Positions 1 through 64,000 of a DNA stretch of 64,000 nucleotides are shown here, one piece after another. The stretch covers positions 32,001 to 96,000 of the forward strand of contig JAHPZA010000006.1 in assembly GCA_019058445.1 (NCBI GenBank), written 5' to 3'. The stretch comes from Promethearchaeota archaeon (lineage in GTDB: Archaea; Asgardarchaeota; Lokiarchaeia; Sigyniarchaeales; SOKP01). The position numbers were made by a program, and so were the translations under genes. The notes under the pieces were generated by a model. It ran no database searches. It saw only the letters and a program-made list of their open reading frames with translations, and was not told the origin of the DNA. The first letter of the stretch is position 1. Every line of letters starts with the position of its first letter.

Positions 1-156
1 ATAATATATAATATATAACTTTCATATTTATCTAGAAACTAAAATTATAAGTAGAGGCGTTTTAAAGCTATTTTAGAATTTTGGGTAAGGTTTACGTGGG
101 AAAAATGTGGGAAAAAGTGGGTTAGTTTTCGGTTTTTAGTGAAATGAATGTGACAT

Positions 157-650
157 TTTTCAGTCTTCTGTATTCTGTTAAATCTCTAAGCGATCTAATA
201 GCCAAATTTAAATTGAAAAAATGGTTTAATTTTTAAAATCCATAAATGATGGGAAGAACGGGTTTAGGGTATTTTTTTGGACACTTCGACTTATTTTAAT
301 CATAAAAAAGCCTGTTTTCTCCCATCATTTTATTATTTTTCCGTAATGAGATGACTGAAAAGCGGGATTGGTAAGTTTTAAATAGTCATTTTTTTTGGTT
401 GTAATTGACAAATTTATGACTGAGATTGATCGCGTTAAGAGGGAATTCATACTTATTTCAAAAATGAATTCAAGATCGAAAGATCTTTTTGAAGAATATA
501 TTTAAAGAGGCATGTTGACGTACAGTCACTTGGAAATTGAAATATCTTTCGAGAGATCTTTTGTTTGTTCGAATTCTACTTTTTTTATCACCTGTCATAA
601 ATTGTCTTGTTCCATGTGAACAAAATCGGGACGATCTCATCAATCGTCCT
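157..650 (+). ncRNA. Candidate large structured non-coding RNA
   Basis: No long ORF. Stems 157-165/353-361, 244-265/308-330 (about 22 bp, G-U pairs on the + strand) and 407-420/594-606; hairpins 443-471, 607-623 and 628-650. Confidence 0.45.
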
Positions 651-656
651 TAAAAA

Positions 657-1151
657 ATGTTTTCCAGAGTAAAAGAAACGCGAAAATCGGAAGTAATCGC
701 CAGAGAAGGGCAACCAAGAGTAGATGTGGACAGACCTGAAGTTATTGGCGGGCCTGTGGCGAGTTCTTGGATAAGTAGCTTGTATTATGATTTAGAAAAT
801 GAAGTAGCTACTATGAATACATTCGATTTAGGAGAAAAAGGAATAGATTATCGCAGTTATGACTTTCCAGAATTTCCTCCCGCAGAATTTGATGATTGGT
901 GGCTTGCAATGAGTAAAGGCACATTTTATCATGAAAGGGTTAAGAATCTGGGATATCTAAAGCGTAGAATGTTATTGAAAAGGGTTTTGGCTAAAGTAAA
1001 GGCTAGAAAGTATAGAAGGCGAGAAAATAGGAAGTTTAAGTATTATTCCGACGCGTTTAAAGAAGGATTGCCAGTTAAACAAAAAGGAACGGGAAAAAGA
1101 GCAATTCCGTATTCGAAAAGGAAATTAAAGCAAAAAGGGTTATTTGAGTAA
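657..1151 (+). CDS. KTSC-domain protein with Lys/Arg-rich C-terminal tail
   Basis: PVASSWISSLYYD...Y.F..FP..EFD.W..A.SKG.FY...VK matches the KTSC pattern; basic tail follows. Confidence 0.7.
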   Translation: MFSRVKETRKSEVIAREGQPRVDVDRPEVIGGPVASSWISSLYYDLENEVATMNTFDLGEKGIDYRSYDFPEFPPAEFDDWWLAMSKGTFYHERVKNLGYLKRRMLLKRVLAKVKARKYRRRENRKFKYYSDAFKEGLPVKQKGTGKRAIPYSKRKLKQKGLFE

Positions 1152-1160
1152 AAAGTTAGA

Positions 1161-1324
1161 GCTTAGCCTTTTTCCGCAAGCATTCGAATTCAGGAAGCCA
1201 CGTTAACCATTTCCGTAAACCCATGAATTACGGTAATAGAACGCCCACGTTTAGCGTTCAAGAAAATTGAAAATAAATGAAAATTTTTCATGGGTTTTCT
1301 AAGATAAGAGAAGAGAAGCTAAGA
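1161..1324 (+). ncRNA. Candidate pseudoknotted RNA element
   Basis: Hairpin 1213-1233 whose loop region AAACCCATGAA (1217-1227) is perfectly complementary to TTCATGGGTTT (1287-1297); second hairpin 1239-1259. Confidence 0.4.
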
Positions 1325-1538
1325 ACGGAAATTATAACTATGTGAACTTCGCAAAATGATGATTTCACGCATATCTCATAGAATACGAGAAGATAACCCA
1401 GAAATAGCAAAAATAAAGAATTGAGTAAAAGAATCGTTTAAATCGTGTTTAAACGTTATTAGAAGGTTAGGTTACTTTTAATAGAAATTAACGGTTACAA
1501 ACGATTTAAAAATATAGGTATTAAGAGGGTATAAAAAT

Positions 1539-1697
1539 ATGAATAGAAGGTTAGAGAATAAAGAATTTGAAGGAGTAGCATTAGAGGGTAATAGCCTAGA
1601 GGATGGAATTATTAGAGAGTTTACGTTAAGTAATAGAATGGGCGTACTAAGAACATCCGGTGGGGATTTGGTAGAATATGAATATATTGTTAGATAA
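1539..1697 (+). CDS. Small hypothetical viral protein (52 aa, MNRRLENKEF...)
   Basis: Read by hand; purine-rich upstream (GAGGG); overlaps the next ORF. Confidence 0.5.
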   Translation: MNRRLENKEFEGVALEGNSLEDGIIREFTLSNRMGVLRTSGGDLVEYEYIVR

Positions 1698-1884
1698 AGA
1701 AGATATTGAAGAGTTATTGAAAATAGGTATTACTAAGGTTGAAGTCTTCGAAACTAGTGGTTTAGTAGAATGTATAGGTACAGGCGCAGGAAAGCCAATA
1801 ATTTTAGATTTGGAGAAAATGGCAGGTACGAGGCTTGATATACCATTAAAAGAGGATTTGACAGAATATGTGGGAGAGGCTTAG
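1678..1884 (+). CDS. Small hypothetical viral protein
   Basis: 68-aa ORF co-oriented with the packaging genes. Confidence 0.55.
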   Translation: MNILLDKEDIEELLKIGITKVEVFETSGLVECIGTGAGKPIILDLEKMAGTRLDIPLKEDLTEYVGEA

Positions 1885-2014
1885 AAAACTTGATCTGTGA
1901 GAGATTGGTTCTTACGGTTTTACCTTTTAGATCACCAACCTGCAAAATGCCACTAGAAGCGTTCTACTCCCCATTTATGAAAATCAACATAAACGGAAAC
2001 ATCCAAAAATAAAT

Positions 2015-3505
2015 ATGAGTACTAGACAAGTCCAAATCTTCAAGGTCTTAGAGGAAAACCCAGAATTAGCGGAACGTAGTTCAAATGCCGAACTTTACGC
2101 CTTATTACCTAAAGTTCCTAAAAGTTCTATCCGTTTTAACAAAAAGCTATTTAAGGAACGTCTAAAACGCAAAAACGAGGAGTTACAGCTCTTCATAGAA
2201 AACAACCAGAAGTTCATACAACCGCCCACACAGAACGCTTACAAATGGCAAATTGACGCGTTTAACAAGATCATGGAGCATTTCGCTACTAAGCTTCTTG
2301 TACCGCGAGATCACGGTAAATCCTACTTAATCTGTTGGTTAATCGAATACTTATTAGATTTGAAGGCTACAAGCGTTCTTTTACTAGGTTGGACAGATCG
2401 GCGAAAAGATATCGCAGAATGGGTTTATAGTTATTGTATTCGCAAGGATTTAATAGAATCCGTTAGAAGCGAATTTTGGTTTACACTTAAGAACGGCTCT
2501 AAATTCCGTTGTTTTCTTACTTCGGAAAAGGCTATTCTAGGCTTCCACGGGGACGAGAAGGGTATGGTTCTTATCATAGATGATCCTATTGACGATTCTT
2601 GGCGCACAGAACCGTGGAGAGAAGCCAAGCTCGAACGTCGCTATAAATCAACGATTTCAAACATAAATCCGTTAAAGATACTAATTAGCGGAACGCGGAA
2701 ATGTGAAGGTGACTTTTTCGATTTCATAGATGATACGTACGGAAATAGTGATTACGATTATTATGATTACACACGTAAGCCATACTATGAGGAGAACGGT
2801 TCTAAAAAGCTTCTATGCCCAGAGAGATGGACACTAGCTAAATTAGAGAAGAAACGCGTAGAAATAGGAGAATATTGGTATGCAGCGGAATGGATGCAAG
2901 ATCCTCATCCCATAGAGGCAGGGATCTTAACTAAACCGACGTTTGACATACACGCGGGTAAATCTGCTTATTCACATTGCGCAATAAGCGTGGATTCCGC
3001 TACAACGATAAAGAAAACGTCAGACTTTACTGCAATCATTACAATCTTAAAGAAGCGAAACACTTTAGAGTATTTTGTACTCAGGGCTTTAGTAGATCAT
3101 TTAGATTTCGAGGAAATTCTAAAATCGATAGAGAAGGCTTATAGATATGTTTTAGAGAAGTTTATAGATATCAATATAATTGTTCCAATTGAGAAAAATG
3201 CGGGAGGAAATTATTTAATTCAATCATCTAAGAGACGTGGTTATACATTTAGTTCACACATCATTCCTGTTCATAGTAGTAAAGCCAAATTCATTAGAAT
3301 TGAATCCGCATTAGAAGTACCGTTAAGAGAAGCTACACTTATATTTTCTGAAGGTTTAAAAAATACAGAATTAATAACGGAAATTCTAACATTCCCAAAT
3401 AGCCGTAAACTCGACGCGATAGATGGATTAGCCATAGGAATAAAAGAACTTGAAAATAAACATTCAGCATATACATTTGATATATTAAAAGCAAATGCAT
3501 TTTAA
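2015..3505 (+). CDS. terL: Terminase large subunit
   Basis: Walker A PRDHGKS, Walker B LIIDDP, coupling motif GTR; RNase H-like nuclease acidic residues (SVDSA, SDFTA, EKNAGG, DAIDG). Confidence 0.92.
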   Translation: MSTRQVQIFKVLEENPELAERSSNAELYALLPKVPKSSIRFNKKLFKERLKRKNEELQLFIENNQKFIQPPTQNAYKWQIDAFNKIMEHFATKLLVPRDHGKSYLICWLIEYLLDLKATSVLLLGWTDRRKDIAEWVYSYCIRKDLIESVRSEFWFTLKNGSKFRCFLTSEKAILGFHGDEKGMVLIIDDPIDDSWRTEPWREAKLERRYKSTISNINPLKILISGTRKCEGDFFDFIDDTYGNSDYDYYDYTRKPYYEENGSKKLLCPERWTLAKLEKKRVEIGEYWYAAEWMQDPHPIEAGILTKPTFDIHAGKSAYSHCAISVDSATTIKKTSDFTAIITILKKRNTLEYFVLRALVDHLDFEEILKSIEKAYRYVLEKFIDINIIVPIEKNAGGNYLIQSSKRRGYTFSSHIIPVHSSKAKFIRIESALEVPLREATLIFSEGLKNTELITEILTFPNSRKLDAIDGLAIGIKELENKHSAYTFDILKANAF

Positions 3506-3507
3506 AA

Positions 3508-3915
3508 ATGAAATTAAAAAATATTATTAATAAAATTAAGACTGGATATAAACGCTTTAGAGAGTACTTCTATAAAGGAGAAGTGGTGTTTATGACTAAT
3601 GATAAAGCCCATTTAGAGGCAATTTATACAAGTTTATCCGTTTTAGGAATAGATATTAAATATATAGGTAATAATGAATATATGTTTAAAATCTCCGCAA
3701 AAAAGGAAAAACATTATAAAAAGCTTGTAAATACAATTCTGGAAGATAAGGAGAGTTTAAAAGAGAAGTCTATGCGTTTATTTGATAAAGAACTTAAAAT
3801 AAAAGAATTAAATGAAAAATTAGCTTTTCTTAAAGGATTATTTGAATCAGAAAAAGCTATTATTTTTGAAGAGAATTTCAATGAAGATATGAAGGCTAAA
3901 TTAGATGCAATATAA
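3508..3915 (+). CDS. Hypothetical viral protein with C-terminal coiled coil
   Basis: Tightly packed between terL and the portal. Confidence 0.6.
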   Translation: MKLKNIINKIKTGYKRFREYFYKGEVVFMTNDKAHLEAIYTSLSVLGIDIKYIGNNEYMFKISAKKEKHYKKLVNTILEDKESLKEKSMRLFDKELKIKELNEKLAFLKGLFESEKAIIFEENFNEDMKAKLDAI

Positions 3916-5077
3916 AACAGTAAATAGAGGCAGTTTTGATCGGTATTATGAAAACCAATATGCACCTAGTTTACTAAAAGATTATTATACTTCCGTAAAT
4001 GACGCAGAAACTAGGGAAAAGAGATCGGGGATTGATCCTTTAGCTTCAGCATTAACTTTACGTGTCGGAAAGCTTTTAACCATGAATCCCCCTAAATTCT
4101 TGGATGAGAATAAAGAAGAGATCAAGAAAATAAGAGAAGAATGGGTTAAAAATGATTATGATAGCGTTTTCCGTGAAGCGATAATAAGTACACGTACTCA
4201 TGGGTTTTGCGTGACAGAAAAACTGAAAAATTCTTTCGCGGGGAAAAACTTTTTAGTACATAATCTGGCGAATGGAATTATACGTGTAAATTATGAAGAT
4301 CGTTTGAATATAAAGAGTTATGATATTCTCCCAAAAATGGAAGAAGGCGAGAGGATTTCGAGTTATGCTATTCCAAAACAACGTGAATTAATGGGAAAAA
4401 ATGCTTTTCACTATGAAATAGGAAGGAAAAAATATAACCAACAAGGCGAGAGTTCTTTAAAACCAATTTGGGCCCAATTAGTACGCGCAAATGAGATAAT
4501 TGACAGTATGGCGGAATATGACTCGCGTATCGGTAAGGGCTGGCTATATGTTAAAGTAGATCCCGCATTATATAATAAAGATATTTCAAAACTTAATACT
4601 GTCGTGCGAAAAATGAATCGTCGACGTTTTATGATTCTAAAAAGTACAAAAGAATCGCCCACGGATATTAATTTATTAACAACGACTAGCACGATTGATT
4701 TTTCTAGAGATCTAGAAACTTTAGTGGGTATTATAGCTTCACAGACTGGATTGCCTACTCGGTGGTTTCTTGGTTCACCAAAAGGATTCATTTCTTCCGC
4801 AAAAGAAGATAGATATCAAGTTTATGCAACTTTAAAAAGTATATTTGCGGAATATAAAGACTGGATTAGGGGATTTATTGAGAAATTCTATGAAAGTGGA
4901 GAAGCTATAAACAATAAGATTAAAGAAATTGAATTTGACGACGAAGGCGTTTTAGAAGAAATAGGAAGACAAATGGAAAACGGTGTAGCTTTTGATAACA
5001 ATCAAATACAAGAATCAGGTAAAACTGAGAAACAAATTAAATATTTAGCTAATAAAGAACAATTAAAGGAGAGCTAA
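3905..5077 (+). CDS. Portal protein (DUF1073-like)
   Basis: 390 aa after the terminase; IASQTGLPTRWFLGSPKG and R.HG motifs typical of this portal group. Confidence 0.8.
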   Translation: MQYKTVNRGSFDRYYENQYAPSLLKDYYTSVNDAETREKRSGIDPLASALTLRVGKLLTMNPPKFLDENKEEIKKIREEWVKNDYDSVFREAIISTRTHGFCVTEKLKNSFAGKNFLVHNLANGIIRVNYEDRLNIKSYDILPKMEEGERISSYAIPKQRELMGKNAFHYEIGRKKYNQQGESSLKPIWAQLVRANEIIDSMAEYDSRIGKGWLYVKVDPALYNKDISKLNTVVRKMNRRRFMILKSTKESPTDINLLTTTSTIDFSRDLETLVGIIASQTGLPTRWFLGSPKGFISSAKEDRYQVYATLKSIFAEYKDWIRGFIEKFYESGEAINNKIKEIEFDDEGVLEEIGRQMENGVAFDNNQIQESGKTEKQIKYLANKEQLKES

Positions 5078-5079
5078 TT

Positions 5080-5409
5080 ATGGAAGAATTAATTATAGAT
5101 GTAGAAAATATTGATGGAGAGAATTTAAAAATCGAACTTCCGTTTTTTAAGCCTTATATCGTTAATAATGAAGATTTTCTTAATATGGTTAGGTATTTAA
5201 AAAAGAAATTTGATTTAAATATTCCGTCTGAAGCGAATAAAGCTTTAAAACATTGGTCAGATTTAGAAGAATCGATGGTACAAGAATCTAAAGAATTTGT
5301 ACCATATGAAAGCGTTCATTTTAAGCATCATTTTAAACTAGAAGGGCTTAAACCTTTTGATATTGAGGAGTTTTATAAATCTCATTATAAAACTACTAGA
5401 GGATGGTAA
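5080..5409 (+). CDS. Hypothetical head-module protein
   Basis: GGAG SD-like site; lies between portal and protease. Confidence 0.6.
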   Translation: MEELIIDVENIDGENLKIELPFFKPYIVNNEDFLNMVRYLKKKFDLNIPSEANKALKHWSDLEESMVQESKEFVPYESVHFKHHFKLEGLKPFDIEEFYKSHYKTTRGW

Positions 5410-5410
5410 A

Positions 5411-6139
5411 ATGACTCATTTAGAGGATTACGATTATATAGGAACAGCATGCTTAGGTGACGTTAAATACGACGACGGTTTTGATAAATGGGATGATATC
5501 AAGAAAGTAATTAAAAATAAGAAAGAAATTATCATAAAACCCAATCATGAAAGTAAAGATATCGTCGGAAGGGTCAAGTTTTTTGAGCTGTGCGATAAAA
5601 ATAAAGAATTGAAAATAGGAATTAATAGAAAGGATTTATCCGTTGGTTTAGATGCTTTTAATGGAGTTTCTCCCCAATTTTTAACCAATGATAAAGGCAA
5701 AATAGTAGATATAACACATTTTGCGATTGGGAATAGTTTTAAACCGAAGTGTGATAAATCAGTATGTTATATTGAAAAAAATCGAGGTAAACAAAAGAAA
5801 ATGGATGATTTAGAAAAAAAAATTGAAGATTTAAAAGCTGAAAATAAAAAACTTAAAGCGAAGTATTTAGAACTAGAAAATAAGATGCTAGAGACTGATA
5901 ATAAAGCTTTTGAAGAATTCTTAAAAGAAAAAAACAATAATAATAAGTCTAAAGATAAGGATAAAGATGGGAGTAATCCTAAAGATAAGGATAAAGATAA
6001 AGATTTAGACTTAACACCAAATCAAGATATCGAGCAAGATATCGAGACAAAACCCAAAAATAAGTTTGAATATAAAGGATTTTTGGGAAATACAACTAAA
6101 AACACAGAAAATTTAATCGCAAAAAGAAAAATAAAATAA
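5411..6139 (+). CDS. Prohead protease/scaffold fusion (DUF2213-like)
   Basis: Start moved to ATG 5411. NHE...VG, GVSP and ITHFAI motifs, then a coiled coil and DK repeats; sits upstream of the MCP. Confidence 0.7.
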   Translation: MTHLEDYDYIGTACLGDVKYDDGFDKWDDIKKVIKNKKEIIIKPNHESKDIVGRVKFFELCDKNKELKIGINRKDLSVGLDAFNGVSPQFLTNDKGKIVDITHFAIGNSFKPKCDKSVCYIEKNRGKQKKMDDLEKKIEDLKAENKKLKAKYLELENKMLETDNKAFEEFLKEKNNNNKSKDKDKDGSNPKDKDKDKDLDLTPNQDIEQDIETKPKNKFEYKGFLGNTTKNTENLIAKRKIK

Positions 6140-6183
6140 ACTATTGATTGAAAATTAAAAATTAAATAAAAAGGTAAACGATA

Positions 6184-6636
6184 TTGGCAAATACTAAAAT
6201 TAGTGATATTGCAAATAGTGTAAGCTTAGGTATAAATCCAACAGAGAGCGTTAAAGCCTCAGAGGCTTCCTTAAAAGCAGGTATGGGCGTCTATCATTAT
6301 AACGAGACGGGCGTAAAAGCAATAGAGGGAAGTGCAGCATTGGTTAGCGGTTTTGCGGGAGTTTTAAAAGAACATTATTATTCTGGTCTTGATGCAACAT
6401 TAACTAATGGATCAGACTATGAGCTTATCAAAAGAGGTCCATGTGCTGTGTTTATTGATGATCCAGGTAAAACTTTTGGACCAGGTGTGGAGATCTGGGT
6501 AAGTGGTGCAACTGCTGGGAGTTTTGGTTTATTAACTGATCGTGACTTTATTGCTCTTTCGGGAGCTAGCGCAGTTGGTAAAACTATCGATACTATTAAC
6601 TCAGGCGATACCGTTGCTATGGTTAATCTTTATTAA
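6184..6636 (+). CDS. Head decoration/cement protein
   Basis: 150 aa, Gly/Ala-rich, beta-type sequence immediately before the MCP. Confidence 0.65.
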   Translation: MANTKISDIANSVSLGINPTESVKASEASLKAGMGVYHYNETGVKAIEGSAALVSGFAGVLKEHYYSGLDATLTNGSDYELIKRGPCAVFIDDPGKTFGPGVEIWVSGATAGSFGLLTDRDFIALSGASAVGKTIDTINSGDTVAMVNLY

Positions 6637-6648
6637 AGGTGATTTAAG

Positions 6649-7566
6649 ATGGTAAGATTAACAAGGCAAGAACTTAAAAGTATCGATGACATCGTTAAAC
6701 GTGTTCTTCGTGAGCCTCCAATCTTAGAGGCTTTCGGCATTAGACAAGTTGCTAATGGTAAAAGAGAACATATGTTTTTAAGCGCGTCAGATATGCCCAC
6801 ATCTAATATTGGTGCAGATTTCTCTTATGATGCTAGGAACTACCCTATGAGAATCCCTACTGGAACAAAACTAACATTTATAACCTTTCCTGTTCAAATT
6901 AAAAGAACGGATATTGATGCAAGCGAAAGTGCGGGAATTGAATCTCTCGCCGTAACGGCTGAAATTGAAGCAAACGCAGCAATAATGAAGGATGTTGAGG
7001 ATGTTGTTCTTCATGGCAATAATGCTCGCGGATCTAAAGGTATGTGCAATTATGATGGTTTAAATCATTATGGTGCAGATGCTAGTAAAGCCTTAACAAC
7101 TCATGGGAGTTTTTTTACCCAGTTGGAAGGGGCTATCTCACAGGTTCGCGAAAATCATATTAAACCCGGATCAGAAGGCTACGATCTAATAATTAGTCCT
7201 GGGATTTTTCCCGAATTAAGGAATAATTGGGTTACTGGGATTTATAATGAGTATAAGCAATTTAAGGAAACCTATACTGAAGGTCCAGCTCCAGTTATCG
7301 GTAATATTATCGAGACTGACGAGATCTGCACGGACAGTAATGGGAACGCTACAGGTTGCTTCACAGATACCCAAGGTTTCATTGTCGGGAAATTAGGACA
7401 GCCAAATAATTACATCGCTGAATCGTACGAACTTCACCGCGATTTGATTCCAGGAGAATTTGAAAGTGATGTAAATTATGCGCTACGTTGGGCTGGCGGA
7501 TTTATTCCGAAAGAACCGAAGGCTTTATGCTTAGTCACTGGGTTAACGACAACCACAGCATATTAA
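6649..7566 (+). CDS. Major capsid protein, HK97 fold (linocin/encapsulin-like group)
   Basis: 305 aa; EDVVLHG...KGMCN, YDLIISP and C-terminal PKALCLVTGL patterns; AGGTGA SD; gene context. Confidence 0.85.
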   Translation: MVRLTRQELKSIDDIVKRVLREPPILEAFGIRQVANGKREHMFLSASDMPTSNIGADFSYDARNYPMRIPTGTKLTFITFPVQIKRTDIDASESAGIESLAVTAEIEANAAIMKDVEDVVLHGNNARGSKGMCNYDGLNHYGADASKALTTHGSFFTQLEGAISQVRENHIKPGSEGYDLIISPGIFPELRNNWVTGIYNEYKQFKETYTEGPAPVIGNIIETDEICTDSNGNATGCFTDTQGFIVGKLGQPNNYIAESYELHRDLIPGEFESDVNYALRWAGGFIPKEPKALCLVTGLTTTTAY

Positions 7567-7586
7567 GTACGGCTAATTAGCTTAAA

Positions 7587-7627
7587 GATTGGAAAACGTG
7601 CGTGTTTTTCCGATCAAATTTTTTTTT
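7587..7627 (+). terminator. Hairpin plus T-run after the MCP gene
   Basis: GATTGGAAAAC...GTTTTTCCGATC stem followed by T9. Confidence 0.6.
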
Positions 7628-7654
7628 ATTTTAGAAAAATGAAAATTAAAACTT

Positions 7655-8002
7655 TTGTTGGTGATGTTAAAATTGGTGTATAGTAAATTAACGGATATAG
7701 AAAATAGGTTACCATTTGATATAAACGCAAATTCAATTCCATCGAGTAGTCAATTAACGGGCGTACAACTTCAATCAAACTTATTCATTAATGGATTTAT
7801 AGGGAGACCTTCTGGTTTAACGGAAAATACTGGAGCTTTAAGAATAATAGAGACCGATATTGCAGTAAATTATTGTATGTATTGGCATGATCCCGAATTC
7901 TCGCCTTTTTTTAGGTTTACACGCGATCAGAGGATGATTTTAGATAATTATCGTAGCGATCAATGTGTAAGATTGGGAAAATTAGGTTTTGATAGGGATT
8001 AA
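7655..8002 (+). CDS. Head-tail adaptor-like protein (true start probably near 7673)
   Basis: YS.L.DI N-terminus and helical pattern typical of gp15/gp6-type adaptors; position after the MCP. Confidence 0.6.
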   Translation: MLVMLKLVYSKLTDIENRLPFDINANSIPSSSQLTGVQLQSNLFINGFIGRPSGLTENTGALRIIETDIAVNYCMYWHDPEFSPFFRFTRDQRMILDNYRSDQCVRLGKLGFDRD

Positions 8003-8004
8003 AA

Positions 8005-8418
8005 ATGACTATCGCGGATATTAAGAGTGACGTTGTATCTCATTTAACAGATAATTGGAATACAGGCGTTTGTTCAATGCCAGAGATCCTCGAAGGAGAT
8101 CGCAAAACTAATTTGCGTGGCAACCAAATCAAATATCGGAATTCTATTAAAGTCTGGGATAATGGAATGGAGCCAGAATATGTAGATCCGCAACGCAAGA
8201 TTTGGGACGAGTATTACAACGTAAAATTAGAAATAGGATCACGCGAATCGGAAAGTAATTTAAAAAATATTTTATCCGAAACGCAACGCATTATAGGATT
8301 GACTGGGATATCGAATTACGATAACCAATTAATTTTGGGTGTAAAAAGGAAAGATTCTTCCGAAGAATATTACTCAGAATTTGATTTTATTGCAATAAAA
8401 TACAACCAATCCGTGTAA
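8005..8418 (+). CDS. Neck protein (tail-terminator/head-completion-like)
   Basis: 137 aa; alpha-beta pattern resembling gp17/gpU-like proteins; position. Confidence 0.55.
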   Translation: MTIADIKSDVVSHLTDNWNTGVCSMPEILEGDRKTNLRGNQIKYRNSIKVWDNGMEPEYVDPQRKIWDEYYNVKLEIGSRESESNLKNILSETQRIIGLTGISNYDNQLILGVKRKDSSEEYYSEFDFIAIKYNQSV

Positions 8419-8432
8419 AAAAAGCAAAAATG

Positions 8433-8455
8433 AAGAGGTGTCCGCTACACCTCTT
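8433..8455 (-). terminator. 9-bp hairpin, followed by T-runs on the minus strand
   Basis: AAGAGGTGT-ccgct-ACACCTCTT with A-runs to its left on the + strand. Confidence 0.5.
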
Positions 8456-8637
8456 AAAAACAATCCATAACAATCCAAGAACGGAACGGATTAAACTAGA
8501 AAAAGATTGACGGTTTTTCTTAAAATTGCTGTTCGCAAAACAAGGAAAAAACAAAAAGAAAAGTACTAGGTTAAGGTTAAATTAATCCGTTCTTCAAAAA
8601 TGAATAAAAAAATAAATATAAACAGGTGAAATGAAAT

Positions 8638-9504
8638 ATGGCAAAAATATATGCAATTCACTTAGGGTGGGTGTTAGTAGAATCTTATAATGTAGGTGAT
8701 TTAGGTGACAACGACGGTGCGCGAGGAATTTGTAATGACGGAACATTTTTTTACGTTGTTGATTATAATGGTTCAGCAGTATACAAATATCCTTCAGATT
8801 TTAGTTCATTAACGGATTCATATGATATAGGAGCATTGGGTGACAATGATAATCCTTGGGATATTTGTTGGGATGGAACTTATTTTTATGTCACTGATTT
8901 TATAGATGCAAAAGTCTATAAATATAATTCTGACTTCAGTACATTAGAAGACACTATTGATATAGGAGCATTGGGTGGTAATGACGAACCGTATGGTATT
9001 TGTTGGGATGGAACAAACTTCTTCATTACAGATTATGGGGAAGCGTACGTTTATAAATATCCTTCAGATTTTAGTTCATTAGAAGCAAGTTATGATATTG
9101 GCGCATTAGGTGGGAATGACGCACCTATGGGAATTGATTGGGATGGATCTGATTTTTATATATCTGACTATCAAGACGCTAAGGTTTATAAATACCCTTC
9201 AGACTTCTCAGAATTAACTACAAGTTTTAATTTAGCTAACTTAGGTGATAATACGCAACCAATGTGTATGTGTTGGGATGGCACATATTATTATGTAATT
9301 GAATATAAAGATACTGTTTATAAATATGCAGGGGAAATATTAGATATAACCTCCGATGTCAGCTACTGTAAAATCATCACAGAAGTCCGCCAAGTTCCTA
9401 AAGCTATTATAAAGGTACGAAATCAACCATTTGAAGCAGATGATCTCATTCGAATTGTCGGTAATTATACATCATTCAAAAACTGTATAAGGCATGGTAG
9501 TTAA
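8638..9504 (+). CDS. Five-repeat beta-propeller protein fused to a probable truncated tail-hub fragment
   Basis: Five ~45-aa repeats (IGALG.ND.P.GI.WDG..FY..DY..A.VYKY.SDFS), then LDITSDV...FEADDLIRIVG and an abrupt end. Confidence 0.7.
   Translation: MAKIYAIHLGWVLVESYNVGDLGDNDGARGICNDGTFFYVVDYNGSAVYKYPSDFSSLTDSYDIGALGDNDNPWDICWDGTYFYVTDFIDAKVYKYNSDFSTLEDTIDIGALGGNDEPYGICWDGTNFFITDYGEAYVYKYPSDFSSLEASYDIGALGGNDAPMGIDWDGSDFYISDYQDAKVYKYPSDFSELTTSFNLANLGDNTQPMCMCWDGTYYYVIEYKDTVYKYAGEILDITSDVSYCKIITEVRQVPKAIIKVRNQPFEADDLIRIVGNYTSFKNCIRHGS
8680..9330 (+). repeat. 135-bp tandem coding repeats (5 units)
   Basis: AAATATCCTTCAGATTTTAGTTCATTA recurs 270 bp apart; GATATAGGAGCATTGGGTG recurs 135 bp apart. 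Confidence 0.85.
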
Positions 9505-10183
9505 AAGAATTAGAAAAACTATTCTAAGTAAATGGGTAAATAAGCTTAACTTAAATAATATTCCAATTGAGTTTATTTATACAAACAATAATACATTTGA
9601 AAATGGTTTATGTAGTTATGATTTTAACGCAAAAAAGTATAGGATATTTATAACTCCAAATTCTGATAAAGAAACCTATATTCACGAACTAGGGCATATT
9701 TACTTCGATAAATTGACTAATGCTTTAAACTACTATCAAAAAAACCCTTTTAAGAATATTTATATTAGAAATAGCATTGAGGACGGTTTTGTTAATTATA
9801 ACCTAAGTAAATTTAATGAGTTTTATGATCTTATTAATGAAAATATAGGAAGATCAAAACCAATTAATTATTTGATCAAGAGTTTTAGTTTAAATAGACT
9901 TTTAGGTGGTTATATTTATGATTATCTTCATTGGAACTTCATATTAAAACCAAAAGATCGAAATTTACAAAAAGAAATAATCGATTATAATCTCAATATT
10001 TACCAAAAAGCTATACTCATAAGAGCAAAACAAGAAAAGATTAAATTCAATCAAAAAGACTTATTCAAATTAAGAATAATCTTAAATCAATTTCCTAAAA
10101 TTAAAGATCTTAGAGATTATAAGATCTTAAAAAAGTATGAAGATCAGGTTTTAGAAAAATTTGAAAAAATAAGAGATATTTAA
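9494..10183 (+). CDS. Putative zincin metallopeptidase (HExxH; ImmA/IrrE-like or related)
   Basis: YIHELGH followed by NSIED..VN. Confidence 0.6.
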   Translation: MVVKRIRKTILSKWVNKLNLNNIPIEFIYTNNNTFENGLCSYDFNAKKYRIFITPNSDKETYIHELGHIYFDKLTNALNYYQKNPFKNIYIRNSIEDGFVNYNLSKFNEFYDLINENIGRSKPINYLIKSFSLNRLLGGYIYDYLHWNFILKPKDRNLQKEIIDYNLNIYQKAILIRAKQEKIKFNQKDLFKLRIILNQFPKIKDLRDYKILKKYEDQVLEKFEKIRDI

Positions 10184-10231
10184 CCAAAAGACAAAAATCC
10201 AGATATCTAAAACCTTAAGATCTTCTTTAGA

Positions 10232-10624
10232 TTAATAAGAGGGTTTAAATCCCGTTATTTCATACACTAGGGATCGATGGAGAAATCCATCTTTCTCTAA
10301 ATTATTATTTCTTTTACTAAAATCATCAAAATGCGGAATAATTGATTTTCTTTTTTTGTATTGATTAAATAAGATCTTTTTTTGAGATTTCATGAATCTA
10401 TGCTCTTTTTCTTTCACATTTTTTTGATTTTTATCAGTCAAATCAAATATATCAAGTAAGAAATATAAAGAATCCATAGATAATTCATATTTTTCCGTTT
10501 TTTCGCTTTCTCTTTTACAATATAACCAAATACTAAAAACTGGCTTACGATTTTTATGAACTAACACATATTTCCATAAATATTTACAATTTCCTTTTTT
10601 TAGTTCTTTACTTATAATAAACAT
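10232..10624 (-). CDS. Hypothetical basic protein
   Basis: 130-aa ORF convergent with the peptidase. Confidence 0.5.
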   Translation of the reverse strand: MFIISKELKKGNCKYLWKYVLVHKNRKPVFSIWLYCKRESEKTEKYELSMDSLYFLLDIFDLTDKNQKNVKEKEHRFMKSQKKILFNQYKKRKSIIPHFDDFSKRNNNLEKDGFLHRSLVYEITGFKPSY

Positions 10625-10676
10625 TTTCTTTCTAATATTTTACCTGTTTTTTATCATTTTAATAAAATAAAAAAAT

Positions 10677-10698
10677 AGATGGGGATTATTCCCCATCT
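10677..10698 (-). terminator. Hairpin terminator for the upstream minus-strand genes
   Basis: AGATGGGGA-ttat-TCCCCATCT with a T-run after it on the minus strand. Confidence 0.6.
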
Positions 10699-10732
10699 TA
10701 AAACGTAGCAATAAATACGTTCAATGCGCGTT

Positions 10733-10885
10733 CTAACAATATACTAACGTTACTTTATTCTTTTTAATGAATCCTAATTTTTCTAATTTGTCAATAATTA
10801 CTTCTTCCGTTTTTTCTAAGCTTCGATATAGGTTTAAGAGACGTTCTATTTCTTCTTCTTTAGATGCTTCAATCTGCTGGCTCAT
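10733..10885 (-). CDS. Small protein (50 aa, MSQQIEASKEEEIERLL...)
   Basis: Read by hand; perfect GGAGGTGA SD; start overlaps the stop of the upstream ORF. Confidence 0.65.
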   Translation of the reverse strand: MSQQIEASKEEEIERLLNLYRSLEKTEEVIIDKLEKLGFIKKNKVTLVYC

Positions 10886-11163
10886 TTTATCACCTCCTCT
10901 ATTATTTTTTTAATTCCGTTAATTAGAATCATGATAATAACAAATATTTGAAACCCTATAAGCAAAAATAGAATTAAATCATATATTAAACTCCCGTGAA
11001 CAACTAAGCCACAGCAATTAACAAATCCCCCTTCACCTTTTTCATATGAATTTTTTATTGAGTTACTTACTAAATGTAATGTTAAAGCGAATACTATTAC
11101 AAATATAGCTAAAATGGTATTTACAATTAATAAAAATAATAGATTTTTTACTTTTTTTTCCAT
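10882..11163 (-). CDS. Two-TM small membrane protein
   Basis: Two hydrophobic segments; GGAG SD before ATG 11163; TTTATAAA box near 11200. Confidence 0.6.
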   Translation of the reverse strand: MEKKVKNLLFLLIVNTILAIFVIVFALTLHLVSNSIKNSYEKGEGGFVNCCGLVVHGSLIYDLILFLLIGFQIFVIIMILINGIKKIIEEVIK

Positions 11164-11260
11164 TTTTATCTCCAATACACGTCATCGTCGCAAGGTTTAT
11201 AAATCTTCTGACTACAAAACGGTACAAAAGTTTATAAGATTTAACAATAATATACAATTA

Positions 11261-11321
11261 GATCGGAAGAGTTCTTCTCATCTCCGAGAATTAAACTAAT
11301 TTTAGTTTAGCTCTTCCGATC
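11261..11321 (+). ncRNA. Candidate small three-way-junction RNA (or adapter-like artefact)
   Basis: 11-bp stem GATCGGAAGAG/CTCTTCCGATC enclosing two hairpins; BRE/TATA-like CAAAAG-TTTATAA about 25 nt upstream. Confidence 0.4.
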
Positions 11322-11462
11322 GCTATTAATACCTTTTCGATCCCAGATTAAAACTGAAAGAGATGTTTCACGATCTTACCGACAAAGCTTTTCAAAGTTT
11401 AAAATTTAAAGAGAATTTTTAGTTAACTTTTAAAAATTAAGAGTATAATAGAAGCTTTTTCT

Positions 11463-11669
11463 TTAAGTCAGGACTTCTAATATTTTTGTAAGAATTCGGG
11501 CCTTTCCACCTGTAGATTGGAGTAGAGTCTTTCCACAAACTAAACAGGTTACATCTGTTGCGCTACACCCGAATATTATTTGCTGATTTCCACAATTTAA
11601 GCATTTCACACGTAAGAATCGAGATTTTGGTTGGGGAATTAATTCTTTACCTTTTATATTTTTTGCCAT
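11463..11669 (-). CDS. rps27e: 30S ribosomal protein S27e
   Basis: [14 protein letters not shown]...C..CG..L...TGGKA. Confidence 0.97.
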
Positions 11670-11685
11670 ATTAATCACTCAATTA

Positions 11686-11967
11686 TTATTTTTCTTGTAG
11701 TTCAAGTTTTTTTACTCGATATGATTTACTATATTGTTTTTTACCACATTCCGAGCATTCAAGTAAAGGCGTTGTTCTTTTATTAATTTTCGCGTTTTTA
11801 TGAAAAATTTCTTTAGGAAAAGAGCCATATCCTTTCTTCTTTCTTTCCACTCTCCTCCTTCCATGATTCATCATTCGTTCTTTTCCCTTTTTATAAACAG
11901 AAACATTATGTACTGTGTGGCTTCTGCATGTTGGACAATATCTATTCATCGTTCGTGGAAACTTCAA
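11686..11967 (-). CDS. rpl44e: 50S ribosomal protein L44e (eL42)
   Basis: YCPTC..HT.H.V..YKKGK...LEC.ECGK; adjacent to rps27e. Confidence 0.95.
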   Translation of the reverse strand: MKFPRTMNRYCPTCRSHTVHNVSVYKKGKERMMNHGRRRVERKKKGYGSFPKEIFHKNAKINKRTTPLLECSECGKKQYSKSYRVKKLELQEK

Positions 11968-12155
11968 TTTTCACAGACCTTTCCTTTTATAATTAACATA
12001 AGTAGTTAATTATAAATTTTAAATTTTATGAGTTCTGTTTTCTGAAAGCTAAAAATTAATCTTCAAGATGAAAAATTAGTATGATATGGTTTAATAAAAA
12101 ATAATTTAAACAATTTCTACATAATTTTAATAAATACATAACTAAAGGATGTTTA

Positions 12156-13076
12156 ATGTTTAAGGAGAAATTTAAAGACGGAATTATAAGTGCCAAGCAA
12201 TTCACCAGAGAGGATATTTCGTATATTTTAAAGAAAGGCAAAGAAATGATAAAGAATACAAATTCTAACTTGCTCAGAGGAAAGATTTTAGCGACTTTAT
12301 TTTTTGAACCATCAACCCGTACACGTCTTAGTTTTGAATCTGCGATGTATAGATTAGGAGGAAGTGTTATTGGTTTCCAATCTGGTGATGTATCTTCAAT
12401 TAAAAAAGGGGAGAGTATTGCAGACACTATACGAACTGTAGAAAATTATTGTGATTGTATAGTGATGAGGCATCCGTTAGAAGGTTCTGCCAAATTAGCA
12501 GCAAACTTTGCAAAAATCCCAATAATTAACGCCGGTTCTGGCAGTGGTGAACATCCGACCCAAGGATTGCTTGATTTACTCACTATTTCTGAGGAGTGTG
12601 GAACTTTAGATGGATTGAATATTGGTATTATGGGAGACTTGAAATATGGTAGAACAGTACATTCACTTTCAATTTTATTGTCAAATTATGAAGTCAATCT
12701 CTATTTTATCAGCCCCCCGGAATTGTCAATGAGAAATCGATATAAAGAATTCTTAATTAATGAAAGAGAGGCAAAATTTAAAGAAATAACGCAATATAGA
12801 AAAATTCTGGATGTGTTAGATGTCCTTTATATAACCAGAATTCAAAAAGAAAGGTTTGTCGATCAAGAAGAATATGAACGAGTTAAAGGGATTTATGTTT
12901 TCAATAAAGATGATCTCAAGGAAACAAAAAGCACTTTCAAATTGATGCATCCTTTACCTCGAATTACTGAAATTTCTCCTGATGTCGATGATTCAGAAAA
13001 GGCAATTTACTTTCGGCAGACGAATTATGGGCTTCAACTAAGAAAGGCACTTTTAGCTGAATTACTAAAAGATTAA
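12156..13076 (+). CDS. pyrB: Aspartate carbamoyltransferase catalytic subunit
   Basis: FFEPSTRTRLSFE, HPTQ, GDLKYGRTVHSL, MHPLPR. Confidence 0.97.
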   Translation: MFKEKFKDGIISAKQFTREDISYILKKGKEMIKNTNSNLLRGKILATLFFEPSTRTRLSFESAMYRLGGSVIGFQSGDVSSIKKGESIADTIRTVENYCDCIVMRHPLEGSAKLAANFAKIPIINAGSGSGEHPTQGLLDLLTISEECGTLDGLNIGIMGDLKYGRTVHSLSILLSNYEVNLYFISPPELSMRNRYKEFLINEREAKFKEITQYRKILDVLDVLYITRIQKERFVDQEEYERVKGIYVFNKDDLKETKSTFKLMHPLPRITEISPDVDDSEKAIYFRQTNYGLQLRKALLAELLKD

Positions 13077-15064
13077 TGATTTATCATAAAAGCGTGTAAT
13101 TTGGATTTAAATAGGAAATTCATTATTTCTTTAGTTAAAACCTGATTTGAATCCATCTTACAAGCAAATAGAGATCCACCATCAAGTATTCTTTCGAACT
13201 TTTTGAATAATGAGATTTTATTTTGAAATGATAAGTTCGAGTTGGTTTGAATTATTTGGAAGGGGTTTTGATTCTTAAAACCATATGGAATTTGAAAAGT
13301 TTTAGCACCGTTTAAGATTTTAATATTACAAGGTTGACTTAAATTATAATTAGCGTTTTCAATATCATTTTTTTCTCTAATTAAATCTCTAAGAAAAGAT
13401 AAAACACTCAATGCAAAATTTTGACTTTTTTCAATTTTATCGAGATCTAAACCACAGTGGTGTTTAACCGCTTCATTTAATCCAAAGAAACTAATTGATT
13501 TTAAGGAATCCTCAACCCAGTCATCTAATTTTATTCCTAACACTTCAGTTATAATGAATTTCCAATCCTTCATTTGATTTAATTTTTTCACTACTAAAGT
13601 TTTCTTATAATCGAAAAATTCAAAGACTAAGTTTAATTTTTCCTGTAATAGCCTATAAAACATATCATCATTTTGATTCGCTTTTTGAGCAATAATATTT
13701 AAATTTATTAATATTTTGTCTAATATTATTCTGTTTTCATTATAATCTTGATTTTTAACACGTACAATTGCTGAATTTAATAAATTAGAAGATTTTTGAT
13801 TGTAAAATATAATATTCTTTAAACTGGTCAATGAAATAAATTCATTATAAACGTTATCATTAGATATTGAACGATCATATTTGAAATAATCGAACAAAAT
13901 TAAAGGAGGTATAAACTTTCTTTTGGGATAGTTTTCTGGATTTAAATTTTTAAAAAATACGCTATCGTCTTGAAATAGAGATGAGAAGTCCCTGCTTAGC
14001 TCATCACCATTACTATAATTAAAGTCTAATGTTATATGTGGATTATTGTCTCTAAAAGATTCACTATACCCAGACATTCGCGAAATTATTAAACTATAAA
14101 GTTCTGATTGATCTTCATTTTTAAGAATGTTAAAATAAGGTAGAAATTTTATATTAAATTCACTTAATAAGATATCTTCAGAAAAATAAGGTTGAAACAT
14201 TTTCAAGAAATCTGTAAATTTTAGGATTAATGAAATCAAATCCATCATATTTTTGTATTCTTTTGATAAGTTGGATTTATTTTGATAAAGCATCTCCAAA
14301 ATGCTGTCGGTGGTTAAATGGATGCTTAATGGCCTTAGAGCCCATTGGTTTAAATGAAGAAGTATAACCTCCCCAGATAAATACATATCAGCAAAAGGTT
14401 TTGGTAATAAATTTAAAAGTAAATATTGTTCTGAAACATCTGAACCTAAAAGACGGATAAAATCTATAGGAGTGATGTCCTTTGCATTAAAATATTTCGA
14501 GACTTCATAAGGAGGCGTCCCTAATCGAGTCAATTTATGTCTTACTTCTTCAAGATCATTTTCTAAGAGAATAACATTAATATATTCACGCATTAATGGA
14601 GCAGTTAAATAATCGATATTAGTATTTTTGAGACGTTGTTTAACTTGACTGGCAATATCTTCTGCTAAATGTTTTTCTAATTCACCTTCTTTAATTAAAT
14701 ATTCTTCGATTTTATTGATATTAAATCTCTCTTTAGAATATTTGGAAGTTCTGATCATAATAGGATTTTTACTATCGTTAAGAAGTTGTTCCATATTTAA
14801 AATGAACTTTACTATTTGTTTACCAAAAACTGTGATTGAATATCCATCCTCTTTAGAGGATATCAGAGATAAATTTTTTAAGGGTCTTAAGTGGAATGAA
14901 AAATTTTTAGAATTGGATATTTTACCTAAAACCTCTTTTTGAAGCGTTGAAAATGACACAGGATTGTCATGTTGATTCAATTTATTTAAAATTTCTCGTC
15001 TAATAGGTTGCTGGAGAACTTTCAAATATTTTCCTAAATCTGTTATATTTTTGTCGGAACTCAT
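13073..15064 (-). CDS. ArsR-type wHTH + ATP-cone + degenerate class III ribonucleotide reductase (NrdD)-like domain
   Basis: N-terminal wHTH; IRTS...F...KI...L..E and LTAPLMRE cone motif; NrdD-like TRLG.P.Y, INL..IA and GLNEAV; no C-terminal CxxC or glycyl-radical motif. Confidence 0.8.
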   Translation of the reverse strand: MSSDKNITDLGKYLKVLQQPIRREILNKLNQHDNPVSFSTLQKEVLGKISNSKNFSFHLRPLKNLSLISSKEDGYSITVFGKQIVKFILNMEQLLNDSKNPIMIRTSKYSKERFNINKIEEYLIKEGELEKHLAEDIASQVKQRLKNTNIDYLTAPLMREYINVILLENDLEEVRHKLTRLGTPPYEVSKYFNAKDITPIDFIRLLGSDVSEQYLLLNLLPKPFADMYLSGEVILLHLNQWALRPLSIHLTTDSILEMLYQNKSNLSKEYKNMMDLISLILKFTDFLKMFQPYFSEDILLSEFNIKFLPYFNILKNEDQSELYSLIISRMSGYSESFRDNNPHITLDFNYSNGDELSRDFSSLFQDDSVFFKNLNPENYPKRKFIPPLILFDYFKYDRSISNDNVYNEFISLTSLKNIIFYNQKSSNLLNSAIVRVKNQDYNENRIILDKILINLNIIAQKANQNDDMFYRLLQEKLNLVFEFFDYKKTLVVKKLNQMKDWKFIITEVLGIKLDDWVEDSLKSISFFGLNEAVKHHCGLDLDKIEKSQNFALSVLSFLRDLIREKNDIENANYNLSQPCNIKILNGAKTFQIPYGFKNQNPFQIIQTNSNLSFQNKISLFKKFERILDGGSLFACKMDSNQVLTKEIMNFLFKSKLHAFMINH

Positions 15065-15070
15065 TAATGT

Positions 15071-15174
15071 ATCAAAAACTTCTTTTGATTCTCTTAAATC
15101 TAATTATAAAATAATAGGTTCATCAGAAATATAAAAATTTAGGAAGTTTTGAGTTGCTTGCCATTTTCTGATGA
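15071..15174. promoter_or_regulatory. Inverted repeats upstream of the HTH-NrdD-like gene
   Basis: ATCAAAA-N5-TTTTGAT (15071-15089) and TCATCAGAAA-N35-TTTCTGATGA (15120-15174). Confidence 0.35.
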
Positions 15175-15229
15175 TACACTGGTGATATTGAACAGAATAT
15201 TTCAAATAAAAATTCAAAAACTAGAGAGT

Positions 15230-15844
15230 CTATCTCGCAGAAACGGCTATTCTTTCAATTTCATCTTTCCTTTTTACGGCTCTTGATTCTTGTGAATTTT
15301 TTGATGCTAATGCAAGCTCTTGTGCGAGATTTTCTTCAAAATTATGCAAATTTCCATGAGATCTTGCACCTACAGCCTGAACGAGGTATTTAAGAGCTAA
15401 GTCTACTCTCCTTTGAGGAGCAATATCAACAGCCGAAGCATAAGAAATACCACCCATCGCAATTCGAGTTGTTTCTTCTCTGGGAGCGGTATTGCATATT
15501 GCGTCTACTAAAACTTGAATAGGATTTTCTCTGGTAATATGTTCTATTAATGTAAATGCTGTCTTTATACATTTAATTAATTTATTTTTCTTTCCGGAGT
15601 TGTATGAACTCTTATGTCCTCTTATTTTACTTCCAATAAATCCAGGAGCTAATAATCTATTTAATAACCTTTCTACAATTGAAATGTTTGACTTCCAAAA
15701 CCTCTTATGTTCATGCCGTCCGCAAGATGATGGCACGATAATCGGTCTCAGATTAATATAATTTTCTAAGGTAAAATCTCTTACTTCTATATCTTCAAAA
15801 GACCATTTATTAAATAGCTTGACAGCTAAATTACTCTTACTCAT
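15230..15844 (-). CDS. rps7: 30S ribosomal protein S7 (uS7)
   Basis: KLFNKWS, NPIQVLVDAI.N.APREET, VDIAPQRRVDLAL. Confidence 0.98.
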   Translation of the reverse strand: MSKSNLAVKLFNKWSFEDIEVRDFTLENYINLRPIIVPSSCGRHEHKRFWKSNISIVERLLNRLLAPGFIGSKIRGHKSSYNSGKKNKLIKCIKTAFTLIEHITRENPIQVLVDAICNTAPREETTRIAMGGISYASAVDIAPQRRVDLALKYLVQAVGARSHGNLHNFEENLAQELALASKNSQESRAVKRKDEIERIAVSAR

Positions 15845-15849
15845 CTTGA

Positions 15850-16284
15850 TTACCTCATTGGCTTTTCTTTCTTTCCGGTCAATAATGCTTGTAAGCTAAC
15901 ACCATTCACACTAACCACTTTCCAGCGAACCCCCGGTAAATCCCCGACAGCTCTGCCTTTTGCCCCTCCAATGCCCTCAACAATTACACGGTCATGTTCT
16001 TCTATGAAATTAAGGGCACCATCACCAGGCAAGAAAGCAGTCACACCTTTCCCGTTTTTCTTGAGCTGAACCCTTACACATTTTCGAATTGCAGAGTTTG
16101 GTTGTTTACTTTCTCGTCCCACTTTTTGCAAGACAATTCCCAATGCTTGCGGGGCACCTTCAAGTGGATCTGCCTTCTGTTTTAATTTTAATCTCTTCCT
16201 TTTATATTTAGTTTTACTCCATCTGAATCTCTTGCGATTCTTTTTCAGTTGTCTGGCAGCGTATAATCCTTTTGGCTTTCCTAT
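15850..16284 (-). CDS. rps12: 30S ribosomal protein S12 (uS12), apparent ATA start
   Basis: [18 protein letters not shown]; the frame extends upstream to (I)[12 protein letters not shown] with no in-frame ATG/GTG/TTG. Confidence 0.95.
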
Positions 16285-16361
16285 GTTAACACACCAAATA
16301 TCTAATTTTAAATAATAATTAATGAATTAATATTTCTTTAAACTTAAAATTTGTGATTTAA

Positions 16362-16835
16362 TTAGTTCTTAGTATTAATTATGACATTATCTACATCAAA
16401 ATGACGAAGAACTAATAATTTAATTTTTCGAATCATGCTCCCATCTTTTCCAATAGCTTTACCACGATCTTGGGGTCTTACGGAGATAATAACAGTTTTC
16501 TTTTGATTTCTACTCTCCCTTATTTCAATGTTTTGAACTTTTATTGAATTTTTAGTAGTATTTAGAATCGATTGTATGAATTCATTAAGATTTTCTGAGA
16601 ATGGTATGACATCTATCTTCTTTTGAAGTTTTGCCATTAAATCTTTTACATGTTCTCCAGCTTTACCTATTGCTTTTCCAACATCTTCCTTTTTAACTAA
16701 GAAAATTATGATCTCCGAGTGATTTTCTGGAGATTTAAAGATCATACAATCTTTGATAATCGCCCCAGAAATGTTATTAAATAGTGAGATAAGTTCCATT
16801 GAACCCCTATCAATTTTAATATTCTTTTTTAGCAT
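16362..16835 (-). CDS. nusA: Archaeal NusA (two KH domains)
   Basis: Two GKAIGK.G motifs; operon position. Confidence 0.93.
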   Translation of the reverse strand: MLKKNIKIDRGSMELISLFNNISGAIIKDCMIFKSPENHSEIIIFLVKKEDVGKAIGKAGEHVKDLMAKLQKKIDVIPFSENLNEFIQSILNTTKNSIKVQNIEIRESRNQKKTVIISVRPQDRGKAIGKDGSMIRKIKLLVLRHFDVDNVIINTKN

Positions 16836-16856
16836 AGCTTAATTTCCAGATTAACG

Positions 16857-17237
16857 TTAATTTCTTTTGGTTTTTAAAGATAACAAATCAGAATCTCCCT
16901 GATCAATAATACCTATAGCAGAAATCATGTAAGGCTTAGCACACGCTAGTCCAAGATCCCAACTTGAACCCTTATATTTATAAATAAAAAGTTTATTCTT
17001 CAATAATGAATTATAATAATTAAATTGGCTTTCCAACTCTTTAGGACAATTGTTTGCAATTATTAACATCTTAAATGGATTATCCCTTAAGCCTCTTAAA
17101 ACTTGATTTTTCCCGTAAATAACTTTTCCTGTCTTGTAAGCGACTTTGATATTTGTATCAATATCAAATTCTTTTTTCTTTTTACGCGATAAGTCAACAG
17201 ACGTATCAGTTTGTTTGCTCTTCTTTTTTTTTGCCAT
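16857..17237 (-). CDS. rpl30e: 50S ribosomal protein L30e
   Basis: KTGKV.YG, IIANNCP, Y.GSSWDLG.AC.KPY, GDSD. Confidence 0.95.
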   Translation of the reverse strand: MAKKKKSKQTDTSVDLSRKKKKEFDIDTNIKVAYKTGKVIYGKNQVLRGLRDNPFKMLIIANNCPKELESQFNYYNSLLKNKLFIYKYKGSSWDLGLACAKPYMISAIGIIDQGDSDLLSLKTKRN

Positions 17238-17411
17238 TAGTAGCCAACTTTTTAATTGCTAATATCGTCTTTTTATTATACATTATTTAAAAGTAATTAA
17301 AAAAAATATATTATCATTTTAATTTTTTTGCCATGTTTTACAAGTTCTTCTTCAACACATCTAATTTATTGCTTAAATCAAAGTTAATTTATTCTTTTAT
17401 TGGTTCCGGAT

Positions 17412-18608
17412 TTATTTATTACCCTTTATGATTTCAAGATTTTTATCTAAATCGAACATTATACTGACTCTTCCTGTCCCAATAGGTGAGATTTGCCCAA
17501 TTATGACGTTTTCAGGGATTCCAAGCAATTTTTCTTCTTCTCCATATAATCCCGCATCAAGTAATTGATTTACGGTAACTTCAAAGGCAGCCCTGGCAAA
17601 TACACTTGATTTAGAGCCAGAAATTCCATGCCTACCTATCGATTGAATGGTCCCGGATACGCACATGAGGTCAGATAAAATAAGCAAGTGTCTTAAATCA
17701 ACATCCAATCCTTGTTGTTCAAGAACTTTTTGAGATTCCCTAATTATCATGTTTCTAGCAGCTTCTATTCCGTATAGCTTTTCAACTTCATGTATATGAT
17801 TTGAAACAGTTCGTGCAGCATCAACACCTTCAATTTGTACTACTCCTTGTAGATTAGTTCCCTCAGTTTTAATTATCCATTCCTTTTTGACTTCTTCTAA
17901 AGGCATTAGTAATCCTCTTTTCACCCCTCTTATGCCCTTTACCACTTTTTTCAGAATTTTTTCTCGCATTTTTTGTAAGCTTTGTAAATCCTCAATTCCA
18001 GGATCGATAATTACAGAATTGCCTTCTCTTTTAATAGTTCCCTTTTTCTTATATCTTTTTAAAATCTCGGGAATTTCATCAATATCAATTCCTTTTTTTT
18101 CACAAATTTCAGGTATAAGATTAATGATAATATTCCAATCTACATAATCCAAATCTACATCATGTGTAATATTCTCTATTCTAATTTGTTCTATACGATT
18201 GTGAACTTTAATAGCAGTTTCTTCAGACCCCCCATACTCTTTTTCAAGAAATACCTCCATTTGGGGAGTTGATGGGAATCGTCTCGCATCAACAATCTCG
18301 ATTAAACGGGGAAGTCCTTGAGTTACGGAAAATTCCTCTACTCCAGCATAATGAAAAGTTCTTAAAGTCATTTGAGTACCGGGTTCTCCAATGCTTTGTG
18401 CAGCAACTACTCCACAAGCCTCCGATACTTCTATTTTTGCATTATTGTAATTTATAAATATTTTATTTAAAAAATATTCTAACTGTTCTTCTTCTAACTC
18501 AATATCAATTATTTTATCTCTAATTTTTTCAATTAAATCTTCTGGAATTCCATCATCTTGTAATTCTTTTAAACGTTCTTCTAAAATTTTTGGTGTAACT
18601 TTTGCCAT
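17412..18608 (-). CDS. rpoA2: RNA polymerase subunit Rpo1C (A'')
   Basis: [37 protein letters not shown]; start moved to ATG 18608. Confidence 0.97.
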
Positions 18609-18636
18609 TTTACATACACACTCTTTATAATTTTTA

Positions 18637-21591
18637 TTATCCAAATTTTTCTGCTTTCCATTCAATATAACCTTTAGTTAATTTTCCCCGCCATACAGCA
18701 TTTTTTCCAGTTTCTTCATTGTATTGTGCTTGAAGTGCTTCTTCGTCCTGTTCATCGGCAGTTGGTCTATCTTTTTTTGCGGGTGCTTTTTTGGCAGGCT
18801 CTTTTTTGGCGGCAGCTTTTTTAGCTGGAACTTTTTTAGGAGCTGCTTTTTTTGGAGCGGATTCACTTTTGATTTCTTTTTGAATTTTATCAACATCAAG
18901 AGCTTTTGCTTTAAGTAATAGGACATCTAAATTAACGGCATTACCGTGATCAGTATGCATTGGATCTATTCCATCATCACCAAAACTAAATTGTATTATA
19001 TTTTTATCTGAATTACGAACTGTACCATCATTTTCAATGACCATATCTTGTAGGGCATTAACTAATCTCCTTTGCATATATCCACTTGTGGAGGTTCTTA
19101 CTGCAGTATCAACAAGACCCTCACGACCTCCCATTGCATGAAAAAAGAATTCTTCAGGGCGTAGACCATTACGATAAGAGGATGTAACAAAACCGCGTGA
19201 ACGGGGAGTAAGATCATTAATTTTGAAATGAGGTAAAGTTCTTTGACTATAACCTCTATTAATTCTTTCACCTCTTATTGCTTGTTGTCCAACTACAGCA
19301 GACATTTGGCCTAAATTCAAAATATTACCTCGAGCACCTGATTTCGTCATAATAACAGAATGAGCTTCATCTCCAATATAATGTGCTGCAGTTTCCTCTG
19401 CTTTTTTACGAGCTTCTGCCAACACTTGTCTTATCCTCAGCTCTAAAGTTTCTCTCATTGAACGTCCAGGGGCCCTTTTCAAAATTTTTGTGTTATTTTC
19501 ATTAAAGGCTTTTATGAGCTTTTCAGCCTCCTTATTCGCCTCATCCAATATCTGTTGAATTGCATCGTAAGCCAATCCTTTTACGTAAACTTCATCTAAA
19601 CCCATCGTCATCCCATTTTGACGAATCACATATAGCAGCATTTTAGTAGCATTATCTAAAAATTCTCTTCCCCTTGCATTGCCATGATCTTTTATTATTC
19701 GCGCTAAAATACTGTTCGATTGCATTGCGCCAAATGAATTTTCATCAATGGTTCCTGTAATCAATTCACCATTTTTAATCATTACATACGCATCAAATTT
19801 GCAGTCTTTTCCTTTACATACATCACATTTTTTACAAAATTTAGATCTTACTCGTATATTTAAATCATCCGGAAATAATGAACTAAATATTTGCTTTCCA
19901 GAATACATAGGTTCGGGATCAGTAGTAATTGGTGTTAGATGATCTAATTGAAAATCGGGATTGGTTTCAAAAATTCCACCCATATATAATAATTTTAATG
20001 TATCTTTTTTATTGTATAATGATTCCTTACTTGTAAATTGAAATACAGATGATATAAAATCTTGAATTCCACCTAATATGGGGCCTCCAAATCGAGGTGA
20101 TAAAATATGTTCTTGAACTTTTAGCAATAACTCTGCTTCTGTACGCGCTTCTTCACTTTGCGGTACATGTAAATTCATCTCATCACCATCAAAATCAGCA
20201 TTGTATGGAGGGCATACAGTCAAATTTAATCTAAATGTTTTTCCATCCATAATTTTTACTTCATGAGCCATAATCGACATTCTATGAAGAGATGGTTGTC
20301 GATTGAACAGAACTAAATCCCCATTATTTAAATGTCGTTCAACTGTAAATCCAGGAGCTAGCATATCAGCAATGATTTTTCTGTTTTTTACATATCGAAG
20401 ATCAATCCTTCTTCGATCATTTCTAATTATATAATTTGCCCCCGGATGTCTAAGAGGACCATTAAGAACTAATTGTTTCATTTCTTCGATGTTCCAATCA
20501 TTTACATTAGTTGGGATTGTTAATATTTTGGCAACGTCTTGGGGAACCCCTACATCATTAACACTAATATATGGATTTGGTGAAATTACACTTCTTGCGG
20601 AAAAATCTACCCTTTTACCGCTTAAATTACTTCTAAAACGTCCTTCTTTGCCTTTAAGCCTTTGAGTTAAGGTTCTTAACGCTCTCCCAGAGCGATGTCT
20701 TGCAGGGGGTATCCCTGAAACTTGATTATCAAAATAAGTAGTTATATGATATTGTAATAATTCCCATAAATCCTCAACGATTAAATGAGGGGCTCCTGCA
20801 TCAATATTTTCTCTTAACCGCTGATTAATTCTAATAACATCTACTAATTTATGGGTTAGATCATCTTCAGAGCGAATTCCACTGTCCAAGGTAATCGAAG
20901 GTCTTGCACAAACAGGAGGAATAGGTAATACAGTAAAAATTACCCATTCAAGTCTAGCATTTGCCGGAGAAATACCTAATATTCTTAAGTCAGGATCTTG
21001 TATTTTTTTAAGACGTTCTAATATTTCTATAGGAGTTAATCTACGCGATCCTTTATTTTCTTCCTCTTCATAAAAGGTTGTAGGTTTTTCAATTATAATT
21101 TTCTTTTTAATAGCTCCACAGTAAGGACATTGTTTTGTTTTTCTTGCTTTTTTAAATACAACTTTCGTAAAATCTTCCTCAGTCTCAAACGAGATTTGAA
21201 TATTTTTTACTTGTTCTTCTCTAAATTGTTCTTTTTCTTCGTCTGTAAGCATTAATTTAGAGCATTCTGGGCAAATGGAACGTAACACTTTTAATACTTT
21301 CTTGGCATATCCGACATGAATTACCGGTCTCGCCAATTCTATGTGTCCAAAGTGCCCCATACAATTACTTACAAGGTTTCCACAAGTTTGGCATCTTTGT
21401 CCCGGCTCAATAGTACCTAATCGCTGATCCATAAGTCCTGAAGGAATTGGTAACCCATCTTCATCATAAGTGTCGGCTGTAATTATTCTAGCAGCTGACA
21501 TTTTTCTAATCTCGTCCGGACTTAATAATCCGAATTTGATTTTCTCAATCATTTTGGTCCTAGAAAATGTATAACTCATAGGAGATAACAT
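18637..21591 (-). CDS. rpoA1: RNA polymerase subunit Rpo1N (A') with C-terminal extension
   Basis: [10 protein letters not shown] active site, [29 protein letters not shown]. Confidence 0.98.
18770..18860 (-). repeat. 15-bp (PAKK-type pentapeptide) coding repeats in the Rpo1N tail
   Basis: [30 protein letters not shown]. Confidence 0.85.
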
Positions 21592-21808
21592 CCACTAATT
21601 TCTATTTGAAATTCTAATACTATATAAAAATAAGTTGACAACTCTTGCACTATGGAGTAAAAAATACATTAAAAAATAAAAATTTTTTGGTTTTAGAGCT
21701 AATATTTATCTCTTTTTTTATTTTTTATATCTATAGATAAAAATGATTTAAAAACCTCTGTTCTAAGAGGATTCATTTTAGACTTATTTACAGTCAGTGT
21801 GATTCATA

Positions 21809-22981
21809 ATGACAAAAAAATTATTCTGGATACAACCTTACGATAAAGAATTCGAAGCAACAATAACAGCAGTAAGGAAAGAGGGAACAGTATTAGATCA
21901 AACTTTATTTTACCCTAGAAGTGGTGGACAAGCAAGCGATCGGGGCATTCTAAAAATGGGTGATTTAAAATTAGAAGTTGACAATGTCTCGAAAGCTGAC
22001 GATGAAATAATTCATCAAATTCCTACGGAATTCCTCGATACTATGAATATAGGAGACAAAATTACAGGGACCATTGATTGGGAATACCGATATGGTTTAA
22101 TGAAAGCTCATACATCTCAACACTTATTTTCAGCAATCGTGAAAAAGATGCTTGATATAGATACAGGACGAGTAGATATTAGTTTTGAAGAAGTCACATT
22201 TCAATTAACTAAGAGTTTGAGTTATGATCAATTAAAATCAGCATATAAGGAGATAAATCGTATTTGCACTGTTGAAAATATCAAAATAATTAGTAAAATT
22301 ATCACATATAAAGAAGCGGTCGATCTTAGCAAAGATATTAGAGGAGAAGAATTGCCTAAACACGATACTATCAGGCTTATCGAAAGTGAAAATTATGATT
22401 TAACTGCTTGCGGGGGAACCCATGTTCGGAACTCTAACGAAATCGGTCTTTTATTCATATATGAATTTAAGAGGGGGACTGATATTAAATATAACGTTGG
22501 TATGAAAGCTTTAACAGAAATATCAGAAATGATTCCGGATCTTTTAGAATTTAGCAATTCAATAAACCAACCAATAACAAATTTAAATGAAACCCTTAAA
22601 AAACGTTCAAATCTAATTGATAATTTACAACGGGATAAGATCGATCTTACAATTAATATTTTACACAAACTTTCCGAAAATCCTAATTTGAAAATAGAAA
22701 ATATTGGCATAAGCTATATAGATTTTCAAGTTGATAACAAAACGCTTTCAAAGGAGTTCAAAAATTTTCCACCAAATTCGCTTCTTATTATCAAGCTAGA
22801 AGAGAAAAAGTATAAAATTTTTTCAAACTCTAAGGATATCCTAGCTAAGGAGGTTATACAATATTTAATAGAGAAATATGAGGGAAAAGGGGGTGGTTCA
22901 GACACTTCTGCTCAGTGTGCCCTAGATAACAAACCTGTGGACATTTTAAATGATATGAAAATATTTTTAAATCAGAAATAA
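21809..22981 (+). CDS. AlaX-type alanyl-tRNA editing protein with C-terminal DHHA1-like domain
   Basis: LDQTLFYP.SGGQ..D.G, HTSQH, CGGTH, GKGGG. Confidence 0.9.
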   Translation: MTKKLFWIQPYDKEFEATITAVRKEGTVLDQTLFYPRSGGQASDRGILKMGDLKLEVDNVSKADDEIIHQIPTEFLDTMNIGDKITGTIDWEYRYGLMKAHTSQHLFSAIVKKMLDIDTGRVDISFEEVTFQLTKSLSYDQLKSAYKEINRICTVENIKIISKIITYKEAVDLSKDIRGEELPKHDTIRLIESENYDLTACGGTHVRNSNEIGLLFIYEFKRGTDIKYNVGMKALTEISEMIPDLLEFSNSINQPITNLNETLKKRSNLIDNLQRDKIDLTINILHKLSENPNLKIENIGISYIDFQVDNKTLSKEFKNFPPNSLLIIKLEEKKYKIFSNSKDILAKEVIQYLIEKYEGKGGGSDTSAQCALDNKPVDILNDMKIFLNQK

Positions 22982-23233
22982 CACACACACCGCCTAATAA
23001 ATCTTATTATAATTGATACAGAACGGAATCGCAAAACGAGAGGTACAAGAACTAGTTTGAAAGATTGTCTTTCTTTACAGATAGGAGAAACTGTACTCTT
23101 TAAATTTTTGTGATTAAAAATGTTTTTGAATTTTATTAACCACTTTTCATTTGAGACCGACTATTTTAGCATATTAAAATAAGTAGATTTATATAAAAGA
23201 ATTTAATTTGATGTTATAATTTATACATTTATT

Positions 23234-23836
23234 ATGGATAAACTTGGCATTCTTAAAATTAAAGTTGTAAATTTTATTCTACAGATTTTCATTTTAAGTT
23301 TATTCATCTATGTTTTTAATTATAAGTTTGAAATTAATTTTGATGGAAGTATATCAAAAGAACGGCGAGATATTATTCAATTTCTCGCAAATTATATAAT
23401 GTTTGATGCAAACAATATCTCTGAAGTTCAATTCATATTCATATCATGGATTATTATATCGCTTATCCCAGTAATTAATTTCGATGATTATAAAACGATA
23501 TATTCCATGAATTTATATACGTTTTTCTTTCCCAATTTCTTTTTTTATATCTTCTTATATCGATATTCACCTAATTATTTTCATTCACGTTTTTCTACGC
23601 TTATTATACAAACCTTAATTCTTGGTGTTATTATCGTGGTTTTTTCAATTGGAATTTCGTTTGTATTAAAAAAAACCATAAGACATAAAGGGAAAGCTCA
23701 ATTTGAAGATTTTAAAAAAATTGTTAAGAACATTACATATAAGTGTCCCAACTGTGGGACTGAATTTAACTCAATCCCAAAATACTGTTATACTTGCTTA
23801 AAAGAATTAGAAACAAATGAGAATTTTCATGAGTGA
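23234..23836 (+). CDS. Membrane protein with C-terminal zinc ribbon
   Basis: About four TM segments; CPNC...CYTC. Confidence 0.75.
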   Translation: MDKLGILKIKVVNFILQIFILSLFIYVFNYKFEINFDGSISKERRDIIQFLANYIMFDANNISEVQFIFISWIIISLIPVINFDDYKTIYSMNLYTFFFPNFFFYIFLYRYSPNYFHSRFSTLIIQTLILGVIIVVFSIGISFVLKKTIRHKGKAQFEDFKKIVKNITYKCPNCGTEFNSIPKYCYTCLKELETNENFHE

Positions 23837-25307
23837 TAATAATATGGCCCTTGACGGCTTATTTAAGCCCCAAACTGCTGCTATTTTTGAAGCGAAGGAG
23901 AATTTTTCCTTTTTCATAGAAGGTTTTAAGACCCAAGGTTTTGATTTAGATAACTTATATTTAATTTCTCCATCAGAGGAGGAGATTTTAGGTATAAAAT
24001 GTTATAAATCTTTTAGCAACATACCAATTAATACAATTGATCTGTTAATCTTAGCAGTTGGCAGAGATCGCCTTATAGATTCTTTAAGAAGTATTTTAGC
24101 TGTGAAAAAAGTTAGATTTATTCACTTTTTCACAGCCAGAACGGGCGAAGCTGATGAGATTGGTCTCAAAATTGAAAACGAAATAAGAGAGATATTAGAG
24201 CATGAGTATCCTAACACTCAAGCAATCGGTCCCAATTGCATGGGTGTTTATTGTCCTAAACATAGTTCTTATCTTCCTGACTTTCCCACTGAAAAGGGAG
24301 TTATAGGATTAGTTTTTCATTCTGGTGATTTATGTACAAGAACAATAAGATATGGTTTCATAAGACATAATTTAACCTTCTCGAAGGGAGCAAGTATTGG
24401 TAATTGTGTAAATCTACAAGTTTCTGATTTTTTGAAATTTTTTAAACATGATGAAGAAACTAAGGTCATAGCTACCTATTTTGAAGGATTTTCTCGATAT
24501 GGAAAAAATGAAGGAAGAAAAATATTCAATTTATTGGAAAATATAAAAAAACCTGTTTTATTCTTAAGGGGAGGTAAAACTAAGAGAGGACAATCTGCGG
24601 TATTAACTCATACTGGCTCACTGGGAACAGATGAAAAAATTTGGAGAGCTATTTTTAATCAAACGCCTTTAATCGAGGTAGGAAGCTCTATAAATGAACT
24701 TCTTGACTTTTTATACATATTCAATAAATATTATAAGAATAATCGAGGAACATTGATAGAAGATCAAATAAGTTTTTATCCCAAAGGTAAAAATACATTA
24801 GTAATTATTTGGTCAGGAGGTCTGGGCATTCTTGACACTGATACTTTAACTGAATTTGGGTTGAATTTACCATTATTCGATGGGAAAATAGTAGAGAAAT
24901 TAATGGAAATATATTCTTTAAAAATAGGATCACTCTCAAATCCCCTTGATCTTCCTTGGATTTCATCCAGAAGACATCAACAATATCTCGATCTTTGCAA
25001 AGCAGCAATTTCTGAGGACATCCAATTAGTAATAATGTACTCGGATGCTCGTCGTCGTGATAAAAAGACTTTTGAAATTATGTATAATAATTTAAAAACA
25101 ATAAAAGAATATGTAGAGTCGCTAAATAAAGTGTTTATCCTTATATTGCCTGATTCACCTTCCAATCTTAGAAAACAATATTATAAAATGCTTCTTAAAG
25201 ATGATTTTCTGGTATATCCCGATATCCAAAGAGCAGCTAAAGCTTTTTTGGCATTTTATCAACATGGGAAACAATTAAGAAGAATGCTAAAGAAAGAAAA
25301 ATTATAA
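23829..25307 (+). CDS. Acyl-CoA synthetase (NDP-forming) alpha-like, CoA-binding protein, paralogue 1
   Basis: GPNCMG, SIGN, THTGSL (phospho-His), SGG, NPLDL. Confidence 0.85.
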   Translation: MSDNNMALDGLFKPQTAAIFEAKENFSFFIEGFKTQGFDLDNLYLISPSEEEILGIKCYKSFSNIPINTIDLLILAVGRDRLIDSLRSILAVKKVRFIHFFTARTGEADEIGLKIENEIREILEHEYPNTQAIGPNCMGVYCPKHSSYLPDFPTEKGVIGLVFHSGDLCTRTIRYGFIRHNLTFSKGASIGNCVNLQVSDFLKFFKHDEETKVIATYFEGFSRYGKNEGRKIFNLLENIKKPVLFLRGGKTKRGQSAVLTHTGSLGTDEKIWRAIFNQTPLIEVGSSINELLDFLYIFNKYYKNNRGTLIEDQISFYPKGKNTLVIIWSGGLGILDTDTLTEFGLNLPLFDGKIVEKLMEIYSLKIGSLSNPLDLPWISSRRHQQYLDLCKAAISEDIQLVIMYSDARRRDKKTFEIMYNNLKTIKEYVESLNKVFILILPDSPSNLRKQYYKMLLKDDFLVYPDIQRAAKAFLAFYQHGKQLRRMLKKEKL

Positions 25308-25328
25308 TTTTTAAATCCAAGAATAAAA

Positions 25329-26834
25329 ATGTCAAGGTTAAAGAAAGAATTTACAATAAAAACGTCCAAGAGTATTGAAAATATGAAATCTTTAGATTTA
25401 TTGTTTAAACCTCGAAATGTAGTTATTTTTGAAGCGAAACCAAAAGTGGGTTATTTCATAGAAGGATTAAAATCACAAGGCTTTAATTTAGAGAATTTAT
25501 ATCTAATTTCTCCATCTAAAGATGAATTATCTGGCTTAAAATGCTATAATTCATTTGATGATCTTCCAATCGAAACCATTGATTTATTAATTTTATCTAT
25601 CAAAAGAGATTTAGTTATCCAAGCTTTAAATAATATTTTTTCTAAGAAAAAGGTAAATTTTATCCATTTTTTTACCGCAGGAATGAGTGAATCTGATGAA
25701 GAAGGACTATTTATTGAAAATCAAATTAGAAGAATTCTCGAGAATCCAGAAATTACCACCAGAGCGATTGGACCAAATTGTTTCGGTATATATTGTCCCA
25801 GTGGAAATAATTCATATATGCCATTTTTTCCAAATAAAAGTGGAAATATCGCCATAATTTCTCATTCTGGAGATATACTTTCTAGAACGGTGGGAAATGG
25901 AGCACTTATTTATAATCTGACATTTTCTAAGGGAGCTAGTATTGGTAATTGCGTGAGTTTACAAGTCTCTGATTTTTTAGAATATTTTAACCAAGATGAA
26001 GAGACCGATATTATTCTTATATATTTTGAGGGCTTTTCTCGTTATGAAAAATTGGAAGGGAGAAAATTATTTGAATTATTAATTAATATGCGAAAGCCTG
26101 TGTTAATTTTAAGAGGCGGAAAGACTAAGAGAGGGCAGTCTGCGGTTTTGTCCCACACTGGTTCATTGGGAACTCCTGAAAGAATATGGCATGCATTGTA
26201 TAAACAAACTCCTTTAATAGAAGTTGGAAGTTCTATAGAAGAAGTTATAGATCATTTATATTTCTTCTATGAATTTTATAAAAAAAATCGAGATTTGTCA
26301 TTAGATGCTAAGATCGATAAACTCCCTAAAGGAAAAAATGCCCTGGTAATTATTTGGAGCGGAGGGATTGGTATTATCGATACTGACGTCTTAACCGAAT
26401 TAGGATTTAATTTACCATTATTCAAGGGAGAAAAAGAGGAAAAATTAAATAAAATATATCCAGTTAAAATTGGTTCTCTTTCCAATCCTTTGGATCTTCC
26501 TTGGGTCTCGCGATCTGAAAAATATCTTGAATTATGTAAAGAAGCTATTTCCGAAGATATTGATATTGTGTTTATGCATACAGATGCAAGATTTGGTCGG
26601 AATTTAAAAAAACGTTTAGACAATTTGACAAAAATTAAAAATTATGTAGAATCCCAAAATAAAATATTAATCTTAATATTGCCTGAAACTCCCGAAAAAA
26701 ATCGGATTCGATACTTCCGTGCATTGGTTGAAAATGGATTTATTGTTTTTCCTGAACTTATGAGAGCTGGAAAAGCATATTTAGCCCTATATAATTATGG
26801 AATAAAAATTAAAAAGATGGAAAACAGAATTTAG
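25329..26834 (+). CDS. ACD alpha-like protein, paralogue 2
   Basis: GPNCFG, SHTGSL, NPLDL. Confidence 0.85.
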   Translation: MSRLKKEFTIKTSKSIENMKSLDLLFKPRNVVIFEAKPKVGYFIEGLKSQGFNLENLYLISPSKDELSGLKCYNSFDDLPIETIDLLILSIKRDLVIQALNNIFSKKKVNFIHFFTAGMSESDEEGLFIENQIRRILENPEITTRAIGPNCFGIYCPSGNNSYMPFFPNKSGNIAIISHSGDILSRTVGNGALIYNLTFSKGASIGNCVSLQVSDFLEYFNQDEETDIILIYFEGFSRYEKLEGRKLFELLINMRKPVLILRGGKTKRGQSAVLSHTGSLGTPERIWHALYKQTPLIEVGSSIEEVIDHLYFFYEFYKKNRDLSLDAKIDKLPKGKNALVIIWSGGIGIIDTDVLTELGFNLPLFKGEKEEKLNKIYPVKIGSLSNPLDLPWVSRSEKYLELCKEAISEDIDIVFMHTDARFGRNLKKRLDNLTKIKNYVESQNKILILILPETPEKNRIRYFRALVENGFIVFPELMRAGKAYLALYNYGIKIKKMENRI

Positions 26835-26876
26835 ATTTGTTAAATTATTTAGAGAAATATAAAGTGAAATTTAATA

Positions 26877-28364
26877 ATGTCAAAAAACAAAGAAAAGGAA
26901 AAATACTTGGATCCTTTATTTAAACCTAAAACAGTAGCAATTTATGGTGCCAGCGAGAGGGGTTCAACAAAACATTTTGTTGGAGGATTAGAAGTCCAGG
27001 GATTTAACAAGAAAAATCTTTATTTGATTAATCCATCTAAAGAGGAATTATTTGGATTAAAAGTATATAAATCACTTAAGGAAGTTCCGGAAGAGGAAAT
27101 TGATCATCTTATTTTATCTATCAGAAGAGAAAGATTAATTCAAAGTTTAGAAGAAATTTTTTCACAGAAAAAAGTGAATTCAATCCAAATATTTACCGCA
27201 GGCACGGGAGAGTATGATACTGAGGGGATACAAATTGAAAGAGATATTAAAGAAATGCTTAATGATGAGAAAGTTAACACCAGAATTATTGGACCTAATT
27301 GTATGGGGGTTTACAGTCCAAGTGGACATATTGCATATTTAAAAAGTTTTCCGCAAGAACCTGGTAATATTGGTTTAGTATTTCAATCAGGTGATTTACA
27401 CACCAGATTGATTAAGTTTGCTAATTTAAGATATGGAGTTAAATTTTCAAAGGGGGTCAGCATAGGAAACACTGTAGATCTTCAAATATCTGAGGTCTTA
27501 GAATACTTCAATACTGATGAGGAAACTGATATTATCGCAGTATATTTTGAAGGATTCTCTACTCTTCATCCAAATGAGGGCAAAAAATTATTAAAAACTT
27601 TAAAAACTATGAAAAAACCTGTTCTTTTTATGAGAGGTGGTGAAACTGAACGCGGACAAACTGCGGTCCTTACACATACAGGTACGATCGGAACAAAACA
27701 AAAAATATGGGATGCTGTATTTAAACAAACACCTATCATTAAAGTTCCAAGCTCTCTAGATTCAATTTTAGATTATATTTATATTTTCTATACATATATC
27801 AATAGATATAAAAAAATTGGAATAAAGATTAATGAAATTCCATATCCAATTGGAAAAAATACTCTTGTAGTGTTATGGTCTGGAGGATTTGGAATATTGG
27901 CAACGGACACATTAACTAAATTAGGATTGAATTTGCCTAATTTCAAGGGAGAAGTCTTGGAAAAATTAAGACAAATTTACCACATCAAGATCGGGAGCTT
28001 AAGCAATCCTTTAGATATGCCGTGGATTGAAAGCAGTAAGGAATATTTAGAGATATGTAAAGCTGCAATTGCAGAAGACATTGATCTCGTCATAATCGAA
28101 ACGGATGTTGCTAAGAATTTTAAACAAACAAAACATTTTCCCGGGTATTATTCAAATTTAAAAGAAATTAAAGAATTTGTGGAATCTTTAGATAAACTTT
28201 TAATTCTAATTCTCTACCAATATCCCAGCCCACACCGAAAAGAATTTTACGATATGCTCATCGAAGATGGTTTTATCGTATATCCTACTCTTCCTCAAGC
28301 AGCAAAATCTTATTTAGCATTATATGAATATGGTCTGAAAATACAAGCCTTAAAAAATCAATAA
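26877..28364 (+). CDS. ACD alpha-like protein, paralogue 3
   Basis: VAIYGAS, GPNCMG, THTG, NPLDM. Confidence 0.85.
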   Translation: MSKNKEKEKYLDPLFKPKTVAIYGASERGSTKHFVGGLEVQGFNKKNLYLINPSKEELFGLKVYKSLKEVPEEEIDHLILSIRRERLIQSLEEIFSQKKVNSIQIFTAGTGEYDTEGIQIERDIKEMLNDEKVNTRIIGPNCMGVYSPSGHIAYLKSFPQEPGNIGLVFQSGDLHTRLIKFANLRYGVKFSKGVSIGNTVDLQISEVLEYFNTDEETDIIAVYFEGFSTLHPNEGKKLLKTLKTMKKPVLFMRGGETERGQTAVLTHTGTIGTKQKIWDAVFKQTPIIKVPSSLDSILDYIYIFYTYINRYKKIGIKINEIPYPIGKNTLVVLWSGGFGILATDTLTKLGLNLPNFKGEVLEKLRQIYHIKIGSLSNPLDMPWIESSKEYLEICKAAIAEDIDLVIIETDVAKNFKQTKHFPGYYSNLKEIKEFVESLDKLLILILYQYPSPHRKEFYDMLIEDGFIVYPTLPQAAKSYLALYEYGLKIQALKNQ

Positions 28365-28475
28365 AATGGAATTAAGATCAATACGTATTCAATTTTAATC
28401 TTATTTTTGAAAAAACCTAAAATCTAAAGATAAAGTATAATTTACAAAATTAATATTAATAAAAGCCATTAATAA

Positions 28476-29951
28476 ATGGTTCTACCTATGAACAGTAAAA
28501 CAATTGAATCGCTTAATGCCTTATTTTATCCAAAAAATTTGGCGATATATGAGGCAAGTGAAAAACTATGGTATTTCATGATGGGGCTTAATGACCTTAA
28601 TTTTGATAAAAATAAATTATTTTTAATCAGTCCCTCAAAAGAAGAAATATCAGGTATAAAGTGTTATAAATCCTTAAAAGACGTTCCAGATGATACAATT
28701 GATCATTTAATATTATCAGTTGGAAGAGATAGAATAGTCGAAAGTCTAAAAACGATTCTATCTCAAAAAAAAATAAGATCAATGCACATTTTTACCGCAG
28801 GAATGGGAGAGTCTGACAATCAAGGTGTAGAAATTGAGAAACAAGTTAAAGATATCCTTGACAAGGATACAAACACGCGTGCAACTGGTCCTAACGGTAT
28901 GGGTGTTTATTCAGCAAAAGGACACTTAGCATATGAACCTCTAATGCCTAAAGAACCCGGAAATATATCTCTAGTATTTCAATCAGGAGATCTTCACTCG
29001 CAAATGGTAAGACTTGGTGCTATTCGCCATGGATTAAGATATTCAAAAGGAGTTAGCATTGGAAACTGTTTAGATCTGCAAGTTGCAGATATGCTAGAAT
29101 ATTATAATAATGATAGAGATACTGATTTAATTTTAGTGTATTTTGAAGGCTTTAACTCGCTACACCCAAACGAAGGAAAAAGATTCTTAAAAACTCTCAG
29201 AGAGATGAAAAAACCCGTATTATTTATGAATGGTGGAAGTACGAAAAGATCGCAAACTGCCGCATTATCTCATACAGGCTCAATTGGTACAAGTCAAAAG
29301 ATTTGGAAAGGAATCTATAAACAAATGCCTATATTGGAAGTTCCCACATCTTTAGATGATATGATAGACTACACTTATCTCTTTTCTAATGTAATAAATC
29401 GATATAAAAGTAAAAATAAGGAAGTAGTATACCCTAAAGGGAAAAATGCATTGATAATTCTCTGGTCTGGAGGTTTTGGAATTGCTGCAACAAATACTTT
29501 AACAGAATTAGGAATGAATGTGCCTGTCTTCAAAGGTGAGTTTTTAGAAAAATTAAGAAAAATCTATCCCGTTAAAATTGGAAGTCTTTCCAATCCTATA
29601 GATTTACCATGGATCTCCTCTTCTGATAAATACCTAGATCTTGCATTGACTGCCATCACAAAAGATATAAATCTTGTTATGGTTTTAACCGATGCGTGGG
29701 AAGATATTGAGAGTGAAGATTATTTTCAAAAATATTATAACAATTTACTGAAAATAAAGGAACACACAGAATCTTTAGATAGTATTTTTTCCTTGGTTTT
29801 TCCTTATTACCCCGCAAGAAGGAGGAGAAAATATTATTCTAAACTCCAGAAAGATGAATTTATAATTTATCCCTCTTTTCGAAGAGCCGCAAAATCATTC
29901 TTAGCTCTTTATGAGTATGGGAGGAAAATTAACAAAATTAATCAAAAATAA
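28476..29951 (+). CDS. ACD alpha-like protein, paralogue 4
   Basis: GPNGMG, SHTGS, NPIDL. Confidence 0.85.
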   Translation: MVLPMNSKTIESLNALFYPKNLAIYEASEKLWYFMMGLNDLNFDKNKLFLISPSKEEISGIKCYKSLKDVPDDTIDHLILSVGRDRIVESLKTILSQKKIRSMHIFTAGMGESDNQGVEIEKQVKDILDKDTNTRATGPNGMGVYSAKGHLAYEPLMPKEPGNISLVFQSGDLHSQMVRLGAIRHGLRYSKGVSIGNCLDLQVADMLEYYNNDRDTDLILVYFEGFNSLHPNEGKRFLKTLREMKKPVLFMNGGSTKRSQTAALSHTGSIGTSQKIWKGIYKQMPILEVPTSLDDMIDYTYLFSNVINRYKSKNKEVVYPKGKNALIILWSGGFGIAATNTLTELGMNVPVFKGEFLEKLRKIYPVKIGSLSNPIDLPWISSSDKYLDLALTAITKDINLVMVLTDAWEDIESEDYFQKYYNNLLKIKEHTESLDSIFSLVFPYYPARRRRKYYSKLQKDEFIIYPSFRRAAKSFLALYEYGRKINKINQK

Positions 29952-30233
29952 TTTCTGAACTTATTATTTATCTTCATTCGAAGAAAATTTGATTTTTCAA
30001 TTCTTAACCAATTCTTTTTACTTTTTCAAATGGTGATACGGCAATATTACATGAGTATTTTTAGCATTAAAGGATTTGATTCTTAAGTAAGAAAAATTGT
30101 CATCGGAAAGATATCTAGAGGAGACATAAATAAATTCATTGAAAAGTTGTGCAGTTTATTACTAATTTTACAGAGTGTTTCAATATAAATGAAAAAAATT
30201 ATATTGAATTACTAAATTTAAACGAGATTAAAC

Positions 30234-30800
30234 ATGGCTATCGTAAAGACAACCAATCACGTTGAACTGAAGGCGGATGAACTAATTCACATCCAGTTCA
30301 TATGCCCAGTCTGTAAATCTGAAAAAGAGCTTTCAATAAATAAATCAGTCATTAATCAAGCAAAGCAATTAACCACCATATCAATACCCCAGAATAAAAT
30401 CTGTCAGCATCATTTTCAAGCATTTGTGGATAAAAATTTTAAAGTACGAGGTTACCAAAAAGTCGATTTCTCTTTTGATTCTGATAATACAGGGGATCAA
30501 AGTATCATTATTTATAATGCAAAACGGAATGATAAAGAACTATTTAAAAATTTGATGTTGAAAGCAAACTACGTCGAATATTGCCCTGGTGATGCGGAAA
30601 ATCATAAGGGTGAGAGACAAAATAAATTCAACCACCAAAAGAAAAAAAATGAAATATCAAGAGTGAAGAAATTGCGAATAGAAAAAAAAGAAATGACTCT
30701 TGAGGAAATTTATGAGCAATTTTGGGATTTTATCGATGATGATAACCAAGAATTTCGAGAGTTTATTATAAAGGATCAAAGAAGAGAGAATAAATTCTAA
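30234..30800 (+). CDS. Putative zinc-binding protein (CPVC...CQHHFQAFVDKNF.VRGYQ)
   Basis: Cys/His motif of a type recalled from Lokiarchaeia hypothetical proteins. Confidence 0.7.
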   Translation: MAIVKTTNHVELKADELIHIQFICPVCKSEKELSINKSVINQAKQLTTISIPQNKICQHHFQAFVDKNFKVRGYQKVDFSFDSDNTGDQSIIIYNAKRNDKELFKNLMLKANYVEYCPGDAENHKGERQNKFNHQKKKNEISRVKKLRIEKKEMTLEEIYEQFWDFIDDDNQEFREFIIKDQRRENKF

Positions 30801-30970
30801 TGACAGAAATCATTTTGAAAGAAAATATCATAAAGGATAATTTCATAAATTGTGCCTTTTATGAAAAATGTACTTTACCTAAACGGAATACCCTCTGTGA
30901 CCGTTTTCCAGATTATACTATCTGCCCTGAATTTCAGGCAAAAAGAACCAAATTAATTCGTCATAATTAA
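30800..30970 (+). CDS. Small four-Cys protein (56 aa)
   Basis: Read by hand; TAATG stop/start overlap; C-x4-C-x8-C-x8-C. Confidence 0.6.
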   Translation: MTEIILKENIIKDNFINCAFYEKCTLPKRNTLCDRFPDYTICPEFQAKRTKLIRHN

Positions 30971-31102
30971 AATTCTCAAAAATTATTTTTATCTCTTTTT
31001 TAATAGCAATAAATTCTTATTGACAATCATCTTTAAATAAAGAGAAAATTAAAAAAAAAAAGAAAAGATTTAATTAATTAATTCAAGATTAATTTAATTT
31101 GC

Positions 31103-31309
31103 TTAGATTAAACCAATAGCAATTTTCATATCTTGTTGTGTGACTTTCTTTCGCCCACTGTGTTTTGCGATGTCAAGAGCACATGCAGTTAAGTCTTTGG
31201 CATATTCTTCAAGATAGTCCATTAACTTATCAACTGCGGCTCTACTTACGATCTCAGCTCCTGCTTTTTTCATTAAAGCTCTAAGTGGGCTCCAGGCAAA
31301 TGCGGCCAT
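31103..31309 (-). CDS. Archaeal histone (HMf-like, tailless)
   Basis: P.R.LMKKAGA..VS..A...L...LEE.......A..IAKHSGRKKVT..D; GGAGG SD. Confidence 0.95.
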   Translation of the reverse strand: MAAFAWSPLRALMKKAGAEIVSRAAVDKLMDYLEEYAKDLTACALDIAKHSGRKKVTQQDMKIAIGLI

Positions 31310-31843
31310 AATTTATCATTCCTCCACTAATTTTTAATTAATAATTATGTTTTTTAAGATTTTAAATAACTTAGTTATATTAAGATTAACATTTCTTATA
31401 TTTAAATATGTTGGTTGATCTTTATGAATCCGATTAATTTGATCAACCACTTTTGGTCGACAAAAAAAGTTATCAAAGATAAAAAAAAAATTCTTTACTT
31501 GTGAAATTCATTTAATGATCTGAAATAAACATGAGTATATTTTGATCGGTTCATAATATGAATATGATCACACTGTATTATTAACATGAAAAATTTCAAC
31601 CCATTTATGTAAACTGAACTGATAGCAAAAACTTTTAGATGGTTATGGTTAGAAATCTAAAAGAAACCTCTTTTTTTAGTCTCATTTTCTCACATTTTTC
31701 CAATAAAGAAAATAATTAATATATTTAGTTTTTAAATAATCCTTGCATTATGATTCTTCCATTAAACAATATTATCAGTAGTATTAATTTTAAAAAGGAT
31801 TTATGTTAACAAGTAATATATTTCGAGATAATTGAGTTTTATT

Positions 31844-33028
31844 ATGAAGTATGATGTAGTAGTCTCGGGAGCGGGTCCCGCAGGTTCTAGGTGTGCTGAA
31901 GTCATCGCAAAAGCAGGTTATAAGGTTGCATTGATTGAAAAAGATATAAATTTCCGAAAGCCATGTGGTGGGGGAATTCCAAGAGCCAGCATATTTAGAT
32001 ATTACCCACAATTGAAAGATTTGGATCTTGTGAAAAAGAATTATATCGCAATGTATTCCGCTGATGGCCATATACTCGAACATAGTTTTGAAGAAACGGA
32101 TGTTAATCCAATAGTTATAGATCGGTTAGAATTTGATAATTTAATTAGGAATATTGCTGTGGATGCTGGTGCAGAGCTGTTTGATAAAAATATTTCATAC
32201 GATTTTATATACAAAGATCAAAAAAAAATTGGAATTAGAACTAAAACACCCTCAGGTACAAACGAATATCTTGCAAATATTATTGTTGTTGCTGATGGAA
32301 TGAGCTCTAAATTAGCCCATAAATCGGGATTAAGAGAGAAGTGGAGCCCTCTGAATATTGGTATAGGGAAAGCAGAGATTTTAGAAGGAAAAAATAATCT
32401 AAATGAGAAGGGTTCTTATTTCTTTTTTAAAAAATATGGATATGGTTGGATTTTTCCAATAGATAAACAGAAGTTCAACATTGGGACTATTACGTATTAC
32501 GAAAATAATCTAAAGTATAATATTAGAAATCTTTTTGAAGAATTTCTTCACGAATCGCAAAATAGGAATTTTTTATCAAAAGAGGCTTATAAAGTAATAT
32601 GGTCGGCTATTTTTCCGGAGCCTGCCACAGGAGTGTTAGAAAAAAGTCTCTATGATGACAATATCATCATCGTTGGTGATGCAGCGGGATTTGTAGGGCC
32701 AATAAGTGGAGAAGGGATTCATGGTGCTATTATCTCCGGTCAGATTGCAGGAGAAACATCGGTAAATGCCTTGAAGAATGATGATTTCACTGCTAATTCT
32801 CTGAAGGGTTTCAAAAAACATCCTAAAATTAAAAATTTAATTAGATTATTCAAATTTCAGCGAAATTTAGTAACCTTTTTTTATGAAAATGAGGGTGAAA
32901 ACCTTAATAAGCTCTTTAAGATGGTGGAAGAAAGTAAAGAATTTAAACAGATTGTAATAAATACCTTTATCTTCGGTCAAAATCCCCCGAAAGATTTTAT
33001 TTCAAGAATAAAAGGAAGTAAAAATTAA
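31844..33028 (+). CDS. Geranylgeranyl reductase family flavoprotein
   Basis: GAGPAG, KPCGG, YGWIFP, GDAAG...GEGI. Confidence 0.9.
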   Translation: MKYDVVVSGAGPAGSRCAEVIAKAGYKVALIEKDINFRKPCGGGIPRASIFRYYPQLKDLDLVKKNYIAMYSADGHILEHSFEETDVNPIVIDRLEFDNLIRNIAVDAGAELFDKNISYDFIYKDQKKIGIRTKTPSGTNEYLANIIVVADGMSSKLAHKSGLREKWSPLNIGIGKAEILEGKNNLNEKGSYFFFKKYGYGWIFPIDKQKFNIGTITYYENNLKYNIRNLFEEFLHESQNRNFLSKEAYKVIWSAIFPEPATGVLEKSLYDDNIIIVGDAAGFVGPISGEGIHGAIISGQIAGETSVNALKNDDFTANSLKGFKKHPKIKNLIRLFKFQRNLVTFFYENEGENLNKLFKMVEESKEFKQIVINTFIFGQNPPKDFISRIKGSKN

Positions 33029-33073
33029 TATCAATTAGTAGCAGTTAAATATTTTAAAAAATGTGGTAAAAAT

Positions 33074-34252
33074 ATGTATGATGTGGTAATTTCAGGAGCC
33101 GGTCCAGCAGGCTCCAGATGTGCTGAGATTTTAGCAAAGAATGGATTTAAAGTTGCCCTGATTGAAAAGAATGTAAATTGGAGGAAACCATGTGGTGGAG
33201 GTGTAAGCGCAAGGATAATGTCCAAATATTATCCTCAATTGAAAGAGTTGAATCCACTCCGATTAAATGGTGCGCTGATGTTTTCTGCAGAATATTATAA
33301 AATGGGATATAGTTGGGAAGAGCAAGGTACTGATTCAATAATAATGGATCGATTGGAATTCGATAATTTCATAAGAAACGTAGCAGTGGATGCCGGTGCG
33401 GAGCTTTTTGATAAAAATATCTCATTTGATTTCATAGTCAAAGATCAGAAAAAAGTAGGGATAAGAACTAAAACTCCAGATGGGGTAAAAGAGTATTTAG
33501 GTAAAATTATTATAATTGCTGATGGAATGAGCTCTAAATTGGCAGTAAAGTCTGGTTTACGAGAACGCTGGAAAATTGAAGATATAGGACTAGCCAAATG
33601 CTCGATTTTAGAGGGTGAAAATAATTTAGAGAAAAACAAAATGTATCTTTATTTTAGGCGATATAAAGGGTATGGATGGATTTTTCCAATAAGTGAGAAA
33701 AGGTTTAATATTGGGTGCGGTACATTCGCAGAAGATAATCTTAAGTACAATCTTAACCAGATTTTTGATGATTTTAAAAATGATCCTAATATTAAGCAGT
33801 ATTTTCCTCTATCTAAATATAAAGAGATATGGACAGGGTCTTATCCGCTATCCGCCATAGGAGTTTTGGAAAAATCATTAATAAAAGATAATATAATGAT
33901 CATTGGAGATGCCGCGGGATTCGTATCTCCGATTAGTGGGGAAGGCATTCATCCAAGTATCGTATCAGGCCAAATAGCCGCTGAAGCCGCAATACAAGCT
34001 CTCCAAAGTAATGATATTTCCAATCGAACCTTAAAATCTTATAAACAACATCCTTATATTAAGAAGATCCTTAGAAATTTCAAACTGAAACGTTCTATGG
34101 TCGAATTCTTTTACGAAAATAATGGGAAAAACCTTGATACAATGTTTAAATTAGCTAAAGATGACATTGATTTTAGAGATCAGGTTATTAAGATGTTCTT
34201 TTTCAATGCAGCTCCCTCAAAAGAGTTTTTTGCAAAAATCAGAGCTTCATAG
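33074..34252 (+). CDS. Geranylgeranyl reductase family flavoprotein (tandem paralogue)
   Basis: Same motifs as the neighbouring gene. Confidence 0.9.
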   Translation: MYDVVISGAGPAGSRCAEILAKNGFKVALIEKNVNWRKPCGGGVSARIMSKYYPQLKELNPLRLNGALMFSAEYYKMGYSWEEQGTDSIIMDRLEFDNFIRNVAVDAGAELFDKNISFDFIVKDQKKVGIRTKTPDGVKEYLGKIIIIADGMSSKLAVKSGLRERWKIEDIGLAKCSILEGENNLEKNKMYLYFRRYKGYGWIFPISEKRFNIGCGTFAEDNLKYNLNQIFDDFKNDPNIKQYFPLSKYKEIWTGSYPLSAIGVLEKSLIKDNIMIIGDAAGFVSPISGEGIHPSIVSGQIAAEAAIQALQSNDISNRTLKSYKQHPYIKKILRNFKLKRSMVEFFYENNGKNLDTMFKLAKDDIDFRDQVIKMFFFNAAPSKEFFAKIRAS

Positions 34253-34436
34253 AGCACCTTTCTAAAGATACTTTGCATATAAATCAAAATATGTAGTGAT
34301 TCAAATTCCATTGATAATTGGCAAATTTGCTATAAGAGTATAATGAATAGTTAAATTAAAAAAGAAGTTATTATGAAATCCAAATAGTAAACAAATTTAA
34401 TAGTGATTTGTTTTTATCAAAACTGGAGAGAAAAAA

Positions 34437-35048
34437 ATGGTTGGACAACAACAAAATTATTGTTCTGAATGTGGTAGCCCCGTTAAAATTGGTGAAAATT
34501 ATTGTGCTTTCTGTGGTGTCAAGTTAAATGAAGTAAGTCCAATTGAACATTTCGCTAAAGCCTCATCAGAATTGCCAATAAAAGGTTGGGAAGTAACATC
34601 CGAAAAAATTAGTAAACATGAAAAATTAATAAATGAATTTCCTATAGGTAATTATATTATTACTTCGAGATGTAAACTTGATAAACATTTTGGTTATATC
34701 GTAGTGAGTGATAATGGTTTTGCTTGGAGGATAAAGGAGGGTTTTAGAACAGCATCGTGGAATTATGGAAAAAAGAAATGGGTAAGATGGTATGATGTAT
34801 ATAGTATCACTCCCAAAAAACTTGGTGAAATAGAGATAGTAGTAAAATTACGAAAGAATGGAGCTTTACAATTGGACAATAACGGGAATTATAAAACCAA
34901 AAAATGGAAACTCGCAATATACAAAAATACACGAGAGAATTCAGAGGATTGGAATAAACGATTAGAGAGTTTTAATGAAATTATACTAGAGATATATAAT
35001 CGGAATAAAGTAGATACAGATCCACATGTTAGTGATTCTGTAATTTGA
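34437..35048 (+). CDS. Zinc-ribbon protein with possible PH-like domain
   Basis: CSEC...CAFC, followed by a beta-rich domain ending in a helix. Confidence 0.65.
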   Translation: MVGQQQNYCSECGSPVKIGENYCAFCGVKLNEVSPIEHFAKASSELPIKGWEVTSEKISKHEKLINEFPIGNYIITSRCKLDKHFGYIVVSDNGFAWRIKEGFRTASWNYGKKKWVRWYDVYSITPKKLGEIEIVVKLRKNGALQLDNNGNYKTKKWKLAIYKNTRENSEDWNKRLESFNEIILEIYNRNKVDTDPHVSDSVI

Positions 35049-35125
35049 TTGTTATTTTTTTAAAGCATAAAATCGAGCTTTCAATATCCATTTTTTAAAG
35101 GATGATAATTGAGTGAATTAAACTA

Positions 35126-36079
35126 TTAAGTATTCAAAATCCATTGATTATTGGCAACTTCAATAACTTTTCCTTGTTCTAACAGTTCACTAATATGACT
35201 CATAATCATATTGGTTTCAAAAAAATAGAGGATACCATCTCCTTCTCTGGTTTTTATATACTTTTCACTAAAAAACAAGCCTTTAAAGATTAAATCATCT
35301 AAACTGACAGGATTATCAGAATTGAGCATGTTTAGAATATTCTTATTAATATTATCCATTTTAATTAGTAGGTCATTAAAGATCGCAGGTTGTTTTTCGA
35401 ACAATATCGGACCATGCCCGCTTGTAATGATATAATCGTCATTTATGTAAATATTTTCAAGTTTTTTAATGGATTCTCTTACATCTTTTAAATTACTATA
35501 TTTAAAGCCGTACCAAGCACCCATTTTTGTCAAGCCAATATCTGAAACGAATAGGATCTTCCGATTATGTTCAGTTGTATCTTCAATCAAGAAAGCGGTT
35601 TGACCCGGTGAGTGCCCTGGTATATGAATTGTTTTAAGACGTATATTATCGAATTCAAATTCAGTTCCAGGAGTAAAACCTATTACTGAATGTAATTCCT
35701 TGAAATTTAATTGTTTAAAAGCAAAGTGCTTAAACTCATCACCAATTCCAAAATCGAGTGTACCATTTGCCTTAATAAACTTATTAAAATCCTTTAAAAA
35801 TTCATGTTCTGGATTTGGACAATAAATTTTAATGTTAGAATCATATTCTTCATAAAAATGTAAATTATATACGTGATCTAAATGGACATGAGACACGAAA
35901 TATGCTTCTATTTGATTTTTAGTTAATGTTTTAATCTCTTCTTTATAAAAGCAATTACAATCAATCAAGATATCTCCCAGACTCTTATTTTTGATTACAA
36001 TGCCATTGCATTTAAACCAAAATTGAGAATCAGAATATATAAGAAAGACTCCATCGACTATTTTTTCAAAAATCAACAT
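35126..36079 (-). CDS. Metallo-beta-lactamase fold hydrolase
   Basis: SHVHLDH, PGHSPG, SD, SGHG. Confidence 0.9.
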   Translation of the reverse strand: MLIFEKIVDGVFLIYSDSQFWFKCNGIVIKNKSLGDILIDCNCFYKEEIKTLTKNQIEAYFVSHVHLDHVYNLHFYEEYDSNIKIYCPNPEHEFLKDFNKFIKANGTLDFGIGDEFKHFAFKQLNFKELHSVIGFTPGTEFEFDNIRLKTIHIPGHSPGQTAFLIEDTTEHNRKILFVSDIGLTKMGAWYGFKYSNLKDVRESIKKLENIYINDDYIITSGHGPILFEKQPAIFNDLLIKMDNINKNILNMLNSDNPVSLDDLIFKGLFFSEKYIKTREGDGILYFFETNMIMSHISELLEQGKVIEVANNQWILNT

Positions 36080-36282
36080 ATAAAGAAAATAAATTATAAA
36101 AAGAAATAAGATTTTTGATATGGGTGTATGGAAAAGAAATTTTAGTCTTTTAATTCAGATCATCAAAAACTCTATAAATTTTCTTGTAAATACATAATAA
36201 CTCGAATATATTTTAACAATCTTTTTCTCATGAAGTTATAAATTTAAAAAATGATGAAGTGTAGTTATACTTAGTGATATAA

Positions 36283-36972
36283 ATGAAGAGGTCAGAGATT
36301 AATAAAATAATGAGGAATGCAATAAAATTTTTTGAAGAACAAAAGTTTTACATGCCTAAATTTGCGTATTGGACAATTGAAGATTGGAAATCCAAGGGTG
36401 AAGAGATTCATGAAATTATTGCTAACCATTTAGGGTGGGATATTACTGATTATGGAAGGGGAGATTTCTCAAACATTGGTTTATTGCATTTTACTATTAG
36501 AAATGGTAATATAAAGGATCTCTTTAAAGGTGGGAAACCGTATTGCGAAAAAATTATGATTTTAGAAGAGGGTCAAGCTCTACCTATGCATTATCATTAT
36601 AGTAAAATTGAAGACATAATTAACAGAGGTGGCGGCGTTCTTATGATTCAATTATATAATTCCACTGAAGACAGTCAGCTTGCAAAGACTGATGTATCTG
36701 TTTCCGTTGATGGTGTAAGCAAAACATTTGAAGCAGGTACTATCGTTGAATTAACTCCAGGAGAATCCATAACATTACAAAATAAGATATATCACAATTT
36801 TAAAGCTAAGGAGGGACATGGCAAGATTCTCATCGGTGAAGTATCCAGTGTAAATGACGATTATAGCGATAATAAATTTTTTGAAACAACCAAAAGATTC
36901 GGTAAAATAGAAGAGGATGAGGATCCCTTATATTTGCTTTACGAGGATTATGAGGAATTTATTAATATTTAG
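36283..36972 (+). CDS. D-lyxose/D-mannose family sugar isomerase (cupin)
   Basis: MKRSEIN, GWDITD, YCEK, PMHYH..K.EDIINRGGG, GEVSSVNDD. Confidence 0.9.
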   Translation: MKRSEINKIMRNAIKFFEEQKFYMPKFAYWTIEDWKSKGEEIHEIIANHLGWDITDYGRGDFSNIGLLHFTIRNGNIKDLFKGGKPYCEKIMILEEGQALPMHYHYSKIEDIINRGGGVLMIQLYNSTEDSQLAKTDVSVSVDGVSKTFEAGTIVELTPGESITLQNKIYHNFKAKEGHGKILIGEVSSVNDDYSDNKFFETTKRFGKIEEDEDPLYLLYEDYEEFINI

Positions 36973-37012
36973 ATACTTAAAAAAGTTTAGATATCTAAAC
37001 CTAATTTATAAA

Positions 37013-38437
37013 CTACTTTTTTAGATGGTTTTTATGTTTCTCTAAAAATTCGTTATAACTACACATTACATCTAAAGATTTAGCAGCTAATTCAATGGAT
37101 TCAAAAATGGGAACTTTAAGGTTAAAAAGTTCCCTTTTAAAAAGCAATTTCCCTGCATAATCACTTGTATCATCTACAACTTTGTAGGCTATACATATAA
37201 GAGGTTTTTTCATTTCATTATAAGCTTTTTTTATTGCTTTACGAAAGTCATGGCTATAATTATATACCTTAATAAATACTACAGCGGAAATGTTTGGATC
37301 TGAGTCAAGAGTAACCAATGTTTGATAAAAAACATTAGGTATATTGCCAGAAGCACCTAAATCTAATGGATTTCTTAATATAGTATTTACATCTGGTAAA
37401 AATTCTTTAAATTTATCAATAGTTTCGGGAGCTAATTTTGGTATTTTCAGATTATATTGCTCAAAAACATCAGTAGTTTCGATAGAAGCTCCACCTCCTA
37501 CAGTTGTAATAGCCATATTTCGATCCATTGGAAAATGTGAGATATGATTAAAAACCATAGCTATATTAATCAATTCATGAGAATTATTTACCAAACAAGC
37601 TCCAGTCTGTTTTGCTACAGCTTGCCAAATTTTTTTATTTCCTGCTAAACCACCTGTATGTGACATTATTGCTTCTTTTGTAGCCTCTCCAGTACCCACT
37701 TTCCAGAGAAGAACAGGTTTCCCGGCTAAACTTAATTTTTTGACAACATCAAGAAACTTTCGACCAATTTCAATGCTTTTTATATTTTCTAAATAAAGAG
37801 CAACAGATTGAGTCTCCTTATCATTTAAAAAATACTCGAGAAAATCAACAAAATTTAAGTCAATTTGATTTCCAATAGATAAAACTTTACTCGGATTAGT
37901 CCCATAGATTGATTGGGCCATCGCAGCAACATAAATTGCTAAACCTCCCGATTGAAAAATCATTCCCAAACTACCAGAATGCTCTCTAAGTAACCCCAAT
38001 GAAAAAGTAAGCCTTATCTTAGGAACATACACTCCAAGGCAATTTGGACCTATTATTCGAATATCATATTTATTTGCTATATCTAGCAGTGCTTCTTCTA
38101 AATAATCATTTCCAATTTCACTAAATCCAGATGTAAAGATTGTAACAAACGGAATATTTTTCTTTCCACATTCTTCTAAGATTTGGGGACATAATTTGGC
38201 TGGAACTGCGATTATTACATAATCGATCTCATGATCGTCCTCAACATCTAATATTGATCCATATACCGTATAACCATTGAGTTTTTCTCCTTTGAGTCGA
38301 GGATTAAATAGATATAATGGTTTCTCAAAACCTAAATTCACTAAACTTTTTAGAAAATAGCCCCCACCAAAGAGTTTATCATTAACTCCGATAATTCCTA
38401 CAGATCTAGGATTAAATAATTTTTCAAAATTCACCAT
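37013..38437 (-). CDS. ACD alpha-like CoA-binding protein
   Basis: FNPRSV.IIG, GPNCLG, QSGG, SHTG.LAG, NPLDL. Confidence 0.88.
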   Translation of the reverse strand: MVNFEKLFNPRSVGIIGVNDKLFGGGYFLKSLVNLGFEKPLYLFNPRLKGEKLNGYTVYGSILDVEDDHEIDYVIIAVPAKLCPQILEECGKKNIPFVTIFTSGFSEIGNDYLEEALLDIANKYDIRIIGPNCLGVYVPKIRLTFSLGLLREHSGSLGMIFQSGGLAIYVAAMAQSIYGTNPSKVLSIGNQIDLNFVDFLEYFLNDKETQSVALYLENIKSIEIGRKFLDVVKKLSLAGKPVLLWKVGTGEATKEAIMSHTGGLAGNKKIWQAVAKQTGACLVNNSHELINIAMVFNHISHFPMDRNMAITTVGGGASIETTDVFEQYNLKIPKLAPETIDKFKEFLPDVNTILRNPLDLGASGNIPNVFYQTLVTLDSDPNISAVVFIKVYNYSHDFRKAIKKAYNEMKKPLICIAYKVVDDTSDYAGKLLFKRELFNLKVPIFESIELAAKSLDVMCSYNEFLEKHKNHLKK

Positions 38438-38609
38438 TATTTCAAAAAGTTATTGGAAAGATATAAAGCTAATCGAGATCTTAATGAGAAATAGTTTTTT
38501 ATATAATTATCGGAAATGCTATCAAATATAAATTAATTCTATAATAATTTTATACTAATATTTTATCAAATTAAGTTTAAGCTAATGAGTCAATGTGGTA
38601 TTAGTATAA

Positions 38610-39143
38610 TTAAGACTTTTTAGTCGTTGCTTTATCAATGAGCGTTTCCGTCATAACATCAAATGCCTTTTCTACGTTCTGTCCCGTTTTTGAAGATAAT
38701 TCTACAAAAGAAGTTAAGTTATATTTTTTCGCAGCAAGTATTCCATCTTCTCTTGGAACTGCTCGAAATCTTTCTAAATCAAGTTTAGAACCGATTAACA
38801 TAATTGGAACATCTCCAGCATGTTCCCTAATAATTTGGGTCCAATCGGGGAGGTGGTCTAAAGTGATGCGGTTAGTAATATCATAGAGAAAAAAAGCCCC
38901 ATTTGCTCCCTTGCAATATTGTGAAAGAAGAAATCTAAAACGCTCCTCCCCTCCAAAATCCCAAATTTGTAATTTTACCTTATTATTATTAAAATCGGAT
39001 GTTTTTGAATAAAAATCAACACCAATGGTTAATTTTAGATCTTCGAGAAAAAATCCACTAATATACCTCAGGGTGAGCGATGTCTTACCAACACTAGCGT
39101 CGCCAAGGAGCATAATTTTAAAAGTATAATCGTAATCAGTCAT
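38610..39143 (-). CDS. Rab-like small GTPase
   Basis: GDASVGKT, TIGVDF, WDFGG, SKLD, SSK. Confidence 0.93.
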   Translation of the reverse strand: MTDYDYTFKIMLLGDASVGKTSLTLRYISGFFLEDLKLTIGVDFYSKTSDFNNNKVKLQIWDFGGEERFRFLLSQYCKGANGAFFLYDITNRITLDHLPDWTQIIREHAGDVPIMLIGSKLDLERFRAVPREDGILAAKKYNLTSFVELSSKTGQNVEKAFDVMTETLIDKATTKKS

Positions 39144-39313
39144 GTCTTTCTGGAATTTACTATAACAATATATTGTAGATATTTTTGCCGTGATTTTTTT
39201 TTTAATTTAAATAAAATTAAAACTTCAACCTTACCTAATTAACTTAATTATATGATCTTTCTATATTTAATTTTTCTCAAAATAAATCTTAGTATTATTC
39301 AATCAAATTTAAA

Positions 39314-39967
39314 TTAAAATATTAAAATCAATATATTAAACAGTCCATGGGCAATTACGCATGGAATAAGTGAATTGTTAAAGATTTTAAAAAGCGATGA
39401 TAATATAACTCCAAAAATAAAATAATATCCGAAATAAGTGACGATGGTTGAAACAGGAACTAAAATTGGAGGAATGTGGTAGAACGCAAAAAAAATTGAA
39501 GAGAATAAAATTGCAACGCCCGTTTTTATCTTCCTTTCAAATTTTTTAATTATAAATCCTCGAAAAAAAGCCTCTTCGCAGACACTTACAAATAATATAT
39601 GCATAATTATAATTATTATCAATTGAAATAGATTAGGGGCAATTGGGGTGGTGTTAATAGTCCCCTCTTCTGCTTTTTTGACAAACGCATTACCAAAAAT
39701 GTTTTTAACTACAATATTTTTAAAGATAAAAATAACATAACCACCAATTAAAAATAATATGAACCCAATACTGACCCCTGCTAAGACTTTCATTATATTA
39801 TTAAGTAGTGAGTCTTCATTTTTTTGAAAGCCCATAAATTTTAATTCCTCGTGAATTGAAGTGTTTTCGATTTTACTAGCGATTAAAGCGGGGATGAAAA
39901 TAAATAGTAACTCTAAAAACATTATTCCTATTAAAATCCAAGGATAACCGCCTAATTCTATTGCCAT
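39314..39967 (-). CDS. CPBP (CAAX/Abi) intramembrane protease
   Basis: EEAFFRG, FAFYH, HGLFN. Confidence 0.9.
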   Translation of the reverse strand: MAIELGGYPWILIGIMFLELLFIFIPALIASKIENTSIHEELKFMGFQKNEDSLLNNIMKVLAGVSIGFILFLIGGYVIFIFKNIVVKNIFGNAFVKKAEEGTINTTPIAPNLFQLIIIIIMHILFVSVCEEAFFRGFIIKKFERKIKTGVAILFSSIFFAFYHIPPILVPVSTIVTYFGYYFIFGVILSSLFKIFNNSLIPCVIAHGLFNILILIF

Positions 39968-40059
39968 TTTTAATTAGTTTTTGTGTGCTGTAAAATTGCT
40001 AAAAAATCAAAAAATCGAATCTCTCATCATTATTATTATTAATCCTTTTTATAATTCTT

Positions 40060-41346
40060 TTGATGACATTAAGAACTAATTCCATTAAGACAAGTGAAAG
40101 ACAATCGAATGCTTTATTATTTAAAAAAACAAATAGTATAATTGGTTTAACAAAAGAACAACTTCTTGCTAATAACCTAAAAAATATTGCATATCAATGT
40201 GTCGAATTGGAAAAATTGAAACAAAAGTTTACTGATATTATTCTTAAAAATATTAAAAGCTTAGATTTTTCAGAATTTATAGAATATCCAAAATTTTATA
40301 TTAAAGAGATGTATTTAAAAAAAGAGGTTAAATCATCAGATATTAGCGGTTTAAATATAGTGAGTGTTGACGGAAGCTCAGTTATTAAGAATTTTATGAA
40401 TGTAGATTTTTCATTTTTAAAAGCTATCGCTGTACAATACCATTTCTATAAAAATCATGTTGCTGATATAAAGTATTACCCGGATTTAAGTGGTTTTAAT
40501 TATTATTCAGTACAAGGTAATTTTATTAATAGAGAAGAATCTCTCATTGAAAATAAAATCTCAATGGATATGAATTTTATGGAAATAAATCTTTTAAATA
40601 ATATGATTGAATATTCTAATGATATTAATATAGATCTTATAATAATTGATGGATCCATTGTAATAATGCCGATAAATTTGCTGTTCTCACAAGATCCAGA
40701 GATATCTAAAAAATATGACAGATTATTGAGAGAATATCATAAATTATATTTAAATTGCAAGGAAAAAGGGATTATTTTAATTGGTTCCATCAAAGATACC
40801 AGAACTTCAGCATTATGCCATTTATTAAGAGATTCAATTCAATTACTAAAACCAAATACTTCAAATTTAAACGATTTTATTAAAAATAATTACCGTCAAC
40901 TTATGGACTACTTTTCTGATTTAGAATTATTTAATAAGATATTAAACAGATCTGAGAGGAGTTGCATATTTAACTGTAAACGAGAGATTGAAAAAATACG
41001 AGATACAGGAATAAAAAAGGAAATTCCTTATTACTTTCCTTTATCATTTTATGCTTTTTACCTCAAAACTGCTAAATATGATACTCCATGCAGGATTGAA
41101 TTTTTTATGGACGAAAATCATTCACTTAAAAAAGCCTCAGAAAAAGCGGATTTAATTTCTTCGATAATATTACCTATTTCAAGTTTAAATAACCATTATG
41201 GTCTACCAATTCCTCAAATTGAAGCCCATAGGAGGGCAGTCTTCAAGCCAGACGAATTAAATCTTTTATTTAAAAGTTTAGTGAGGACTTTAAACGAGCA
41301 TGGTGTGAAGTTATTAGAAAAACGGAGAAATCGTAGACCTTTTTAA
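40060..41346 (+). CDS. NurA-family nuclease
   Basis: SVDGS, IIDGS, G.P.PQIEAH. Confidence 0.8.
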   Translation: MMTLRTNSIKTSERQSNALLFKKTNSIIGLTKEQLLANNLKNIAYQCVELEKLKQKFTDIILKNIKSLDFSEFIEYPKFYIKEMYLKKEVKSSDISGLNIVSVDGSSVIKNFMNVDFSFLKAIAVQYHFYKNHVADIKYYPDLSGFNYYSVQGNFINREESLIENKISMDMNFMEINLLNNMIEYSNDINIDLIIIDGSIVIMPINLLFSQDPEISKKYDRLLREYHKLYLNCKEKGIILIGSIKDTRTSALCHLLRDSIQLLKPNTSNLNDFIKNNYRQLMDYFSDLELFNKILNRSERSCIFNCKREIEKIRDTGIKKEIPYYFPLSFYAFYLKTAKYDTPCRIEFFMDENHSLKKASEKADLISSIILPISSLNNHYGLPIPQIEAHRRAVFKPDELNLLFKSLVRTLNEHGVKLLEKRRNRRPF

Positions 41347-42038
41347 TTACACTTTAATTCTAAACGATATAAATAAATATCCTCAAGGAAAACATGAATT
41401 TTATTCAAATAAGTTCTTTCGTAACCCTTCTGGGATATTAAATCATTTAATAAGTTTAAATTAATTCTACTTGAACATACATAATAGATGCGCGAATTTG
41501 AGTTAAAATTAAGATATGATCTTGCTTCACTTAAGAACCTCAAAAAAGTTTCAAAACCTAATTCTCCACCATTCCAACTATAATCTATGTTCTTCTTATT
41601 ACCATCTTTTTGCATCATATTAAAAGATGGCAAATAAGGTGGATTAAATACAATAACATCAAATGAATGTTTAAGTGTTATTGGAAAAGAATTAAAGAGA
41701 TCTGAATTAATAAAGGTAATTTCTCTCTCAAAATTATTTAACTTTTCATTATGTTTAGAAAGATGAATGGCTTCTTCTAAAATATCTGATGCATAAATGT
41801 TTGGATTAAATTTTGGAATTTTAGCTTTCATAATTTGGAGGGATAACGCAATATAGCCTGTTCCTGTACCCATATCTAAAATATTTCTAATGGTCTCTAA
41901 AGGAATTCCATCAAAAAAGTCAGAATCTATATGAACTTTAAAATAATCTATAATTAAATATGTATCGTCTGCTGGTCGATAAACATTTTCAAAATCGTAG
42001 TCTATAATGGGATCTGGAAAAATTTTAATCTTACTCAC
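41343..42038 (-). CDS. HemK2/PrmC-like methyltransferase
   Basis: VY.PADDT, LDMGTGTG, FNPPY. Confidence 0.9.
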   Translation of the reverse strand: MSKIKIFPDPIIDYDFENVYRPADDTYLIIDYFKVHIDSDFFDGIPLETIRNILDMGTGTGYIALSLQIMKAKIPKFNPNIYASDILEEAIHLSKHNEKLNNFEREITFINSDLFNSFPITLKHSFDVIVFNPPYLPSFNMMQKDGNKKNIDYSWNGGELGFETFLRFLSEARSYLNFNSNSRIYYVCSSRINLNLLNDLISQKGYERTYLNKIHVFLEDIYLYRLELKCN

Positions 42039-42048
42039 GTTTCTTTAT

Positions 42049-42912
42049 TTATCCAATTTTATTATAAAAAATTTTGCTAATTTCCAGAAAATTACTAACT
42101 TTATAGGTATTTACTTTATTATTTTCAATATTATTTTGCTCTAAAATGTTAAGTATATCTTTTTTATTCAGATTAAGCTTAAGTTTCTTTTTTGTATATA
42201 ATTCCAAGGCATTAGCAAGGTTTTTGTTCTTAAATGGCATGATTCCTTCAAGAATTTTTAAATAAAATCTTCTTTGATAATCGTTTATTAAGAATTTATC
42301 GATGCTTTCCCTTGGAGAGAGATTAACTAATGCGAGAGCAATGTTGGGAATCGGATAGAATGAGTTCCTTGAAATTTTGTACTTTTTTACAGGCTTCATA
42401 AAGGTGTTGACACTAATTGTAATCCGGGATGAAGTTTTATAAGTTTCATAAGAAAAAATTCTATCTGCTATAGCTTTTTCAATAGTCAAAATCCCTTGGG
42501 GAGGATTTTTATTAAAGAAAACTTTTTCTAAAATTGGACCTGTAATTTTATAGGGGATATTAGACACGACTTTATTATGATCTGGGATATTTATTTTTAG
42601 GATATCGCCATTAATTATTTTTAAATTTTGACAATCAGAAAATTTGTTAGTTAAAAATGAGGAAAGTCGAGAGTCTATTTCAACAGCATATACTTTTTTC
42701 GCTGTTTTAACAAGATTTTCGGTAAGAGCCCCTAACCCAGGCCCAATTTCTAAAATTATATCATCTTTCGAAATCTGTGCTTGTTTGATGATAACATCTT
42801 TAGTAGCATTATCAATTAGAAAATTTTGACCAAATCGTTTTTTAGGTACAATATTAAGTTCTTTTAAAATGAGTTGTATATCTTTTCTATTCATGTTTAG
42901 GGTATTACTCAT
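42049..42912 (-). CDS. rsmA: 16S rRNA adenine dimethyltransferase (KsgA/Dim1)
   Basis: GQNFL, EIGPGLGALT, SNIPY. Confidence 0.95.
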   Translation of the reverse strand: MSNTLNMNRKDIQLILKELNIVPKKRFGQNFLIDNATKDVIIKQAQISKDDIILEIGPGLGALTENLVKTAKKVYAVEIDSRLSSFLTNKFSDCQNLKIINGDILKINIPDHNKVVSNIPYKITGPILEKVFFNKNPPQGILTIEKAIADRIFSYETYKTSSRITISVNTFMKPVKKYKISRNSFYPIPNIALALVNLSPRESIDKFLINDYQRRFYLKILEGIMPFKNKNLANALELYTKKKLKLNLNKKDILNILEQNNIENNKVNTYKVSNFLEISKIFYNKIG

Positions 42913-43567
42913 ATTTTTGAGTTTTTGAGAAGAGATAATACTTAATGCCTTCTCTTTGAAGCTCTTTAATTATTCTAAGCGCAATTTGTTTAGCGGGATT
43001 CGAAATTGAAGTTCTATCACTAATATCTTGAAACGTAACAAATTTTTGCCTTTCTCTTTCTTCAATTATTTCCCACATGTGTTTTTTCCCAATTCCCGGT
43101 AATAATTTGAGCGCATGCATTCTTGGTGTTATAGACGTTGAATTATTAAAAAAATTAATAAACTCTTCCTCATAATTCAAGATCTCCTTTTCTAATATGG
43201 GTTGAATTAATGCTTTAGAAGTGCTTGTTAATTCTTCATAATCAATTTTTTTCAAAACATCTCTCAATTTATTTTCTCTTATGAAATCTTCGTATAACTT
43301 CTTTTCTTCAGGTTTTAGTTTAAGATTTGGAGATTTATTTATTTTTACTTCATAAAGAACGAAATCTGGAAAAGTAAGTACTTGAGCTAAAGGGGTCTTT
43401 GTCCAACTGGGTTTATCTTCCTCAGGATGCCCATGTAATAGCACATCCAAAATAACTAGTTCTCGAGATTTTTTTATAAATTGTTTTTTCTTTCTCGAAC
43501 CCCGCTTTTGAAAATCTTTTCTGCGTGGGCGCCTTCTGTATTGATCTCTTCTTTCCATTACATCCAC
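42905..43567 (-). CDS. DUF655 putative RNA-binding protein
   Basis: FFN....ITPRMH.L.LLPGIGKK; conserved position between rpo4 and rsmA. Confidence 0.9.
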   Translation of the reverse strand: MDVMERRDQYRRRPRRKDFQKRGSRKKKQFIKKSRELVILDVLLHGHPEEDKPSWTKTPLAQVLTFPDFVLYEVKINKSPNLKLKPEEKKLYEDFIRENKLRDVLKKIDYEELTSTSKALIQPILEKEILNYEEEFINFFNNSTSITPRMHALKLLPGIGKKHMWEIIEERERQKFVTFQDISDRTSISNPAKQIALRIIKELQREGIKYYLFSKTQKYE

Positions 43568-43741
43568 CAGTTTTCTTCTTTTCTACTTTTCCAATAACCA
43601 TAATAATTTTTTTATTGAAAATATCCCTTTATTAATAAATTCAATACCGGATTACTCATTAAAATTAAAAACAATTTAACTTTATAAAGTCTTCTATGTC
43701 TTTTTCTAAATTAAAGCGATTACCAAGGGAATATTATTGGT

Positions 43742-44104
43742 TTATGATGTCTTTAAATCTTTTAATTGATATATAATTTCCTGAAGTTGCTCCTCATTTA
43801 ATGTTTTACCGGTATAGCTTTTTTCAAGAATAATTCGTAATTCTGGAACAGTTTGAGGGTCAATATTTACAATATTTATTGCATAAATCTCTTCTAGCTC
43901 ATAAGTATCCATAAGAAATTTCTTAATTTTCTTAGCATCCTTATCACTCATTTTGGCAAATTGATTAACATAGTTATAAGTAATATCTTGAAAGTGAGAC
44001 ATTCCTTCTTCATCAATTTCCATTACTCTTTCCTTGACAGTTTCCATTATCTTTTTAACTTCCGGTATAGAAACTGTTTTTTCGCTAATCTTTCTTCCAG
44101 ACAT
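43742..44104 (-). CDS. rpoF: RNA polymerase subunit Rpo4 (F)
   Basis: VSIPEVK, IVNI.P.T..ELR.I; rpl21e-rpoF-DUF655 synteny. Confidence 0.9.
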   Translation of the reverse strand: MSGRKISEKTVSIPEVKKIMETVKERVMEIDEEGMSHFQDITYNYVNQFAKMSDKDAKKIKKFLMDTYELEEIYAINIVNIDPQTVPELRIILEKSYTGKTLNEEQLQEIIYQLKDLKTS

Positions 44105-44137
44105 TAGAATCACTTAATTTTTTTTTAAATATACACA

Positions 44138-44446
44138 CTAGGTTTTAATAGAAATAGGGTTTAACCTTAAGTGTTCTTTCCCGATAATCAAGACTTTTGT
44201 AGAATTCCCTAACTTAACGGCGACTTCATAGCATCGGCCTCTTACTCCTATGATAACTCCTGTTTTCCCATGATATCTTCTATGTGGCATTCCTCGCTTA
44301 TGTTGGGATGGATCTGTGATGATATCAACTTTGTCATTTATATTATAATCCTCTAAATATTTTTCGATTGAGCCTAAGCCTCTTGCTCTACAGTTTTTTT
44401 TATGTCTTTTGCGAGTTTTATTTCTGTAGCCTTTATGTAGGGTCAC
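44138..44446 (-). CDS. rpl21e: 50S ribosomal protein L21e
   Basis: GYR.KTR, GMPHRRYHGKTG, EHL. Confidence 0.96.
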   Translation of the reverse strand: MTLHKGYRNKTRKRHKKNCRARGLGSIEKYLEDYNINDKVDIITDPSQHKRGMPHRRYHGKTGVIIGVRGRCYEVAVKLGNSTKVLIIGKEHLRLNPISIKT

Positions 44447-44572
44447 GTTTATCAGCTTTTGAGCAAATTACTATATTTTTAAATCGCGTAATTTAGTAGA
44501 AGTATGAAATATAATTTATTTATTTTTTGGTTTTAGTCAAATGAAATGACAGAATTATTTTAACTACTTATT

Positions 44573-45931
44573 TTATTCTTTTATATCAATTACATCTAAT
44601 TCTTTACAGATTAACGTATTACCAAACACTTCGGAAAAAGAAGGTGTAGTGCGCCCCTCATCCCCACTGATTAATTCTTTTATATATGTTCCTCCCTGAG
44701 TTTCAATAGTGAATTTAAATAAATTTGAAGTCAAGTATTCACTCTGTATTTTATAAACATATTTTTCTCTTATTAAATCGGCACGTCGATGAGAGACTCT
44801 AATTGGAGTTCGCTGATATATCTTATTATTTTCAATTATTTTTCTCAGAGAAGTGATATTAATTTCGAACTTCGTTTTATCTATTGCCTCTTCGGCTTCA
44901 ACAAGCGCCTTATATACTTTTTTAGTATTTTCAGCTTTAGATTTTAACGCAATAACCTCTCTTTTACTGCTATATTTTAAATTTGAAATTTCTACTTTTC
45001 TGGCTTGGAGTTTATTAACCTCCTGCATAATATGACTAAGATTAAAATTTCTTTTTTTTGGCTCTTTTAACTCAAGAATAAATGGTCTGCCAGTTCCTAA
45101 CATTCTTACATCAATGTCTTCCCTTCCAGCGCCATGAAATTTAGATCCAGTTGCCAGCGATTTTTCAATAAATAAGGGACTAATTAACTGCTCAACACTT
45201 GTATCATATTGGGTTCCCTTAAAATTACAATCACTACATCCTTTGCCTTGACATTTCCTACATGGCCATCGAGTTTGAGGAATACCTCTCATTAACTTAT
45301 TATATCTTCCCGAAATAAACAGAGATCTTATTAATAATTGAACATCAAACTCAACAAAATCTAGAGAAAATATGAACACAATATCTGGATTTTGAAAGTC
45401 GGGAGATTTATTTATTGCACTTGATAATAATTTCCCAACTTCTCGATTAAAATGATTCTTAAACGATTCAGATTCCAATAAATTAAATTCTGCTTTGAAT
45501 TTATCTTCCTGGTTTATTATTTTTGAAGAAGGACTTGTCCCGCACAAAAACGTATTAAATTCATAATTTTCAGTTTTATTAATGGCTTTATTAACGTATT
45601 TTTGTAAAGTTAGAAAGATATCATTACATAAGTAGCATGTTTTGGATGAATTTGTATCTATATATTCAAATCCTTCTTTTACCAAGACTTTTTGGGCTGG
45701 TGAAAATTTTGCATTCTCAGCAAGGATTTTTAAGTTTTGAATGGCTTTATTGTGAATATTTTTGCTGGTAAGTAAAAGTCTGTGATTTTCTAAAGTCAAT
45801 GAAAGAAGTAAGGACTTACCCCTATCATAATTAGTAGTCTCTGTTCCTAAAAGAGCGAACATCCGTCCGAGACAATACGGGCAAATATAGTACTTATGAT
45901 AAATCTCTAAAACTTTATCCAATAGAGTCAT
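44573..45931 (-). CDS. pus10: tRNA pseudouridine 54/55 synthase Pus10
   Basis: GRYNKL.R.IPQT.W, FHGAGREDIDVRMLG.GRPF, GGTYIKE. Confidence 0.95.
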   Translation of the reverse strand: MTLLDKVLEIYHKYYICPYCLGRMFALLGTETTNYDRGKSLLLSLTLENHRLLLTSKNIHNKAIQNLKILAENAKFSPAQKVLVKEGFEYIDTNSSKTCYLCNDIFLTLQKYVNKAINKTENYEFNTFLCGTSPSSKIINQEDKFKAEFNLLESESFKNHFNREVGKLLSSAINKSPDFQNPDIVFIFSLDFVEFDVQLLIRSLFISGRYNKLMRGIPQTRWPCRKCQGKGCSDCNFKGTQYDTSVEQLISPLFIEKSLATGSKFHGAGREDIDVRMLGTGRPFILELKEPKKRNFNLSHIMQEVNKLQARKVEISNLKYSSKREVIALKSKAENTKKVYKALVEAEEAIDKTKFEINITSLRKIIENNKIYQRTPIRVSHRRADLIREKYVYKIQSEYLTSNLFKFTIETQGGTYIKELISGDEGRTTPSFSEVFGNTLICKELDVIDIKE

Positions 45932-46139
45932 TTTTTATTCCTCTCTTTAGTATTTAAAACTGAGAAATTATTTTAGTTTTGATTTATTGTGTTTGGTGTT
46001 TAATAGAGTGGACTATTAAAAAGATTTTAAAATAAAAATTTATTTTTTTCTATAAATATAATTAATAATCTTAGATTAAGATATTAAAAATTGAAATAAA
46101 ATCTAATGTATCGAAAATTTTTGAGAATGTGTTAAAAAG

Positions 46140-46394
46140 ATGGCAAGAAACAAGTCAACAGGGGAAGGTTTAACCGGTTGGGTAAAATGGTTTGATGCAA
46201 AAAAAGGGTATGGCTTTATATCTGTAGAGAACCATGAAGATATCTTTGTCCATTTTTCTAATATCGAAATGGATGGTTTTAAAAAATTGGAAATTGGAGA
46301 TTTTGTTGAATTCGAATTAAAGAATGATTCAAATAGTGGAAAAGGCCCAGAGGCATTAAAAGTTAAAATTCTTGCGAAGGATCGCCGCTATTAG
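46140..46394 (+). CDS. Cold-shock domain protein
   Basis: G.VKWF...KGYGFI, DIFVHFS. Confidence 0.95.
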   Translation: MARNKSTGEGLTGWVKWFDAKKGYGFISVENHEDIFVHFSNIEMDGFKKLEIGDFVEFELKNDSNSGKGPEALKVKILAKDRRY

Positions 46395-46497
46395 GCTTTT
46401 TTAAATTAGAAATTCTTTAAGCTACTTTTTATTTTATTTTAATTTAAGTTCTGAAAAAAGAGGTTTTTATTTAAATAAGTTCAGAAAAATTGAGTAA

Positions 46498-47499
46498 TTA
46501 CTCTTCTTCTTCCCAACCGAGATCTTTTAAAACAGAATCTAAAGCCTCTGATTCCTCTTCTAAAACAAATTCAGTATCATATTCAGCAGCACTCACCTCA
46601 AAATCAGGAGGTTTGAGTTCATCAAGAGAAGGAATTTGCTCGGGTGTGGGAAATTCTGTAGGTTGACTTACTTCTGGAGTTACGGTTTCGCTAACTGGAG
46701 TCGCTGTTTCTTGAGAGGATTGATCTTCAATTTCCATTGGAGTATAGTCTTCAAGTGGAACGGGAGGAACTTCATCCTCATATAGTTTAATTTGTGTTTT
46801 GTCTTCTTGTTGAACCTCCCTAATCACTTCTTCTGGGATAGTAACCGTTTCACTCTCTTTTGGAATTCCGATCGCCATTGTTTTGGGAATAGAGACGATA
46901 TTATCTGTTTCTAGATCCTCAAAATCCTCGACACCCATCGCCTCTTTCTCCTCTTTATCCCAATCGTCTAAAAATCCAAGTAATTCATCCATCGCCTGCT
47001 TATCTTGTTCAACAGAGGGTATTGTTATTTGAGATGCTTCAGTTTCTTCTTCTTTTTGTTTTTCTAATTTCTCTAATTCTTCCTCTTGTAAAGAGAGCGC
47101 CATTTCACTGATTTCACCGCCAGAAATGAGAATATTTAATTTTTTTACTAATTCCCTTAAATATCCCAGATAATATCCAATACGATAGATTGTTCTTAAG
47201 CCACCAAAAACAATATATTCTTCGTTAATTGCCATTAAAATACAATACCCTGTATTGTTATGTAAAACTATTTCTTTTAAAGCTCCGTGGTTTGTTGCCT
47301 CTGCAAGTCTTAATCCTAAATCGATTAAGGCGGTACTTGAGGCAGAGGTTGCATCAGCATCTAATTCTGTAGAATTTGCTGAAGCTACTTTCATGCCTAC
47401 TCTTGATATTACTGCAAGATTATCCAAGTCAGTCTGTGCTTCTTCTGCTTTTAAAATATTCATCATATTTTCTCGAATATCATTCGCAAGATCCGACAT
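46498..47499 (-). CDS. Roadblock/LC7 domain protein with long acidic tail
   Basis: AVISRVG..VAS...DAD..SA...A...L.EI.L....GY; Glu-rich C-terminal ~200 aa. Confidence 0.8.
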   Translation of the reverse strand: MSDLANDIRENMMNILKAEEAQTDLDNLAVISRVGMKVASANSTELDADATSASSTALIDLGLRLAEATNHGALKEIVLHNNTGYCILMAINEEYIVFGGLRTIYRIGYYLGYLRELVKKLNILISGGEISEMALSLQEEELEKLEKQKEEETEASQITIPSVEQDKQAMDELLGFLDDWDKEEKEAMGVEDFEDLETDNIVSIPKTMAIGIPKESETVTIPEEVIREVQQEDKTQIKLYEDEVPPVPLEDYTPMEIEDQSSQETATPVSETVTPEVSQPTEFPTPEQIPSLDELKPPDFEVSAAEYDTEFVLEEESEALDSVLKDLGWEEEE

Positions 47500-47615
47500 T
47501 TTTCCCTTCTACGTTAAATATTTTTTAGTAAAAATATAATCGAAATATACTATAATTACACTAAGTATAATTTAAAAAAATATCCTAATATATTTTATTA
47601 TCATTTCCATTTTTA

Positions 47616-48353
47616 TTATTTTAAAAACTTATTCAAACTCATTTGAGCGGTAGATGACGTAATAGCCTTTTTAAATGAATATCCAGACAATTTTTCAATT
47701 ATCAATTCAATCTTTTCTACCACTTCTTCTGGAGTCAGTAATTCTGTGTCAATAATAAAAATTTTATCTTTAATGTCTTCCGATGAGAGAAATTGGTTAT
47801 AATAAGAGAGAATTGTTAAGAGATATTTTTTTTCAGTTTCATTCCATTCTCTTCTTATTTTTTCTAATGATCCTCTTTGAATGATTCTTTTTAAAATCGT
47901 GTCTGGTTTAGCAGTCAAATAAATAATAAAATCTTCTTTCCATTCAATTGAGTTATAAGTATCGAGAATCAGTTGATAATCTTTTTCTTTTAAATTCAAA
48001 CTTTTTGAATAGATTAGGACACATAAAGGAGTACGGTCTAATATGAGTACCCTACCATTATATTTTTCATCAAATTTTAAAATGTTTCTATTTCTTCTTA
48101 TTAATTGTTGTAGAAAATGCAGCTCGCTTCTAAAAGCAGTTTGTTTATTTGAAGATCCGAAAGGAAATGGAGGTATTTTTTTATATCGCTCTGGAAAAAA
48201 TTTAAATTTGTTATTAACTTCCATTTGCTTCCTTAATTTATTATAAATTGTTGTTTTTCCGATACCATGTGCCCCAGCAATAGATAAAACGATGTTATCT
48301 TTACTTCCCTTATTCCTATAACGAGGTGTTTTACTCAAAGTATAGGTCTCCAA
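47616..48353 (-). CDS. Deoxynucleoside/thymidylate kinase family P-loop protein
   Basis: IAGAHGIGKTT, ILDRT, IYL.A.P....KRI..RG. Confidence 0.8.
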   Translation of the reverse strand: METYTLSKTPRYRNKGSKDNIVLSIAGAHGIGKTTIYNKLRKQMEVNNKFKFFPERYKKIPPFPFGSSNKQTAFRSELHFLQQLIRRNRNILKFDEKYNGRVLILDRTPLCVLIYSKSLNLKEKDYQLILDTYNSIEWKEDFIIYLTAKPDTILKRIIQRGSLEKIRREWNETEKKYLLTILSYYNQFLSSEDIKDKIFIIDTELLTPEEVVEKIELIIEKLSGYSFKKAITSSTAQMSLNKFLK

Positions 48354-48479
48354 ATGCGATGAATTATGTCGTATGAATTAGAACTTCTGAAGCTAATAAT
48401 AATTATAGAGATAGATTATTTTTCAAATTATTAAATTTATATATTTATTATTAAACATGAGATTATCGAAAAAAAAAAG

Positions 48480-49586
48480 TTAAAAATAAAGGATTAGGAT
48501 AATCAGAGCAATATCGTAAACAACACTTGCTATAATCGTATTATAAAGATTTCCATTAATTTCATAAAGAGCTCCAAGAAAGAGAAAAACCAAAAAATTG
48601 GAAACTAAGAAAAATATTCCTATTGGAAACGAAAATAACAAATATATTAATGAATAAGCTAAAGCAACAATCAACATCGTTAGTATTCTCCCATTAGCAT
48701 TTTCAGCTCCAAATTTTTCCTTTAAAGTGTTATGTAATACTCCTCTAAATAATATCTCAACCGAAATTGAGGTTATGATTAATTCCAATAATAATACAAA
48801 CACCAAAATCCCACCACTGCGAATAGCCTTAGTTTCCATCTCCATATATTCTTGGATATCGAAAAAATTTAATCCCAATTCATAGAATATCACATTTATG
48901 AAACTAGAAAAAATATTTATTGCGATCAACCCAAAGCCTCCTAATATCCCAATAATAACGGCTAATAAAATTTTCTTGTCTTTCGCAGGAAATCCTAATT
49001 TCTCAAATGAATGTTTATTGGTACTAATATACCATAATGGAAAAAGGCCTAATAGCATTCCTGGAATTTGACTTAAAAGGATTAAGTAAAAGGGTATTTC
49101 GGTTGTTGAGGACCCGTCACCTAGCCCTAATTGAAACCAAATAAACATGACTAAGAATAAATAAACTGTAATATAGACTAATATACTATTCATAAAAACA
49201 TTAAACCCTTCTCTTAAGTTCCATGAATCTTTTTTTAGAACATAACTTAACTCGGGTTCAAGTTTCTCTCTTGTAAAGACAAATCCCGTTCTTGCAGGTT
49301 TTACTTTTTGAGATTCTGGAATTGGTTCCAATATAGTACTACAAATAGGGCATTGTTCTAACACATTAGAGGTAATTATAGACCCGCAGTTAGGACATTT
49401 CCTTGAGATGCCCGTTGTTTTTAATGGTAATGATTTTTCTACTTTATGTTCATGTGGGATTGATTCTTTGGAAGATTTTATCTCTATAACTAATTTTCCG
49501 CATTTTGGACAATATACTTGCCCTTTTTCCACATTAGCTCCACAATGTACACAATATTTTACAATATTATCGTTTTTTTCAGACAT
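48480..49586 (-). CDS. Double zinc ribbon + CPBP-like membrane protein (degenerate motifs)
   Basis: Four CxxC motifs; SVEILFRG in place of EExxFRG. Confidence 0.75.
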   Translation of the reverse strand: MSEKNDNIVKYCVHCGANVEKGQVYCPKCGKLVIEIKSSKESIPHEHKVEKSLPLKTTGISRKCPNCGSIITSNVLEQCPICSTILEPIPESQKVKPARTGFVFTREKLEPELSYVLKKDSWNLREGFNVFMNSILVYITVYLFLVMFIWFQLGLGDGSSTTEIPFYLILLSQIPGMLLGLFPLWYISTNKHSFEKLGFPAKDKKILLAVIIGILGGFGLIAINIFSSFINVIFYELGLNFFDIQEYMEMETKAIRSGGILVFVLLLELIITSISVEILFRGVLHNTLKEKFGAENANGRILTMLIVALAYSLIYLLFSFPIGIFFLVSNFLVFLFLGALYEINGNLYNTIIASVVYDIALIILILYF

Positions 49587-49720
49587 AACTAATTAAAAAT
49601 TAAGGTAATATCTATAAAAATAATTTATGATAAATAACTAGTACTTTTTTTTTTTATTTAGTATGTGATATAAAAATTATATAGTTTATGCTTGGTTTTT
49701 ATTTGTCGTAGTATTTTGTA

Positions 49721-51004
49721 TTAATCTACTTTTTTAATATGCTTTGTTTCATGTTTAAGGTTCTTCTTTGTAATAGTATAAAGTTCCATTAATAATAACC
49801 CATGATAGTAGGATATGGAATCAAAATCGGCATCTCCATCATCTTTACCAGCATGAACTAAAGCCATTTGAGCGTTTAAGGCTGCTTTTAATAGCAATTC
49901 TAATCCATTATAAATTAAATTAGGACTCCAAGTTCCATTCTGAGGATTTGCCCACCATATAGGGCAGGAATGAAGTCCTCTGTCATAAAACCATCTAGCG
50001 GTATTATAATAATTTTCTATCTCCCATTTCGCTGTTAAATCCAAATTATCAGCTAAATCCATTAAATCGTTCAAACTTTTAATAATTTTCCAGTAATATT
50101 TGTGAATGTTATTATCAGGGTGTTTCCATAAAGGATAAGGAATCTCATCTAACATATCTGAATAGGATGTACTCCAGCTTGATTCTTTTGGTGTAATCGC
50201 TTTTTTAACAATTGGGAAGTATTGATCCAAGTCAGATATGAAAACTGTTTTAATATCATCCTTTTCTGTTAGTAATTCTAAGGCTTTATCTAAAAATGCT
50301 TTCTCATAGTTCTTAATATGATGCCCAAATGTTTCCCCATCCATCGCGGTTAAAATATACGTGTCATTCTTGTAATCTTGCTTCTTATCTTTATATTTAA
50401 TCTTTATATCTTTTATAAATTCTTTTGCAGTTATTTTCTTGAAAGATATTTTATTACTTAGAATATCATCTCTAAAAAATAATTGGAGTCCATTTGGAGA
50501 ACAATAGATTTTATCATATGGCCAATCCACACCTTTTTCTTCAACCGGACACGCAATACCACTTTGAAGTATCCATTTATATCCAAGTTCATTTACAATT
50601 TCTACTACTCTAGAGGAAATCGCTAGTTCGGGAGGAAAAAATCCCTTTTTTTCCCAAATTTTCCCAAATTCACGTATATTAATCTCTTCATTCATTTGAA
50701 TTTGATGATAGATCTCCTTTTGAGGAATTACGGGAAGTATAGGATGAAACTTTGCTGTTCCCACTATTTCAATTTTACTTTCGGAGGCTAAATTTTTTAT
50801 TAACTCCATTGTATCGCCTAAATCGAATTCATACAACATTTCAATAAGTACACCGTTGATATTTAATGTAAATTTCACATTATCGTGTTGTTCAAGAACT
50901 GAAAATAAAGGTTTATAGCATTCTTTATTGATCTCCCTCAAAATTTTAATATCTTGAGTCGGAGGCTGATAAATATGAAGTAATGGAGCCCAATAAGTTG
51001 TCAT
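49721..51004 (-). CDS. Glycoside hydrolase family 57
   Basis: HIYQP, HPILP, PPELA, DGETFGHH. Confidence 0.9.
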   Translation of the reverse strand: MTTYWAPLLHIYQPPTQDIKILREINKECYKPLFSVLEQHDNVKFTLNINGVLIEMLYEFDLGDTMELIKNLASESKIEIVGTAKFHPILPVIPQKEIYHQIQMNEEINIREFGKIWEKKGFFPPELAISSRVVEIVNELGYKWILQSGIACPVEEKGVDWPYDKIYCSPNGLQLFFRDDILSNKISFKKITAKEFIKDIKIKYKDKKQDYKNDTYILTAMDGETFGHHIKNYEKAFLDKALELLTEKDDIKTVFISDLDQYFPIVKKAITPKESSWSTSYSDMLDEIPYPLWKHPDNNIHKYYWKIIKSLNDLMDLADNLDLTAKWEIENYYNTARWFYDRGLHSCPIWWANPQNGTWSPNLIYNGLELLLKAALNAQMALVHAGKDDGDADFDSISYYHGLLLMELYTITKKNLKHETKHIKKVD

Positions 51005-51192
51005 AATAAAATTAGTTATTAAAAATTATCCACATTATCTTTTATTCAATATTCTTATCTTTTATAGTTAATTTATGAATTTAATTTTATTGAAAAATCA
51101 AAATCCTCAAGTAAACCTCAATAAGTAATTATTTATACAACATTTAATCTATTTTTATTATAAACAAATTATAACGAAGGAATATGAAATAG

Positions 51193-52608
51193 ATGAATAA
51201 AGAAGATATTTGCTTTATGCCAGCTTCTCAAATGTTAAAAGCAATTAAAACACAAGAGCTTACATCTCTAGAAATAACTGAAACAATTATAGAAAGAATT
51301 GAAAGGATAAATTCAATAATCAATGCTTATTGTACTCCAACATTCGACCTGGCAAGAGAGATGGCAAAAAAAGCCGATGATGCCGTTAAGAAGGGGGAAA
51401 AATTAGGTTCTCTCCATGGTATTCCAACTTCAATAAAAGATTTGAACTTAACGAAAGGGATTAGAACGACGTTTGGGAGTAAAATATTTGAAAATTTTAT
51501 TCCAGGTGAAGATGGGATATGCGTGTCTCGATTAAAAGAAGCAGGTATTGTTATCTTAGGAAAAACTAATACTCCTGAGTTTGGATATGCTGGCATCACG
51601 GATAATAAGATTTTCGGACCAACGAAGAATCCTTGGAATTTAAGTAGGACTCCTGGAGGTTCTAGTGGGGGTGCCACTGCAGCTGTAGCGAGTGGAATTA
51701 GCCCATTAGCATTAGGAGGGGATGGAGGAGGATCAATTAGAGTTCCCTGCAATTTCTGTGGGATATATGGTATTAAACCCCAATATGGTCGAGTTCCAGA
51801 TTATCCCAAATCTGGAATGTCATTTTATTTTACACAAAGAGGTCCCATAGTTAGAAATGTTGAAGATGCGGCTCTAATGCTTGATGTATTAAAAGGACCA
51901 TATGATTTAGATCGAACTTGTTTACCAAAACAAGATATCAGCTACTATGAAAAAGTTAATGATGCTCCAGAAAAACTCAAAATTGGTTATTCCATAAATC
52001 TAGGCTATGCAAAAATAATTGATTCTGATGTGGAAAAATGTATTTTAGATTCGGTTCAAAAATTCGAAAATTTGGGATGGACTGTAGAGGCTGCCAATTT
52101 GAAAATAAGAAGCCCATTTTTAGCGTTTACTACACTCTATACGGCGGCCTTCGCTTACAATTATAGGCCCTATTTAAAAGAATGGAGGGATAAAATGGAT
52201 CCCGATTTCCTTAAGCTGATTGACGCAGGTATGACTTATTCCGGATTAAGCTTAATGAAAGCAATGGATAAACGTATTAAATTTTACGAAAAAATTAACG
52301 AATTGTTCAGAAGTTACGATATTCTGATAACACCTATGGCTGCAATTCCTGCATTCGAGTTAGGGATGATGTTTCCTCCTGAGATTAATGGGGAGGGTGT
52401 GGGTCCAACTGCATGGATGCCATTTTCCTTTCCATTTAATATGACAGGTAATCCTGCGGCATCAATTCCATGTGGATGGTCAAAAGATGGTTTACCAATT
52501 GGAATGCAGATCGTAGGTCCAAAATTTGATGAATTAACCGTATTACAAGTCTCAAAAGCTTTTGAAGAAATAGCTCCCTGGCAAGATAAAAAACCAAAAT
52601 TAGGTTAA
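51193..52608 (+). CDS. Amidase signature family enzyme
   Basis: IKD, GKTNTPEFG, PGGSSGG, DGGGSIR. Confidence 0.93.
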   Translation: MNKEDICFMPASQMLKAIKTQELTSLEITETIIERIERINSIINAYCTPTFDLAREMAKKADDAVKKGEKLGSLHGIPTSIKDLNLTKGIRTTFGSKIFENFIPGEDGICVSRLKEAGIVILGKTNTPEFGYAGITDNKIFGPTKNPWNLSRTPGGSSGGATAAVASGISPLALGGDGGGSIRVPCNFCGIYGIKPQYGRVPDYPKSGMSFYFTQRGPIVRNVEDAALMLDVLKGPYDLDRTCLPKQDISYYEKVNDAPEKLKIGYSINLGYAKIIDSDVEKCILDSVQKFENLGWTVEAANLKIRSPFLAFTTLYTAAFAYNYRPYLKEWRDKMDPDFLKLIDAGMTYSGLSLMKAMDKRIKFYEKINELFRSYDILITPMAAIPAFELGMMFPPEINGEGVGPTAWMPFSFPFNMTGNPAASIPCGWSKDGLPIGMQIVGPKFDELTVLQVSKAFEEIAPWQDKKPKLG

Positions 52609-52652
52609 GCCTTTTCTAATATATTATTTATTTTTTTTACTTTCGTTGGTTT

Positions 52653-53765
52653 TTATTTTTCAATTATCGTTTCCTTAATTGCTGTTCCAAAATGGGTTGC
52701 GCCTGGGCCTATATGTACTAGAACCTCATCTCCCACTTTAATATCAACAACAGATTTAGCTTTACCACTAGGATCTACTAGTCTTATTGTTTCGGCATTT
52801 TGACAAATACAATTTATGGGAATTTTTTTATTACCTTTTATTGCTTCTAACTCAAACCTTAACATTGGTCGAGTCTCTATTTTCACACGTCCTACTGAAA
52901 CTATACGAGCTTCTCCTTTAAAATTGACCGCTAAAACCTTTTTACCCCCTTTTAATTCGCTCAAGTAATTTGTGCGATAAATTCTTTCTGGATCATCATC
53001 AGGAACTAGCACATAAGCAGATACATCCCCGGAATTAACACGAAATGGCCTAGAAGCTACAAATTGAGTTTCAAAAGTCTCAGAATGAATTAGACAGAAT
53101 CCTGCAGCCGTTGAACCAACGAGAAATCCTTCTCCTATATTTAGGAGAGATGTGGTATCAACACAAACTCTCTCGCTTTCAGGTATATTTTGGATGCTAA
53201 GTATCTTAGCCTTTGTTAATTCAATATGAAATCCGGTATGGATAAGTGTTTTTAATTCTACAATATCATTTGCATCTTTTGGAGTCATTAAAATTCCATC
53301 AACTCCTACTTCTAAAGTTTTGAGCATTAACTCAGCATCCTTAACATTATCTACTTCAGCGATCAAGTCTGTTTCATTTAAATGCATTTCTGCTATAAGA
53401 TTTTCAAAAGGAATTATTTTCCAATCTTTTGCTGAGACAATAATGAAATCTATATATCCCGTTTTCGAAAGTTCCACAATTTCTTGCTCATCTTCCTTTG
53501 TTTTTAATTCTTTATAGAATCCAATGTTGTTTTCAACTTTCTTTTCTTCTATTTTTCTTAATAAGTTATCCTTATTCTCAAAAACCTTAAATTGGAGAGG
53601 CAAATCCAAATCTTTAGAATAGATCTTTACACGTTCTACATTCTCAAACTCGGGATAAGTGTCCTTCGATACCATAAAACTGAGAATGTCTTTATTAAAC
53701 GCCTCTTGCACTAATTCCTTGAAATCACTGGATTTTTCCTCAAAATTTAAAATTATTCTTTTCAA
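52653..53765 (-). CDS. 3-dehydroquinate synthase type II
   Basis: WKIIPFENLIA, RVCVDT, RPFRVN, YLSEL, QNAETIRL. Confidence 0.93.
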   Translation of the reverse strand: MKRIILNFEEKSSDFKELVQEAFNKDILSFMVSKDTYPEFENVERVKIYSKDLDLPLQFKVFENKDNLLRKIEEKKVENNIGFYKELKTKEDEQEIVELSKTGYIDFIIVSAKDWKIIPFENLIAEMHLNETDLIAEVDNVKDAELMLKTLEVGVDGILMTPKDANDIVELKTLIHTGFHIELTKAKILSIQNIPESERVCVDTTSLLNIGEGFLVGSTAAGFCLIHSETFETQFVASRPFRVNSGDVSAYVLVPDDDPERIYRTNYLSELKGGKKVLAVNFKGEARIVSVGRVKIETRPMLRFELEAIKGNKKIPINCICQNAETIRLVDPSGKAKSVVDIKVGDEVLVHIGPGATHFGTAIKETIIEK

Positions 53766-53931
53766 CTTACATCATTCTCTAAAGTATTAATTTGAAAAAT
53801 TATATTTATTATAAGAATGTTAAATATAATACTCTTTTCAAGAAACTAGCGAAATCAAAAATTAGTTCAGTCAAAAACTTGTTATAAAATTAATGATTTT
53901 TCAATGTAAATTATAAAGTTAAGATCTTACT

Positions 53932-54336
53932 ATGGATGATATCAAAGATTCGCTTATCAAACACATTCCATTTTATAGTACTCTCGGATTTAGGCTCATT
54001 GAGATACAAGACGGACATGCTCACTTTGAGATAGATCTTAGAGAAGAACTCACTCAGAATGGAATGGTTCATGGTGGCGTCCTTGCATCTATGATCGATT
54101 CTACCTGTGCATGCGCGGCATATTCTCTTATTTATCCTAAGGGATGGGTTACTACAATAGATCTTCAAGTCTCCTACCTTAAACCTGTATCACAAGGTAC
54201 TTTAATTGCAAAAGCAGAATGTCTGAGAACTGGAAAGAATATCTCCTTTTGTGAATCTAAAATTTACAATGAAAAGGGAGAATTAATCTGAATCGGAACT
54301 TCTCAGCTTCTTAGAGTGGCTCCACTAACAAAATAA
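53932..54336 (+). CDS. PaaI/hotdog thioesterase with in-frame TGA at 54289-54291 (recoded or pseudogene)
   Basis: G.VHGG.LASMID; the frame continues after TGA with IGTSQLLRVAPLTK, the expected last strand. Confidence 0.8.
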
Positions 54337-54546
54337 AGTCTTAATTTCCTTATATTAGCATAGTAAAAATTTAATAATATAAAATTTGGACTACATAAAT
54401 TTTTAAATATTAAAAAAGCTTATTTTAGTAGGTTAAATTGATATTAAAACATAATAAATTTTATAATTATTTAGTTTATATTTAATATAAAAGAAAAGTA
54501 TTAAACATTTACATCTAAATACAAAAAAGTAGAGGAGAATAAAGCT

Positions 54547-55203
54547 ATGGCAAAAATTGGTAAGAAACTCTTCCCTAGGAAAGCCCAAGAAAAGGACAAG
54601 CTAGTTACTCAAGTGAAGAGATATACTCGTCAATTAGGTATTCGATCTAAAAATTATCAAAAGCGAGCCGAAGTAAGTAGAAAAAATGCCAAGATCGCTT
54701 TACAAAGGGGGGAAAAAGAACGTGCTAAAAGTTATTTAGTACAGTATAAACAGTATCAAATGAAAGTTGATAGAACCAATAACATCAGAACAAAATTTGA
54801 TAGACAAATTGAAGCCTTGGAAGAAGGGGCTGCAATTGCACAATCTGGAAATTTTATGGCAAAAATGCGAGATGAGTTAAAAACTATTGCTACTAAAGCC
54901 TCTCCTGAGGCAATTGCCGAAATTTCAGAAGATTCTGAGATGTATGTTTCTGAAATTGAAGAGGCTGGAGATATTCTTGCTGGTGATCTTGAGATTGATC
55001 TTGGAATAGATGTTTCAGATATGCTTGATCAACTTGAAACTGAAATGCTTTTAGATGCAAGTGGTTCAATGCCAGCTGTACCTGAAGGAGATTTTCCAGA
55101 GTACATTTCAGATATAGAACTCGAATCTGAGGAGGAAGAAATTAAGTCAAAAGCAAAACTTCAAGAAGAAATAGAAAAATTAAAAAAGGAATTAAGTGAA
55201 TAA
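54547..55203 (+). CDS. ESCRT-III / Snf7-family protein
   Basis: Basic N-terminal helical hairpin (AK.ALQRGEKERAK.YL), acidic C-half, MPAVP and terminal LQEEIEKLKKEL. Confidence 0.8.
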   Translation: MAKIGKKLFPRKAQEKDKLVTQVKRYTRQLGIRSKNYQKRAEVSRKNAKIALQRGEKERAKSYLVQYKQYQMKVDRTNNIRTKFDRQIEALEEGAAIAQSGNFMAKMRDELKTIATKASPEAIAEISEDSEMYVSEIEEAGDILAGDLEIDLGIDVSDMLDQLETEMLLDASGSMPAVPEGDFPEYISDIELESEEEEIKSKAKLQEEIEKLKKELSE

Positions 55204-55263
55204 CTTTTTTTGAAAAATTTATCTTCTTTTTAATGAGGTAGGATTTTTTTACAAACCTTTATT

Positions 55264-56289
55264 TTATTTAAGTTGTTTCGTTGCCAAGACCATATTCTTT
55301 AATTTTCTAACAGCTATTTGATATGCAAATTCTTCACTTTCAAAAGTCTTTTTCAATGCTCCAAACCCACAATCGCTTTTTATGAATAAATTATCTTTCC
55401 CATAAAGATCGATTCCTTTCTCAATATAATTTTTCAAGAAGTCAATCTTTTCCACATAATCATCTATGCCCGCGTCCTTTTTAGGAGACAAATTGGTTTG
55501 AACAGTTCCCATAGCTAAATATTTTTCATTATCCTCAAGATGTTTCTTCTCAAATACTTTAAAGTTAACCTCACTTGTGCGAAATTCGTGATCCATGATT
55601 TTTACATCAGTTTGTAAAAGGATATCACGTAAATAAGGACTTATTCTACCACAAACATGAATAGACGGCAAACCTTTTATGCCTGATAACGCTTTATTTA
55701 AGGTTTTAATGATAAAATCTTCTGTATGAAAAAATATTTTTCTCCCAACTAGTAAACCTAATATTGGCTCATCCATAGAGATGATATTGATGCCCATATC
55801 GTTGTAAGCTTTGCCAATTTCTTTCATAATCTCAGCAAATTTATCAACAATCCAACTAAGCATAATTGCCCTATGTTCATTAAATATTTTCAGTTCTATA
55901 CCCTTGGAAAGTTCTTCTCGAAGTAAAACCTCACTTGCCAAGGTAAAGGGTCCCGTCAAACATGCTTTAGTACCTTTAATTTGTTCATTAAGATCAGGGT
56001 GTTCATTTAAATAATTCACCATAAATTCTCCATATTCTAAAGCGACTGGCTTATCAGGAATTTTGAAGTCATCTCCCAAATAAAACACTTCAGGTTCAGT
56101 CTCTTCTAATGGTTCAATTATTTTAGACAACGGAGAGAGAAATTGGGGATTCATTGGTACCAGTTGTGCATAACATGGATAGTCAATCCCAATATGAATC
56201 ATGTCTTCAAATCCTCTTTGCATATTTTCTTCTGTGTTGCTAAGGGGAAGTGAACCAACACATGTAGTAAAAAACCCTTCTTTTTCCAT
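55264..56289 (-). CDS. Cobalamin-independent methionine synthase C-terminal-like (core MetE) protein
   Basis: VGSLP, LTGPFTL, DEP, HVCG, DCG. Confidence 0.8.
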   Translation of the reverse strand: MEKEGFFTTCVGSLPLSNTEENMQRGFEDMIHIGIDYPCYAQLVPMNPQFLSPLSKIIEPLEETEPEVFYLGDDFKIPDKPVALEYGEFMVNYLNEHPDLNEQIKGTKACLTGPFTLASEVLLREELSKGIELKIFNEHRAIMLSWIVDKFAEIMKEIGKAYNDMGINIISMDEPILGLLVGRKIFFHTEDFIIKTLNKALSGIKGLPSIHVCGRISPYLRDILLQTDVKIMDHEFRTSEVNFKVFEKKHLEDNEKYLAMGTVQTNLSPKKDAGIDDYVEKIDFLKNYIEKGIDLYGKDNLFIKSDCGFGALKKTFESEEFAYQIAVRKLKNMVLATKQLK

Positions 56290-56351
56290 ATCTTAAATTA
56301 ATATTGTTGAAATTATAAAGGTTATTGAAATATGAAAAAGGATGAAGAATA

Positions 56352-58394
56352 TTAGAAAGTATATTTTTTTTTACTGTAATTCCTTCTTCGAAACATCTCA
56401 TCATCAAGCGCATCTTTTAGCTTTTCAATTTTTTTTTCGATTGAATAAATATCTTTCTGTAGTTTTTTGTAGGTCCTGAAATAATCAACATCTGAAATTA
56501 CACCACTTTCAAACTTAGTCTCAAGTTCTTTTATAGTTTTCTTAAGACTGTATTGCTCTCGTTTTAATATAATCATCCGTTTCTGGTCTTCTTTATTTTT
56601 TTCATTATAGGCTTTTCTCAAATTATTTGGATTTTGTAAGGAAGGATCATTGGGATCAAAGAATTCAGATAAATGGTTTTTTTGAAAGTCTTGAAAGAAA
56701 TAATTATTATAGGAATGATCTGAAGTATTCTGGGCACCAAACTGATTGATTGAATCATTGTTTACTTGATCCATGTAGGGCTGCATTTCTTGGTCAAATT
56801 TATGCATTTTTTCTAATCTTTTCATAAGAATATTTCTCTCATCAAGGTCTAAGTCCTTATCATGAGAATAGGTTGTTGGATATTGTTGGTGATGATTCAA
56901 ATTGAACTCATCATGAGGATGATAATTTTGGTATCTATGAGGTTGAGAATTATTTTGAGAGTAAAACCGACTATGCTCAAAGTTATAGGGCACTGAAGGG
57001 CTCATAGATCTGTAGTAATACTCCTCGGGACTTTGAAGCTGTGAAGCAGGATAGAAATGTTTTTGAGGCCAAACTGGTGGAGGATTACGATTTTGATAAA
57101 AAGGATGTTGAGATTTAAAATATTCTGAATTCAATTGAGTATTATCATTTCTTTCAAGCTCCTTTTTTTGCTTTAAATTCAGTTTTTTATTATATTTAAT
57201 TTTCAAACTAAAGAAAGAGTTTATTCCTTCTTCTATATATCTCATTAAATCATTTAAATCGATGTCAATTTCTTGAAGATTAGTAGCAATCTCATAGTTA
57301 TATAAATCATGTTCTTGAAATGATCTAGCCAAAACGATATAATCAATCACCTTCGAAATAATATTTGCTGGAAATGAAAATTCATATTTACCATAATCGA
57401 ATTGAACGAATAGTTTTTTAAAGATCTTACCCTTATCGGCAAGGTTTATTAAATCATTTATAGGAGCTTTAAAAATTAATTCCTGCTTTTTTTTAATCAT
57501 CCCATATTCATGAACAAAAGATAAATCAAAGTTGGTAATAAACAGGAGACCTTTATTTTTCTTTATAAATTTATTCTGATGATTCATTCCATTTATGAGA
57601 GTTGTTTTTACAGCATAGACCGGTTTTTCATCTTCTGCTAAATTGAGAAATCTTTTATAGGGTAGAAAGAGTTTTTTTATTTTTTCTATAAACTTAAGAT
57701 TTTTTTGAAATCCATCCAATTTTTCGTAAAGTTCCTTATTATTATCCGTGATAAATTTATTTATCGATTCATGACTTCTAAAAACATTATCCAGTATATT
57801 CTCTATGATTCTTATATTAGAATTAGGTTGATTGTATATTTCAAAAAAGAATTCTTTATTTAGTGCTAAATGACGAAAGTGAGTATTTATTTTTTCTAAC
57901 AATGTCTCTTTTATGTGAATAATTTGTCTAAAAAGAACTAATAATTCAGACTCCATTTTTGGATAATGAAAGCACTTTATCGGAGGACTTCTTGCTACTT
58001 TAATTTTATGCCTTAAAATATACAATTCATTTATTATATCACGTAAAGGTTGAATAAAGGAACGAGTATCTTTAATTAAATCTAAAAATTTCTGCTCTAA
58101 TTCCTCTTTTTTTTCATATATATTTAAAATTTTATGAGAATGACATTTTGGACACGATTTAAGGTGTTGAGTCACTTTATTTATATTTTCCGTACCACAG
58201 TCTTTGCAAACTTTCTTTCCATTTGAGTCAAAAAACTCAATATTTTTAGAATTACATTCTTGACATATAAAGTAATCAACTCTTTCATCATGTAAACAAT
58301 CAGAACAACAACTAACGCCACATTCTTCGCAGTAATAAGCGAGTTTCACATGTTTTTGACAAAAACGGCATAACTGTAAGTCTTTATCTGACAT
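56352..58394 (-). CDS. Multidomain protein: Cys-rich Zn fingers, coiled coil, PH-like domain, low-complexity region, SHOCT-like end
   Basis: CRFC..YCEEC..CCSDC plus three more CxxC; GLLFITN..L.F; Q/N/H/Y/P-rich tract; FESGVISDVDY. Confidence 0.7.
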   Translation of the reverse strand: MSDKDLQLCRFCQKHVKLAYYCEECGVSCCSDCLHDERVDYFICQECNSKNIEFFDSNGKKVCKDCGTENINKVTQHLKSCPKCHSHKILNIYEKKEELEQKFLDLIKDTRSFIQPLRDIINELYILRHKIKVARSPPIKCFHYPKMESELLVLFRQIIHIKETLLEKINTHFRHLALNKEFFFEIYNQPNSNIRIIENILDNVFRSHESINKFITDNNKELYEKLDGFQKNLKFIEKIKKLFLPYKRFLNLAEDEKPVYAVKTTLINGMNHQNKFIKKNKGLLFITNFDLSFVHEYGMIKKKQELIFKAPINDLINLADKGKIFKKLFVQFDYGKYEFSFPANIISKVIDYIVLARSFQEHDLYNYEIATNLQEIDIDLNDLMRYIEEGINSFFSLKIKYNKKLNLKQKKELERNDNTQLNSEYFKSQHPFYQNRNPPPVWPQKHFYPASQLQSPEEYYYRSMSPSVPYNFEHSRFYSQNNSQPHRYQNYHPHDEFNLNHHQQYPTTYSHDKDLDLDERNILMKRLEKMHKFDQEMQPYMDQVNNDSINQFGAQNTSDHSYNNYFFQDFQKNHLSEFFDPNDPSLQNPNNLRKAYNEKNKEDQKRMIILKREQYSLKKTIKELETKFESGVISDVDYFRTYKKLQKDIYSIEKKIEKLKDALDDEMFRRRNYSKKKYTF

Positions 58395-58604
58395 TTTCAA
58401 CCTTGTTTTTTTGATAATTAGAAGAATTAAATTTAATTTTATCAAGAATAGTAGAAGAGAATGGATAAAAAATGACTATGTTATTTGAATATTATCTTTT
58501 AAAATGGTAAAAAAAGAGGTTTTATGAGATTTTCTAAGGACTTTTAGAAATGAAATATGGAGTTATTTCTAATTTTAATATTTTAAAAAATGTGATTAAA
58601 TTCT

Positions 58605-59924
58605 TTATTCTAGTTGAATTTGAATGTATTCCGCCTGGGTCCTCAATAATTCATCTAATATTTTTTTCGCTTGCCAATAAGTTTCCACTACAGGATCGGC
58701 GAGTAAAGCTTGCAGTGCCAAATCTTTTGATTTTTTAAGAATTGCTTCCACAACAAGATCTTGAACTCCAGCTTCTGTTCTAATAAGAGCTGCAAGTCCT
58801 TTAGGATACTTTCCAAGTTCGATACCATTAACTCCGTTTTTATTTATTATTGCTGGACATTCTACGATTAAGTCTCGAGGTAAATTTGTAAAAACATTAT
58901 CATTTGGGATGTTCACTGAAGGTTCTTCATAATTTGCATCGTTCAAAATTCCTTCAATTATTTGAATTTCACGTTCTTCATTTGCTCTGATAATTTGGGC
59001 ACATTTTCCCTTTCTAATAAATCTTTTAAGCTTTTTAAACTCAAAGTCTAAAAAATTCTCATAATCTCTCACGAATTTCCGTATAGCAGAAATATCTGAT
59101 TTTTCCCATGCCCAATGGATGTACTCTCCATAATGGCTATCACTTGTATAAGGTAAATATTTATATGTTTCCAGTATGAAAGCAGTTAAATTATAACCAT
59201 TATCTAAATATGGTCCATGTTCAATAGATCTTAAGATTTCAGGACCTCGTTTATAAATATCGGGATAAGCATCTTGTCCAGTGTTTCGATATTTAATACT
59301 TAAAATGACACCAAAATGATTAAGACCACCTGCTTTAATCTCAAGATTTGAAACTGGAGTGTTAAGAATTTTTTCTAATATCGGCATAAAATGTTGATAT
59401 TCATGACAAAGTCCTACAAATTTTAAGAAAGGAAATTCCCTTTTGATCGCAAGGCATATTCGGCTTAAAGGATTTGAATAATTAATAATAAAAGCGTCTG
59501 GACAAATTTTTTTAATATCTTTACAGATTTCCAATATCGGAGGTATCACTCTCAAGGAATGAAAAAGTCCCCCTGGACCTCCATTTTCGCCAGTAACTTG
59601 TTTATTTCCAAATTCTTGAGGTATTCTATAATCCATGTCTAATAATTTAAATCTTGGTGGAATTTCTATTGAATTTATGATAAATGTAGCATTATTCAAT
59701 GCATCTGGTCTGGAAATTGTATATTCCAAACTAAAATCCAACTTTTTTTCATCAATTACAGATTGACAAGCTTGATAAGTTGATTCTAAAGTTTCTGCGT
59801 TTATGTCATGAAGACATATTCTTGATCCTTCCAGAATCTTGCTATTTAGTATATTCCCCATACAACTTAGACCAAATTGGAATGACCCAGCTCCTAATAA
59901 TACAATTTTTTGATTTCGCGGCAT
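58605..59924 (-). CDS. Glycoside hydrolase family 4 (alpha-galactosidase-like)
   Basis: GAGS, GENGGPGG, NYSNP, GLCH, GLNH. Confidence 0.92.
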   Translation of the reverse strand: MPRNQKIVLLGAGSFQFGLSCMGNILNSKILEGSRICLHDINAETLESTYQACQSVIDEKKLDFSLEYTISRPDALNNATFIINSIEIPPRFKLLDMDYRIPQEFGNKQVTGENGGPGGLFHSLRVIPPILEICKDIKKICPDAFIINYSNPLSRICLAIKREFPFLKFVGLCHEYQHFMPILEKILNTPVSNLEIKAGGLNHFGVILSIKYRNTGQDAYPDIYKRGPEILRSIEHGPYLDNGYNLTAFILETYKYLPYTSDSHYGEYIHWAWEKSDISAIRKFVRDYENFLDFEFKKLKRFIRKGKCAQIIRANEEREIQIIEGILNDANYEEPSVNIPNDNVFTNLPRDLIVECPAIINKNGVNGIELGKYPKGLAALIRTEAGVQDLVVEAILKKSKDLALQALLADPVVETYWQAKKILDELLRTQAEYIQIQLE

Positions 59925-60102
59925 TATTAATTTAACTTAATAGTTTTCTAAAATAAATATCAATATTTACATTCTTGTTAACATCATATTTATATTTTTA
60001 AAATAGAAAGAAAAAGCAATCTAATTGAAAGATATTAATAAATCGGATTTTTATTAAATTACAAAAAAAGAGTCATTAAGTATTAAAATCTGATTTTAGA
60101 TT

Positions 60103-61410
60103 TTATTCTAATTGGATTTGAATATAGTCTTCTTCTTGTTTTAGTAATTCTTCAAATATTTTTTTTGCCTGCCAATATGTCTCCACAACTGGATCCGCTA
60201 ATAAAGCCTGAATAGCGATATCTTTAGATTTTTTAAAAATTGCTTCTACTACGAGATCTTGAACGGATATCTGAGTTTGCAATAATGCAGTAATACTTTT
60301 GGGGTATTCCCCTAGTTTAACTCCATGTATCCCATTTCTGTTGATTAGTGCAGGGCATTCTATCACCGAATCTTTAGGGAGATTGGTGATAATATCATTA
60401 TTAGGAATATTCACGGAAGGTTCTATGTGATTTGAATCTGTTATGATCCCTTCTATTATTGGAATTGCACTTTCCTCATCGGGTTTTACAAGTCTAGCGC
60501 CTCTTCCTTTCTTTATCAAAGTTTTAGTTTTTTCCAATCCATGTGCCAAAAAATGTTCATATTGTCTCCAAAAACGTCGAACAGCGGGAATATCTGCATA
60601 TTCCCACGCCCAATGTACATATTCACCGTAATGACTATCCGTTGTATAAGGACAATATCCATAAGTTTCTAATAAAAACGCAATTAGTTTAAACCCATCG
60701 TAAGCAATTATATTACGTAAAAATTCAGGACCTTTTTTTCGAAGGTCTGGATAAGCATCTTTGCCCGTATTTTTATATTTAATATCTAAAATGTTGCCAA
60801 AATGATTTAATCCTGCACCAATGATTTCTAAATTTGACAAGGGTGTAGATAAAATTTTACTTACTAAAACAACAAAATGTTGAAATTCATGGCATAACCC
60901 AACGAATTTAAGCTTGGGATATTTTCGTTTAATTGCAAGACAGATTCTACTCATTGGATTTGAAAAATTAATGATAAAAGCGTTAGGACAGATTTTATTA
61001 ACGTCTTCGCAAATATCTAAGATAGGAGGTATTACTCTTAGTGAATGAAATAAACCCCCAGGTCCTCCGTTTTCTCCAGTAATTTGCTTGCATCCAAATT
61101 CTTGAGGTATTCTATAATCTAAATCTAATAATTTAAATCTCGGTGGAATTTCTATGGCATTAATAATGAAAGTAGCATTTTTTAAGGCATTTTGTCTATT
61201 AACAGTATATTCTAAACTAAAATCTAATTTTCTCTTATCTATAGCAGCTTGGCAAGCTTGATATGTTAGCTCTAAAGTCTCAGCATTAATATCATGTAAA
61301 CAAATAGTAGAGCCTTCCAAAGCTTTACATTCTAACATATTTCCAACGGAACCTAAACCAAATTGGAGCGAACCTGCCCCGATTAGTACAATTTTCTGAC
61401 TATTTGACAA
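60103..61410 (-). CDS. Glycoside hydrolase family 4 (tandem paralogue)
   Basis: Same motifs; high similarity to the neighbour. Confidence 0.92.
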   Translation of the reverse strand: MSNSQKIVLIGAGSLQFGLGSVGNMLECKALEGSTICLHDINAETLELTYQACQAAIDKRKLDFSLEYTVNRQNALKNATFIINAIEIPPRFKLLDLDYRIPQEFGCKQITGENGGPGGLFHSLRVIPPILDICEDVNKICPNAFIINFSNPMSRICLAIKRKYPKLKFVGLCHEFQHFVVLVSKILSTPLSNLEIIGAGLNHFGNILDIKYKNTGKDAYPDLRKKGPEFLRNIIAYDGFKLIAFLLETYGYCPYTTDSHYGEYVHWAWEYADIPAVRRFWRQYEHFLAHGLEKTKTLIKKGRGARLVKPDEESAIPIIEGIITDSNHIEPSVNIPNNDIITNLPKDSVIECPALINRNGIHGVKLGEYPKSITALLQTQISVQDLVVEAIFKKSKDIAIQALLADPVVETYWQAKKIFEELLKQEEDYIQIQLE

Positions 61411-61519
61411 ATAAATTCACCTAGAACATAATCTCGAAGTTATACAATAAGATTATATTAACTGGCTAAATTACTGAAGAAAATTTACCAAATAATAAAT
61501 AGCTTGTTTATTAAAAATA

Positions 61520-61813
61520 TTACTTTATAATCTTCACTTTTTGTCCAAGGGCTTGACCCGGTAAACCCGCCTTTTTAAAAAGAGCTCGTACTGCACCATT
61601 ATTACCGTGAGCACGGCTAATAACACCCTTCAATTCTTTTCCTGTAGGACTTGTCCAAACTACTGTTCTCCCGATCATTTTATTGGCTTCCTTCCTTGTT
61701 TTTATTTCTGAGAAAACAATAATACATTGTTTTGGATGAATTATATGGCGACCTCGTCTATAATTAGCAACTACTCCTTCCATTCCTAGGACCTTTAATT
61801 TAGTAGATGACAT
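61520..61813 (-). CDS. rpl35ae: 50S ribosomal protein L35Ae (eL33)
   Basis: YRRGRH, G.ISRAHGNNGAVRA.F...LPGQALG. Confidence 0.95.
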   Translation of the reverse strand: MSSTKLKVLGMEGVVANYRRGRHIIHPKQCIIVFSEIKTRKEANKMIGRTVVWTSPTGKELKGVISRAHGNNGAVRALFKKAGLPGQALGQKVKIIK

Positions 61814-61963
61814 GAGAGAAAACTTTTGACAATGAGTTTTTATATCACTTAAGTAATGAGGTTAATATGGAAAAAAATAAAAAATTTTGGATTTTTAGAA
61901 ATTTATATTGTTTTAAGGGAAAATTGAAAATGAAATAGATTTCAATTTTAAGTTTAAACTAAA

Positions 61964-63262
61964 TTATCCTATATATTTATTTTTAATCTTAAAAATTTGC
62001 TTTCTTTTATAGATTAATACCAATGAAATTATTGTAATTAATACAAATACAAGGTAATAGTTTCCAAACGAAATAGGACTCTCGCCAAAATCAATATCTA
62101 ACTCATCATCGTCATCTTCCTCTTCGGTTGTAGCTGTCCAATGAAAAAGGTATACTTGATCATCTTCACTACCTACAGCAATATAATTTCCATTAGAAGA
62201 TATTGCAACATCAGTTATGCTTCCGTCTGCCATATAACTCCACAGAGGTACATTTCTAGATCGATCAAATAAAAAAGTCATATTATCATTACAACCGATA
62301 AGAATATGCTTACCATTGGAAGAAATTGCGACACTCCTCACTATATCACCGCATTCATAAGTCCACAGCAGTTCTTCTTTTACAACATCAAAAAGGTAGG
62401 TTTTGTTATCATTAGAGCCGGCAACAATATATTGACCATCAGATGAAATGGCTATTGTGTTTACATCTCCCCCAGTTTGATAACTTAATTGAGGAGTTTT
62501 ACTAAATTTATTAAAGATATAGATCTCATCATTATCACTACCCGCAACTATATAATAACCATCAGCAGAAATGTCAACGGTATTAATATCACCATCGGCT
62601 TGAAATTCCCATAAAGTATCATTGGAAGTTTTATAAAAAAGATATACCTTCCCATTCGCACAACCGGCAGTAATATATCTTCCATCGTCAGAGATAGCGA
62701 CGGAATAAATTAAATCTCCAGTAGTATAGTTCCATAAAGGTGCAGAAGAGGAATTCTTGAGGAAAGAAATTTGATCATTACTTCCAGAAGCTATATAATT
62801 ACCATCATTTGAAATTTTAACAGATAACACTTTATCTCCCATTGAATGGTTCCAAATAGGGGTAGAAATTGATTTATTAAATAAATATAAATGATGATCA
62901 TTAGAGCCGGAAACAATATAATTTATTTCGGAAGAAATCGCAACGGAACTTATCTCATCACCGGTAGTACGATTCCACTCTGGTACTTTTGAAATGGAAC
63001 TTGTTTTATTGAAAAGATATGTGTTATTATCAGCACTGCCTGCGACCACATAATTCCCATCTGCTGAAATTGAAACAGAGTTAACATCATCCCTCGTTGT
63101 ATAATTCCAGAGGAGTGTGGTTGCGGATGGGTGGAGAATAACGCAATTTTTATTATAAATTTCTTGGTTATAACTCTTGCTTGAAAAACAACTCAAGATG
63201 CTACTATTTAATATAAGTATAAATAACAGCATTGCCCAAGGTTTGTAAGGTCTTATTGGCAT
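61964..63262 (-). CDS. Secreted, membrane-anchored WD40/PQQ-like beta-propeller protein
   Basis: Signal peptide; about eight repeats (LW.Y.T...V.SVAIS.DG.YIVAGS.D...YLF); acidic linker; C-terminal TM followed by KRK. Confidence 0.9.
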   Translation of the reverse strand: MPIRPYKPWAMLLFILILNSSILSCFSSKSYNQEIYNKNCVILHPSATTLLWNYTTRDDVNSVSISADGNYVVAGSADNNTYLFNKTSSISKVPEWNRTTGDEISSVAISSEINYIVSGSNDHHLYLFNKSISTPIWNHSMGDKVLSVKISNDGNYIASGSNDQISFLKNSSSAPLWNYTTGDLIYSVAISDDGRYITAGCANGKVYLFYKTSNDTLWEFQADGDINTVDISADGYYIVAGSDNDEIYIFNKFSKTPQLSYQTGGDVNTIAISSDGQYIVAGSNDNKTYLFDVVKEELLWTYECGDIVRSVAISSNGKHILIGCNDNMTFLFDRSRNVPLWSYMADGSITDVAISSNGNYIAVGSEDDQVYLFHWTATTEEEDDDDELDIDFGESPISFGNYYLVFVLITIISLVLIYKRKQIFKIKNKYIG

Positions 63263-63387
63263 AAGTTTTTTATTAACTTATTATATGATTTTAAAATCAA
63301 ATTTATAGGTTTAATTCTTAAATACTTCTTAGTTTTTATTTTTTTCATTTGGCAAAATGTTAAATAATGTTAGTTTATTAGCTTTTT

Positions 63388-64000
63388 ATGGAAATTATTG
63401 ATAACCTGAACAAATTGTTTAGAGAAAAGGAAAACAAATTATATCTGATTTTGTTAATTTATCTTTTAATAGCATATACGGTACTAAGAATTTTAACATT
63501 AATGAATTATGCTTTCATAGGGATTATTATTTATTTTCCAATTTTAGGATTTACAAGTTTCTTCTGGTTCCTCTCATTGTTTAACAAAAAGATAACAGAA
63601 TATTCAACTTCAAAAATTATTTTACTGCTAATTCTCGATTGTTTACTAATGATAATTATGTTGGTTGTGATTGTCGTAATCATAGTGATATCTATATTTT
63701 CTTATATCTTCTTTACTTCTCTTTTTTTGTTATATGGATGTTATAAAATGAGCAAAGATATTGATGAACGTATCTATTATAAACGAGGAGCTTGGATTTG
63801 GAGAGGATTAGAATTTTGGGGTGGATTGGCCCTTTCGCTGCTCTTTATTTATTTAGCATATATAGGAACTTTTGAAGCTATGAACATGACGAGCGCACCA
63901 CAAATTCTAAATGTAGCATATATTGCTGTAATTATCGTAATAATCGGCTTAGCTATTTATGGTTTACTGCAAAGTTTTGGCAAAAAATTTAATGCGTGGC
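63388..64000 (+). CDS. Multi-pass membrane protein, partial (runs off the window end)
   Basis: Read by hand: MEIIDNLNKLFREK...; open to position 64000, several hydrophobic segments. Confidence 0.75.
   Translation, partial: MEIIDNLNKLFREKENKLYLILLIYLLIAYTVLRILTLMNYAFIGIIIYFPILGFTSFFWFLSLFNKKITEYSTSKIILLLILDCLLMIIMLVVIVVIIVISIFSYIFFTSLFLLYGCYKMSKDIDERIYYKRGAWIWRGLEFWGGLALSLLFIYLAYIGTFEAMNMTSAPQILNVAYIAVIIVIIGLAIYGLLQSFGKKFNAW

Follow-up and report, generated by a model that had tools for sequence, protein, structure and literature searches.

Few viruses of Asgard archaea are known and, to our knowledge, capsid-forming satellites that steal the tails of other viruses have so far been described only in bacteria. 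Cryptic prophages usually carry pseudogenes, damaged att sites or a damaged integrase. The verdandiviruses (proposed Verdandiviridae, Medvedeva et al.) are tailed Asgard viruses that are predicted to be lytic (bioRxiv 10.1101/2021.07.29.453957), and NMV2 ('Juurluvirus versutum'), a siphovirus with a genome of 19.6 kb, infects the Lokiarchaeon N. marumarumayae (bioRxiv 10.64898/2026.08.12.739948). Bacterial cf-PICIs are defined by an integrase and regulators, a primase-replicase, a TerS, TerL, portal, capsid and protease of their own, an adaptor or connector, and no tail or holin genes (PMC10085698).

Here we describe an integrated element of an Asgard archaeon that is partly contained in the window, the whole stretch of 64,000 nucleotides that was analysed (GCA_019058445.1 JAHPZA010000006.1:32001-96000). 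An initial annotation, made from the sequence of the window, had noticed a head and neck module with no tail genes behind it, and had offered as explanations a capsid-forming satellite, a gene transfer agent (GTA)-like element, a virus with a short tail or a provirus whose tail genes had been lost. Positions below are those of the window unless prefixed with C6.

Results

The element's own tyrosine recombinase inserted it between two genes, at a palindromic site in the chromosome of a Lokiarchaeial Asgard archaeon. It is a bounded insertion of 17,634 bp (~17.6 kb; whole span G000:C6:25721-43371), the left 6.3 kb of which precedes the window and the rest of which occupies 1..11371 (+). An exact 17-bp att duplication flanks it and is present at those two sites only in the genome: attL lies left of the window (C6:25721-25737), and its core is identical to that of attR (TGAAAGAGATGTTTCAC, 11355..11371). 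The empty site is found in a same-genus contig (L012), which joins C6:25740 straight to C6:43355, and the same-genus genome G003 has the syntenic site without the element. In the empty genome, attB is an imperfect palindrome around a 6-bp spacer, with a nucleoside phosphorylase gene on one side and the S27e-L44e operon on the other. Host genes begin at 11463 (S27e-like by sequence, L44e by Pfam), in line with the initial placement of host DNA after the element. No excision joint was visible in the contigs.

The integrase and the att repeat that had been expected left of the window are both there. The left arm carries, together at one end of the element, a regulator gene of RHH/NikA-like plus wHTH type (C6:26181-26669; Pfam) and an intact tyrosine integrase gene (C6:26666-27571; Pfam Phage_integrase, E 5.8e-20), as well as a TFB-like gene (C6:28581-29390; Pfam) and six small orphan ORFs before the window. 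An RHH-integrase cassette is common to many non-viral islands of the host family. No replication domain (primase or replicase) was detected in any element ORF by Pfam at E < 0.1, and no recognisable hijack function was found among the element ORFs, about 10 of which have no assignable function. A major capsid protein (MCP) relative occurs in 1 other of 400 Asgard genomes (G211) and in none of nine other same-genus genomes.

ORF calling placed all head and neck genes between 2015 and 8418 on the + strand, in the uninterrupted series from TerL to a second neck gene that the initial annotation had described. The gene for the large terminase subunit, TerL (2015..3505, +; PHROG 38, E 2.4e-39; Terminase_6C), is intact; its Walker A GKS, Walker B DD and nuclease acidic residues are conserved with the relatives, and the protein is 49% identical to TerL of L007. 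The portal gene (3905..5077, +), also intact, sits behind TerL, the position conserved for it, and viral contigs contain homologues of it. Its Pfam match (Phage_portal_3, E 1.4e-5) is below the curated cut-off; an exhaustive search places the protein with a small portal family, and it shares 44-52% identity with its counterparts in L006, L007 and L008. Two extra small genes within the head module have no counterpart in the close relatives, namely a coiled-coil ORF between TerL and the portal (o135; 3508..3915, +) and a small ORF after the portal (o109; 5080..5409, +). Just upstream of the packaging genes lies a gene for a KTSC-like small basic protein (657..1151, +; weak Pfam KTSC match, E 0.0035). 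A KTSC gene immediately precedes TerL in L007, and the protein weakly matches the product of the gene preceding the portal in G211. TerS was not recognised in the element, and this gene is the sole candidate for a DNA-recognition component that might substitute for it.

The gene initially labelled protease-scaffold (o260; 5357..6139, +; conserved part from ~5411) is tentatively assigned as a fusion of a prohead protease and a coiled-coil scaffold. An alignment of five sequences contains an invariant H64, S105 and H121 in addition to the coiled coil, and the PHROG head-maturation-protease matches are weak (E 0.03-0.08). The conserved gene directly upstream of MCP (o150; 6184..6636, +) is present in all relatives. 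Its earlier label, decoration, is kept as a candidate capsid accessory role (decoration or stabilisation) suggested by position, given that verdandiviruses have a capsid-stabilisation gene at the same position before MCP (bioRxiv 10.1101/2021.07.29.453957). The intact MCP gene (6649..7566, +) encodes a predicted HK97-fold major capsid protein, as judged from profile matches that are all below cut-offs (Linocin_M18, E 1e-4; PHROG 264 major head protein, E 4.9e-4; Major_capside, E 5e-3); five homologues are 46-61% identical to it.

The predicted structure of o115 (7655..8002, +) assigns it to the head-tail adaptors of HK97 gp6 / YqbG type. Phage neck adaptors account for all ten best PDB matches of the AlphaFold model (pLDDT 75.8, pTM 0.75), at Z 4.6-8.8 overall and 6.5-8.8 for nine of the ten, and the next, unrelated match has a Z of 2.7. 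The last gene shared with the tailed relatives is o137 (8005..8418, +), homologues of which occur in L006, L007, L008 and L019; in the tailed relatives, the tail tube gene comes directly next. Its structure model was unusable (pLDDT 44). In an Atlas feature search, all named families among the matches were tail terminators (score 0.92-0.93), which we treat as a lead only. The second neck gene of the initial annotation does exist, and it is possibly a tail terminator by its protein features. All seven head and neck genes are full-length compared with their homologues in three metagenomic relatives, and from TerL to o137 the module has the same gene order as in L006, L007 and L008, with amino-acid identities of 27-61%.

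Neither the element nor the 4.6-Mb assembly yielded a homologue of a tail tube, tape-measure or hub protein, so that the initial report of a missing major tail protein and tape measure extends to the genome. Tail genes were also looked for left of the window, where they would have spoken against a tail-less element, and none were found. PF18906 is absent from the genome, and a search of this genome and of 135 genomes of the host family revealed no helper-type tube gene. Every relative with downstream sequence has tail genes right after the neck genes. In L006, L007, L019/L024 and L026, the neck is followed by a tube gene (~308 aa; recognised by Pfam Phage_tube_2 in L006 and L019), a pair of small chaperone-like genes and a tape measure gene (in L019, PHROG E 1.8e-14), and downstream of the latter by genes for a distal tail protein and for large tip proteins. 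L019 and L024 represent a single complete tailed genome of 19.4 kb in two circularly permuted forms. The Asgard genome G211, which has a related MCP, carries other tail-like genes after the neck, including one for a 1275-aa beta-helix protein. A search of 5.8 billion proteins, IMG/VR, JGI contigs and GTDB genomes for the same tail-less gene set in an independent genome, as had been proposed, yielded no second case.

At the position of the tube gene, the element has a non-coding spacer of 220 nt with stops in all frames (8419..8637), the gap recorded initially; in L007, the tube gene begins 3 nt past the o137 homologue. The spacer contains a hairpin with an 8-bp stem (8432-8454) and an A-rich region with GGTGA ahead of the next ATG. 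Breakpoint marks, i.e. a truncated gene or a fused ORF, were not found at the gap. The following gene (8638..9504, +) encodes a five-blade beta-propeller protein of 288 aa with five 135-nt (45-aa) repeats. Two proteins of the tailed-virus contig L023 align with it at 49-57% identity, one of 176 aa and, at its N-terminus, one of 781 aa, the remainder of the latter matching tail-tip proteins of L006 and L019; one relative has a Vgb_lyase-type propeller match. By sequence comparison, the propeller protein is related to tail-tip or fibre proteins. It had been described as a truncated hub fragment; homology to a domain of a larger tail-tip protein agrees with this, but the ORF is complete and has its own ribosome-binding site. 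An orphan ORF with a HELGH motif follows (o229; 9494..10183, +), and two leftward orphans, o130 (10232-10624, -) and the membrane-like o97 (10882-11175, -), lie at the right end of the element.

Discussion

The most likely reading, to which we give a probability of about 0.5, is that the element is a verdandivirus-like temperate provirus that recently lost its tail genes by deletion or replacement and is now defective; a capsid-forming satellite is ranked as less likely. The starting point would have been a temperate, HK97-type, small siphovirus-like virus of a Lokiarchaeial Asgard archaeon. A central tail block of ~5-7 kb, comprising the tube, two chaperones, the tape measure, the distal tail protein and the hub, would later have been lost through an internal deletion or a replacement, with breakpoints in intergenic DNA after o137 and before the propeller-type tail-tip gene. 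The remaining genes could still allow excision, DNA packaging and the assembly of DNA-filled heads that bear an adaptor, but no tail could be built, and alone the element would be a defective (cryptic) provirus.

Deletion is indicated because all relatives with downstream sequence are tailed at this position, and an internal one is favoured because the tail-related o137 and propeller genes flank the missing block. The initial annotation had leaned the same way, and the tails of the relatives count against the more exotic readings that it had listed beside deletion. Set against a loss of the tail, no damage is seen in the seven head and neck genes, in the integrase or in either att core, and the gap is clean, o137 keeping its stop codon and hairpin and the propeller gene having its own start. 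The head proteins do not evolve faster than those of the tailed relatives, MCP showing a mild, non-significant excess. As a rough estimate based on assumed rates, ~6.4 kb of coding DNA would receive a disabling mutation after ~0.3% neutral divergence, and a deletion must therefore have been very recent if the tail was lost. The head genes would then be intact because the loss is recent, and not necessarily because of continuing selection.

Since everything that remains is intact, genes and att sites as well as the motifs of TerL, a satellite is a possible, if less probable, explanation. The element would then be an archaeal analogue of cf-PICIs that excises, uses its own terminase to fill small capsids of its own with its 17.6-kb genome, and takes tails from a co-infecting related tailed virus; we put forward only tentatively that a mobile island of a Lokiarchaeon has acquired the head module of a verdandivirus-like virus, which would make it the first capsid-forming satellite of an archaeal virus. 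The terminator-like and propeller proteins could then dock, adapt or retarget borrowed tails. The gene set (integrase, regulators, TerL, portal, capsid and adaptor, but neither tube nor tape measure) fits cf-PICI logic, all genes and both att sites are intact with no acceleration of rates, and a genome of 17.6 kb would have room in a capsid type that accommodates 19.4 kb in one of the tailed relatives. The RHH-integrase cassette, which many non-viral islands of the host family also carry, recalls the left arm of cf-PICIs, itself island-like, and the two extra small genes inside the head module may also be cited in favour. However, there is one instance and no conserved tail-less family in any searched collection, all relatives are complete tailed viruses, and neither the genome nor the host family yielded a candidate helper with a matching tube type. 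A primase-replicase or recognisable hijack function was likewise not found, and tail-related genes (propeller, o137) persist that cf-PICIs by definition exclude.

A complete autonomous virus with unconventional adsorption, in which a very short tail is built from the propeller, o229, o130, o97 or left-arm orphans, or these attach directly to the neck, is improbable. The propeller is of a receptor-binding, tail-tip type and is placed after the neck genes, and some 10 ORFs have no assignable function; but the orthologues of the neck genes belong to viruses with a tube and a tape measure, no orphan is big enough for a podovirus-type nozzle, and the layout is absent from all relatives. The short-tailed virus proposed initially has no support. 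Less probable still in our estimation would be a domesticated, GTA-like or otherwise beneficial capsid module retained by the host, which intact head genes with no tail might suggest. An integrase of its own and perfect att repeats belong to the element, the syntenic site in G003 is empty, and an MCP relative is missing from nine other same-genus genomes and present in 1 among 400 Asgard genomes; this patchy distribution means that there is no vertical conservation, and the GTA-like proposal is thus largely refuted, the element looking mobile instead. Least probable of all is a chimeric or collapsed contig minus its tail region. Nothing specific points to one beyond a metagenome-type assembly in 10 contigs, and a separate Logan assembly, made from the run that is probably the source, has one 28.8-kb contig over attL, element and attR at an even depth of 24.6, with identical fragments, including the attL junction, in other samples of the same study, although these assemblies and samples are not fully independent of the source data. 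No sign of the chimera considered initially was seen.

Bacterial cf-PICIs such as EcCIEDL933 (PMC10085698) resemble the element in size and in having an integrase, regulators, TerL, portal, capsid and head-tail adaptor but no tube or tape measure. The present element, on the other hand, has an archaeal host and no sequence relationship to them, yielded no primase-replicase and no recognised TerS or HNH, keeps tail-related genes, and is a single instance known from its genes, with no known helper. If the tail-less state is functional, such satellites would extend to the archaeal relatives of eukaryotes. Like cryptic prophages with an internal tail deletion, the element lacks a block exactly where its relatives have tail genes and has tail-related genes on both sides; unlike most of them, it is intact throughout the rest. 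If only a fresh deletion is involved, it is an ordinary cryptic provirus, which would still document a possible origin of satellites from small tailed viruses.

Among described viruses, NMV2 differs from the element in being tailed, in lacking an integrase and in having a primase-helicase. The 19.4-19.6-kb circular genome L019/L024, from a microbial-mat metagenome, encodes a primase-helicase, TerL, portal, MCP, tube and tape measure and fits the published NMV2 and its 3.8-kb NMV2S part, as compared by description; its portal and MCP are 33% and 30% identical to those of the element, a distant relationship. No match to the element MCP was found in the 'phages' collection. The verdandiviruses share with the element a Lokiarchaeia host, a small genome (19.5-20.6 kb when complete; bioRxiv 10.1101/2021.07.29.453957), an HK97 MCP, TerL and portal barely recognisable by sequence, an accessory gene directly before MCP, arrays of small orphan genes and no replication genes. 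The metagenomic relatives of the element have a verdandivirus-type tail, that of a siphovirus with a short tape measure and large tip proteins (bioRxiv 10.1101/2021.07.29.453957). In contrast to verdandiviruses, the element has an integrase and att sites but no major tail protein, tape measure or hub. By head layout and lack of replication genes, it is verdandivirus-like as a general type, a likeness of description. It represents a precisely delimited, integrase-bearing provirus of this general type in a Lokiarchaeon; with its defined att site and matching empty site, it is of use in assigning viruses to hosts and may also supply an integration cassette for genetic tools.

Results

Host genome and integration site

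The window corresponds to positions 32001-96000 of contig C6 in the Lokiarchaeial assembly G000 (4.6 Mb, 10 contigs, 92.6% complete). The element is flanked by archaeal informational genes (EF-1alpha, aIF2-alpha, primase, GINS, PCNA, TFS, and ribosomal proteins L44e, S7 and S12), and the eukaryotic Actin Pfam model matches six genes of the assembly (best E 4e-132) as against 0 of 14 control prokaryote genomes; together, these genes identify the host as an Asgard archaeon at the sequence level. Two of the six actin-family genes (G000:C10:653495-654577 and C9:593898-595019) contain in-frame TAA stops. The assembly has no detectable CRISPR array.

A contig (L012) of the congeneric genome G003 aligns collinearly with both host flanks of the element (84-88% nucleotide identity), and in it the equivalents of C6:25740 and C6:43355 abut directly. 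An exact 17-bp direct repeat, TGAAAGAGATGTTTCAC, is found at both junctions and nowhere else in the genome. Because the flanks are joined directly in L012 and the repeat is exact at both junctions, the element is delimited by sequence comparison as a 17,634-bp insertion (C6:25721-43371; attR at window 11355-11371). The two att cores are identical. In the empty genome, attB forms an imperfect palindrome with a 6-bp spacer at its center. It lies between convergent genes, and integration therefore disrupted no gene; no tRNA gene lies near the site. No attB/attP excision joint was seen in Logan contigs of the sequencing runs, and the joints listed, with sides of only 20-23 letters, were taken as spurious.

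The initial annotation had pointed to the DNA left of the window as the place where an integrase, an att repeat or tail genes might lie. The 6.3-kb left arm encodes a protein with RHH/NikA-like and wHTH parts, a tyrosine integrase of 301 aa (Pfam E 5.8e-20), a TFB-like protein and small orphans; integrase and repeat are thus both present, and the arm contains neither a tail gene nor a recognizable replication gene. Copies of the RHH(NikA-like)-integrase cassette (G000:C6:26181-27571) with 45-56% identity occur in 17 of 134 host-family genomes (loci L043, L044, L045 and L046). Several copies of the cassette often lie 10-12 kb apart, and the elements that carry them possess none of the head genes; in G246, a genome of another genus, one such element of ~10 kb adjoins the same S27e-L44e operon. 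This pattern suggests a family of site-specific islands that is widespread in Lokiarchaeia.

Contigs from further sediment samples of the study are identical to parts of the element up to points of divergence; two such points, in the early region, are common to two samples (L005:5232 and 5977, equivalent to window -1768 and -1023), and a third, in one sample, is at L005:15618 (window 8618), 20 nt before the propeller start. No source sequence was found for these loose ends. The diverging contigs may stem from sister elements of mosaic make-up, one of which possibly differs in what follows the neck genes.

Head and neck genes

All ORFs named in the initial annotation are present on the + strand, at the coordinates given there. 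The assignment of TerL (2015-3505) is secure (PHROG 38, E 2.4e-39), the Walker A, Walker B and nuclease acidic residues being conserved, and it is the sole PHROG 38 TerL in G000. The portal (3905-5077) and MCP (6649-7566) give only sub-threshold family matches; they stand in the canonical gene order and have homologues in virus-like contigs. For o260 (5357-6139), the proposed protease-scaffold function is plausible but tentative, with invariant His64, Ser105 and His121 ahead of a coiled coil, and weak matches to protease PHROGs. The conserved o150 (6184-6636) lies directly upstream of the MCP in every relative, and its candidate role is drawn only from this position.

The AlphaFold model of o115 (7655-8002; pLDDT 75.8) has phage head-tail adaptors as its ten best PDB matches, over residues 7-101 (Z 4.6-8.8, nine of them at 6.5-8.8). 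Among these are HK97 gp6, B. subtilis YqbG, the Bxb1 and Douge connectors, the Mu neck subunit, the SaPI1 neck, P74-26, phiXacJX1 and NF5; the next unrelated match falls to Z 2.7. The model of o137 (8005-8418) is unusable (pLDDT 44). Every named family near this protein in an Atlas feature-based search is a tail terminator family (lambda gpU, Phage_tail_terminator_5, Phage_tail_terminator_7 and DUF3168), and we treat it as a terminator-like candidate, a lead rather than a test. Profile searches of o115, o137, o150 and o260 against PDB sequences gave no match, and hhalign detected no similarity between the element's neck families and the neck genes of G211, another Asgard genome with a related provirus. 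In the related contig L006 (3704-4112), a frameshift or sequencing error divides the o137 homologue into two ORFs, of 82 and 71 aa.

Two tightly packed head-module genes, o135 (coiled coil, 3508-3915) and o109 (5080-5409), are without counterpart in the closest tailed relatives. A KTSC-like small basic protein is encoded upstream of the packaging genes at window 657-1151 and at L007:281-637, and a weak match to it is found in G211 between TerL and the portal, i.e. in the gene before the portal. No classical small terminase is recognizable, and the KTSC-like protein may be the DNA-recognition partner of TerL in this virus group.

Tail modules of the relatives

The lineage is rare. Five MCP homologues were found among 5.8 billion proteins, and six portals below E 1e-30, including the query, when 1.8 billion cluster representatives were searched exhaustively; among 400 Asgard genomes, one other (G211) has a match. 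Scans with an MCP alignment retrieved nothing from GTDB, nothing close from IMG/VR and only one 2-kb contig from JGI, and GenBank phages gave no MCP match; a nine-sequence MCP alignment proved too diverse for scanning. From GTDB, the portal scan retrieved G211, a 3.3-kb contig and nothing else. Protein identity to the nearest relatives is 40-60%, and synonymous sites are saturated. FylV1, a 16-kb provirus of Ca. L. ossiferum B36, was rejected as a relative, its capsid being of the double jelly-roll type.

Three related metagenomic contigs, L006, L007 and L008, are collinear with the element from TerL to o137 (27-61% amino-acid identity), the L008 type being the closest relative, with an MCP 61% identical. 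In L006 and L007, the neck genes are followed by a 309-aa tube protein (Pfam Phage_tube_2 in L006), two small chaperone-like genes, a 479-aa tape-measure-like protein, a 132-aa protein, proteins of 299 and 484 aa, and a fibre-like protein. The tail genes of L019 (372-aa tape measure, PHROG E 1.8e-14) and L026 have the same order; in the G211 provirus, three small genes and then proteins of 410, 156 and 1275 aa (the last a beta-helix) follow the neck. A tail module thus stands directly after the neck genes in all five informative relatives, the outcome that the initial annotation had associated with a simple deletion; several portal relatives are on contigs that end too early to show a tail region. 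L019 (a microbial-mat contig from ENA, 19,625 bp) and L024 (an IMG/VR UViG, 19,447 bp), which are independent assemblies, are 100% identical circular permutations of each other, and a complete tailed genome of this clade is therefore ~19.4 kb. It encodes a Prim-Pol/DUF5906 primase-helicase.

The absence of a tail tube and tape measure from the element, noted initially, extends to the whole genome: the relatives' tail proteins gave no tblastn match below E 0.1 in the G000 assembly, and Phage_tube_2 had none. Nor did a tube profile match anything in 135 host-family genomes.

The region downstream of the neck

A non-coding stretch of 219 bases follows o137; all its frames contain stops, and it includes a hairpin with an 8-bp stem. 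Next come the propeller gene (8638-9504; 288 aa, five 45-aa blades), o229 (9494-10183; HELGH motif), two leftward orphans and the host S27e-L44e operon. The closest homologues of the propeller are both encoded in the related contig L023, after a tape-measure-like gene and a 141-aa gene: one is a protein of 176 aa, the other the first 175 residues of a 781-aa protein. Since the tip proteins of L006 (299 and 484 aa) and an 839-aa protein of L019 match the remainder of this 781-aa protein, sequence homology identifies the propeller as a tail-tip protein module of these viruses. The view of this gene as a truncated hub-like fragment therefore holds for its tail-tip relation, being homologous to the N-terminus of the L023 tip protein, but not for truncation, as it is a stand-alone, complete ORF with its own ribosome-binding site. 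Atlas searches gave no usable match for the propeller and at most weak virus-like matches for o229, which has no sequence homologue.

A 36-nt motif occurs in two copies (75% identical), one in each of the element's two large non-coding gaps, at 434-469 before the KTSC gene and at 8570-8605 before the propeller. It may be a shared promoter element, and could possibly have been a substrate for the recombination that removed a tail block.

Discussion

We favor the reading that the element is a recently tail-deleted, defective verdandivirus-like provirus, and give it a probability of about one half; loss of tail genes was among the origins first proposed for it. The missing block is bordered by tail-related genes, the terminator-like o137 to its left and the propeller, of tip type, to its right. 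Such borders, together with the tailed state of all five relatives, are the pattern expected from an internal deletion or replacement of about 5-7 kb. A less probable, though still credible, reading is an archaeal capsid-forming satellite, which if true would be the first for archaea. In its favor, the remaining genes are all intact (the integrase and seven conserved head/neck genes are full-length, the att cores identical and the TerL motifs conserved), and in relative-rate comparisons with an outgroup the portal, TerL, o150 and o260 are not accelerated; a mild MCP excess (unique changes 29 vs 18, 30 vs 17 and 21 vs 12) is not significant. On a rough estimate with assumed rates, a coding block of this kind takes a disabling mutation after ~0.3% neutral divergence, while the flanks differ from those of G003 by 12-16%, which leaves a very recent loss or maintenance of the genes as the two options. 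Two further points agree with a satellite: the element's size would fit a capsid of the relatives' type, and its RHH-integrase cassette is common to many head-less islands of the host family (45-56% identity). A satellite, however, is represented by a single instance, the same tail-less gene set having been found in no independent genome of the collections searched, and neither a replicase in the element, nor a helper, nor evidence of excision was found.

The rest of the probability is shared by an autonomous virus with an unrecognized tail, a domesticated module and an artefact. GTA-like domestication of the capsid module, also raised initially, is contradicted by the integrase, the att repeats and the patchy distribution. 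The probable source run was also assembled separately, and that assembly covers the element from end to end at even depth, which makes a chimeric contig or other assembly artefact unlikely. The conservative reading of the element is an ordinary one, and the finding is real and well delimited.

Compared by description only, the layout of the L019/L024 genome fits that of the verdandiviruses (bioRxiv 10.1101/2021.07.29.453957), and the genome fits the published account of NMV2 and its NMV2S part; NMV2 is a siphovirus seen on a Lokiarchaeon (bioRxiv 10.64898/2026.08.12.739948). The cassette that the element shares with islands recalls the left arm, likewise island-like, of cf-PICIs, bacterial capsid-forming satellites that take their tails from a helper phage. 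Whereas cf-PICIs, from which tail genes are excluded by definition (PMC10085698), have a clean head-only set, tail-related genes remain in the element.

Follow-up and report, generated by a model that had tools for sequence, protein, structure and literature searches.

What is the function of a protein that retains most of the body of a class III (anaerobic) ribonucleotide reductase, NrdD, carries a winged helix at its N-terminus, and is missing every part that the enzyme uses for catalysis? This question is raised by a gene of a Lokiarchaeial genome (Promethearchaeota archaeon, GCA_019058445.1), located in the window analyzed here, a stretch of 64,000 nucleotides from contig JAHPZA010000006.1. 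The ORF list and the translation place a 663-aa open reading frame with an ATG start on the minus strand of the window (13073..15064), and the following parts of the gene were delineated:

13073..15064, minus strand: whole gene, encoding a winged helix-turn-helix (wHTH), an ATP-cone and a dead NrdD barrel, 663 aa plus stop (Pfam, NCBIfam, AF2, dN/dS)
14801..15025, minus strand: wHTH, DUF7347 / ArsR-like, aa 14-88 (PF24038)
14543..14761, minus strand: archaeal NrdD-type ATP-cone, aa 102-174 (PF03477, alignment to P. copri NrdD)
14510..14542, minus strand: cone-to-core linker RHKLTRLGTPP (residues invariant between real and dead NrdDs)
13076..14509, minus strand: NrdD-type alpha/beta barrel without the catalytic parts (VIA, Foldseek, motif alignments)

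This order of domains in an intact frame had been proposed in a sequence-only reading of the locus and was borne out by Pfam, NCBIfam and VIA; the peptides quoted in that reading (TRLGTPPY, DMYLSGEVILLHL, ILINLNIIA, SISFFGLNEAV, LDGG and the terminal LHAFMINH) are all present in the translation. The wHTH matches PF24038 (DUF7347) with 42.2 bits, against a cut-off of 27.6, and also the ArsR/SmtB-type HTH model NF033788 of NCBIfam (E 5e-5); basal wHTH relatives pass the cut-off of the Pfam family HTH_5. The match of the ATP-cone to PF03477 (20.8 bits) is under the cut-off of 25.8, as is that of the real NrdD from the same genome (23.4), and basal members of the clade score over it (26.2-31.2). 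RT replaces the canonical KR in the cone hairpin, and no cone was matched when this domain, alone or in a profile of 12 members, was compared by sequence with solved structures. The R, T-R, G and P residues of the linker are invariant in alignments A1, A2 and A4, which include both real and dead NrdDs. Farther downstream, the NRDD family of Pfam (PF13597) matches aa 404-662 (profile positions 235-505 of 562, E 2.8e-16), and the NrdD equivalog TIGR02487 of NCBIfam scores 51.3 bits, under its 326-bit cut-off. In the AF2 model of the protein (pLDDT 85.5, pTM 0.77), the barrel superimposes on P. copri NrdD (8p27_A) with a VIA Z score of 28.2 and an rmsd of 3.2 Å over 435 residues; residues 197-663 of the model align to residues 120-675 of the P. 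copri chain and residue 100 to its residue 1. Foldseek likewise matches the barrel model to NrdD (E 2e-19). The ATP-cone, the linker and the 10-stranded barrel are homologous to those of NrdD (P. copri 8P27/8P28, T4 1H78, T. maritima 4COI), and the protein shares unusual archaeal cone and linker motifs with the NrdD of its own genome. Unlike NrdD, it contains the added N-terminal wHTH and has neither of the two catalytic Cys, nor the NxN flap, the Zn ribbon and the glycyl-radical motif.

These losses were read from an alignment to the intact NrdD encoded in the same genome. The finger-loop CC, which provides the thiyl-radical Cys, is missing, with the loop segment deleted or replaced, and the finger-loop Cys is absent in all 26 aligned clade members. 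The second catalytic Cys, located on barrel strand 1 and equivalent to Cys171 of P. copri NrdD (PMC11226230), is gone as well: RPFCQ of the real NrdD corresponds to RPLSI in the 663-aa protein, and no aligned member of the clade has Cys at this position. Nothing in any clade member corresponds to NENAN, the sequence of the NxN flap of the real NrdD, and loop 2 is also gone from the barrel, in which the Asn of the INL block and GLNEA are still present among the NrdD core motifs. The CxxC..CxxC Zn site and the RITGYY glycyl-radical motif are absent; the protein stops before them, at the end of the barrel, the point where the Zn/glycyl-radical domain would start, with its C-terminal residue 663 aligned to P. 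copri residue 675 and the radical Gly corresponding to P. copri residue 711. Thus, the absence of the Zn CxxC pairs, the glycyl-radical motif and the finger-loop Cys, first noticed from the sequence, holds in the alignment with the intact enzyme. Some distant clade members retain the Zn Cys, and two retain a Gly; these relatives with a Zn/Gly-like tail are also without both catalytic Cys, a loss seen in every member examined, from Asgard to Bathyarchaeia. Both observations that might have overturned the sequence-only reading, namely, catalytic residues emerging on proper alignment and orthologues with the radical domain next to a recently truncated copy, went the other way. The catalytic Cys were lost first, followed by the stepwise loss of the radical tail (Zn/Gly).

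The dead wHTH-NrdDs form a monophyletic clade (100 SH-aLRT) that ranges over Asgard archaea, Bathyarchaeia and Culexarchaeia; species-representative genomes from Asgard, Bathyarchaeia and other archaea contain at least 591 of its loci. The gene was found in 65 of the 68 genomes of the same family and in 130 of the 301 genomes of the phylum sample, and evolves under purifying selection (dN/dS 0.16-0.37), so that the conservation of the dead version across Asgard genomes, proposed earlier as a check, is clear; two cultured Asgard archaea, Promethearchaeum syntrophicum MK-D1 and Lokiarchaeum ossiferum, carry the family. Constraint is strongest in the ATP-cone (dN/dS 0.05-0.25), with 0.1-0.25 for the wHTH, and weakest in the barrel (0.17-0.48). 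Recent truncation is ruled out by the conserved length, the dN/dS values and the tree. An in-frame TAA in three relatives turned out to be no disruption of the gene but the consequence of a shifted start codon. Many members of the family are named “anaerobic ribonucleoside-triphosphate reductase” in databases. Judged from its sequence, the protein is a catalytically dead, intact and conserved derivative of NrdD, incapable of radical chemistry.

The genome that harbors this gene also encodes the separate, intact NrdD for which the earlier reading had suggested a search, a class II RNR, and a second NrdD paralogue that is dead independently. The class II enzyme is of the RTPR type, which a PF02867 search misses (a false negative for class I/II). 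There is no match to TIGR00244 (NrdR) anywhere in this genome; NrdR, the bacterial RNR-specific repressor that consists of a Zn ribbon and an ATP-cone, is rare in archaea (PMC9110341). Compared with NrdR, the dead protein has a wHTH in place of the Zn ribbon, a 480-aa dead enzyme body, and pyrB, not nrd genes, as its constant neighbour. The origins of the dead protein and NrdR are independent.

We consider it probable that a class III RNR has here been made into a one-component transcription factor that senses nucleotides and regulates their supply. Under this scenario, the putative DNA-binding module would be the N-terminal ArsR-type winged helix; the ATP-cone probably reads the ATP/dATP state and would pass it on as a change in oligomerization or in affinity for DNA, in the manner of NrdR and NrdD; and the dead barrel would serve as a dimer scaffold, given that NrdD is an obligate dimer. 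The likely targets in the Lokiarchaeial family are the gene itself and nrdD, through the CCGACAAAA box described below; nrdJ and orc1/cdc6 may be targets as well. The partner that stays the same across archaea is pyrB/pyrI, and the job of the protein would be to fit pyrimidine synthesis and ribonucleotide reduction to the nucleotide pool. The binding of DNA and of a ligand, the site that is bound and the sign of regulation are all points that we infer; the (d)NTP-sensing regulator analogous to NrdR, as envisaged in the sequence-only reading, is suggested by the wHTH, by the ATP-cone being the most constrained part, and by a box common to the gene and the nrdD leader. The divergent type of the cone, with its Pfam score under the cut-off, counts against this reading, as do the properties of the box and the lack of a second strong copy of the palindromic element, both described below. 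The box and the putative promoter elements of the gene are located as follows:

15047..15057, minus strand: CCGACAAAAAT box, core CCGACAAAA, on codons 3-6 of the gene (DNA-level conservation)
15128..15141, minus strand: predicted BRE/TATA of the gene's own promoter, TAAATTTTTATATT (20/20 family loci; position inferred)
15171..15188, minus strand: ATATC-N5-(G/C)ATAT, an imperfect inverted repeat that precedes the TATA box by about 35 bp (20/20 family loci)

An identical CCGACAAAAAT 11-mer occurs 58 nt before the nrdD ATG, and the TAAATTTTTATATT 14-mer is also the predicted nrdD promoter. At the start of the dead-NrdD gene, the CCGACAAAA core is conserved at the DNA level in 55 of 65 loci, including 6 in which a stop codon after the box breaks the frame, and every one of 21 genomes has it in the nrdD leader (21/21), at a distance from the predicted promoter similar to that in the dead-NrdD gene. 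The core further occurs at conserved positions before nrdJ in 7 of 27 genomes and before orc1/cdc6 in 11 of 23 (background, about 0.013 per 400 nt). None of the 20 pyrB upstream regions contains it (0/20), and it is also absent at pyrI and the second dead paralogue, so that the box link and the pyrB link do not meet on one target. No copy was detected in nrdD leaders outside the family, to which the box is confined. RNAalifold yielded no conserved fold around the box, which is no more unpaired than its flanks, and genus g4 has two CCGACAAAA copies 10 nt apart, as would suit a site on DNA more than one on RNA. As for the other sequence elements, the inverted repeat, a second candidate site for the protein, has a single exact copy in the genome, which is the top PWM hit, and ATATCACC-N3-ATATTATC, tried as a regulon motif, was rejected, with no second convincing PWM site and a family-wide count only about 1.7x that of the control.

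Several properties of the box bear on the identity of the factor that binds it. The box is asymmetric; its position some 50 nt past the predicted start sites is unusual for archaeal repressors (NrdR boxes, too, extend over the start site or lie beyond it); this genome as a whole shows no enrichment of it; and it is a family-only feature. For these reasons, another factor could bind the box. The gene might then be a member of a DNA-synthesis regulon and not its controller: the other factor would bind CCGACAAAA and co-express nrdD, nrdJ, orc1/cdc6 and the gene, the product of which could be, for example, a nucleotide-dependent chromatin or replication accessory or a nucleotide buffer. We deem this unlikely. 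The box before orc1/cdc6 and, in this genome, also before tfb gives the appearance of a broader replication-linked set, although 4 of the approximately 20 intergenic copies in this genome are at RNR-family genes; genus g4 carries the box at nrdD and orc1 and not at its own regulator gene. On the other side, an own site is common in autoregulated transcription factors, and the wHTH and the ATP-cone being the most constrained parts is what is expected of a sensor-effector pair.

The other lasting association of the gene is with its convergent neighbour; the surroundings include:

12156..13076, plus strand: pyrB, aspartate carbamoyltransferase catalytic chain, convergent (PF02729, PF00185)
15230..15844, minus strand: rps7, end of the rpoA-rpl30e-nusA-rps12-rps7 cluster just upstream, context only (ORF list)

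The stop codon of the dead-NrdD gene (13073-13075, minus strand) overlaps that of pyrB (13074-13076, plus strand) by 2 nt, and pyrI is not adjacent, both as read earlier from the sequence; pyrI lies about 1.19 Mb away on the same contig. No other feature of the locus is conserved as deeply as the pyrB linkage, to which the sequence-only reading gave little weight: pyrB adjoins the gene in 20 of 20 family loci and lies within 3 kb of it in 73 of 80 loci overall. MK-D1 has a bicistronic pyrB-regulator operon with a gap of about 18 nt, and in family f11 the two genes are 4 nt apart. When the regions between pyrB and pyrI of distant lineages were searched for motifs, lineage-specific repeats were the only outcome: the region of family f15 contains ACAACCATA(T/A)TA twice, and that of MK-D1 contains a 14-bp palindrome. 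The rps7 neighbour recurs in genus g4 loci.

Synteny this deep and tight, operons included, could also reflect protein-protein contact: the protein would be either a regulatory, non-catalytic chain of PyrB or the inhibitory half of a heterodimer with NrdD, a dimeric enzyme whose barrel is still under selection in the dead protein. This appears improbable: PyrI, the normal regulatory chain, is still encoded here, and its gene is adjacent in most non-Loki loci; furthermore, contact of either kind leaves the conserved wHTH unexplained. The inhibitory partnership with the active NrdD, the other function envisaged in the sequence-only reading, is disfavoured, and excluded as a general role, by the Promethearchaeum-type genomes G210 (complete, single contig), G089 and G285, which keep the dead protein and have no other NRDD-family gene; retention in these MK-D1 relatives without any NrdD argues against an obligate partner. 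Finally, a non-radical nucleotide enzyme, kept or gained in the old active-site cavity, with the wHTH as a tether only, is highly improbable, because the conservation of the barrel (dN/dS 0.17-0.48) and the persistence of the INL-block Asn and GLNEA are outweighed by the loss of the NxN flap, loop 2, both Cys and the radical domain, by the barrel being the least constrained part, and by the nearly invariant columns of a 101-sequence alignment, in which no newly invariant cluster of polar residues was evident.

A nucleotide-sensing transcription factor derived from an enzyme would have parallels in bacteria. B. subtilis PurR combines an N-terminal winged helix with an inactive phosphoribosyltransferase fold that senses PRPP, and in both PurR and PyrR, which regulate nucleotide synthesis, the ligand is sensed by a pathway-enzyme fold whose catalysis is lost or sidelined. 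Both regulators are bacterial, and their folds and ligands are unrelated to the fold and the putative ligands of the dead NrdD. The literature searched describes no RNR-derived regulator and yielded no paper that deals with DUF7347, with a fusion of HTH and NrdD, or with such a regulator of archaeal pyrB.

The gene-level control of dNTP and pyrimidine synthesis in archaea is largely obscure, and this family is a concrete candidate for the missing regulator, and would be a clear example of an enzyme turned sensor. Public databases mostly designate its members working anaerobic reductases, so that metabolic reconstructions would wrongly credit Promethearchaeum-type genomes with a class III RNR. 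Presence of the family in two cultured Asgard archaea makes the hypothesis directly testable. A more far-reaching version, possible albeit doubtful, is a master nucleotide-pool sensor, itself a descendant of the reductase, responsive to dATP/ATP and acting on CGACAAAA boxes, that couples ribonucleotide reduction (nrdD, nrdJ), pyrimidine synthesis (pyrB) and replication initiation (orc1/cdc6); if this is true, the closest prokaryotic relatives of eukaryotes would possess a primitive regulon resembling that of S phase.

The sequence-only reading had described the gene at positions 13073-15064 of the window as an intact 663-aa frame combining a winged helix-turn-helix (wHTH), an ATP-cone and a dead class III ribonucleotide reductase (RNR; NrdD), and both this frame and every peptide motif it quoted were recovered in the translation. 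Database searches delineate the following features of this gene, denoted here the putative regulator:

13073..15064, minus strand: putative regulator gene, a single intact ORF, 663 aa
aa 14-88 of the product: DUF7347 winged helix (Pfam, 42 bits, above the cut-off)
aa 102-174: ATP-cone (Pfam, 20.8 bits, slightly below the 25.8 cut-off)
aa 404-662: NRDD match (Pfam, profile positions 235-505 of 562)

In NCBIfam, an ArsR/SmtB-type HTH was matched as well, and the NrdD equivalog score was 51 bits versus a cut-off of 326. The AlphaFold2 model, built from an alignment of 101 sequences, is confident (pLDDT 85.5, pTM 0.77), and its top Foldseek hits are without exception class III RNRs (E 2e-19). Superposition on the P. 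copri NrdD (VIA-align, Z 28.2, rmsd 3.2 Å, 435 residues) pairs residue 100 of the model with residue 1 of the enzyme chain, so that the cone of the regulator occupies the place of the NrdD cone, and residue 663 with residue 675, directly before the glycyl-radical domain, where Gly711 is the radical residue (PMC11226230).

A separate intact NrdD (716 aa) with the full catalytic motif set, namely the RPFCQ strand-1 Cys, SQCCRKF finger loop, NENAN flap, CxxC..CxxC and SRITGYY, is encoded on contig C1 of the same genome. In the alignment to this enzyme, the strand-1 Cys of the regulator is replaced by Ser, the finger loop is deleted, the NxN flap and loop-2 RGGQ were not found, and the protein ends with the barrel, with nothing beyond; the previously noted absence of the Zn-binding CxxC pairs, the glycyl-radical motif and the finger-loop Cys thus holds on proper alignment. 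The cone R-T hairpin, the P..RE helix and the linker R...TR.G.P are invariant between the regulator and real archaeal NrdDs. Judging from this comparison, the protein is a catalytically dead derivative of NrdD.

The dead form is conserved across Asgard archaea. It was identified in 65 of the 68 genomes of the Lokiarchaeial family of the source genome (home family) and in several further Asgard families within a 301-genome sample of the phylum; there are more than 100 close full-length homologues (47-73% identity, ~660 aa, unchanged architecture) and at least 150 clusters of homologues in a 50%-identity library. A scan of species-representative genomes yielded at least 591 related stretches, with the cultured Promethearchaeum syntrophicum MK-D1 and Lokiarchaeum ossiferum among the carriers; non-Asgard carriers include Bathyarchaeia, Culexmicrobium and one ‘Nitrososphaerota’ MAG. 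In the maximum likelihood tree of 46 sequences, a branch with an SH-aLRT value of 100% separates the wHTH-containing proteins from all others. Pairwise dN/dS (Nei-Gojobori) is 0.16-0.37 for the whole gene, lowest in the ATP-cone (0.05-0.25) and the wHTH (0.1-0.25), with 0.17-0.48 in the barrel. Given the same-length homologues, the wide spread, the tree and the dN/dS values, a recent truncation was rejected. Both catalytic Cys and the flap are missing from every aligned member of the family; the four Zn Cys are retained in many non-Loki members, and an RxxG[HT]Y-like tail in two (from Jordarchaeia and family f17). From this distribution, we infer that catalysis died early and the radical tail then decayed by steps. 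We found no paper on this family in the literature searched; its members are publicly named ‘anaerobic ribonucleoside-triphosphate reductase’, ‘winged helix-turn-helix domain-containing protein’, ‘DUF7347 domain-containing protein’ or hypothetical.

Two further NrdD-related loci were detected in the source genome (G000; C, contig; L, DNA stretch examined):

L002:1168-2982 = G000:C3:120444-122255, plus strand, outside the window: second dead NrdD paralogue, 604 aa
L003:1100-1935 = G000:C1:156051-156883, plus strand: 108-aa stand-alone wHTH-like ORF and decayed NrdD fragment

The second paralogue, 53% identical to the real NrdD and of a type present in ~38 of 71 home-family genomes, contains an ATP-cone and lacks the HTH; it has Ser at the position of the strand-1 Cys, a deleted finger loop and no Zn/Gly tail. 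Its clade is nested within the Lokiarchaeial NrdD clade of the 46-sequence tree, beside the real enzyme, so catalysis was lost here independently and more recently. The 108-aa ORF has a CCGACAAA box 77 nt upstream and, on its 3' side, a C-terminal NrdD fragment (profile 417-554) with six stop codons; nearby are a radical-SAM gene and a 468-aa intein/LAGLIDADG-like ORF. This locus may be what is left of another HTH-nrdD unit. A 742-aa NrdD-clade protein from a Promethearchaeum-order genome (G165:C28:151700-154800, L151), located on a long branch and lacking the CC loop, Zn site and RxxGY, may represent a third independent dead NrdD.

As initially described, the stop codon of the regulator gene overlaps that of the convergent pyrB (aspartate carbamoyltransferase catalytic chain), and no pyrI (regulatory chain) is adjacent; the overlap is two bases, and pyrI is 1.19 Mb away. 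The convergent arrangement was present in 20 of the 20 home-family loci fetched first. Wider sampling placed pyrB no more than 3 kb from the regulator gene at 73 of 80 loci; of the other seven, five are at contig ends. The orientation differs by lineage: in Asgard families f15 and f17 and in Bathyarchaeia, pyrB is convergent, with a divergent pyrI beyond; in family f11, the gap is 4 nt and a real nrdD is adjacent too; in the Promethearchaeum clade, pyrB is followed by the co-directional regulator gene, as in MK-D1:

NZ_CP042905.2 ~3570292-3573390 (L119:2059-5157), one strand: pyrB and regulator gene, gap ~18 nt

The adjacency is absent in Jordarchaeia and family f23, and in one Bathyarchaeial locus, a class II RNR gene takes the place of pyrB. 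Since the remaining neighbours change (r-protein genes in the source genome, V-ATPase genes elsewhere), the regulator gene and pyrB make up the conserved pair.

In the window, pyrB is divergent from rpl44e-rps27e (11463-12155). Two AT-rich blocks in the 188-bp spacer are strongly conserved; they include the direct repeat TTAATAAAA, with its copies 35 bp apart, just 5' of pyrB. Outside Loki, pyrB and pyrI diverge from a 70-170-bp spacer rather than forming the usual pyrBI operon (L026:8392-9949, L028:6654-8120, L121, L122, L128 and others); in family f15, a ACAACCATA(T/A)TA box is repeated twice in this spacer. A perfect 14-bp palindrome ATTAATCGATTAAT, also present in the one close relative examined, lies ~75 nt upstream of MK-D1 pyrB.

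The 11-mer CCGACAAAAAT occurs both on codons 3-6 of the regulator gene and 58 nt before the nrdD ATG. The core, CGACAAA, of this shared CCGACAAAA box is kept at the DNA level at the regulator gene start in 55 of 65 loci, in the pattern NCC-GAC-AAA-AA, with the first base free and synonymous positions fixed. In 6 of these 55 loci, a stop codon directly follows the box and the ATG is further downstream, so the constraint is on a nucleic-acid element and not on a peptide. The sequence at the ancestral start in genus g2 is ATT-GAT-TCC-GAC-AAA-AAA-TAA; translation there has to start nine codons further on, at an ATG, and the box is retained though noncoding (L008, L011, L014, L067, L069, L074, L080). 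Disruption by an in-frame TAA in three relatives was rejected, the start having merely moved to Met9. The nrdD leader carries the box in 21 of 21 home-family genomes (two copies, 10 nt apart, in genus g4). In both genes, nearly identical TATA regions predict a start site ~50 nt 5' of the box. Against a background of ~0.013 per 400 nt, the core also precedes nrdJ (class II RNR) at a conserved position in 7 of 27 genomes and orc1/cdc6, likewise with its position kept, in 11 of 23 relatives; in the source genome, these are:

L174:279-2510 = G000:C3:246578-248809, minus strand: class II RNR, RTPR type, with ATP-cone-like N-terminus (TIGR02505, 425 bits, above the cut-off); box at -272 in a ~390-nt leader
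L175:322-1524 = G000:C7:74721-75923, minus strand: orc1/cdc6; box at -199

The TIGR02505 match overturned a PF02867 search that had indicated no class II RNR in the genome. RNR-family genes hold 4 of the ~20 intergenic box copies in the source genome, where the box shows no genome-wide enrichment; another copy is located 182 nt upstream of a tfb gene (G000:C7:29957). The box was not found before pyrB, pyrI or the second dead paralogue, nor in nrdD leaders of other Asgard families, and no conserved RNA structure was found around it. A separate imperfect palindrome, ATATC-N5-GATAT, is located ~35 bp upstream of the regulator TATA box in 20 of 20 loci, with no second strong copy in the source genome.

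The box set, comprising RNRs, orc1/cdc6 and the regulator gene itself, is consistent with a replication-linked regulon run by another factor at the CCGACAAAA box, which would also fit. The protein cannot act generally as an inhibitory partner of NrdD, as had been suggested: the regulator is itself the sole NRDD-family match in Promethearchaeum-type genomes, one of which is complete (93% by marker count). Taken together, the wHTH, the ATP-cone, the dead body, the box in common with nrdD and the pyrB synteny fit a transcription factor that would sense nucleotides and regulate their supply. No NrdR was detected in the source genome; the proposed role is similar in logic to that of NrdR, the protein being of independent origin. 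In this candidate sensor-regulator, the wHTH, under selection, would be the predicted DNA-binding domain, the ATP-cone, also under selection, the putative nucleotide sensor, and the dead enzyme body the putative dimer-forming part, with the candidate cis-element common to nrdD and the deep pyrB synteny pointing to nucleotide supply.
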